The translations under genes and the position numbers were made by a program. This document shows, in pieces, positions 1 to 64,000 of a stretch of 64,000 nt of DNA. Within the stretch, counting starts at the first letter, position 1. Each line of letters begins with the position of its first letter. The notes below the pieces were generated by a model. That model worked only from the letters and a program-made list of their open reading frames with translations, ran no database searches and was not told the origin of the DNA. This stretch comes from Phyllobates terribilis (Eukaryota): assembly GCF_046119375.1 (NCBI RefSeq), contig NW_027362767.1:255688001-255752000 (forward strand), read 5' to 3'.

Positions 1-3000
1 ACAACTATGTCCCCCCTCATAACCTCTCACCTCATAAATAAAAAATGCCCCCCCTCATAACCCCTCACCTCATAAATAAAAAATGTCCCCCCTCATAACC
101 CCTCACCTCATAAATGAAAAATGTCCCCCCTCATAACCGCTCACCTCATCAATAAATAAAAAATGTCCCCCTCATAACCCCTCACCTCACAAATAAATAA
201 AAAATGTCCTTCCTCATAAATAAATAAAAAATGTCCCCCCTCATAACCCCTCACCTCATAAATAAAAAATGTCCCCCCTCATAACCACTCACCTCATCAA
301 TAAATAAAAAAAGATCCCCCTCATAACTCTTCCCCAATAAATAAAAAATGTCCCCCCTCATAACACCTCACCTCATCAATAAATAAAAAATGTCCCCCTC
401 ATAACCCCTCACCTCATCAATAAATAAAAAATGTCCCCCCTCATAAATAAATAAAAAATGTCCCCCCGCATAACCCCTCACCTCATAAATAAAAAATGTC
501 CCCCCTCATAACCGCTCACCTCATCAATAAATAAAAAATGCCCCCCTCATAACCCTTCCCCAATAAATAGAAAATGTCCCCCCTCATAACACCTCACCTC
601 ATCAATAAATAAAAAATGTCCCCCTCATAACCCCTCACCTCATAAATAAATAAAAAATGTCCCCCCTCATAACCGCTCACCTCATCAATAAATAAAAAAT
701 ATCCCCCTCATAACTCCTCACCTCATAAATAAATAACAAATGTCCCCCCTCATAACCCCTCACCTCATAAATAAAAAATGTCCCCCCTCATAACCCCTCA
801 CCTCATAAATGAAAAATGTCACCCCTCATAACCGCTCACCTCATCAATAAATAAAAAATGTCCCCCTCATAACCCCTCACCTCACAAATAAATAAAAAAT
901 GTCCCCCCTCATAAATAAATAAAAAATGTCCCCCCCTCATAACCCCTCACCTCATGAATAAAAAATGTCCCCCCTCATAACCGCTCACCTCATCAATAAA
1001 TAAAAAATGCCCCCCTCATAACCCTTCCCCAATAAATAAAAAATGTCCCCCCTCATAACACCTCACCTCATCAATAAATAAAAAATGTCCCCCTCATAAC
1101 CCCTCACCTCATAAATAAATAAAAAATGTCCCCCCTCATAACCGCTCACCTCATCAATAAATAAAAAATATCCCCCTCATATCCCCTCACCTCATAAATA
1201 AATAACAAATGTCCCCCCTCATAACCCCTCACCTCATAAATAAAAAATGCCCCCCCTCATAACTATGTCCCCCCTCATAACCTCTCACCTCACCTCATCA
1301 ATAAAAAATGCCCCCCCCTCATAACCCCTCACCTCATAAATAAAAAATGTCCCCCTAACCCCTCACCTCATAAATAAAAAATGTCCCCCCTCATAACCGC
1401 TCACCTCATCAATAAATAAATAATGTCCCCCTCATAACTCCTCACCTCATAAATAAATAAAAAATGTCCCCCCTCATAACTCCCCATCTCATAAATAAAA
1501 AATGTCCCCCCTCATAACCCCTCACCTCATAAATAAAAAATGTCCCCCTTCATAACCCCTCACCTCATCAATAAATAAAAAATGTCCCCCCTCATAACAC
1601 CTCACCTCATAAGTAAAAAATGTTTCCCCTCATAACCGCTCACCTCATCAATAAATAAAAAATGCCCCCCCTCATAACCCCTCACCTCATCAATAAATAA
1701 AAAATGTCCCCCCTCATAACCCCTCACCTCATGAATAAAAAATGTCCCCCCTCATAACCCCTCACCTCATAAATAAAAAAAGGCCCCCCTCATAACTGCT
1801 CACCTCATCAATAAATAAAAAATGTCCCCCTCATAACTCCTCACCTCATAAATAAATAAAAAATGCCCCCCCTCATAACAACTATGTCCCCCCTCATAAC
1901 CTCTCACCTCATAAATAAAAAATGGCCCCCCTCATAACCCCTCACCTCATAAATAAAAAATGCCCCCTCATAACAACTATGTCCCCCCTCATAACCGCTC
2001 ATCTCATAAATAAATAAAAAATGTCCCCCCTCATAATCCCTCACCTCATGAATAAAAAAAGGCCCCCCTCATCAATAAATAAAAAATGTCCCCCTCATAA
2101 CCTCTCACCTCATAAATAAAAATGTCCCCCCTCATAACCGCTCACCTCATCAATAAAAAATGTTCCCCTCATAACCCCTCACCTCATAAGTAAAAAATGT
2201 CCCCCCTCATAACCCCTCATCTCATAAATAAAAAATGCCCCCTCATAACAACTATGTCCCCCCTCATAACCGCTCACCTCATCAATAAATAAAAAATGTC
2301 CCCCTCATAACTCCTCACCTCATAAATAAATAAAAAATGCCCCCCCCATAACAACTATGTCCCCCCTCATAACCTCTCACCTCATAAATAAAAAATGTCC
2401 CCCCTCATAACCGCTCACCTCATTAATAAATAAAAAATGTCCCCCTCATAACCCCTCACCTCATAAATAAAAAATATCCCCCCTCATAACCCCTCACCTC
2501 ATAAATAAAAAATGCCCCCCTCATAACAACTATGTCCCCCCTCATAACCGCTCACCTCATCAATAAATACAAAATGTCCCCCTCATAACTCCTCACCTCA
2601 TAAATAAAAATGCCCCCTCTCATAACAACTATGTCCCCCCTCATAACCTCTCACCTCATAAATAAAAAATGTCCCCCCTCATAACCCCTCACCTCATAAA
2701 TAAAAAATGTCCCCCCTCATAACCCCTCACCTCATAAATGAAAAATGTCCCCCCTCATAACCGCTCACCTCATCAATAAATAAAAAATGTCCCCCTCATA
2801 ACCCCTCACCTCACAAATAAATAAAAAATGTCCCCCCTCATAAATAAATAAAAAATGTCCCCCCCTCATAACCCCTCACCTCATAAATAAAAAATGTCCC
2901 CCCTCATAACCGCTCACCTCATCAATAAATAAAAAATGCCCCCCTCATAACCCTTCCCCAATAAATAAAAAATGTCCCCCCTCATAACACCTCACCCCAT

Positions 3001-6000
3001 CAATAAATAAAAATGTCCCCCTCATAACCCCTCACCTCATAAATAAATAAAAAATGTCCCCCCTCATAACCGCTCACCTCATCAATAAATAAAAAATATC
3101 CCCCTCATATCCCCTCACCTCATAAATAAAAAATGTCCCCGCTCATAACCCCTCACCTCATAAATAAAAAATGCCCCCCCTCATTACTATGTCCCCCCTC
3201 ATAACCTCTCACCTCACCTCATCAATAAAAAATGCCCCCCCGTCATAACCCCTCACCTCATACATAAAAAATGTCCCCCTAACCCCTCACCTCATAAATA
3301 AAAAATGTCCCCCCTTATAACCGCTCACCTCATCAATAAATAATGTCCCCCTCATAACTCCTCACCTCATAAATAAATAAAAAATGTCCCCCCTCATAAC
3401 TCCCCATCTCATAAATAAAAAATGTCCCCCCTCATAACCCCTCACCTCATAAATAAAAAATGTCCCCCTTCATAACCCCTCACCTCATCAATAAATAAAA
3501 AATGTCCCCCCTCATAACACCTCACCTCATAAGTAAAAAATGTTTCCCCTCATAACCGCTCACCTCATCAATAAATAAAAAATGTCCCCCCTCATAACCC
3601 CTCACCTCATAAATAAAAAATGTCCCCCCTCATAACCCCTCACCTCATAAATAAAAAATGTCCCCCCTCATAACCCCTCACCTCATAAATAAAAAATGTC
3701 CCCCTCATAACCGCTCACCTCATCAATAAAAAATGTCCCCCCTCATAACCGCTCACCTCATCAATAAATAAAAAATGTCCCCCTCATAACCTCTCACCTC
3801 ATAAATAAAAAATGTCCCCCCTCATAACCACTCACCTCATAAATAAAAAATGCCCCCTCATAACAACTATGTCCCCCCTCATAACCGCTCATCTCATCAA
3901 TAAATAAAAAATGTCCCCCCTCATAATCCCTCACCTCATAAATAAAAAAAGGCCCCCCTCATAACTGCTCACCTCATCAATAAATAAAAAATGTCCCCCT
4001 CATAACTCCTCACCTCATAAATAAATAAAAAATGCCCCCCCTCATAACAACTATGTCCCCCCTCATACCCTCTCACCTCATAAATAAAAAATGGCCACCC
4101 TCATAACCCCTCACCTCATAAATAAAAAATGTCCCCCCTCATAACCCCTCACCTCATGAATAAAAAATGTCCCCCCTCATAACCCCTCACCTCATAAATA
4201 AAAAATGCCCCCCTCATAACAACTATGTCCCCCCTCATAACCGCTCACCTCATCAATAAATAAAAAATGTCCCCCTCATAACTCCTCACCTCATAAATAA
4301 AAATGCCCCCTCTCATAACAACTATGTCCCCCCTCATAACCTCTCACCTCATAAATAAAAAATGCCCCCCCTCATAACCCCTCACCTCATAAATAAAAAA
4401 TGTCCCCCCTCATAACCCCTCACCTCATAAATGAAAAATGTCCCCCCTCATAACCGCTCACCTCATCAATAAATAAAAAATGTCCCCCTCATAACCCCTC
4501 ACCTCACAAATAAATAAAAAATGTCCTTCCTCATAAATAAATAAAAAATGTCCCCCCTCATAACCCCTCACCTCATAAATAAAAAATGTCCCCCCTCATA
4601 ACCGCTCACCTCATCAATAAATAAAAAAAGATCCCCCTCATAACCCTTCCCCAATAAATAAAAAATGTCCCCCCTCATAACACCTCACCTCATCAATAAA
4701 TAAAAAATGTCCCCCTCATAACCCCTCACCTCATCAATAAATAAAAAATGTCCCCCCTCATAAATAAATAAAAAATGTCCCCCCGCATAACCCCTCACCT
4801 CATAAATAAAAAATGTCCCCCCTCATAACCGCTCACCTCATCAATAAATAAAAAATGCCCCCCTCATAACCCTTCCCCAATAAATAGAAAATGTCCCCCC
4901 TCATAACACCTCACCTCATCAATAAATAAAAAATGTCCCCCCTCATAACCCCTCACCTCATAAATGAAAAATGTCACCCCTCATAACCGCTCACCTCATC
5001 AATAAATAAAAAATGTCCCCCTCATAACCCCTCACCTCACAAATAAATAAAAAATGTCCCCCCTCATAAATAAATAAAAAATGTCCCCCCCTCATAACCC
5101 CTCACCTCATGAATAAAAAATGTCCCCCCTCATAACCGCTCACCTCATCAATAAATAAAAAATGCCCCCCTCATAACCCTTCCCCAATAAATAAAAAATG
5201 TCCCCCCTCATAACACCTCACCTCATCAATAAATAAAAAATGTCCCCCTCATAACCCCTCACCTCATAAATAAATAAAAAATGTCCCCCCTCATAACCGC
5301 TCACCTCATCAATAAATAAAAAATATCCCCCTCATATCCCCTCACCTCATAAATAAATAACAAATGTCCCCCCTCATAACCCCTCACCTCATAAATAAAA
5401 AATGCCCCCCCTCATAACTATGTCCCCCCTCATAACCTCTCACCTCACCTCATCAATAAAAAATGCCCCCCCCCTCATAACCCCTCACCTCATAAATAAA
5501 AAATGTCCCCCTAACCCCTCACCTCATAAATAAAAAATGTCCCCCCTCATAACCGCTCACCTCATCAACAAATAAATAATGTCCCCCTCATAACTCCTCA
5601 CCTCATAAATAAATAAAAAATGTCCCCCCTCATAACTCCCCATCTCATAAATAAAAAATGTCCCCCCTCATAACCCCTCACCTCATAAATAAAAAATGTC
5701 CCCCTTCATAACCCCTCACCTCATCAATAAATAAAAAATGTCCCCCCTCATAAAACCTCACCTCATAAGTAAAAAATGTTTCCCCTCATAACCGCTCACC
5801 TCATCAATAAATAAAAAATGCCCCCCCTCATAACCCCTCACCTCATAAATAAATAAAAAATGTCCCCCCTCATAACCCCTCACCTCATGCATAAAAAATG
5901 TCCCCCCTCATAACCCCTCACCTCATAAATAAAAAAAGGCCCCCCTCATAACTGCTCACCTCATCAATAAATAAAAAATGTCCCCCTCATAACTCCTCAC

Positions 6001-9000
6001 CTCATAAATAAATAAAAAATGCCCCCCCTCATAACAACTATGTCCCCCCTCATAACCTCTCACCTCATAAATAAAAAATGGCCCCCCTCATAACCCCTCA
6101 CCTCATAAATAAAAAATGCCCCCTCATAACAACTATGTCCCCCCTCATAACCGCTCATCTCATAAATAAATAAAAAATGTCCCCCCTCATAATCCCTCAC
6201 CTCATGAATAAAAAAAGGCCCCCCTCATCAATAAATAAAAAATGTCCCCCTCATAACCTCTCACCTCATAAATAAAAATGTCCCCCCTCATAACCGCTCA
6301 CCTCATCAATAAAAAATGTTCCCCTCATAACCCCTCACCTCATAAGTAAAAAATGTCCCCCCTCATAACCCCTCATCTCATAAATAAAAAATGCCCCCTC
6401 ATAACAACTATGTCCCCCCTCATAACCGCTCACCTCATCAATAAATAAAAAATGTCCCCCTCATAACTCCTCACCTCATAAATAAATAAAAAATGCCCCC
6501 CCCATAACAACTATGTCCCCCCTCATAACCTCTCACCTCATAAATAAAAAATGTCCCCCCTCATAACCGCTCACCTCATTAATAAATAAAAAATGTCCCC
6601 CTCATAACCCCTCACCTCATAAATAAAAAATATCCCCCCTCATAACCCCTCACCTCATAAATAAAAAATGCCCCCCTCATAACAACTATGTCCCCCCTCA
6701 TAACCGCTCACCTCATCAATAAATACAAAATGTCCCCCTCATAACTCCTCACCTCATAAATAAAAATGCCCCCTCTCATAACAACTATGTCCCCCCTCAT
6801 AACCTCTCACCTCATAAATAAAAAATGTCCCCCCTCATAACCCCTCACCTCATAAATAAAAAATGTCCCCCCTCATAACCCCTCACCTCATCAATAAATA
6901 AAAAATGTCCCCCTCATAACCCCTCACCTCACAAATAAATAAAAAATGTCCCCCCTCATAAATAAATAAAAAATGTCCCCCCCTCATAACCCCTCACCTC
7001 ATAAATAAAAAATGTCCCCCCTCATAACCGCTCACCTCATCAATAAATAAAAAATGCCCCCCTCATAACCCTTCCCCAATAAATAAAAAATGTCCCCCCT
7101 CATAACACCTCACCCCATCAATAAATAAAAATGTCCCCCTCATAACCCCTCACCTCATAAATAAATAAAAAATGTCCCCCCTCATAACCGCTCACCTCAT
7201 CAATAAATAAAAATATCCCCCTCATATCCCCTCACCTCATGAATAAAAAATGTCCCCCCTCATAACCCCTCACCTCATAAATAAAAAATGCCCCCCCCTC
7301 ATTACTATGTCCCCCCTCATAACCTCTCACCTCACCTCATCAATAAAAAATGCCCCCCCGTCATAACCCCTCACCTCATACATAAAAAATGTCCCCCTAA
7401 CCCCTCACCTCATAAATAAAAAATGTCCCCCCTTATAACCGCTCACCTCATCAATAAATAATGTCCCCCTCATAACTCCTCACCTCATAAATAAATAAAA
7501 AATGTTCCCCCTCATAACTCCCCATCTCATAAATAAAAAATGTCCCCCCTCATAACCCCTCACCTCATAAATAAAAAATGTCCCCCTTCATAACCCCTCA
7601 CCTCATCAATAAATAAAAAATGTCCCCCCTCATAACACCTCACCTCATAAGTAAAAAATGTTTCCCCTCATAACCGCTCAACTCATCAATAAATAAAAAA
7701 TGTCCCCCCTCATAACCCCTCACCTCATAAATAAATAAAAAATGTCCCCCCTCATAACCCCTCACCTCATAAATAAAAAATGTCCCCCCTCATAACCCCT
7801 CACCTCATAAATAAAAAATGTCCCCCTCATAACCGCTCACCTCATCAATAAAAAATGTCCCCCCTCATAACCGCTCACCTCATCAATAAATAAAAAATGT
7901 CCCCCTCATAACCTCTCACCTCATAAATAAAAAATGTCCCCCCTCATAACCACTCACCTCATAAATAAAAAATGCCCCCTCATAACAACTATGTCCCCCC
8001 TCATAACCGCTCATCTCATCAATAAATAAAAAATGTCCCCCCTCATAAATAAAAAAAGGCCCCCCTCATAACTGCTCACCTCATCAATAAATAAAAAATG
8101 TCCCCCTCATAACTCCTCACCTCATAAATAAATAAAAAATGCCCCCCCCTCATAACAACTATGTCCCCCCTCATACCCTCTCACCTCATAAATAAAAAAT
8201 GGCCACCCTCATAACCCCTCACCTCATAAATAAAAAATGTCCCCCCTCATAACCCCTCACCTCATAAATAAAAAATGTCCCCCCTCATAACCCCTCACCT
8301 CATAAATAAAAAATGCCCCCCTCATAACAACTATGTCCCCCCTCATAACCGCTCACCTCATCAATAAATAAAAAATGTCCCCCTCATAACTCCTCACCTC
8401 ATAAATAAAAATGCCCCCTCTCATAACAACTATGTCCCCCCTCATAACCTCTCACCTCATAAATAAAAAATGCCCCCCCTCATAACCCCTCACCTCATAA
8501 ATAAAAAATGTCCCCCCTCATAACCCCTCACCTCATAAATGAAAAATGTCCCCCCTCATAACCGCTCACCTCATCAATAAATAAAAAATGTCCCCCTCAT
8601 AACCCCTCACCTCACAAATAAATAAAAAATGTCCTTCCTCATAAATAAATAAAAAATGTCCCCCCTCATAACCCCTCACCTCATAAATAAAAAATGTCCC
8701 CCCTCATAACCGCTCACCTCATCAATAAATAAAAAATGTCCCCCTCATAACCCTTCCCCAATAAATAAAAAATGTCCCCCCTCATAACACCTCACCTCAT
8801 CAATAAATAAAAAATGTCCCCCTCATAACCCCTCACCTCATCAATAAATAAAAAATGTCCCCCCTCATAAATAAATAAAAAATGTCCCCCCGCATAACCC
8901 CTCACCTCATAAATAAAAAATGTCCCCCCTCATAACCGCTCACCTCATCAATAAATAAAAAATGCCCCCCTCATAACACTTCCACAATAAATAGAAAATG

Positions 9001-9393
9001 TCCCCCCTCATAACACCTCACCTCATCAATAAATAAAAAATGTCCCCCTCATAACCCCTCACCTCATAAATAAATAAAAAATGTCCCCCCTCATAACCGC
9101 TCACCTCATCAATAAATAAAAAATATCCCCCTCATAACTCCTCACCTCATAAATAAATAACAAATGTCCCCCCTCATAACCCCTCACCTCATAAATAAAA
9201 AATGCCCCCCCTCATAACTATGTCGCCCCTCATAACCTCTCACCTCATAAATAAAAAATGGCCCCCCCTCATAACCCCTCACCTCATAAATAAAAAATGT
9301 CCCCCTAACCCCTCACCTCATAAATAAAAAATGTCCCCCCTCATAACCGCTCACATCATCAATAAATAAAAAATGTCCCCCTCATAACCCCTC
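1..9393. repeat. 38-bp C/A-rich satellite array, left block (runs off the window start)
   Basis: Consensus ATAAATAAAAAATGTCCCCCCTCATAACCCCTCACCTC repeated with small indels. The rare variant GTCCTTCCTC recurs at 206, 4523 and 8631, indicating a ~4.1-4.3 kb higher-order repeat. Confidence 0.97.
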
Positions 9394-9489
9394 TGTAACG
9401 GGTCTGGGAGGCGGAACCTCTGAGCTACTATACAAGGGGGCGGTCCTTGCAAGGGAGCGGGTGGCGACCAGGGAAGACGGGCAGGCAGT

Positions 9490-9697
9490 CACAGCAGGTG
9501 ACCGGGACAGTCTCTGAGTGAACGGGCTGGAGGTCACGGCAAGTGACCGGGGCAGTCTCTGGATGAACGGGCAGGAGGTCACGGCAAGTGACCGGGGCAG
9601 TCTCTGGATGAACGGGCAGGAGGTCACGGCAAGTGACCGGGGCAGTCTCTGGATGAACGGGCAGGAGGTCACGGCAAGTGACCGGGGCAGTCTCTGG
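9490..9697. repeat. 45-bp tandem repeat inside the LTR (~4.5 copies)
   Basis: Unit GTGACCGGGGCAGTCTCTGGATGAACGGGCAGGAGGTCACGGCAA; it gives the 15-aa periodicity of the ORF-track peptides here. Confidence 0.9.
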
Positions 9698-9724
9698 GTA
9701 AAGGGTAGTTATGACCTGTGATGG

Positions 9725-10280
9725 CAGAGCCTCCAGGTAGGCTAGCGGGCAGATGGTAGATGTGTGCTCCCAGGTGAGCAAGCGAGAGTCTCTGGAATGG
9801 CAGGTGGTCACAGCACGTGACGGCGGAGCCTCCAGGTAGGCTAGCAGGCAGGTAACAGGTGTGCGCTCCCAGGTGAGCGGGCAGGAGTCTCTGGAATGGC
9901 AGGTGGTCACAGCACGTGACGGCGGAGCCTCCAGGTAGGCTAGCAGGCAGGTAGCAGGTGTGCGCTCCCAGGTGAGCGGGCAGGAGTCTCTGGAATGGCA
10001 GGTGGTCACAGCACGTGACGGCGGAGCCTCCAGGTAGGCTAGCAGGCAGGTAACAGGTGTGCGCTCCCAGGTGAGCGGGCAGGAGTCTCTGGAATGGCAG
10101 GTGGTCACAGCACGTGACGGCGGAGCCTCCAGGTAGGCTAGCAGGCAGGTAGCAGGTGTGCGCTCCCAGGTGAGCGGGCAGGAGTCTCTGGAATGGCAGG
10201 TGGGCACAGCACGTGACGGCGGAGCCTCCAGGTAGGCTAGCAGGCAGGTAGCAGATGTGCGCTCCCAGGTGAGCGGGCAA
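9725..10280. repeat. 99-bp tandem repeat inside the LTR (~5.5 copies)
   Basis: GAGCCTCCAGGTAGGCTAGC recurs every ~99 bp; it gives the 33-aa periodic ORFs. Confidence 0.9.
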
Positions 10281-10689
10281 GCTGGTCCATAGACAGACTG
10301 ACAGGAGTAGGAAGGCAGACCGTCGGACCTCAGGCTAGCAAGCAGGTAGGAGGAATGTCAGGCAGGAAACAGACAGCAAACTGGCAGGATTCTGGCAGGT
10401 AACTGGCAACGGGACCTGAGGGCTGAAGCAGAGTAGTGAACAGTGCAACAACATTGCTCGGGCACCTCCATTTTGGAGGAGGTGCCTTATATATGGTGAA
10501 GTCCTCCGGCCATTGGCCGGGGACTCCTTAGGACGGCGCGCGCGGCCCCTTTAAGAGGGAGGGAGCGCGCGCGCCCTAAGCACAGTGGCCGGGAAGCAGC
10601 GCGCGCTGCCAGCAAAGCGGGAGGAGGACGCAGAGGGGAGAGGGGAACAGCGTCCCTGCCTAACAGAGGGCAGGGACGCCGGCGCTACA

Positions 10690-12791
10690 CCCTCAACTCA
10701 TAAATAAATAAAATGTCTCCCCTCATAACCCCTCACCTCATAAGTAAAAAATGTCCCCCCCTCACAACCCCTCACCTCATAAATAAAAAATGTCCCCCCC
10801 TCATAACCGCTCACCTCATCAATAAATAAAAAATGTCCCCCTTATAACCCCTCACCTCATAAATAAAAAATGGCCCCCTCATAACCCCTCACCTCATAAA
10901 TAAAAAATGTCCCCCCTCATAACCGCTCACCTCATCAATAAATAAAAAATGTCCCCCTCATAACAACCTCACCTCATAAATAAAAAATGGCCCCCCTCAT
11001 AACCGCTCACCTCATAAATAAAAAATGGCCCCCCTCATAACCCCTCACCCCATAAATAAAAAATGGCCCTCCTCATAACCTCTCACTTCATAAGTAAAAA
11101 ATGTCCCCCCCTCATAACCCGACTTCATGAATAAAAAATGCCCCCCACCTCATGAATAAAAAATGAATACCTCCCTCATAACCCCTCACCTCATATATAA
11201 TAAATGTCCCCCCTCATAACCTCTCACCTCATAAATAAAAAATGGCCCCCCCTCATAACCCCTCACCTCATAAATAAAAAATGTCCCCCTAACCCCTCAC
11301 CTCATAAATAAAAAATGTCCTGCCTCATAACCGCTCACATCATCAATAAATAAAAAATATCCCCCTCATAACCCCTCAACTCATAAATAAATAAAATGTC
11401 TCCCCTCATAACCCCTCACCTCATAAATAATGTCCCCCCCTCACAACCCCTCACCTCATAAATAAAAAATGTCCCCCCCTCATAACCGCTCACCTCATCA
11501 ATAAATAAGAAATGTCCCCCTTATAACCCCTCACCTCATAAATAAAAAATGGCCCCCTCATAACCCCTCACCTCATAAATAAAAAATGTCCCCCCTCATA
11601 ACCGCTCACCTCATCAATAAATAAAAAATGTCCCCCTCATAACAACCTCACCTCATAAATAAAAAATGGCCCCCCTCATAACCGCTCACCTCATAAATAA
11701 AAAATGGCCCCCCTCATAACCCCTCACCCCATAAATAAAAAATGGCCCTCCTCATAACCTCTCACTTCATAAGTAAAAAATGTCCCCCCCTCATAACCCG
11801 ACTTCATAAATAAAAAATGCCCCCCACCTCATGAATAAAAAATGAATACCTCCCTCATAACCCCTCACCTCATATATAATAAATGTCCCCCCTCATAACC
11901 CCTCACCTCATAAATAAAAAATGGCCCCCCCTCATAACCCCTCACCTCATAAATAAAAAATGTCCCCCTAACCCCTCACCTCATAAATAAAAAATGTCCC
12001 CCCTCATAACCGCTCACATCAATAAATAAAAAATATCCCCCTCATAACCCCTCAACTCATAAATAAATAAAATGTCTCCCCTCATAACCCCTCACCTCAT
12101 AAATAATGTCCCCCCCTCACAACCCCTCACCTCATAAATAAAAAATGTCCCCCCCTCATAACCGCTCACCTCATCAATAAATAAAAAATGTCCCCCTTAT
12201 AACCCCTCACCTCATAAATAAAAAATGGCCCCCCTCATAACCGCTCACCTCATCAATAAATAAAAAATGTCCCCCTCATAACAACCTCACCTCATAAATA
12301 AAAAATGGCCCCCCTCATAACCGCTCACCTCATAAATAAAAAATGGCCCCCCTCATAACCCCTCACCCCATAAATAAAAAATGGCCCTCCTCATAACCTC
12401 TCACTTCATAAGTAAAAAATGTCCCCCCCTCATAACCCGACTTCATAAATAAAAAATGCCCCCCACCTCATGAATAAAAAATGAATACCTCCCTCATAAC
12501 CCCTCACCTCATATATAATAAATGTCCCCCCTCATAACCCCTCATCTTATAAAGAAAAAATGTCCCAGCTCATAACCGCTCACCTCATCAATAAATAAAA
12601 AATGTCCCCCCTCATAACCCCTCACCTCATAAATAAAAAATGTCCCCCCTCATAACCCCTCACCTCATAAATAAAAAATGCCCCCCCTCATAACAACTAT
12701 GTCCCCACCTCATAACCCCTCACCTCATAAATAAAAAATGGCCCACCTCATAACCCCTAACCTCATAAATAATTAATAAATGTCCCCCCTC
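10690..12791. repeat. 38-bp satellite, right block with a ~0.65-kb higher-order unit
   Basis: Same monomer as the left block. Marker CATAACCCGACTTCAT at 11113, 11792 and 12431. Confidence 0.95.
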
Positions 12792-13390
12792 GCGCCTCTT
12801 GGCACTTTTTACCTCTGTGCAAGAAGGGCTCCGCTGGACCAATGCGTGTTCATGTGATTTGATGAAAAATCGCTTTGAGGGCTTTTTTTCCTGATCACCC
12901 ATTACATATGGGTGTGTGATAAAACGGATGTGGCGCGGTCACCATCTGTACGGCGCCCGTTTTAGCGGATACATTGCAATTATGAACATAGATAGCTATT
13001 TAGCATTGTAATAGTTTTTAATGGATGTCATATGGAGAACACAAAAGAAAAATCCTTTATTTTTTAAGGAATGATTTTTTCCTTTGACTGTATACAGACG
13101 GTCATAATGAAAGAATTGCGTATGTGACTGGCTCTGTGTGTTTGGAGTGTGATTTTGTCCGCCATGATGGGTCCGTGGCATACAGACTGATACGCTAGTC
13201 TGAACAAGCCCTTAGGCAGATTTTACACCTGTGCTTGGATCACAATGCCAGGCCCAATCTCCGGGTCACATGAACACAGATAACTGACGAATAGGCATAT
13301 ATAGGGTTGTGGAGTTTAGGTTAAGGGACCCGCGGTCAGTCCAGAAGTCGCAGCCCGTGATATTTGGATGTCTGAACACTGCCTCACATA

Positions 13391-15027
13391 CAGTTAGGTC
13401 CATATATATTTGGACAGAGACAACATTTTTCTAATTTTGGTTCTAGACATTACCACAATGAATTTTAAACAAAACAATTCAGATGCAGTTGAAGTTCAGA
13501 CTTTCAGCTTTCATTTGAGGGTATCCACATTAAAATTGGATGAAGGGTTTAGGAGTTTCAGCTCCTTAACATGTGCCACCCTGTTTTTAAAGGGACCAAA
13601 AGTAATTGGACAATTGACTCCAAGGCTATTTCATGGACAGGTGTGGGCAGTCCCTTCGTTATGTCATTCTCAATTAAGCAGATAAAAGGCCTGGAGTTGA
13701 TTTGAGGTGTGGTGCTTGCATTTGGAAGGTTTTGCTGTGAAGTAAAAATGTGGTCAAAGGAGCTCTCCATGCAGGTGAAACAAGCCATCCTTAAGCTGCA
13801 AAAACAGAAAAAACCCATCCGAGAAATTGCTACAATATTAGGAGTGGCAAAATCTACAGTTTGGTACATCCTGAGAAAGAAAGAAAGCACTGGTGAACTC
13901 ATCAATGCAAAAAGACCTGGGCGCCCACGGAAGACAACAGTGGTGGATGATCGCAGAATAATCTCCATGGTGAAGAGAAACCCCTTCACAACAGCCAACC
14001 AAGTGAACAACACTCTCCAGGAGGTAGGCGCATCAATATCCAAATCTACCATAAAGAGAAGACTGCATGAAAGTAAATACAGAGGGTTCACTGCACGGTG
14101 CAAGCCACTCATAAGCATCAAGAATAAAAAGGCTAGACTTGTCTTTGCTAAAAAAAACATCTAAAAAAGCCAGCAGAGTTCTGGAAGAACATTCTTTGGA
14201 CAGATGAAACCAAGATCAACTTCTACCAGAATGATGGAAAGAGAAAAGTATGGCGAAGGCGTGGTACAGCTCATGATCCAAAGCATACCACATCATCTGT
14301 AAAACACGGTGGAGGCAGTGTGATGGCTTGGGCATGCATGGCTGCCAGTAGCACTGGGTCACTAGTGTTTATTGATGATGTGACACAGGACAGAAGCAGC
14401 CGAATGAATTCTGATGTATTCAGAGCCATACTGTGTGCTCAGATCCAGCCTAATGCAGCCAAACTGATTGGTCGTCGTTTCATACTACAGATGGGCAATG
14501 ACCTAAAACATAAAGCCAAAGCAACCCAGGAGCTTATTAAAGCAAAGAAGTGGAATATTCTTGAATGGCCAAGTCAGTCACCTGATCTCAACCCAATTGA
14601 GCATGCATTTCACTTGTTAAAGACTAAACTTCAGACAGAAAGGCCCACAAACAGCAACTGAAAACCACCGCAGTGAAGGCCTGGCAGAGCATCAAAAAGG
14701 AGGAAACACAGCGTCTGGTGATGTCCATGAGTTCAAGACTTCAGGCAGTCATTGCCAACAAAGGGTTTTCAACCAAGTACTAGAAATGAACATTTTATTT
14801 ATAATTATTTAATCTGTCCAATTACTTTTGGTCCCTTTAAAAACAGGGTGGGACATGTTAAGGAGCTGAAACTCCTAAACCCTTCATCCAATTTTAATGT
14901 GGATACCCTCAAATGAAAGCTGAAAGTCTGAACTTCAACTGCATCTGAATTGTTTTGTTTTGTGTTAATGTCTAGAACCAAAATTAGAAAAATGTTGTCT
15001 CTGTCCAAATATATATGGACCTAACTA
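13391..15027 (+). mobile_element. Tc1-family DNA transposon, full length, transposase frameshifted
   Basis: TA-flanked ~200-bp TIRs (CAGTTAGGTCCATATATATTTGGACAG... and its reverse complement ending at 15027). Transposase MWSKELSMQVKQAILKL... starts at 13748, with GRPRK, WTDETK and [13 protein letters not shown] motifs. Frameshifts near 14160 and 14650. Confidence 0.95.
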
Positions 15028-15296
15028 TACTTACATAGTTTCCCCCACACATTATGATGCACCCACAACGCTCCCAATACACGAGATGCCTCCACAGTGC
15101 CTCCCACTCCGTTATCTTTTCGCAATGTGCTCCTGATGGTGCAGAAAGCACGCACAGGCTGGATGGTGGAGCAAGGAGCAGACAGGTCCAGGTCCCTGCT
15201 CCACCACTTTGCTCATTGGAATGCTGGAAGTTGGAAACGGGATCCATGAGTGTCCCTCTGGATCCAGGACACTTGGGAGATAGGATTTAGTATATA

Positions 15297-16940
15297 CAGT
15301 TATATGAAAAAGTTTGTCACCCCTATTAATCTTAATGTTTTATAAAAATTGGTGTTTTTGCAACAGCTATTTCAGTTTGATATATGTAATAACTGTTGGA
15401 CACAGTAATGTTTCTGCCTTGAAATGAGGTTTATTGTACTAACAGAAAATGTGCAATCTGCATTCAAACAAAATTTGACAGGTGCATAAGTATGGGCACC
15501 TCACCAGAAAGGTGACATTAATATTTAGTAGATCCTCCTTTTGTAAAAATAACAGCCTCTAGTCGCTTCCTGTAGCTTTTAATGAGTTCCTGGATCCTGG
15601 ATGAAGGTATTTTTGACCATTCCTCTTTATTAAACAATTCCAGTTCAGTTAAGTTTGATGGTCGCCGAGCATGGACAGCCCTCTTCAAATGATCCCACAG
15701 ATGTTCAATGATATTCAGGTCTGGGGACTGGGATGGCCATTCCAGAACATTGTAATTGTTCCTCTGCATGAATGCCTGAGTAGATTTGGAGCGGTGTTTT
15801 GGATCATTGTCTTGCTGAAAGATCCATCCCCTGCGTAACTTCAACTTTGTCACTGATTCTTGAACATTATTGTCAAGAATCTGCTGATACTGAGTGGAAT
15901 CCATGCGTCCTTCAACTTTAACAAGATTCCCGGTGCCGGCATTGGCCACACAGCCCCAAAGCATCATGGAACCTCCACCAAATTTTACTGTGGGTAGCCA
16001 GTGTTTTTCTTGGAATGCTGTGTTTTTTTGCCGCCATGCATAACGCCTTTTTGTATGACCAAACAACTCAATCTTGGTTTCATCAGTCCACAGGACCTTC
16101 TTCCAAAAAGAAATTGGCTTCTCCAAATGTGCTTTTGCATACCTCAGCCGACTCTGTTTGTGGCGTGCTTGCAGAAACGGCTTCTTTCGCATCACTCTCC
16201 CATACAGCTTCTCCTTGTGCAAAGAGCGTTGTATAGTTGACCGATGCACAGTGACACCATCTGCAGCAAGTTGATGCTGCAGCTCTCTGGAGGTGGTCTG
16301 AGGATTGTCCTTGACTGATCTCACCATTCTTCTTCTCTGCCTTTCTGATGTTTTTCTTGGCCTGCCACTTCTGGCCTTAACAAGAACTGTCCCTGTGTTC
16401 TTCCATTTCCTTACTATGTTCCTCACAGTGGAAACTGACAGGTTAAATCTCTGAGACAGCTTTTTGTATCCTTCCCCTGAACAACTATGTTGAATAATCT
16501 TTGTTTTCAGATAATTTGACAATTGTTTTGAGGAGCCCATGATGCCACTCTTCAGAGGAGATTCAAACAGGAGAACAACTTGCAAGTCGCCACTTTAAGT
16601 AGCTTTTCTCATGATTGCATACACCTGGCTATGAAGTTCAAAGCTCAATGAGGTTACAAAACCAAAAAAAGTACTTTAGTAAGTCAGTAAAAATGTAGGT
16701 AGGAGTATTTAAAACAAGAAAATGATAAGGGTGCCCATACTTAAGCACCTGTCAAATTTTGTTTGAATGCAGATTGCACATTTTCTGTTAGTACAATAAA
16801 CCTCATTTCAAGGCAGAAACATTACTGTGTCCAACAGTTATTACATATATCAAACTGAAATAGCTGCTGCAAAAACACCAATTTTTATAAAACATTAAGC
16901 TTAAGATTGATAGGGGTGCCCAAACTTTTTCATATAACTG
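15297..16940 (-). mobile_element. Tc1-family (DD34E) transposon, full length, IR/DR-type long TIRs
   Basis: TA at both ends; ~205-bp TIRs beginning CAGTTATATGAAAAAGTTTG; the inner motif (TATGGGCACC) resembles the outer one. Confidence 0.97.
15518..16540 (-). CDS. Intact 340-aa Tc1 DD34E transposase
   Basis: Uninterrupted ORF MGSSKQLS...GGSTKY with an N-terminal HTH, GRPRK, WTDETK, QQDNDPKH and SPDLNIIE. The second D and the E are 34 residues apart (counted). Confidence 0.93.
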   Translation of the reverse strand: MGSSKQLSNYLKTKIIQHSCSGEGYKKLSQRFNLSVSTVRNIVRKWKNTGTVLVKARSGRPRKTSERQRRRMVRSVKDNPQTTSRELQHQLAADGVTVHRSTIQRSLHKEKLYGRVMRKKPFLQARHKQSRLRYAKAHLEKPISFWKKVLWTDETKIELFGHTKRRYAWRQKNTAFQEKHWLPTVKFGGGSMMLWGCVANAGTGNLVKVEGRMDSTQYQQILDNNVQESVTKLKLRRGWIFQQDNDPKHRSKSTQAFMQRNNYNVLEWPSQSPDLNIIEHLWDHLKRAVHARRPSNLTELELFNKEEWSKIPSSRIQELIKSYRKRLEAVIFTKGGSTKY

Positions 16941-19611
16941 TATGAAAAGCAGAGGATGCCATAAGAGTCCATTCACATAACATATACCAGCCAACATGTG
17001 CCATAAGCGCCCTCTTCTCTTCTCTCTCGGAATATACTGCTCAGTTGGCATGTGCCCAGAGCCGCAGGTTATACGTGCTGCAGTACATGGCTGTCTGGGG
17101 GTTTACAGAACGTCTCTTTGTTCTTGCTCATGGAGGAGGGTTTAGGACAAGGACCCCTTTCTATATATATTTTCTGGTTAGCCAATAAAGGTATCACCCC
17201 AAGAATACTTTTGTCATTTTTGGCATACAAGTATTTACATCTATACCCTCCCTAATAAGGTGTATATAGAGGCGCTCACCTCATGAGACATCCCGTATAC
17301 CACTGCTCTAGTTACAATGCTGAAAACAAAGCACCGTCCACCGAAGCCTAAACTGAAGGGTGGCGGACCCCTTTTCCCCATTTCTCATCTGGCACGGTGT
17401 TGGAATTGGAAATAACCAAATTATCTTGGACAGTGTATTGTTATACTTGTGCCTTATAAAAACCTATGGGAACATTAAAGCAGATCTGTTGTCACAATGG
17501 GCTACTAGTTAGGGTCAGTGATAGAGGCACGGGCATACACTGGCCTAAGTCACTCTGATGCCAACCTATATAATAGAATGCCCCAAAAATGGAGTCCATA
17601 GCAGATTCCACGCTGCCATAGGGAAGCTGGCATTACTCCAGGAGTAGGTTGTCACCCACTGCCAACATCACAGGGAAGGATTCATCATTACTGTATTAAG
17701 AAGCCGGCCCCGATCAGTGGGCAATCACTTTCCTTGCTGGGCTTCTTGTCCGTGTGACTTATCCCATAGATCTGACGTCTGGGACTTCAGGCCGCGTCCA
17801 ATATCCCTATTTCTTGGCACATTCAATATTCTGAGATTCTAGAAAGAGAAGACATGACTTCACATAAAGCTGTAGATGCCGTAACGTGGAGCGAGACGCG
17901 CTGGGCGATAATGATGGGAAGCGGCTCAGGTTTCAGCTCCATTACATTTCCAATCATCCAGTTTCCAGCACATTACTCCTCTTAAAGGGGACATACATTT
18001 TAACCTGACTTTTGGCAGGCGGGTCTCGTAAAGTTAAACAAAGACTACTAATTTAGCTTTATAGGATATCGTACAGACACTTTCATTTAATAGAGGAGCA
18101 GTCTATTGTATAGCACCAGGGCAGGAGGGCACTCGATCACAGTCTATAGGGAACGTAAAGACGTCACATGGGGGTAGGTAATACATACACCGGCCCATGA
18201 GAAATCAGCAATGGCTCCTTGAAGAAGATTTAACCAGAATGGGACAAAAAAAATGAGGTGTTTGGTTGAGAAAAAGCTGAACACATCATTGCATAATGCA
18301 TTTTCCAGATCTGCTTACAGTCAGTGAATGCAAACAACAGTTACATCCAGACCTGTCCTGATCCTGCTCTGAAGGACGATGAGGAATCGGGGTGCAGCTC
18401 TGGGGGCGCAGGTGATTGGTCCTAGGTGACAGCATTGGTCGCCCCCATTACCCTGGAGCTGGTCCTGGCACCTCTATCAATTAGCAGGATTGAGACCAGA
18501 TACACCACCACAAAGCCAGTCTACAGCCACACCCTCCATTCTGTATGACATAACTCATGACGGACCCCTGCAGGGGTCAATGGGCTGTATGGCACCGGCC
18601 CATGCCGTCATATATCCCAGACAGAATGACAGATGTCCCTGTAATTAGCCCGGGTAATCAATACATCAGCGACGGCCACCACTGCAGAAAAAGCCAAAAA
18701 CATATGTAGCAGAGCTGAATTGTCACTTTGCTTTCCATTGTGCACTGTGATAACACGTGCAGTCCTACGTAAGACCAGAGATGTCACATCATGAGGTCAC
18801 CATATGCTTCAAATGATAAACTGGACCGGGCCTGCTATCTCGCCCTTTGCACTGCTAATGGTTTAGGAGGGTGTATATATATTTTTTTTAGCATCACACA
18901 ACAGTATTTATCTCCAATACACAAATGTAGCAGAGCTGAATTGATTCTTCATCGATTTTTATGTGCCGTAATACCCTAAGTGGTATGGCAATAGTTTAAT
19001 TGGAAGTGGTAAGAGTATAGGGGGGGGGGGGGGGTTGCAATTGTTACTTGTTGAGGCCCTATAGTCAAGGGATCCCACAGGACCCCCATGTGAAGGCTTG
19101 GAGGAAAAGAGAAGTTAGGAGCGGTCAGTACACGCCCGACTATTCCATGGTCAGAGGTCTGATCAATTTTGGGGTCTAGATTCAATAAAAGGGTCTGGGA
19201 TCTGATACAGGTCCAGAAGAATTTAGGGGTTTGGGGGTCAGAATTAATTCAGAGGTCAGGGGTCTAAATTCAAGGTGCTGATTCCAGATCTAAATTTAGG
19301 GGTTTGGTCTAGGGCGAGGATAAATTTAAGTTCTATCGTCTTGTTACTTAGGAGGTCTGCATTCATTTAAGAGCCATCTTTTGGACCCCTGATGCTCTAT
19401 TGTAGTGTTGCTGGTGACCCCTACCAGTCTCCAGTCGTCTTCTTCCATCAGGGGAGTAACTGAGTCACCACTGCATTCTGTTGTTATGGGGCCAACTGTG
19501 TGTATTGTCCCAGCATGCTCTGGTCTTTGTACAGATGTAGCAGAGCTGAGTTTGTCAATGTACAGTAAATGAAGCAGAAGCCACAAGGCGATAAACACGA
19601 CCACAGGAAGA

Positions 19612-19617
19612 TTTATT
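19612..19617 (-). terminator. Candidate poly(A) signal of ATP6AP1
   Basis: AATAAA on the - strand ~775 nt after the stop codon. Confidence 0.5.
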
Positions 19618-20391
19618 TCATTTCTGATAATTTATACAGTGAATAGTTAGAGGAACAAAAAAAATTGTACATAAAACTCATTCATTTTAGAGAGCACGTC
19701 ACAATGAGCATATATCCAACACAGAATCACGTGACTACAGCCGTCAATGCACTACAGATCCCAGCATTATCCAACCACAAATAAATAGCGATTCTTCTAT
19801 GTACACATCCTAGAGAATTTATACAACGTGGTCGCGCCCCCTGCTGGGTACACAGGGGGGCCGGAACTTTGCAGATAGCTTTCTGTTTTCGGCGCCAGGT
19901 TGTGCCTTCTTACGCCCGTCGGTGTGACAGACACCCGACAGTTACTAATTATCAGCGTTTTCGGTAATTTTCTGTTCGAGCAGTGGCCGGGGATGGGAGG
20001 ATCTCACAGAAGGGGCAACTGAAAACAAAGGCATGGCTACCACTTCCTCGACTGACCTTAGCCTTACATATGCAGTTCTATAAACGAGAGGACGCTTAAT
20101 TATAAGTTTCATTAACCCTTAAATCTCTTAATACTAGATCAAGATAGTAAACATTAAAAAAGTGCCCCCCTTCTCCACCACTGAGGTACGAGATCTATTA
20201 TGCCTCAGCCATTGGTAAAGGAAAGCAACAAAGCAATCACCGACAACACAAAGGTAAACCAGGCCCCTCACATGGGCACGTGTATGAGGATGACAGTCTG
20301 GGAGATACATGTATGGAATGTAATAGGATCTGGGCATGGGCGAGGGAGGACACTGCCGTGAGGGGGAATAGGGGCGAGTTCAACCGCAAGA

Positions 20392-31649
<11,258 letters not shown>

Positions 31650-31657
<8 letters not shown>

Positions 31658-31830
31658 CTTCCTGCTGCTCACACAGGGAAGACCATCACATGATTAACAC
31701 CGGTCAGGTGACAAGGGCTAAGATCATTGGACGCCGTCAGTGTCAATCAGGGAGCGGCCAGGAGGCGGGACAAACGTACTGAATGCTGATTGGAGCATAG
31801 GAACCTAACCCGATGCATGCGCCGTAGAGG
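31650..31830 (-). promoter_or_regulatory. Probable ATP6AP1 proximal promoter
   Basis: YY1-type AAGATGGCGG overlapping the ATG, two CCAAT boxes (- strand, ~31726 and ~31788) and a GC box GGAGGCGGGA (~31761). Confidence 0.55.
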
Positions 31831-32343
31831 CTAGATATTAAAACCGGAGCATGCGCAGTGATGTGTACTGCAGCCATAAAAATGCAGGTGCAGCTGGAAC
31901 AGTCATTGTGTGTGTGACCCAAATCTGCACAGGAAAAGGAGGTCTCAGTGCTGCACTGCTCCTGGCACACGGCGTACAAGGGTTCCCTCTGCCCCCTCCC
32001 TGTACCCTGCAGGATGTGCAGCCTGTGTGACACAAGGCCTTGCTACATGTGCTGCCTCCCCGCTGCAGTTCTCAGGCTGCAGGTACATGTGATGCTGTGC
32101 CACCGCCAGGGGGAGCTCCAGCAATCACTGTGAGCGCATGTCGCCGCGCAATCCACAAACGCAAGAGGCGGGATATCCGCACAGTCCGGGAACACTGCCG
32201 TCTGCTCTGCACCAAAGCGCCTTTATAATGACCAAGGCAGCATGGAAACTGTTCTGTGGTGAAATTCTTTCTGGAAAAAGCGGACTCAGGAGAAGGATCA
32301 GCTCCATCTGTACGTCCCATAGGCTATACAGCGACCCTGGCCA

Positions 32344-35300
32344 TGACCCCCGTCACTGCAGAGTCATGTAGGTGACTGGGGTCGCACTGCGCGGTGACCT
32401 CGGCCATCACACTCGTCACTGCAGCGTCATGTAGGTGACTGGGGTCGCACTGCGCGGTGACCTCGGCCATCACACTCGTCACTGCAGCGTCATGTAGGTG
32501 ACTGGGGTCGCACTGCGCGGTGACCTCGGCCATCACACTCGTCACTGCAGCGTCATGTAGGTGACTGGGGTCGCACTGCGCGGTGACCTCGGCCATCACA
32601 CTCGTCACTGCAGCGTCATGTAGGTGACTGGGGTCGCACTGCACGGTGACCTCAGCCATCATACCCATCACTGCTACATAGCGTCATTTAGGTGACTGGG
32701 GTCGCACTGCGCAGCGATCTCGGCCATCATACTCGGCACAGCAGCAGTAGGTGACTGGGGTCGCACTGCACGGTAACCTCAGCCATCATACCCATCACTG
32801 CTACATAGCGTCATTTAGGTGACTGGGGTCGCACTGCGCGGCGATCTCGGCCATCATACTCGGCACAGCAGCAGTAGGTGACTGGGGTCGCACTGCACGG
32901 TAACCTCAGCCATCATACCCATCATTGCTACATAGCGTCATTTAGGTGACTGGGGTCGCATGGCGCGGTGACCTCGGCCATCACACTCGTCACTGCAGCG
33001 TCATGTAGGTGATTGGGGTCTCACTGCGTGTAACCTCGGCCATCATACTCGTCACTGCAACGGTAGGTGACTGGGGTCGCACTGCACGGTGACCTCAGCC
33101 ATCATACCCATCACTGCTACATAGCAACGTCATGTAGGTGACTGGGGTCGCACTGCACGGTAACCTCAGCCATCATACCCATCACTGCTACATAGCGTCA
33201 TTTAGGTGACTGGGGTCGCACGGCGCGGTGACCTCGGCCATCATACTCGTCACTGCAGCGTCATGTAGGTGATTGGGGTCTCACTGCGCGTAACCTCGGC
33301 CATCATACTCATCACTGCAGCGTCATGTAGGTGACTGGGGTCGCACTGCGCGGTGACCTCGGCCATCACACTCGTCACTGCAGCGTCATGTAGGTGACTG
33401 GGGTCGCACTGCGCGGTGACCTCGGCCATCACACTCGTCACTGCAGCGTCATGTAGGTGACTGGGGTCGCACTGCGCGGTGACCTCGGCCATCACACTCG
33501 TCACTGCAGCGTCATGTAGGTGACTGGGGTCGCACTGCGCGGTGACCTCGGCCATCACACTCGTCACTGCAGCGTCATGTAGGTGACTGGGGTCGCACTG
33601 CACGGTGACCTCAGCCATCATACCCATCACTGCTACATAGCGTCATTTAGGTGACTGGGGTCGCACTGCGCAGCGATCTCGGCCATCATACTCGGCACAG
33701 CAGCAGTAGGTGACTGGGGTCGCACTGCACGGTAACCTCAGCCATCATACCCATCACTGCTACATAGCGTCATTTAGGTGACTGGGGTCGCACTGCGCGG
33801 CGATCTCGGCCATCATACTCGGCACAGCAGCAGTAGGTGACTGGGGTCGCACTGCACGGTAACCTCAGCCATCATACCCATCATTGCTACATAGCGTCAT
33901 TTAGGTGACTGGGGTCGCATGGCGCGGTGACCTCGGCCATCACACTCGTCACTGCAGCGTCATGTAGGTGATTGGGGTCTCACTGCGTGTAACCTCGGCC
34001 ATCATACTCGTCACTGCAACGGTAGGTGACTGGGGTCGCACTGCACGGTGACCTCAGCCATCATACCCATCACTGCTACATAGCAACGTCATGTAGGTGA
34101 CTGGGGTCGCACTGCACGGTAACCTCAGCCATCATACCCATCACTGCTACATAGCGTCATTTAGGTGACTGGGGTCGCACGGCGCGGTGACCTCGGCCAT
34201 CATACTCGTCACTGCAGCGTCATGTAGGTGATTGGGGTCTCACTGCGCGTAACCTCGGCCATCATACTCATCACTGCAACGGTAGGTGACTGGGGTCGCA
34301 CTGCACGGTGACCTCAGCCATCATACCCATCACTGCTACATAGCAACGTCATTTAGGTGACTGGGGTCGCACTGCGCGGCGACCTCGGCCATCATACTCG
34401 GCACAGCAGCAGTAGGTGACTGGGGTCGCACTGCACGGTAACCTCGGCCATCATACGCATCACTGCTACATAGCGTCATTTAGGTGACTGGGGTCGCACT
34501 GCGCGGTGACCTCGGCCATCACACTCGTCACTGCAGTGTCATGTAGGTGACTGGGGTCGCACTGCACGGTGACCTTGGCCATGACCCCTGTCACTGCAGC
34601 GTCATGTAGGTGACTGGGGTCGCACTGCACGGTGACCTCAGCCATCACACTCGTCACTGCAACGTCATGTAGGTGACTGGGGTCGCACTGCGCGGTGACC
34701 TCGGCCATCACACTTGTCACTGCAGCGTCATGTAGTTGACTGGGGTCGCACTGCGCGGTGACCTCGGCCATCATACCCATCACTGCTACATAGCAGCGTC
34801 ATTTAGGTGACTGGGGTCGCACTGCACGGTAACCTCAGCCATCATACCCATCACTGCTACATAGCGCCATTTAGATGACTGGGGTCGCACGGCGCGGTGA
34901 CCTCGGCCATCATACTCGTCACTGCAGCGTCATGTAGGTGATTGGGGTCTCACTGCGCGTAACCTCGGCCATCATACTCGTCACTGCAACGGTAGGTGAC
35001 TGGGGTCGCACTGCACGGTGACCTCAGCCATCATACCCATCACTGCTACATAGCAACGTCATTTAGGTGACTGGGGTCGCACTGCGCGGTGACCTCGGCC
35101 ATCATACTCGGCACAGCAGCAGTAGGTGACTGGGGTCGCACTGCACGGTAACCTCGGCCATCATACGCATCACTGCTACATAGCGTCATTTAGGTGACTG
35201 GGGTCGCACTGCGCGGTGACCTCGGCCATCACACTCGTCACTGCAGCGTCATGTAGGTGACTGGGGTCGCACTGCACAGTGACCTTGGCCATGACCCCTG

Positions 35301-37730
35301 TCACTGCAGCGTCATGTAGGTGACTGGGGTCACACTGCACGGTGACCTCAGCCATCACACTCGTCAATGCAACGTCATGTAGGTGACTGGGGTCGCACTG
35401 CGCGGTGACCTCGGCCATCACACTTGTCACTGCAGCGTCATGTAGTTGACTGGGGTCGCACTGCGCGGTGACCTCGGCCATCATACCCATCACTGCTACA
35501 TAGCAGCGTCATGTAGGTGATTGGGGTCTCACTGCGCGTGACCTCGGCCATCATACTCGTCACTGCAGCGGTAGGTGACTGGGGTCGCACTGCACGGTGA
35601 CCTCAGCCATCATACCCATCACTGCTACATAGCAACGTCATGTAGGTGACTGGGGTCGCACTGCACGGTTACCTCAGCCATGATACCCATCACTGCTACA
35701 TAGCAGCGTCATGTAGGTGACTGGGGTCGCACTGCACGGTTACCTCAGCCATGATACCCATCACTGCTACATAGCAGCGTCATGTAGGTGACCTCGGCTA
35801 TCATACTCGGCACTGCGCGGTGACCTCAGCCATCATACTCGTCACTGCAGCGGTAGGTGACTGGGGTCGCACTGCACGGTGACCTCGGCCATCACTGCTA
35901 CATAGCAGCGTCATGCAGGTGACTGGGGTCGCACTGCACGGTGAACTCAGCCATCACACTCATCACTGCAGTGTCATATAGGTGACTTGGGTCGCACTGC
36001 ATGGTGACCTCGGCCATTACACTCGTCACTGCAGCGTCATGCAGGTGACTGGGGTCGCACTGCGCAGTGACCTCGGCCATCACTGCTACATAGCAGCGTC
36101 ATGCAGGTGACTGGGGTCGCACTGCGCAGTGACCTCAGCCATCATACTCGGCACTGCAGCGGTAGGTGACTGGGGTCACACTGCGCATTGACCACAGCCA
36201 TCATACCCATCACTGCTGCAGTAGGTGACTGTGGTCGCACTGCTCGGTGACCTCAGCCATCATACCCATTACTGCTACATAGCAGCGTCATGTAGGTGAC
36301 TGAGGTCGCACTGCACGGTGACCTCAGCCATCATACCCATCACTGCTACATAGCAACGTCATGCAGGTGACTGGGGTCGCACTGCGCGGTGACCTCGGCC
36401 ATCATACTCGACACTGCAGCGGTAGGTGACTGGATTCGCACTGTGCGGTGACCTCAGCCATCATACTCAGCACTGCAGCAGTAGGTGACTGTGGTCGCAC
36501 TGCTCGGTGACCTCAGCCATCATACCCATTACTGCTACATAGCAGCGTCATGTAGGTGACTGGGGTCGCACTGCACGGTGACCTCAGCCATCATACCCAT
36601 CACTGCTACATAGCAACGTCATGTAGGTGACTGGGGTCGCACTGCACGGTGACCTCAGCCATCATACCCATCACTGCTACATAGCAGCATCATGTAGGTG
36701 ACTGGGGCCGCACTGCACGGTGACCTCAGCCATCATACCCATCACTGCTACATAGCAGCGTCATGTAGGTGACTGGGGTCGCACTGCACGGTTACCTCAG
36801 CCATGATACCCATCACTGCTACATAGCAGCGTCATGTAGGTGACCTCGGCTATCATACTCGGCACTGCGCGGTGACCTCAGCCATCATACTCGTCACTGC
36901 AGCGGTAGGTGACTGGGGTCGCACTGCACGGTGACCTTGGCCATCACTGCTACATAGCAGCGTCATGCAGGTGACTGGGGTCGCACTGCACGGTGAACTC
37001 AGCCATCACACTCGTCACTGCAGTGTCATATAGGTGACTTGGGTTGCACTGCACGGTGACCTCGGCCATTACACTCGTCACTGCAGCGTCATGCAGGTGA
37101 CTGGGGTCGCACTGCGCAGTGACCTCGGCCATCACTGCTACATAGCAGCGTCATGCAGGTGACTGGGGTCGCACTGCGCAGTGACCTCAGCCATCATACT
37201 CGGCACTGCAGCGGTAGGTGACTGGGGTCACACTGCGCATTGACCACAGCCATCATACCCATCACTGCTACATAGCAGCGTCATGTAGGTGACTGGGGTC
37301 GCACTGCACGGTGACCTCGGCCATCACTGCTACATAGCAGCGTCATTTAGGTGACTGGGGTCGCACTGCGCGGTGACCTCGGCCATCATACTCGGCACTG
37401 CAGCGGTAGGTGACTGGATTCGCACTGTGCGGTGACCTCAGCCATCATACTCGGCACTGCAGCGGTAGGTGACTGGATTCGCACTGCTCGGTGACCTCAG
37501 CCATCATACCCATTACTGCTACATAGCAGCGTCATGTAGGTGACTGGGGTCGCACTGCGCGGTGACCACGGCCATCATACTTGTCACTGCAGCGGTAGGT
37601 GACTGCGGTCGCACTGCACGGTGACCTAAGCCATCACACTCGTCACTGTAGCTGTAGGTGACTGGGATCGCACTGCGCGGTGACCTCAGCCATCACACTC
37701 GTCACTGCAGCTGAAGGTGACTGGGGTCAC
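32344..37730. repeat. 63-bp CpG-rich minisatellite (~5.4 kb) between the TAFAZZIN 3' end and the ATP6AP1 promoter
   Basis: Unit GTCACTGCAGCGTCATGTAGGTGACTGGGGTCGCACTGCGCGGTGACCTCGGCCATCACACTC plus variants; block duplications of ~960, ~710 and ~1050 bp. Confidence 0.97.
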
Positions 37731-37913
37731 AAAAAGAAGCAGTTGGATTTTTTGCAGTGGCTTTTAGGTCACAGCATTCACCCACATTATGCTGCGCTGT
37801 GGTGTTGTGGCTCCATACACTGTGTAGTGGCCGATCTCGGTACTGCAGCTCAGCTCCAATTCATGGAAAAATGATGCACAAAACAAATGAAAAAAAGACA
37901 AATTATTTTTATC

Positions 37914-37919
37914 TTTATT
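37914..37919 (-). terminator. Candidate poly(A) signal of TAFAZZIN
   Basis: AATAAA on the - strand ~515 nt after the stop codon, followed by a T-rich downstream tract. Confidence 0.55.
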
Positions 37920-38434
37920 TGGAAAGACAGCTACAGAAAAATGGAGAGTATAAAACAGTCTTGTAGCCAGTGTGCATTCCTGCAGCTCAAGTATCATCCA
38001 TTTCATTACAATAAATAAAAGGCTGCACGAAAATGGGAAGACTCCAGGAATGGGACGAGCAGTGCAATGGGTGCAGACCACCTCACAACTCCATGAGACA
38101 TCATCAAAAGACCTGAAATCATGATTTATTTTTTACTTCACCCAGCTTAAAAATGGTTAAAATCATCGGGGTCCCAGCCAGGGTCAATGGATATAGGACT
38201 ACGTCATCCTATTTCCTCACCATGCGGCTTTTCTGGAAACAGCATTGGACCCGTAGAGTAAATGTTATTACTTCATGTATTTGTCACCTTCATGTTATGT
38301 AGCAGCAGACGGCGTCAACGCCAACGTAAATGAATGTACGGCGGAACCCGATGGGGCACAATGGATAAAAAAACTATAGGAAGGCATCTGGTGTGTGGCC
38401 GTGGTCGCTGGGGCACAGTTTCGGCGGCTTCTTG

Positions 38435-41400
38435 TCACCTCTGCTCTTTAAAACTTTGGTGCAGATTCTCGGCCTGAGACTTCAGCTGCCGAAACTCCTC
38501 CTGGATGTAATCGGTGATCGCTTTCCTCATCTCCATCTGCAGAGAATTACAGAACAGTAATGCAGCCGCTACACAGGAAAATATGGAGAAAAATCACACG
38601 GACAGTGGATCGGTGGAACTGGCATGATAGGTATGGGGTCCTATGCACTAAGCTCAGCACATGCCCTTAACTCCTTCCTGCTCCATTATATACTATTACG
38701 TCATGCAGAGGGTGCAGGAGCTGAAGCCGCTCACACAGGGCAGATGCCGGCTGTGTTATACATCCAGCACCTGCTCCTAACAGCAGCGATCGGATCTGAT
38801 GGTTTCAGTCTCAGACAGCAGCATTTAGGTGCTGCCATCCTAGGGAGGCATCTATTTGGGCACTCATCTTCCCCTCTCAATCGCAAGGTGCCAGTGGGTT
38901 ACCAAGGTAGCTTGGGACTTGTATTGTCCTCCTGTGAAGTCCAATGACCTACTGGGCTTTATAGAAGATTATAATCTTCACTATAATACCACGATTAAAT
39001 GAAAGCAGGTTTGAGTCCTGGGAAGGCTGAAAAGTTTTAAAAAATATGAAAAGGAATAAATATATATTACTATTCGGGCCACCCCTTCTTAACCCATCCA
39101 AAAGTAATGGAATTAAAAAAATAAATAAAACATGTGGTATAGCTGCGTCTGTAAAATTCTGATCAATATAAAATTCTGCAATCCATAAAGGAAAAAAATT
39201 AAAAAAAATATAAAGTGAAATGACAAAATTGCTCTTTTTCTGGTGCTGCCCTTCACTCAAAAAGACAATAAGAGGCAAAGCACGGTATGTACCCCAAAAT
39301 GGTATCAAAATGTCAGCTTGGCACGCAAAAACAAGCCCTCAAGTTGAAAAAAAAAAAGCAAAAATATTTTGGGTCTCAAAAAACAGACACAAACCAGTTT
39401 ACCAATTTTTTTTTTTTTACCTTCAAAACTCACAATTTTTTAAGCCACTAAAATAACAAAGGATCAATTGGATTATACAGCGAGGCACGTGTCCTAATGC
39501 TACGCCATCACTCTGCGAGATGGGAATACCCCCTTATTGGAGTGGAGACAGACCCGACCATTCATTAGATCCATGCGGCTCATCTTGGATTGCGCTGATT
39601 TTACCAGCCTAGTGATTATCAGTGGTATGGGCTTAGCTGCTCAGAGACTGCAGGATGTCCCCAGTCCACCGGCCAGCGTTATGACCTCTGATGACGCCAA
39701 GGGAAAGAGTAAGGATCTTACCGGCGTCCTGCACTCAGCTCTTAACTTCTCCACCACAGACGCGGCACTGAACGGGCTCCCAACCAGCACAGTAATCTTC
39801 TGCAGGGAAGAGAAGAAATGGAGACAGTGACCTGACTGCGCTGGAAAATCTATAGCTCCAGTCACTATCAGACCCCCGAGTCCTAGGAAGTCACCAAGAA
39901 AATCTACGCCAGGATAGGGGAGAAGCGTCAGATCGTGCGTTCCCTTCGCTCGTCCGGTGTCCCCTGTATGAATGGAGGAGTGGTGAAGCGAGAAACAGTC
40001 CTGCTATGGGTCATACACATGATCCCAAATCAGAGGGAGTCACAAAAAAACACCTACCTGTCCCCATCGCGGCACATAGGGCGGATCGTTAGGTAGCACA
40101 TCGTTCATTCCTGGGATACAAGAGGGCGATATCACAATCATTGTATACACATATAACTCCTTTTTCTATCTTCTCAATGGGTATTTCCTGAATGTTATGT
40201 ACAAATATACAATATGACGCCTGAATATAGGGGATAATATATTCCCCCTTCTAAGAGGGTTAGACATGGGGGAATAAAGTGCTCAGGTGCTACAGTCCAG
40301 AGCTGAAATCGCCAGCTCCTCCTGCACAGAACCTGCTCCGGGGAGTAGTGTCATCATTGTACAGTCTTCTGATGGAGAAGGACAAAAAGCTCCGGCCCCA
40401 TGGTATTATAGGAGGGCAATCAAAACCTTAAAGGGGTTGTCCCCTTTCAGAAAAGTATTTCTTATAAGCTCTATTAGTAGTAAAAAACAACAACTGGGCG
40501 TTACTCTTCCACCCCAGGTCCAACAGCGAGTTTCCGCAGCTGCTCCCTGCATCCGTTATTGCCAGCAGGACTGACCAAAGCGCTGCAGCTGATCAGCTCT
40601 GAGCAGTTTCCGAAAAGTAATGGTCAAAGACGCACACATGCGATAAGAGGAGAGACAGGGTCAGTACTTACCGACGTGCCAGAGAGGAAGGATGATGGGG
40701 TTCAGGGTGCACTCAGATATTAGGCGGCCGATGCCTAAAAAGATGAGCAGCGATGACGACATGCATGATATCTACCAAACCCAACTCAATTTTGGACTAT
40801 GTCTTGCGCACTCACCCCACTTCAGCCTCATAAAATCTTGCGTCATGTTAACTTTTCCTAAAGGGAAACCAAAACATTATGAAAATGCAGGATCCGCGGA
40901 CGCTGGCAATCCAGGATCAGAGAAGATGGACAGAAGCTGCAGAGACGCTGCTGCACCTCCGTATCTACATGATCGGGTATACCGTGTATATGGGATCGGG
41001 GCCATTACCTTCAGGGAACACGTGCACCCATTCTCCATTGTTCAGCCGCTCCACAATAAAGTCCATTCCTTTCTGATATACTCCATCTCCTGCACGACAA
41101 GATGCAAATGATGATGCTGGGGGTTGTAGTCTTATAACAGCTAAAGAGCCAACAGGTTGCAGATTAAAGTTCTACAGACTTAAAGAAAAAAATAACCCTA
41201 AAATGTGTGTGCGCTAAAAAACATTTCTGCAGTCTTTTTTTCTATTTCCTTGCAGTATTCAAGATCCCTGCTTGTTGTCAGTGAATAGGAACATTACTGA
41301 GTTCATCCAGAGGGCAGGCTATAAAATATAGCAAAATAGGTGCACTGAATACTTCTCAGAGCTCAAGGTTTCCAAAAACCACTTATATTCGGGGTGAGTA

Positions 41401-44400
41401 TATGCACATTGCATTCAGAGACAGCAAGCGTAAACGCACGGTCTATACAGGAGATTATTGGACAAATCACTGAATTTGAGTTTTTCTTTCAGTCCTATTG
41501 TCCTTGGTGTATAACATCTGACCACTCCCCCCCTCCCGGTGTATAATCTCCAGCCCCTCGCCATGCCGCCTGCCTTTACTAACATGTGACAGAACGTCTG
41601 GTGGTGCAGAGCTCTCCGATACCAGCGCGGTCCTGTAATAGGAGCCACCGGGGTAACAAGTCTGGTCATAACATTTCTTGCTCCTGAATCTTCCCCCATC
41701 ACCTGTAATGATGATATTAGTGATATTATTGAGAAGTGGAAGGAACCGCAGCAACTCAGCCACAAGGGGAGACCCCATAACATTACAGAACGGGGGGCCG
41801 AGTGCTGGGGAGCAGAGGGCAGAAAAGTCACCACTGCTCTGCAGACCCCATAACTGCAGAGTCCAGTCCTCCTCTGGTATAATATCAGCACAAACAGCGC
41901 CCCCACCAGCAGCTTCATGGCCGAGCAGCTGCATGCAGCAGTACATCACCAAGCACAATGCTGAGCATCGGATGGAGTGGTGTAAAGCCGCCACCACTGG
42001 ACTCTGGAGGAGACGTGTTCTCTCTATCCGGCGTCTGATGGAGGAGTCTGGGTTTGGTGATTCCAGGAGAACGTTACCCCCTGACTGCATTGTGCCCGTT
42101 GTGCAGATGGTGGTGGAGGATAATGCTATGGGCTGTTATCAGGGGTCGGCCTCGGCCTCTGAATCCCAGGGAAGGGAAATCTTAATCTTCTTCACAAGAC
42201 ATTGTGGACAATCATAGCTTCCAGCTTTGTGGGAACAGTTTGGGGGAGACCCTTCTTTGTTCCCCATTACTGTGCCCAGTGCACAAGATCCATACAGACA
42301 TGGGGGGGGTGGAGAACATGAGCGGCCGCACAGAGTCAGGACTTCAGCCCCATCTCATAACGGAGATTGTGACCCCGGGCTCCCCCCAACATCAGGGTCT
42401 GACCCCACAAATGCTCTTATGGATGAAGGGGCAAAAATTCCCACAGACACCTCCAAAATCTTGTAGAAATCCTTCCCAGAAGAGGGGAAGCCGTTATATC
42501 TGCAGAGGGCAGACTCCATATTATGTCTATGGATGTAGGATGGGAGGTGAGAAAAGCCCCTGGATGTGTAATGTGGAGGAGGCACATACTTTTCTCCATA
42601 TAGTGTGTGTAAAATATATATATATATATATATTTATTTATTTATTACTGTATATGGACTGCCACCCGCACTGACCTCGGCACACTGGCACACACTTGCC
42701 CATACTGAAGAACCAGGAGTGGACCTCTTTTGTGAAACAGATATCTGCAGCAGTAGGGGTCCTAAGAGAAGGCACAGACATGTCAGTAAGAGCCGCGATA
42801 TCCATGGATGCCTCCGGTGGTACATGGGGAGAACACTCACCACCGCATCGTGCTCAGGTCCCACAGGTGCTTGAACTTTAGGATACCTGGAATACAGAGG
42901 AGAATATTTGTTACCTTCTTTTCATGGCATTCCAACTGTTGCAAAACTACAACTCCTGACGCAAGGATATGGCCCAGCACCACCATATATCTAAACATAC
43001 ACTCGTGCCAAGGTCCCAAAAGAGACAATGTAGAAAGAAAGGAAGTGGAGGGAGAACAGGCACCAAGCGTAATGAATAATCAAGTATAGAGGCAGTGTAT
43101 TGAAAACATAGTGTAAATTTTATTATAGTCAGGCCATACAATACCACTTGTTAAAAGGACATATAAAGCAGAAAAACAAACATCTGGACAAAGATGACCC
43201 CTTAAAAAGGTTCTAGCATATATCCAAAAAGTACTGAATACACCTAAATTCATATATCAAAAAATGCACCACCGATATGGTATAAGACTAAATAATTCTA
43301 ATAATGTAGACATATGGCTAAAATGTATCCCCCAAATAAATTATACATTATAAAGATATAGAATAAATAGATCATTTGAACAGGAGGAAAGAAGATATGT
43401 CTATGTTCTCCCTAAAGCGGACAGTACCCAATAGGTCATAGTGGGAAGGGGAGAATAAGTAAATAAAGTATACCAACCATGTAAGGTCACAGTGGAGAAA
43501 AAGGGGGATGACAACAGTGCTAACCCTACGCGTTACGCCATTAGGTTCTGGCTTCCTCAGGGGATATTCTCCCCTTCCCACTATGACCTATTGGGTACTG
43601 TCCGCTTTAGGGAGAACATAGACATATCTTCTTTCCTCCTGTTCAAATGATCTATTTATTCTATATCTTTATAATGTATAATTTATTTGGGGGATACATT
43701 TTAGCCATATGTCTACATTATTAGAATTATTTAGTCTTATACCATATCGGTGGTGCATTTTTTGATATATGAATTTAGGTGTATTCAGTACTTTTTGGAT
43801 ATATGCTAGAACCTTTTTAAGGGGTCATCTTTGTCCAGATGTTTGTTTTTCTGCTTTATATGTCCTTTTAACTATGTTTTTTAACAAGTGGTATTGTATG
43901 GCCTGACTATAATAAAATTTACACTATGTTTTCAATACACTGCCTCTATACTTGATTATTCATTACGCTTGGTGCCTGTTCTCCCTCCACTTCCTTTCTT
44001 TCTACAAAACTACAACTCCTAGCATGAGCTGCGTGCAGTTGTCAGTGCAAACAAGGAGTTGTAGCATCTCAACAGCGGGAAAGCCACAGGCTCGGGACCA
44101 TTCAGTAATGGGTTCACCGGCAATGACACAAGTCTGTCCCAGTCCCTGTCTCCCTGGTGTCGGAGGCCAGACCATGAGTGCAGGGTGAGCCCCATGACGA
44201 GGGAGGCTTACCCCACAGGTGAGGGTCGTCCATACAGGACTGGTGGTTGGAGATGGTGATGAGCGGAGTGTCCGGCTGCCGCTTCTCGATCAGCTCATAT
44301 AACACTTCTTTGTTGTGCACCCGCAGACTGTTCATGTACTCTGCGAGAACAAGTGACAGCTGCAGTCATTATAGTTACACTGAGTTGTCGGATTAACAGA

Positions 44401-45354
44401 AATTCCGGACTATTGGAATTATACAGACATTGAGACCTAAACCGTTATGTCACCCACTGCCGGGGGTCCATGGGACAATTTTTGCCATGTGGCAGATTAT
44501 CAGTATTTCCAGGCCACTGGACCCAATGTCCTCCTAATGCCTTCACACTACAACTCTCAGCATGTCTAAACAATTATAGAATCTGGCCAATCCCTTTATT
44601 TTTTAGCTCTTTACTTTCGGATTGGGAAAAGCAGGCGATTCATACATTTATGTTTTTGATTAATTTTTACTTTTTTTTTTTCCCCTTTATCCCCTCGGGG
44701 GACTTGACCTTGTGATTGTTTGTGCGCTTGTACTATATACAGCACATATCACAATCTCCTATGGAGCCGGGCTCCACTTCATGGGAGTACAAAGATGGCA
44801 GCAATCGTGTGTGTGATTGACAGCAGGGTGAAACAGCAGGGAAAGGGTTAAAGGTGTAATCCAATCTCATAAAGTGATGGCACATTGCTAGGAAACGCAA
44901 TCACTTTACAATTGGTGGGGATCCAACCTCCGATCCTCAGAATGAAGGATCCATTGCAAAGTAAAGGGGACGCAGTGATAAATCAGCGCTACCGGCCCTT
45001 TAATATCCAGTTGGGGCGACCTAGAGGGGACGCAGTGCTGAATAAGCACTATGGTCCCGCAGGTCAGACCTCCTGACAACCATAAAGCGATGACGTTGAT
45101 GATGTGCCATCCCCTTTACGGAATATGGATCCCATGAAAGGTCTTCTCTGCTACCGTGAGCTACTCATAATACAAGGTTACATAAAGTCTATAAGACATG
45201 CTGGGAGTTGTAGTCACAACAGCTATGAGAAAGCCAAATACTTACTGGTCCATATCCAGCTGTAAGTGCCCACCAGCCCGGTGATCACGGTGCTGGTCAT
45301 GTGCCGGTATACGTGTGACTTGACAGGGAACGGCCAGCTCACCACCAGCGGCAT
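38435..45354 (-). CDS. TAFAZZIN: Tafazzin (cardiolipin transacylase), 10 coding exons, 262 aa
   Basis: Exons (-): 45354-45246, 44340-44212, 42886-42841, 42761-42676, 41089-41009, 40857-40816, 40734-40672, 40110-40058, 39799-39722, 38536-38435. All GT-AG; total 789 nt. Motifs: [10 protein letters not shown], the [10 protein letters not shown]4D acyltransferase motif, [11 protein letters not shown] and WVHVFPEG. Confidence 0.97.
41460..42605 (+). mobile_element. Old, heavily degenerate Tc1-like element in a TAFAZZIN intron
   Basis: Peptide remnants [14 protein letters not shown] and DCIVPVV...MGC resemble Tc1 KHNAKRRLEWCK and CIVPTVK...WGC. The right end CATACTTTTCTCCATATAGTG is TIR-like. The left boundary is approximate. 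Confidence 0.6.
42958..44004. mobile_element. Insertion with a 16-bp TSD and inverted-repeat architecture; probable Penelope-like retroelement remnant
   Basis: Direct repeat CAAAACTACAACTCCT at 42942-42957 and 44005-44020. Inverted arms at 43029-43457 and 43565-44006, with a hammerhead motif in the spacer. Confidence 0.65.
43524..43563 (-). ncRNA. Minimal type I hammerhead ribozyme motif with a core variant (GAAA to GUAA)
   Basis: - strand reads CCC CUGAGGA A GCC agaaccuaau GGC GUAA CGCGUA GGG: stem I CCC/GGG, CUGANGA box, stem II GCC/GGC, palindromic ACGCGU stem III and a GUA cleavage triplet. Confidence 0.7.
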
Positions 45355-45989
45355 CTTCCACCGTACGTCAGCAGAGATCTGGAACAGCGACACAAGGGAG
45401 AAGAAAGCTCTGATAATCCGGAATGTTGGTAATCCAGAGATTAACTCCCAGCCAGCCTCTACAGTACACAGGATTATTATTAAAATGGTCACCAAGTCAG
45501 AGATACAGCTACCCAGTCTTCTACCTGGCAAGTCCTGTGAAGCCCAACCAGGGGCCGAGCTTCAGAGGTGGCCGCAATGTTATTATATATTTCTTAAATG
45601 CACGTATTGGGGGTAGGAATCATTTCTGCAATTCGGTTTCATGAAATATTTGGCTTTTTCCGGCTCCTTGTTTCCCGACACGACACATTCAACTTTCATG
45701 TTGTCTGAGGTTATAAATCAGCTGAGATAAAGACAGATACAAGTGTTACAAAACGCTGGTCAGACCGCTATAGCGAGCTCACTGACGGAGTCTCAGTTAG
45801 CTCATTCTGCAGCCAGCAACGGATGACAAGACTATAAAAGGCAAACGGTGCAAACTGTTTATCGAAACCCAATTGCAAACATTATCTTTAGCCCCAAATA
45901 CATGTATTCAAGTAAGGAAAACCCATCTCCCCATAGGTGACCTCCCCTAAATGTGGCCCCACTGGCCCCCCGATGGGACATAGTCGCTA

Positions 45990-46500
45990 GCACTGTATAT
46001 GCCGCAGCTGTGCAGGGTGGCGGGGCCCAGCACTCACACAATGCCTGTAATGGGGGCTGTGCAGTCACCGCACCTCCACCGCCTGCCCTCCATCACTTCC
46101 GGGGAGGCTCCTCAGGAAAGTCCGAGGCTTCGGCCTAGTCTGACGCGATTGCTACGCTCCGGGCCACTATCAGGAGCTGACCTCCGGCTTTTCCCCTGGG
46201 CTTCCCCCGGTGTGGTGACAGACTGCAGGCCGGGGCAGAGCGGTGCGGGGGCCCGGGGTGTGCACCTCCTGGGGGCCGCCATCTTGACGGGGACCCCACT
46301 CACCTGAGCGGACGGGGGGCTTCATTCACACGAGTCGTGCACTAGTTTCTTGCGCGTCTCCCTGCAGCCTCGCCACTGCTCACTAGAGGGCGCCAGAGCC
46401 GCAGCATTGCGGCCTCCATGCGCCGAGCTCTTCAGCCTCCCGGCAGGGCTCGGCCTTACCTCTGCTTGCTGTCAGTGATTGGCAGCACCATAGCGTTATA
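45990..46500 (-). promoter_or_regulatory. CpG-rich probable TAFAZZIN promoter / non-coding first exon
   Basis: High CpG content; ETS motif CCGGAAGT (~46096-46103, - strand); YY1 motif AAGATGGCGGC (~46275-46285); strong donors CAG|GTGAGT (46304) and GAG|GTAAGG (46460). The first coding exon has an acceptor at 45379-45380. Confidence 0.55.
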
Positions 46501-46953
46501 TCTGATCTCAATGCACAGCTGAGGGGTTGTTGCACTGTATGGTGACATAAGAAAGCGGCGTCCATCTGTAATATGGGAATAGAAGAGGGGTCCTTATAGC
46601 CGCAGTTATTGGGTGGTCCTGACACCACAGCCCCCATACAGCCTGTGTGTACATGGATGAGCAATGTATGATCTCCTGTTACTACAAGGCGTCCATGTAT
46701 CTGTTCTCTGTATACTCATGTAACCATCCATAGGGCAGCCATTCACCGCGGGCACCCCGAAATCTGCTGCCCCTGGAGCTGATGAGCAGGAAACCCTAAT
46801 GGCTGCAGAGTGGACCCCGGGGACGACATATTGTGTATTATGTGCTGATATACGAAGCGCAGAGCGTGAGAAATGTAATGTCTCCATCATCTATCTGCTG
46901 AGTACAGTGCAGTATAACTGCGATTCTGCTAGAACTTGGAGCCCTGGCCCTAA

Positions 46954-47422
46954 GGCTGCGTTCAGACGGACGTATTCATGGTCCACGTACAGGCCTGCAG
47001 CGCCCCGGCGGTCCACGTACAGGCCTGCTGCGCCCCGGCGGTCCACGTACAGGCCTGCAACGCCCCGACGGTCCACGTACAGGCCTGCAGCGCCCCGGCG
47101 GTCCACGTACAGGCCTGCTGCGCCCCGGCGGTCCACGTACAGGCCTGCTGCGCCCCGGCGGTCCACGTACAGGCCTGCAGCGCCCCGGCGGTCCACGTAC
47201 AGGCCTGCAGCGCCCCGGCGGTCCACGTACAAGGCCTGCAGCGCCCCAGCGGTCCATGTACAGGCCTGCAGCGCCCTGGTGGTCCACGTACAGACCTGCA
47301 GCGCCCTGGCGGTCCACCTACAGGCCTGCAGTGCCCCGAGAGATATGACGTAAGTTTGGGGTGGGAGAGCAGGCATTACAGGCTGTATATAAACCGTGAA
47401 ATACGCCCGTCTGATCGCGGCT
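46954..47422. mobile_element. Harbinger-like MITE containing a 30-bp minisatellite
   Basis: TIRs GGCTGCGTTCAGACGGACGTATT / AATACGCCCGTCTGATCGCGGCT, flanked by TAA and TTA. Confidence 0.6.
46980..47336. repeat. 30-bp GC-rich minisatellite (~12 copies)
   Basis: Unit GTCCACGTACAGGCCTGCAGCGCCCCGGCG. Confidence 0.95.
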
Positions 47423-47425
47423 TTA

Positions 47426-47640
47426 GGCTACGTTCACATTTTTTGCAAAATTCCTCCAAGGATTTTTCACAGATTTTGTTGCGGAATTGCAGAAGATTTT
47501 GCCTTATGTAGCAGAGTGAGATAGTGAAGCTCTGCGGTGACGTGCTGCATGCACCACATATTGTAGATGAGATCTTATCCGCAACGCTGCTACCATAATA
47601 CTCTATAACCTGCTGTATATCCGCCCAGTGTGAACAGCCC
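47426..47640. mobile_element. Second Harbinger-like MITE abutting the first
   Basis: TTA then GGCTACGTTCACA ... TGTGAACAGCCC. Confidence 0.45.
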
Positions 47641-47767
47641 CTGGCATTGATCATAGGGCCACCACCCCGACTTGTGCAGTGCAGGATCCTATTAGATAAG
47701 AAGACACCGTAGGTGATTCTGGAAATGTCCTTCCTGCACCGGCCTGAATACGGCACAGGGAGACGAC

Positions 47768-48052
47768 AGCGCCATTTATTAGAAAGTCATTTATATGATC
47801 CGCGTGTACGCTGAGCTTTGGTCTTGGGGTGCTTCACAGTTTTGCCCGGTTTCAAGTGTCACACTTCTGGAATCATCCAGCGTAGCCCAGTGGCGTGCCA
47901 GCTGTTGGAAAACTACAACTCCCAGCATGCCCTGACATCTTGCACACCACTGATGTAGGATCAGGATCCGCAGGACTTGTGTACGTTACCTGCAGCCGGC
48001 ACTTGATCATTTCAGCAGGTACTATGATTATGGCTGCTCACAGTCCTGCCAG
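47768..48052 (-). pseudogene. Internally deleted tandem-duplicate fragment of the SLC25A20-like gene
   Basis: 47885-48052 is a diverged copy of 51893-52059 (3' part of exon 4 plus the start of intron 4). 47768-47885 is a diverged copy of the end of exon 9 (LRWMIPEV* vs LHWMIPDM*), the 3'UTR and AATAAA. Confidence 0.8.
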
Positions 48053-48057
48053 CGCCA

Positions 48058-48063
48058 TTTATT
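48058..48063 (-). terminator. Candidate poly(A) signal of the SLC25A20-like gene (duplicate at 47775-47780)
   Basis: First AATAAA on the - strand after the stop codon at 49007. Confidence 0.6.
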
Positions 48064-48092
48064 AGAAAGTCATGTATATGATCCGCGTGTAC

Positions 48093-48984
48093 GTAGAGCT
48101 CTGGTCTTGTGGTGACGCACGCACGTAGATCTCTGGTCTTGGGGTGACGCACGCACGTAGAGCTCTGGTCTTGGGGTGACGCACGCACGTAGAGCTCTGG
48201 TCTTAGGGTGACGTACGCACGTAGAGCTCTGGTCTTGGGGTGACGTACGCACGTAGAGCTCTGGTCTTGGGGTGACGCACGCACGTAGAGCTCTGGTCTT
48301 GGGGTGACGCACGCACGTAGAGCTCTGGTCTTGGGGTGACGCACGCACGTAGAGCTCTGGTCTTGGGGTGACGCACGCACGTAGAGCTCTGGTCTTGGGG
48401 TGACGCACGCACGTAGAGCTCTGGTCTTGGGGTGACGCACGCACGTAGAGCTCTGGTCTTGGGGTGACGCACGCACGTAGAGCTCTGGTCTTGGGGTGAC
48501 GTACGCACGTAGAGCTCTGGTCTTGGGGTGACGCACGCACGTAGAGCTCTGGTCTTGGGGTGACGCACGCACGTAGAGCTCTGGTCTTGGGGTGACGCAC
48601 GCACGTAGAGCTCTGGTCTTGGGGTGACGCACGCACGTAGAGCTCTGGTCTTGGGGTGACGCACGCACGTAGAGCTCTGGTCTTGGGGTGACGTACGCAC
48701 GTAGAGCTCTGGTCTTGGGGTGACGCACGCACGTAGAGCTCTGGTCTTGGGGTGACGCACGCACGTAGAGCTCTGGTCTTGGGGTGACGCACGCACTTAG
48801 AGCTCTGGTCTTGGGGTGACGCACGCACTTAGAGCTCTGGTCTTGGGGTGACGCACGCACTTAGAGCTCTGGTCTTGGGGTGACGCACGCACTTAGAGCT
48901 CTGGTCTTGGGGTGACGCACGCACTTAGAGCTCTGGTCTTGGGGTGACGCACGCACGTAGAGCTCTGGTCTTGGGGTGACGCAC
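48093..48984. repeat. 32-bp minisatellite (~28 copies) in the SLC25A20-like 3'UTR
   Basis: Unit GTAGAGCTCTGGTCTTGGGGTGACGCACGCAC, nearly homogeneous. Confidence 0.97.
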
Positions 48985-49006
48985 AGTTTTGGCAGGTTTC
49001 AGGGTT

Positions 49007-52000
49007 TCACATGTCTGGTATCATCCAATGTAAGAACTTCATAGAAGCCTCAAATCCAAGAAAACAAGCCTGAAAGATAAAAATAACCAAAATAAACTGA
49101 GCTGGGAATCTCCGTGTTTTGCCCCCATAGACTAGTGTTGGTTATTTCAACTGTGTTCATCCAGAGCTGCCGGGTTCACTAATATAATCCCAGAACTACA
49201 GGACTGGAAGGATTCACTGATTTGGCTGTCTGTATCTTTCAGCTTCTGCACTCACCGCGTTGGCTGGGAAGGCTCGTAACATGGCCGCTGTGAACCCCTT
49301 GTACAGTCCTCGGGGTCCCTCATCTCGCAAGACTTCTCTGATGACATCCAGGACACCCCGGTACCGGCTGTCAGGAGCTGCAATAAGACGGTAGAAGGCA
49401 TTAGATAGAGACAATGTCACCTCGTCCTGTGCTGTTTTTTTTCTGTATTGTGCAGCTAAGGCTTAAAGGGATCCCGACAGAGATAATCACTTTCCGATCA
49501 CATCCCCAATCAGCTGATCGTCCCCGGGGTATCATGGCTGCCCAGGCAGTTTCCTTGCAGTGGCTACTACAGGGGAAATGTGGTATTACATCATGGTCAT
49601 CCAGACGAATGGCTGGTCATGTAATAATGGCTGGAGTCCTCCTCGGTGGGAACCCCTCATACAGAATCAGACCGGAAAATAATTAATTGGAGTCGCTCTA
49701 TTCACCTGTCTGGAAACGTGACTTGAGCACATCCATAGGAATGGCCACTACCCAGTTGCAGATGCCGGCCATTCCTCCGGCCAGGAGGATCCGTGCAACG
49801 GTGAGGTCACGGGCGCTGTGGAAGAAGAGGGTGGTGAGCGATGTAGTATAGAGTCAGCTATACTTTGTATTATAGGACTACTGCCCTCATTCTCCCACCC
49901 GGGATCCATATACCAATGTATCTACATCACCACTGCTTACCTTCCTCTGTCTGGTGTCATTTTATCCTTCATCCATTCATAGCTCATAAAATACATGCCG
50001 GTGGCTGGGATATCTTAATGAGGAAAGTAACTTGTTAAAGGGACATTCCCGTTTCTAACAGACATTTATGACATTTTATTAAAGGGATGCTCCATGTTCC
50101 GCTCTCCTCTTTTGGTAGACAGGATCACTATAAGCCCACATTCACACATTCAGTATTTGGTCAGTATTTTACATCAGTATTTGTAATACAAAACCAGGAG
50201 TGGGTGATAAATACAGAAGTGGCTACGTGTTTCTATTATACTTTTCCTCTGATTGCTCCACTCCTGGTTTTGGCTTACACATACTGATGAGAAATACTGA
50301 TAGTGTGACCATAGCTTAATTGTTATGATCGGTGGAGAACCTAGCAGCAAGTGTTCGGTTCCCCTGCAGCGCTGCCATTGGCAACATGAGGCATTGCATG
50401 GTGTCCACCAAAATAAACGTATAGATATGATGGGTCCTCCAGGGGCACTCAGACTTTTTTCCACTCCAGCTAAATGATGGAGGTCCAGATGTGGCCTAGG
50501 AAGAGCAGTTACTGTGGCCCCTCATCGGCTCTCCCAGCAGTTTATACTAGTTTACATTTAGCAACTTCTTTTAGGATGAGACCAGACGGTGCACCTGAAT
50601 ACACAGGACCGAGCTGTGCCACATGTGACAAATGGCGGCTCAGTGTAAAGCCCAAATCATGAGGGTATTGCTTGCCACATGCATTTAGCACATTTTGGTC
50701 TCATTCTTAGGTGGAATTCGGACGTCCATATATCACGGTCTGAGTACGGATGACGAATCATGGACTATCCGTGGGTCTCCCTACTTGAACTGACAGCCTC
50801 ACCCGTGGCCGGTCTGTGCACTGTGGTCCAGTCTTGGACATCTGGATTTGGCTTTAGGCTCCCCCCTCCCCGTTCCACACCTATACACTAATTTGCAAAA
50901 CAGACAAACACCCACACTGACAGCAAGAAGCCATGCCCTACTACTATCTAGCAAGTGGAGACAAGCATACTGTCGGGGGGTCAGAGCGTCCTCTTGGCTG
51001 TGTGCCCCAGCGCTGCATCTTCAGGGGTTGGGCTTTTGGGAGGAAGAGAGGAATGGCTGCAGTATTTACTTTTCCCTAAAAGTATTAAATTCACAATCCA
51101 TCTGTGCCCCAACATCATCCGCCAGAGGAGATTTGGGGGTCATAGTGCATATAGGGTATTCTGGTGGACCCACCTAAAGTTGTTTGGTGTGGTCAACGTT
51201 TCCCTTACAATGGTTGTTTGGATTAGGAATGCCCTTTCCATATCACAGGTTCCCCCTTACCCTCCGCAGTGGATCATTGCTGTGCAGGTCCCAGTCCTGG
51301 AGCCATCTGCTTGGTGCAATAATTAAAGGGTGGTCCCATTTAGTAAAGTGATTGCATAGTGCTAGGATATATGGTCACTTTATGATCAGTGGTGGTCTGA
51401 CTGCCGCTACCCCCATTCACTGGCACAGGCCCTGGCTGCAGCTCCCTGCACAGCAAGTGCTACAGTGCAGTGAATAAAGCAAAGGGGAGACAGCCAGTTG
51501 TGTGGCCCTTCATCCTTAGGATCTCCATCTTCCCCACCGATCGTACAGTATTGGTGTATCTTGTGCTATTGCCTCACCTTAGGAGATGAGAATACCTCCT
51601 TACATGCTCATTTTACATTTAGATAAGCTTCAGGAATAGTGGCGCGCTGCTTGGTGCCCATTAAAATCTGCATGGACCAGAGGTCCCTAATGAAAAGCAT
51701 ATTATTTCAACATGTTGGTAGCTACCTCTCAGGAGGGTAAGTACAGCACCCCTGTACAAGCTTCGGATACCCTGCTCCTGGAACAGCTGCCTGGCACAGT
51801 CTACAGGCCCCGAATATCTCTTCAGTGAACTGTTCGCCTGAGCCTGAAAACGAGAGAGAAGGGGATGGTTTGGGCACAGCTGATCATGTAGCTCAGTGGT
51901 GTGCCAGCTGTAGCAAAACTACAACTCCCAGCATGCCCTGCCATCTTGTACACCACTGATGTAGGATCAGGATCTGCAGGACTTGTATACGTTACCTGCA

Positions 52001-55000
52001 GCAGGCACTTGATCCTTTCAGCAGGTACTACGATTATGGCAGCGCACAGTCCTGCCAGCATCCCCGCCGAGAACACCTGGTGCGGTCTGGGGTGGAGGCA
52101 TCAGAGAAAATAAAATATAAAAAAATCAGACATCAGTGTAAGATAACAGATTATTTCTTATTTTTTAGCTTTCCCAGTGTCGTCAGCCCGCATATCCTGC
52201 ATTACCACTGCATGGTTAGGAAAGCTGGCCGCTCAGAAGTCTCGGAAAGTCAGGTGCAACACGTGAGGATATTGGTTGTCATCCAGTTTATCCAGTGTCG
52301 GCAGCCCGGATATCCTGCATTACCACTGAATGGGTAGGAAAGCTGGTCACCCAGCTTTCCCAGAAATGGATTTAACTAAAAACTGTCTGGATGAAATCAT
52401 TAGGAAATCTGCAATCTCACCTCAGTATTTGTTGGGGCTGTTTCTGTTGTAGCTTCTTCCCCAGACTGAAGCCAAAAAACGTCATTGCCATTATTGGGGT
52501 CACTCCAGCCAGAGGGGCCCCCATCCCTTTATAAAGACCCCAAAGTCCCTGATGGAGGAAAGGAAACAATTGTGAGGTTACACTCCAGACACAGCTGCTT
52601 GGTATGGAGAGTAAGTACGGGGGCAAACATCGGGCTACACTCCTCCCAAATTCTCCGTACTGGGGGTATAAAGCATACGGCTGCAGCCTGTTCATGATAG
52701 GAGCCGATATATATTATTAGGGATCAGGCCGGGCGCTGATTTAGCCGGGGAACAGAGAGACATCCGAGAAGACGATTTCTATCTCTGCACAAAAGCAGCA
52801 TTTTGCTAAATGTTTTTAATGTGTAGATACAAACTGAGTAATTTCACTCATTTTCTTGTTTGCAAAAATGCTGTATTTTTATTTTTGTGTTATCTTTTTC
52901 TCACTTTTTTGCCCATTTTTGTCTGGATTTTATTCTTGTGTATTGCCATAATGTCAGGTTTTTATTCTGCATGACGATAACAGATTGTTTTTTTTAAATC
53001 AAATTTTCATATATTTGTAGATGGCGTCCGTGTGCTGTTCAGTTTTTTTCATAATCCCATTGACTTGAGTGAGCAATGTCTCCGTTCAAGGCAATGTCCA
53101 TGAAAAGAAGAAACCACGGATGTCCTCAACCAGAGAATATAATCGTTTCATGTTCTTTCCATTAAAAAAATTACCTGCGCAGTAGACCCGTGTGTGGGGA
53201 TCTGGCCGTCTGTGCGCATCAGGCCTGTGTGGGGGGATCCGTCCGTCCGTCTGTGCACATCAGACCTGTGTGTGGGGATCCGTCCGTCCGTCTGCGCACA
53301 TCAGACCTGTGTGTGGGGATCCGGCCATGTGTGGGGATCCAGCCGTCTGTGCACATCAGACCTATGTGTGGGGATCGGTCCGTCTGTGCGCATCAGACCC
53401 GTGTGTGCAGATCTGGCCGTCTGTGCGCATCAGGCCTGTGTGTGGCTATCCGTCCGTCTGCGCACATCAGACCCGTGTGTGGGGATCCGGCCGTCTGTGC
53501 ACATCAGACCTGTGTGTGGAAATCGGTCCGTCTGTGCGCATCAGACCCGTGTGTGGGGATCCGTCCGTTCGTCTGCGCACATCAGACCTGTGTGTGGGGA
53601 TCCGGCCATGTGTGGAGATCCAGCCGTCTGTGCACATCAGACCTATGTGTGGGGATCGGTCCGTCTGTGCGCATCAGACCCGTGTGTGCAGATCTGGCCG
53701 TCTGTGCGCATCAGGCCTGTGTGTGGCTATCCGTCCGTCTGCGCACATCAGGCCTGTGTGTGGGGATCCGTCCGTCCGTCTGTGCACATCAGACCTGTGT
53801 GTGGGGATCCGTCCGTCCGTCTGCGCACATCAGACCTGTGTGTGGGGATCCGGCCATGTTTGGGGATCCAGCCGTCTGTGCACATCAGACCCGTGTGTGG
53901 AGATCTGGCCGTCTGTGCGCATCAGGCCTGTGTGTGGCTATCCGTCCGTCTGCGCACATCAGACCCGTGTGTGGGGATCCGGCCGTGTGTGAATATCCGG
54001 CCGTCTGTGCACATCAGACCTGTGTGTGGAAATCGGTCCGTCTGTGCGCATCAGACCCGTGTGTGGGGATCCGTCCGTCCGTCTGTGCACATCAGACCTG
54101 TGTGTGGGGATCCAGCTGTCTGTGCACATCAGACCTGTGTGTGAGGATCGGTTCGTCTGTGTGCATCAGACCCGTGTGTGGGGATCCGGCCGTCTGTGCC
54201 CATCATACCCGTGTGTGGGGATCCGTCCGTCTGTGCCCATCATACCCGTGTGTGGGGATACGGCCGTCTGTGCACATCAGACCCGTGTTTGGGGATCCGG
54301 CCGTCTGTGCACATCAGACCTGTGTGTGGGGATCCGGCCGTCTGTGCACATCACACCCGTGTGTGGGGATCCGGCCGTCTGTGCACATCAGACCTGTGTG
54401 TGGGGATCCGGCCATGTGTGGGGATCCAGCCATCTGTACACATCAGACCTGTGTGTGGGGATCCGTCCGTCTGTGCGCATCAGACCCGTGTGTGGGGATC
54501 CGTCCGTCTGTGCACATCACACCCGTGTGTGGGGATCCGGCCGTCTGCGCACATCAGACCTGTGTGTGGGGATCCGGCCATGTGTGGGGATCCAGCCATC
54601 TGTACACATCAGACCTGTGTGTGGGGATCCGTCCGTCTGTGCGCATCAGACCCGTGTGTGGGGATCCGTCCGTCTGTGCGCATCAGACCCGTGTGTGGGG
54701 ATCTGGCCGTCTGTGCGCATCAGACCCGTATGTGGGGGGGACCGTCCGTCTGTGCACATCAGAACCGTGTGTGGGGACGCGGCCGTCTGTGCACATCAGG
54801 CCTGTGTGTGGGGGGATCCCGTCCGTCTGTGCACATCAGACCTGTGTGTAGGGATCAGTCCGTCTGTGGACATCAGACCTGTGTGTGTGGAAATCGGTCC
54901 GTCTGTGCGCATCAGACCCGTGTGTGGGGATCCGTCCGTCCGTCCGTCTGTGCACATCAGACCCGTGTGTGGGGATGCGTCCGTCTGTGCACATCAGGCC

Positions 55001-57992
55001 TGTGTACGGCGATCCTATATTACATGGTAATCTTGTCCATATGCCGAGTGTTATGTTTTAAAAGGGAACTGATCTCGGTCTCCTTCCTCCTGCAGATCCC
55101 GCCCAGCGTCATACCGTGGGCTTGCTGTCTGGGACGAGGGGGTGCGAGCTCCTATGTCACTACTCAGTGAGTCATATACAGCGGAGGGAGGGAGCAGAGC
55201 GCAGACTGGGGCTCGGGATTTTGAGGTAAGCTGCAGGAAGCCAGCGGATATACTGCCTGTGAATGTCTCGGTATAGTGCCCCCTGTAGTGTCCTATATCG
55301 TCAGGCACCGCTGTGTCACCCTGTGTATTCTGCACTGTATGGCAGCGTCCCCTCTGTTACCCTCCGTCTCTTATAAGTGCAAATAAGAGATGCCAACTCT
55401 GCCATTGACCTCAGCCCAGAAAACGAGTGATTCCTAAAGGACACGGCCCTGACTTTCTGGAAAGTGATGTCAGGGACTCTGCTGATCCCATGACTTCTGA
55501 TTCTGAGGATTGCTTTGGTTGGATTTCCCTGTGAGCAGATTTGCAGCACACGACAAATACCCCATGAACGCCAGACACACAGGATTCAGCTGTCAGGAGG
55601 GATGGGGTCGCTAAGCCACCAGCACGCCATTATGCGGCTAAGGATTAGTGTCCCAATCCTGTCCGTGTCACATGTACTCGCTGGACTCCTCTCCACAGCT
55701 CTACTTGGAAATGCATAAATCATTTTACTACATAATGTCAGAACGGTAGGGTCTGACATGGGCATGCTGGGATCGCTGTCCCACAATACGGCAGGGTCTG
55801 AAATGGGCATGCTGGGATCGCTGTTCCCCGATCCTTTTGCTTCCTTGACACCTGGGGAAAGTCTGGGATCCGCTCATCTCTGCCCTTAGGAAATAACGTG
55901 CACTTTTAGGTCCGATTAATAATTTACACATACATCCAATATAACATAGGCTTTAAGCTGATCCGCCATAACTTGCCTTTCGGGTGATTTCATGGGAGGA
56001 TCAGGTTCATAACTGTTGGCCAAAAGATTATTCTTCCATCTATATAGTATGTCTATTTATCATCCAGATTATCTGCGCCCAGCGGCCATGCACAGGATCA
56101 GCGGCCCCTCCGTGCACACACAGGCGGGGGGCGGCACAGCTGATCTTCCGTGTCACTTGGTGCCATCTGCTCCTCCTTGTGCACTTAGACATCCCTCTCT
56201 TCTGGGAAATGATGAGTGGGGTTCTGATTTCTGGGATATTTATATTTAGGGTATGTTCACTTGTAACTTATTTTTTTTTTCTGCATGGAGGACTATGGCC
56301 TGAAGCTGTCACAGAATGTATGCATGTTTCACCTCTTTGGTGGTAACCCATTCTCATCTCAATGGGGGAAAACAGCTGTAAAAACGCTGAAAGAATTGAT
56401 GTGTGCACAAGCACTAAAGGGGGCTGCAGCAGTGATTTAGCGCTGTTGATCCCCCACTGTGTTCCTGGCAGAGCTGCGCTCCTGGTGCCCCCTGCTGTGC
56501 AGAGAACTGGAGCCAGGTGCACTCTAGTGGAAGTGTGCTGAAGTTCCCTGCACAGCGGGTGCGCACGGTGGTGGTCTCCGAGCTATGCCTATATCTCTCA
56601 GTATCACTCATCTCGGCCCCCTCTTCCTAGGTTGCCCTGTGGTCTCTCGGCCATATTCACCTGTTGGGAGAGGATCTTGCGAAAACAATCCCCGGTGCTG
56701 ACATACTGCGGCTTCTGTCCTCCCGCCGGCCGAGCCTGGATCTGTAGATTCACCTGGACACACAGGTATTACACAGGTAAATGGGGACAGGTTGGGGCGA
56801 TATCTCATCTGATTTGACTGTCGCAGATATAGCAATTCCCTAATTTATTCCTAACACGGCAATCGCTTCCTGTACAGAATTACAAGGGAATCTCCCGGGT
56901 TCCTCCTGGCACCAGAGGAGCGACTCCTGCTTATAAACCTCTGTCCTTATATAATGAAACTCTCATGCGCTTTGTTTCAATTCCTGTTTGCTGTCAGTGA
57001 ATGGGATCATTGTTAGATGATTAGAGGCCACAAACACCCAACACCCTGGTCACACCAATGGCTTTTGTTCACCGTACACAAATGGGCAGCATATCCCTCT
57101 ATATGGTAGGTAGTGGGATATATCACCCATGGGGTCCCATGTATAAGAAAAAGTGCCTTTTTTATGGTTCACAGGCCAACCGAAGGTCAAAAGGACACTT
57201 ATTTTTGGCCTCCTTCAGATGAATAGATCCGTATGATTCGTCAGGAGCTCTTCCCTGTGTACACTCTTAGTCTTAGCCCCATACACTTCATATTTTACCC
57301 ACAACCGCAGCGATCTCTATCCTGACCTCAAGTATTGGCTCTAAACCCGTGCTCCTATTCACTGACTGCAAGCAGACGTCTTCAAAGTAGTTGAAGAAAT
57401 TCCAAAGTTTTCTTTTATATAACGATGAAAGGGGTATCTCGTCTTATGTCCCACCCATATGGTGACACTTTGAGATGGGAATGAATGAACACTTGGTTGG
57501 GAGGTCGGCGCGCCATTATTTATTACTTGGTTGGCGGTGGGCAGACGTGTGTTTTTGGCTGATAATGACACTTCAAGAGCTGAGATAAGACACAAGTCCC
57601 TCCATGTCTGCCTGTGCTTCTTATAGCTGCAGTACGGGGGTAAGTACTATAAGGTGGGCCGCAGTGATGTGTGACTATGTGCCGCCTGCCATTGATCAGA
57701 CATTGCAATGAATTCAACATAGGACTTAGGGATTGTCCAGGATTGAAAAACAGCGCCTCCCTTGTCTGTGGGTTGTGTCTGTTATTGCAGCTCCATTAAC
57801 ATAAATAGGACTAAGCTATGGAGCAGGGAACGGAGCCGGGTGACATGGGGTAAAAGGATATGTTCCCATCTTGGCACTCACCTTGACGGTGTCCATGGGC
57901 TGTCCGGCCAGGGTGAGGCACACACCTCCCACACCTCCAGACACAAAGTGCTTGACGTAGGCCAGCGGGTGACTTCCATGCTCGGAGGTCAT
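49007..57992 (-). CDS. SLC25A20-like mitochondrial carnitine/acylcarnitine carrier, 9 coding exons, 302 aa (probably a paralogue rather than the SLC25A20 orthologue)
   Basis: Exons (-): 57992-57882, 56753-56661, 52548-52421, 52086-51996, 51843-51726, 50013-49941, 49815-49706, 49377-49256, 49069-49007. All GT-AG; total 909 nt. Three PX[DE]XX[KR] signatures (PMDTVK, PAERIK, PMDVLK) and the segments [28 protein letters not shown]. Exon sizes closely follow human SLC25A20 as recalled. Confidence 0.92.
50134..50316. mobile_element. Short Harbinger-like MITE
   Basis: TAA on both sides; imperfect TIRs ...TCACACATTCAGTATTT / AAATACTGATAGTGTGA...; internal CCAGGAGTGG / CCACTCCTGG complementarity. Confidence 0.55.
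53185..55008. repeat. 37-41-bp minisatellite in SLC25A20-like intron 2
   Basis: Unit GTGTGTGGGGATCCGGCCGTCTGTGCACATCAGACC(C/T) plus variants; it explains the 266-553-aa periodic ORFs. Confidence 0.95.
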
Positions 57993-58504
57993 GTATGTGA
58001 CTTCAGTGAGCTCCTGCTGACTGCCTGTGTCTCCGAGAGGTTGCCGCCACTGGGTGTGAGAGATGACACAAGGGGGATTGCAGATAAGCGAGCTCTCCGG
58101 AGACACCACGCTGATGGTGGAGGATGCTGATAGCGTGCAGGGTGTGCTAGCTGGGGAGTCCTGGTGCATGTGGCCCCGAGGGACGTGCTACCAGCTGTGT
58201 ATGAGCATATTGGTTGTGTGTTGTGGAGCGGCAGATGCCGTTGTGTGTAGTCCGGGGGGCCGCAGCTGATGTAGAAGCGTGCTCGGTCTTCTCAGTGAGC
58301 TCCCCGGGGCTGTGTGGCTGTTTGCACTGCTGTACAGAGCTTTCGCCAAACAGGTTAAAGTCCATAAATGAAGCAAAATGATTACTGTACAACCTGTACA
58401 GAGTCCCCGACACAGAAGAACAGAACTGCAGCAGTTCTCAGCGCCAGGCTTGTACAGAAGTGATGACCGTGAGTCCTCTGTATTATAGGGACCTCTAGAC
58501 GATC

Positions 58505-60337
58505 ATGGGCAGCTGGTGCCACTTCCTCGTCCTCTGCACCGTGTGGCCCTGCGTGTGGCCCTTCAGGATCTGCGCTTTCAATGGCCACCACTTCGGGGAG
58601 AAAAAAGCCGCCAATAACGATATCCTGAACGCTGTGGTCAAGGTAAGAAGGGGGGGGGGGGGGTCTGATTCAAAGACTAAAACGGGACTTCAGTGGGCGG
58701 AGAGGTGATTGGACCCGCACGCGGGCAGTTTCACCCATAGGATGCGAGATTTTTGCCCTTAGTTCTCATGTTATCTGCACAGATCATCCGGCGATGTGAC
58801 ATCTTCCTGCTGCAAGAAGTACATGACGCCAAGGGAATCGCCATGTCCAAACTTATGGCTGCCCTCAACAGGTGAGGAGGTTCATGGGTAAGAAGCAGAG
58901 TTGGGAAATGTCAGGCTTGTGTTAACCCTTTCTTTCTCCGCACAGGCCAGAGGACTTGTACTTGGCTGTGAACAGCCCTCCGCTAGGGCGCAAGTCCTAC
59001 ACAGAACAATACGTCTTCATATACAAGTGAGTGCTAAGAGAGATCCCGTTTCCTGTACGCAGCTCCAGTGCAGACCTATGTGTCTTCTTGGCAACAGACA
59101 ACAAGCAAATTCTGTGCAGTCTGACACCTCCGTCCTAGGTCCTCTCCCTATTACTGTCCTACTGATCATACATGTGACTGGAAGCTCAGACTACACGGAA
59201 CTTGTTTGTAGTCTGTTACCATGGTGATGAAGACACAAAAATGTCAGTTGTGTTCTGAGATCTATTGCAGAGTTGATTTTTTTAAATTAATTTGGATTTA
59301 AAAAATGTGGTTGTGAAGGTGTTCACAAAGGTTTATGAGGACATGTATCCGCCCGCCATACACATGCATGCTCACTTCAGCCCAGTGTGCATGTGTAGAA
59401 GGAGGGAGTCAGCCGCTACTAGACCACTATGACCGCGGCTTCTCTCCCTGAGAACAGAAGTATCAGACCGTTGTAATCTAGCGACCCCGTCCTTGCTAAT
59501 GTCCGGGAGAGTCAGGAGGCCCCATACACATGAGATGGATGGAGTCGTGCCCAGCTCCCTGCACCACGCTGATATTTTGAGGATATCCCCTCGTAGGTCA
59601 TTCAAGATCTCGGTGACCGATCAGTACAAATATCCAGATGATGATCCAGCCGCTCCTGACGTGTTCGCCCGAGAACCGTACATCGTTCGCTTCGCTCTGG
59701 AGTCGACAGGTCAGTGATCGGGATGAGCCGAGACGTCGCACCTTCACTCATCACGTGTATAGATCACAGGGATCAGCGGCTGCGGGAGGGCTGTAACGCT
59801 TCTCTCTCTGTAGATCTGCAGGATCTGGTCATAATCCCGCAGCACACAGAACCAGAAAAAGCTGGCACCGAACTTGAAGCTCTTTATAACGTCTTCATGG
59901 ACGTCCGAAAGCGCTGGAGCTGTAAGGTAGGCTTAAAGGGGTTGTCCAGATCCTTTATATTCATGACCTATTATTGGTGTGTGTAGGGAGCTGAGTCGTG
60001 ACATTCTAACAGCCGGACTCCGGCTTTGTCCTCCTCGTATGAAATCGGTGAATAACGTCACTCCCATCGATGTCTTATCCCCATAGTCGATACTTCTAGG
60101 TTCCATCGTGTCGTTCTCTTCATTGCTCCATTGTTTTCACAGATCAATAGGTTTAGACTTTACTATTAATTCTCAACAGAACATTATTTTAATGGGAGAC
60201 TTTAACGCCGGCTGCAAGTACCTGTCCAAGAAGAAGACAAAGTCCCTCCGTTTATACACAGACCGAGACTGCCACTGGCTGATTAGTGACAGCACCGACA
60301 CCACGGTGAAAGAGAGCACCATTTGCGCGTACGACAG
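58505..60337 (+). CDS. DNASE1L1: Deoxyribonuclease 1-like 1, first six coding exons (remaining exons not found in the window)
   Basis: Exons (+): 58505-58642, 58783-58871, 58946-59026, 59597-59709, 59814-59926, 60180-60337, all GT-AG and in phase. Signal peptide, then FRICAFN, RCDIFLLQEV, LGRKSYTEQYVFIY, DVFAREPY, PQHTEP (catalytic His), ILMGDFNA and DTTV...CAYDR. The paralogue assignment rests on synteny with TAFAZZIN and ATP6AP1. Confidence 0.85.
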
Positions 60338-60460
60338 GTGAGGGGATCACTACACCGGGGGCGGACACGCACAGCAAAGGACCCCTGTGCCATGCACAAG
60401 CATATGTACGATACATACGTGCAGATGAATAAACACAATACACACACATGTGTATATATA

Positions 60461-62083
60461 CAGTGCATTGTGAAAGTATTTGGCCCCCTTGAACTTTTCT
60501 ACCTTTTGCCACATTTCTGGCTTCAAACATGAAGATATAAAATTTTAAATTTTTTGGGAAGAATCAACAAGTGGGACACAATCGTGAAGAGGAACGAAAT
60601 TTATTGGATATTTTAAACTTTTTTAACAAATTAAAAACTGAAAAGTGGGGCGTGCAATATTATTCGGCCCCCTTGAGTTAATACTTTGTAGAGCAACCTT
60701 TTGCTGCGATTACAGCTGCAAGTCGCTTGGGGTATGTCTCTATCAGTTTTGCACGTCGAGAGGCTGAAATTCTTGCCCATTCTTTCTTGCAAAACAGCTC
60801 GAGCTCATTGAGGTTGGATGGAGGGCGTTTGTGAACAGCAATTTTCAGCTCTTTCCACAGATTCTCGATTGGATTCAGGTCTGGACTTTGACTTGGTCAG
60901 TCTAACACCTGGATACGTTTATTTTTGAACCATTCCATTGTAGATTTTGCTTTATGTTTGCGATCATTGTCTTGCTGGAAGATAAATCTCCGTCCCAGTC
61001 TCAGTCTTTTGCAGACTCCAACAGGTTTTCTTCCAGAATGGTCCTGTATTTGGCTCCGTCCATCTTCCCATCAATTTTAACCATCTTCCCTGTCCCTGCT
61101 GAAGAAAAACAGGCCCAAATCATGATGCTGCCACCACCATGTTTGACAGTGGGGATGGTGTTTTGAAGGTGATGAGCTGTGTTGCTTTTAAGCCAAACAT
61201 ATCGTTTCGCATTGTGGCCAAAAAGTTTGATTTTGTTTTCATCAGACCAGAGCACCTTATTCCACATGTTTAGTGTGTCTCACAGGTGGCTCGTGGCAAA
61301 CTTCAAACGAGACTTTTTATGGATATCTTTGAGAAATGGCTTTCTTCTTGCCACTCTTCCATAAAGGCCAGATTTGTGCAGTGTACGACTGATTGTTGTC
61401 CTATGGACAGACTCTCCCACCTCAGCTGTAGATCTCTGCAGTTCATCCAGAGTGATCATGGGCCTTTTGGCTGCATCTCTCATCAGTCTTCTCTTTGTTT
61501 GAGATGAAAGTTTAGAGGGACGGCCGGGTCTTGGTAGATTTGCAGTGGTCTGATACTCCTTCCATTTCAATATGATCGCTTGCACAGTGCTCCTTGAAAT
61601 GTTTAAAACTTGGGAAATCTTTTAGTATTCAAATCCAGCTTTAAACTTCGCCACCACAGTATCTCGGACCTGCCTGGTGTGTTCCTTGGTCTTCATGATG
61701 CTCTCTGCACTTGAAACAGAACCCTGAGACTATCACAGAGCAGGTGCATTTATAGGAGACTTGATTACACACAGGTGGATTCTATGTATCATTACCAGTC
61801 ATTTAGGACAACATTGGATCATTCAGAGATCCGCACTGAACTTCTGGAGTGAGTTTGCTGCACTGAAAGTAAAGGGGCCAAATAATATTGCACACCCCAC
61901 TTTTCAGTTTTTAATTTGTTAAAAAAGTTTAAAATATCCAATAAATTTCATTCCACTTCACAATTGTGTCCCACTTGTTGATTCTTCCCAAAAAAAAAGA
62001 ATTTTATATCTTTAAGTTTGAAGCCACAAATGTGGTAAAAGGTAGAAAAGTTCAAGGGGGCCAAATACTTTCACAATGCATTG
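60461..62083 (-). mobile_element. Tc1-family transposon, full length, transposase (61696-60678) with several stops
   Basis: TA-flanked long TIRs CAGTGCATTGTGAAAGTATTTGGCCCCCTTGAAC; peptide MKTKEHTRQVRD...GRPSKLS...WSDENKI... Confidence 0.93.
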
Positions 62084-62089
62084 TATATA

Positions 62090-63732
62090 CAGTTTCGCTC
62101 AAAAGTTTACATACCCCGGCAGAATTTTTGCTTTCTTGGCCTTGTTTCAAAGAATATGAATGATAACAAAAAAACTTTTTCTCCACTCATGGTTATTTTT
62201 TGGGTGAAGCCATTTATTGTCAAACTACTGTGTTTTCTCTTTTAAAATCTTAATGACAACTAAAAACATCCAAATTACCCTGATCAGAAGTTCACATATG
62301 CTGGTGATTTTGGCCTGATAACATGCACAAAATTTGACACAAATGGGTTTGAATGGCTACTAAAGGTAACATCCTCACCGGTGACCTGTTTGCTTGTAAT
62401 CAGTGTATGTGCATAAAAGCTGAGTGAGTTTCTGGGATCAAGACAGACTCTTGCATCTTTCATCCCGCCACTGACGTTTCTGGATTGTGAGTCATGGGGA
62501 AAGCAAAAGAATTGTCAATGGCTCTACGGGACAAGGTAGGTGAACTGTATAACACAAGAAAGGGATACAAAAAAATATCCAAGGAATTGATAATGCCAGT
62601 CAGCAGCGTTCAAACTGTGATTAACAAATGGAAAATCAGGGGCTCTGTAAAAACCAAACCACGGTCAGGTAGACCAACAAAACTTTTGGCCACAACTGCC
62701 AGTAAAATTGTTCGGTATGCAAAGAAAAACCCACAAATAACATCAGCTGAAATTCAGGACTCTCTGAAAACTAGCAGTGTGGCTGTTTCAAGATGCGCAA
62801 TAAAGAGACACTTGAAGAAAAATGGGCTGCATGGTCGAGTCGCCAGAAGAAAGCCTTTACTGCGCAAATGCCACAAAGTATCTCACCTACAATACGCCAA
62901 ACAGCACAGAGACAAGCCTCAAAACTTCTGGAACAAGGTAATTTGGAGTGATGAGACCAAAATTGTACCTTTTGGCCACAACCATAAACGTTACATTTGG
63001 AGAGAGGTCAACAAGGCCTATGATGAAAGGAACACCATTCCTACAGTAAAGCATGGAGGTGGATTGCTGATGTTTTGGGGATGTGTGAGCTACAAAAGCA
63101 CAGGAAATGTGGTAAAAGTTGAAGGAAAGATGAATGCAGCATGTTATCAGTAAATACTGAAGGCAAATTTGCACTCATCAGCCCGGAAGCTGCGCATGGG
63201 ACGTACTTGGATGTTCCAACATGACAACGATCCAAAACACAAGGCCAAGTTGACCTGTCATTGGCTACAGAAGAACAAAGTGAAGGTTCTGGAGTGGCCA
63301 TCTCAGTCTCCTGACCTCAATATCATTGAGCCACTCTGGGGAGATCTCAAGCGCGCAGTTCATGCTGGACAGCCCAGGAATTTACAGGAACTGGAGGCTT
63401 TTTGCCAAGAAGAATGGGCAGCTTTACCATCCAAGAAAATAAAGAACCTCATCCACAACTACCACAAAAGACTTCAAGCTGTCATTGATGTTAGAGGGGG
63501 CAATACACGGTATTAAGAACTGGGGTATGTGAACTTTTGATCAGGGTCATTTGGATGTTTTTTGTTGTCATTAAGATTTAAAAAGAGAAAACACAGTAGT
63601 TTGACAATAAATGGCTTCACCCATCCAATAACCATGAGTGGAGAAATTTTTTTTGGTATCATTCATATTCTCTGAAACAAGGCGAAGAGAGGAAAAATTC
63701 TGCCGAGGTATGTAAACTTTTGAGCACAACTG
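62090..63732 (+). mobile_element. Tc1-family transposon, full length; transposase 62494-63516 has one in-frame stop (63151-63153)
   Basis: TA-flanked TIRs CAGTT(T/G)(C/T)GCTCAAAAGTTTACATACC. MGKAKELS...YQ*ILKANL...GGNTRY spans 340 codons in a single frame. Confidence 0.95.
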
Positions 63733-63813
63733 TATGTATGTGTGTGTATGTATGTATATATATATATATATATAAAATGTACATACACATTACGCACACC
63801 CACTGTCCATATA

Positions 63814-63945
63814 CAGTGGCGTGTAAAAGTTTTGGCACCCCTGGTCAAAATTACTGCTACTGTCAACAGTTAAGCAAGTTGAAGATGAAATGATCTCTAA
63901 AAGGCCTAAAGTTAAATATGACACATTTACTTTGTATTTTATTAA
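63814..63945. mobile_element. Terminal fragment of a further Tc1-like element
   Basis: TA then CAGTGGCGTGTAAAAGTTTTGGCACCCCTGGTC, a typical Tc1 TIR start; it degrades into A-rich sequence. Confidence 0.6.
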
Positions 63946-64000
63946 AAGAAAAAAAAAAAAGAAAAAAAATAATATATATTTATTATTGTCATTTTTTACT

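Follow-up and report, generated by a model that had tools for sequence, protein, structure and literature searches.

A hammerhead-like fold with a family-wide GUAA box in an intronic stub of a Neptune-type Penelope-like element

Hammerhead motifs are known from the pseudo-LTRs of metazoan Penelope-like elements (PLEs), and hammerheads of the minimal kind are slow and show no activity in monomeric form (Cervera and de la Pena 2014, PMC4209133). Variants with a small stem III have been tied to PLEs and are reported to work as dimers (Lunse, Weinberg and Breaker 2017, via PMC6765202), and canonical hammerheads are described as universal in the EN+ clades, where their function is unclear (Craig et al. 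2021, PMC8557442). Among PLEs, only Neptune and Poseidon have been found in vertebrates (bioRxiv 10.64898/2026.07.22.740005), and in PAc, a Poseidon element of Anolis, cleavage was unnecessary in vitro, where dead-ribozyme mutants inserted unimpaired (Frangieh et al. 2024, PMC11167929). Mutational data quoted in PMC4075628 put the cost of changes at A13 at 10-100-fold and at A14 at >100-fold, and have G17 block cleavage.

We analyzed a window of 64,000 nucleotides from Phyllobates terribilis, the minus strand of which carries a hammerhead-like motif of the minimal type I at 43524..43563, with U in place of A13 (a GUAA box). From 43563 to 43524 the strand reads CCC CUGAGGA A GCCA GAACCUAA UGGC GUAA CGCG U A GGG, that is, the CCC 5' flank of stem I (43563-43561), the CUGANGA box in the form CUGAGGA (43560-43554), an extra A at position 10 (43553), a 4-bp stem II of GCCA/UGGC (43552-43537), the GUAA box (43536-43533), CGCG-U-A (43532-43527), and the GGG that closes stem I (43526-43524); stem III is the palindromic ACGCGU, and the predicted cut site falls between 43527 and 43526. 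The cleavage site has the U16.1-H17 form (U-A in the window copy), and the place of the G12 A13 A14 A15.1 box is taken by GUAA, here and family-wide. A dimer through the palindromic stem III is predicted by computed folding of the motif, and a 56-nt stretch folded alone does no better than its shuffles (z -0.74). The GUAA pattern has 124 matches in the 10.6-Gb genome and 0 in the reversed control, so the motif is not a chance occurrence. An Rfam search of the window gave no hammerhead match, which refutes nothing because five of five canonical-core motifs on the same scaffold were missed likewise. An earlier note on this DNA had given the same minus-strand letters, GUAA for GAAA included, and they proved exact on rereading; it had also placed the motif in the loop of a large hairpin, which we confirm (a 107-nt loop between two arms), and in sense within intron 2 of a host gene, which the exon frame and a Pfam Acyltransferase match in exon 2 bear out. 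Its view of the motif as hammerhead-like, of the minimal type I carried by Penelope-like elements and with U for A13, is supported, and the impairment of cutting that it expected from A13U would, by the data quoted in PMC4075628, be 10-100-fold.

The insertion itself is an ordinary Penelope stub. It consists of a sense pseudo-LTR of a Neptune-type element (43029..43563, minus strand), which close copies delimit from the putative transcription start to a first 3' end site (TTTCTACA) and which has a private 13-nt deletion near 43150, followed by a 71-nt tail (42958..43028, minus strand), likewise defined by close copies, that ends at a second 3' end site; together they span 606 nt (43563-42958), with the motif at the 5' end. 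In 20 close copies the unit starts with TACCCC just before the motif and ends either at 535 nt (6/20, tail absent) or at ~606-626 nt (11/20, tail present), the other 3 being broken off earlier. Next to the stub, on the plus strand, lies an inverted, 5'-truncated copy of the pseudo-LTR (43565..44006), without tail and without hammerhead, which begins at the first 3' end site, stops 107 nt short of the start of the unit and forms the second arm of the hairpin; the 107-nt loop (43458..43564, minus strand) is the 5' part of the pseudo-LTR that this copy lacks. The arms, 43029-43457 and 43565-44006, are 100% complementary except for the 13-nt gap in one of them. A target-site duplication (TSD) of 14 nt, AGGAGTTGTAGTTT (16 nt with two ambiguous letters), flanks the whole on the minus strand, its upstream copy at 44007..44020 and its downstream copy at 42944..42957. 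Pseudo-LTRs, inverted truncated copy, tail and TSD are thus all found, as in EN+ PLEs. As to whether other animals have the insertion, a single joint came up (42956-44006, side 21); a clean empty site would skip 1063 nt, and this joint fails to fit one.

Although the window arms are identical, they share six substitutions that occur in none of 16 other close copies, and the arms of other hairpin copies are 94-98.6% alike; the identity would reflect either that the stub inserted very recently, from a source not among the sampled copies, or homogenization of the arms. The target site belongs to a short dispersed repeat with a GGAGTTGTAGT core, copies of which stand in either orientation around the gene (42925-42957, 44006-44090, 44547-44567, 45194-45214 and 47887-47940). 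The host gene, on the minus strand, has the coding part of its exon 1 at 45246..45354, exon 2 with the Pfam match at 44212..44340 and exon 3 at 42841..42886, its first five exons translating in one frame and the insertion lying within intron 2 (44211-42887); this acyltransferase gene is likely tafazzin (TAFAZZIN). The sole possible effect of the insertion on the host would be through a 436-bp perfect duplex in intron 2. Elsewhere in the window, a GC-rich 30-nt tandem repeat stands upstream of the host gene (46950-47370), and a long C/A-rich satellite with a GC skew of about -0.82 fills positions 1-12800, broken at ~9395-10690 by a GC-rich insert with a TGTAAC start, a GCTACA end and internal repeats, which we presume to be LTR-like.

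The parent of the stub is a protein-coding element. One whole element (locus L151) runs TATA box, motif, pseudo-LTR, ORF1, ORF2, 3' UTR, TATA box, motif, pseudo-LTR, and its relatives have an ORF2 of the layout RT-CxxC-GIY-YIG, with the C-terminal GIY-YIG after the RT that marks EN+ PLEs. The RVT_1 match in L056 has an E value of 2e-6, below the curated cut-off, and the GIY-YIG matches have 5e-5 in L193, above the cut-off, and 0.002 in L303. We assign the elements to the Neptune type because they carry a CX2-5CxxC linker between RT and EN (PMC8557442), which takes the form CX2CX2C (CGGCNVC) in L039, L050 and relatives. Units of the window type lie ~1 kb downstream of RT/GIY-YIG ORFs in L055, L056 and relatives, and the window unit shares 91% identity with the pseudo-LTR that follows the L055 ORF. 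We rejected a non-LTR retrozyme, of which tandem short non-coding hammerhead units are expected: the single unit here is the pseudo-LTR of a protein-coding element. Of 34 motifs, 28 have a TATA box upstream, for the most part 37-43 nt ahead of C3, and from its position the start of transcription probably falls at TACCCC. ORF2 is open over 829 aa in L303 and L304, both with a GUAA box, and many copies have identical endonuclease scores; by these data, the elements still spread.

Several loci deserve mention in their own right. L303-L310 and L312-L341 belong to a very young Neptune family of near-identical copies, some on unplaced contigs, in which GUAA goes with C7. At L269 a tandem array of at least 14 units of ~49 nt, each with a hammerhead-like GAUA motif, lies ~2090-2840 nt downstream of the endonuclease. 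Near-identical GAUA-A17 motifs occur at 0.5-1 Mb spacing (616.6-636.7 Mb of contig C5 and 927.79 Mb of contig C3 in genome G000), and two of these loci (L141 and L142) have no RT match.

We find the GUAA box throughout the family. With position 13 left free, U stands there in 12 of 12 exact matches. When the copies of three families were gathered by the DNA downstream of the cut site, without using the motif, 74 of 74 readable copies had U13 and none had GAAA: 20/20 in the window family (19 GUAA, 1 GUCU; 3 of its 23 rows are without the motif region), 25/25 in a second family (22 GUAA, 2 AUAA, 1 GUCA; 5 of 30 rows were left out as truncated or deleted, or because they showed one locus a second time) and 29/29 in a third (1 of 30 rows being a second view of a locus). 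GUAA is also retained in subfamilies in which the rest of the pseudo-LTR is only ~70% alike. Since U13 is family-wide, the window copy inherited GUAA from its source element.

The three-way junction of stems I and II and the palindromic stem III is upheld by covariation. In a set of 35 distinct motifs that have one or other of the two most frequent stem II lengths, 89.7% of cells are paired against 84.2% after shuffling, with 28 both-side changes; 0 of 500 shuffles reached as high a value and slid controls pair 31-43%, with shuffles that ignore relatedness and several columns fixed by the search pattern. Among motifs gathered from the protein side (described below), stem II pairs 3, 5 and 6 covary, and stem I occurs as TGCC/GGC and as GCCC/GGGC, two of its pairs showing compensatory changes. 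Together, these compensatory changes point to a fold. We also rejected three accounts of the variant boxes: covariation of G7 with U13, since a second GUAA family has C7; a core locked by extension of stem II in a shifted register, for which the pairing probability is 0.01 with GUAA, and two related copies have a non-pairing GCAA; and the idea that GAUA contains an inserted U13a and is cut at a displaced site, which the covariation of stem I excludes.

Across the lineage, the canonical box is rare. A genome-wide search with the scaffold pattern CCUGANGA-A-GCC-N8-12-GGC-box-CGCGU returned 757 GA(C/U/G)A, 9 G(C/G)AA and 17 GAAA motifs, and a stricter pattern at least 124 GUAA, so that GAAA makes up about 2% of scaffold motifs under patterns that fix much of the scaffold. 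Among the 100 matches listed of the 757, all are GACA or GAUA save one GAGA. With the core left free, the 100 listed of 152 matches comprise 81 U13, 14 GAUA, 5 GACA and 0 GAAA by hand count. Nine of the 17 GAAA motifs have G17, in several the loop is that of a variant family, and the only one whose protein could be used groups within the GACA elements.

We also sampled from the protein side, taking 60 of 150 scored loci (150 of 50,763 endonuclease candidates were scored, from 100% to ~49% identity) and scanning downstream of the endonuclease with the box free apart from A15.1. This gave the motif in 34 of the 60 loci, a chance match in one other, and 6 chance-level matches in the reversed control; a profile recovered 8 further readable motifs, and none was readable in 18 of the 60 loci. 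The resulting 42 boxes are 28 GAUA, 5 GUAA, 4 GGAA, 2 GCAA, 1 GACA, 1 AAUA, 1 GGUA and 0 GAAA. G17 is present in 26 of the 34 motifs; by type, A17 accompanies GUAA in 28/28 and G17 accompanies GAUA in 20/24. Other core positions are near invariant (C3, U4, G5 and A9 in 34/34, G12 in 33/34), and the family-level boxes all keep exactly one A at positions 13 and 14, a box with no A there occurring in 1/42. The distribution of the boxes follows clades, and a tree of 54 rows requires at least 7 box changes; being unrooted, it does not show that GAAA was lost several times. As the query came from a GAUA family, the statement that GAAA is avoided is confined to this Neptune lineage, which almost never carries it. 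A metagenome scan gave 12 scaffold matches, 6 of which are chance matches in GC-rich DNA without stem I; the other 6, from an AT-rich organism (L231, L234, L238, L239, L241 and L242), have the scaffold with TATA upstream and AATAAA downstream, and GAAA with C17 in 5 of the 6.

The 5' ends of insertions were placed relative to the cut site in a set that pools all loci, including those picked through the motif itself. Distinct ends fall at -48..-33 in 41 cases, inside the motif in 7 and at -5..-2 in 4; BLAST put two more at +5 and +8, and inspection moves one of these, L170, to a start at +1 or +2. The L166/L167 fold-back, one arm of which ends at -2, is not among the pooled rows. Most ends thus lie upstream of the motif, away from the cut site, which makes uncut RNA the source of most insertions. 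The four near-site ends, 2-5 nt from the cut site, are inverted arms; three of them keep 4-5 nt upstream of the cut, preceded by TACCC, and are for that reason assigned to uncut RNA, and the fourth (L063) is ambiguous by microhomology. At the fold-back junctions of L134 (= L012), L319 and L182, TACCC is joined to (C)GTAGGG and the hammerhead core is dropped, as if the reverse transcriptase had jumped a closed stem I on uncut RNA. A search for a canonical-core family as a control for this comparison, with one pattern, gave one match and no such family. The small number of cut-site insertions does not prove that there is no cutting, because cut RNA lacks a cap and may vanish; the RNA of the element may be cut on rare occasions.

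The motif is the 5' end of a Neptune-type PLE stub in a family where GUAA is the rule, and we consider it probable that the fold is kept at the start of the RNA with self-cutting strongly slowed or off. Transcription would start at TACCCC, immediately before stem I, and reverse transcription would begin at either internal site, ~535 or ~606 nt downstream, and run to the uncut 5' end; with both nicked target strands primed, one copy would be completed and the other halted 107 nt short, leaving the hairpin. Cutting 38 nt from the cap would be expected to decap the mRNA of the element, which may be why sublineages settle on cores one letter off GAAA (GUAA, GAUA, GACA, GGAA and GCAA, often with G17), the fold perhaps persisting because it has a structural task, for instance in protein binding or RNA dimerization. 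More tentatively, we propose a pseudo-ribozyme in a deep, still-spreading lineage, in which selection would keep the fold and the CUGANGA strand and repeatedly steer GAAA one letter off, sparing the 5' cap. GUAA is the mildest of the box changes, and because it is so and always goes with a cleavable A17 (28/28 types), slow or protein-assisted cutting is possible.

An unlikely alternative is that the core tolerates the variant boxes, so that GUAA, and perhaps GAUA and GACA, still allow efficient cutting in vivo, either in dimers or with the protein of the element bound. The near invariance of the other core positions, the single A that family boxes keep at 13 or 14 and the constant pairing of GUAA with A17 speak for such a reading; the Anolis ribozyme cut only with protein (PMC11167929), a U13a insertion in the GAAA box was judged tolerable (PMC3088659), and L170 starts at the cut site, with four inverted arms ending <=5 nt away. 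However, three of those four arms stem from uncut RNA, the cleavage-blocking G17 is found in 26 of the 34 protein-side motifs, changes at A14 cost >100-fold (PMC4075628), and the covariation of stem I rules out the register shift that would turn GAUA into a U13a insertion.

It is quite improbable that the ribozyme is long dead and that its sequence is retained solely at the DNA level, as a piece of the core promoter immediately after the start site. The motif does sit directly at the putative start, at a fixed distance from the TATA box, and many families are doubly off-consensus (GAUA with G17, 20/24 types), but the compensatory changes seen in stem II (three pairs) and stem I (two pairs) point to a fold, and the L134, L319 and L182 junctions look as if the reverse transcriptase had skipped a closed stem I; moreover, free positions 13 and 14 should give many A-less boxes, which we see in 1/42.

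That A13U arose or was selected in the window copy for the protection of host pre-mRNA, as the earlier note had suggested from the sense orientation in intron 2, can hardly be right, given U13 in 74/74 copies of three families, in 12/12 matches with the position free and in subfamilies only ~70% alike. The comparison of GUAA with GAAA over genomic copies that the note itself had proposed goes against its idea of selection, and its other suggestion, decay of this copy alone, fails on a box common to the whole family. The intron would also hardly have been at risk, because single minimal hammerhead monomers showed no detectable cleavage even with an intact core (PMC4209133).

A lineage that goes on amplifying with covarying stems, and in which the canonical box is nearly absent, uncouples the fold from catalysis in vivo; it also supplies five natural boxes for assay. 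Descriptors based on GAAA miss ~900 motifs of this scaffold in one genome. Should the pseudo-ribozyme proposal be true, the motif would be a conserved RNA element, non-catalytic or licensed by protein, and its variants a natural allelic series for the function of Penelope hammerheads.

In the hammerhead and Penelope literature searched, we met no match to a lineage-wide off-consensus box, and Lunse 2017, as well as figures and supplements, may cover variants; the texts of PMC9901934, PMC2553840, PMC2837043, PMC6155905 and PMC6765202 yielded no usable data on A13U. Single-letter core departures are described in natural motifs by Perreault et al. (2011, PMC3088659), as here; the rare variants in that text are U3-A8, A6C, A6a, U13a and U15.1-A16.1, and it names no A13U, A13G, A13C, A14U or A14C families. 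With the pseudo-LTR hammerheads of metazoan PLEs (PMC4209133) the window motif shares type I topology, a short stem I, the extra base at position 10, G10.1-C11.1, a palindromic stem III, its place in a pseudo-LTR and mostly single dispersed copies. In contrast to the window lineage with its ~2% GAAA, the descriptor given there and all its alignment rows have GAAA (one AGAAA), U3-A8 being a core variant noted there.

The insertion resembles that of PAc (PMC11167929) in its two internal 3' end sites with a tail between them, which match the two internal sites where reverse transcription was shown to start in PAc, in the extension of both target strands, and in an origin from uncut RNA. Unlike PAc, whose hammerhead is active with C3-G8 and overlaps the start of the ORF, the window lineage has its motif ~700 nt before ORF1, along with a 71-nt non-coding tail, a Neptune linker and the upstream ORF1 itself. 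The Neptune-clade EN+ elements described by Craig et al. (2021, PMC8557442) and Arkhipova et al. (2013, PMC3846280) have the same C-terminal GIY-YIG and CX2-5CxxC linker, and the insertions in those accounts have the same inverted 5'-truncated copy beside the pseudo-LTR, tail at one end, TSD and TATA box in the pseudo-LTR. Against the canonical hammerheads of PMC8557442, the window lineage has the fold without the canonical box.
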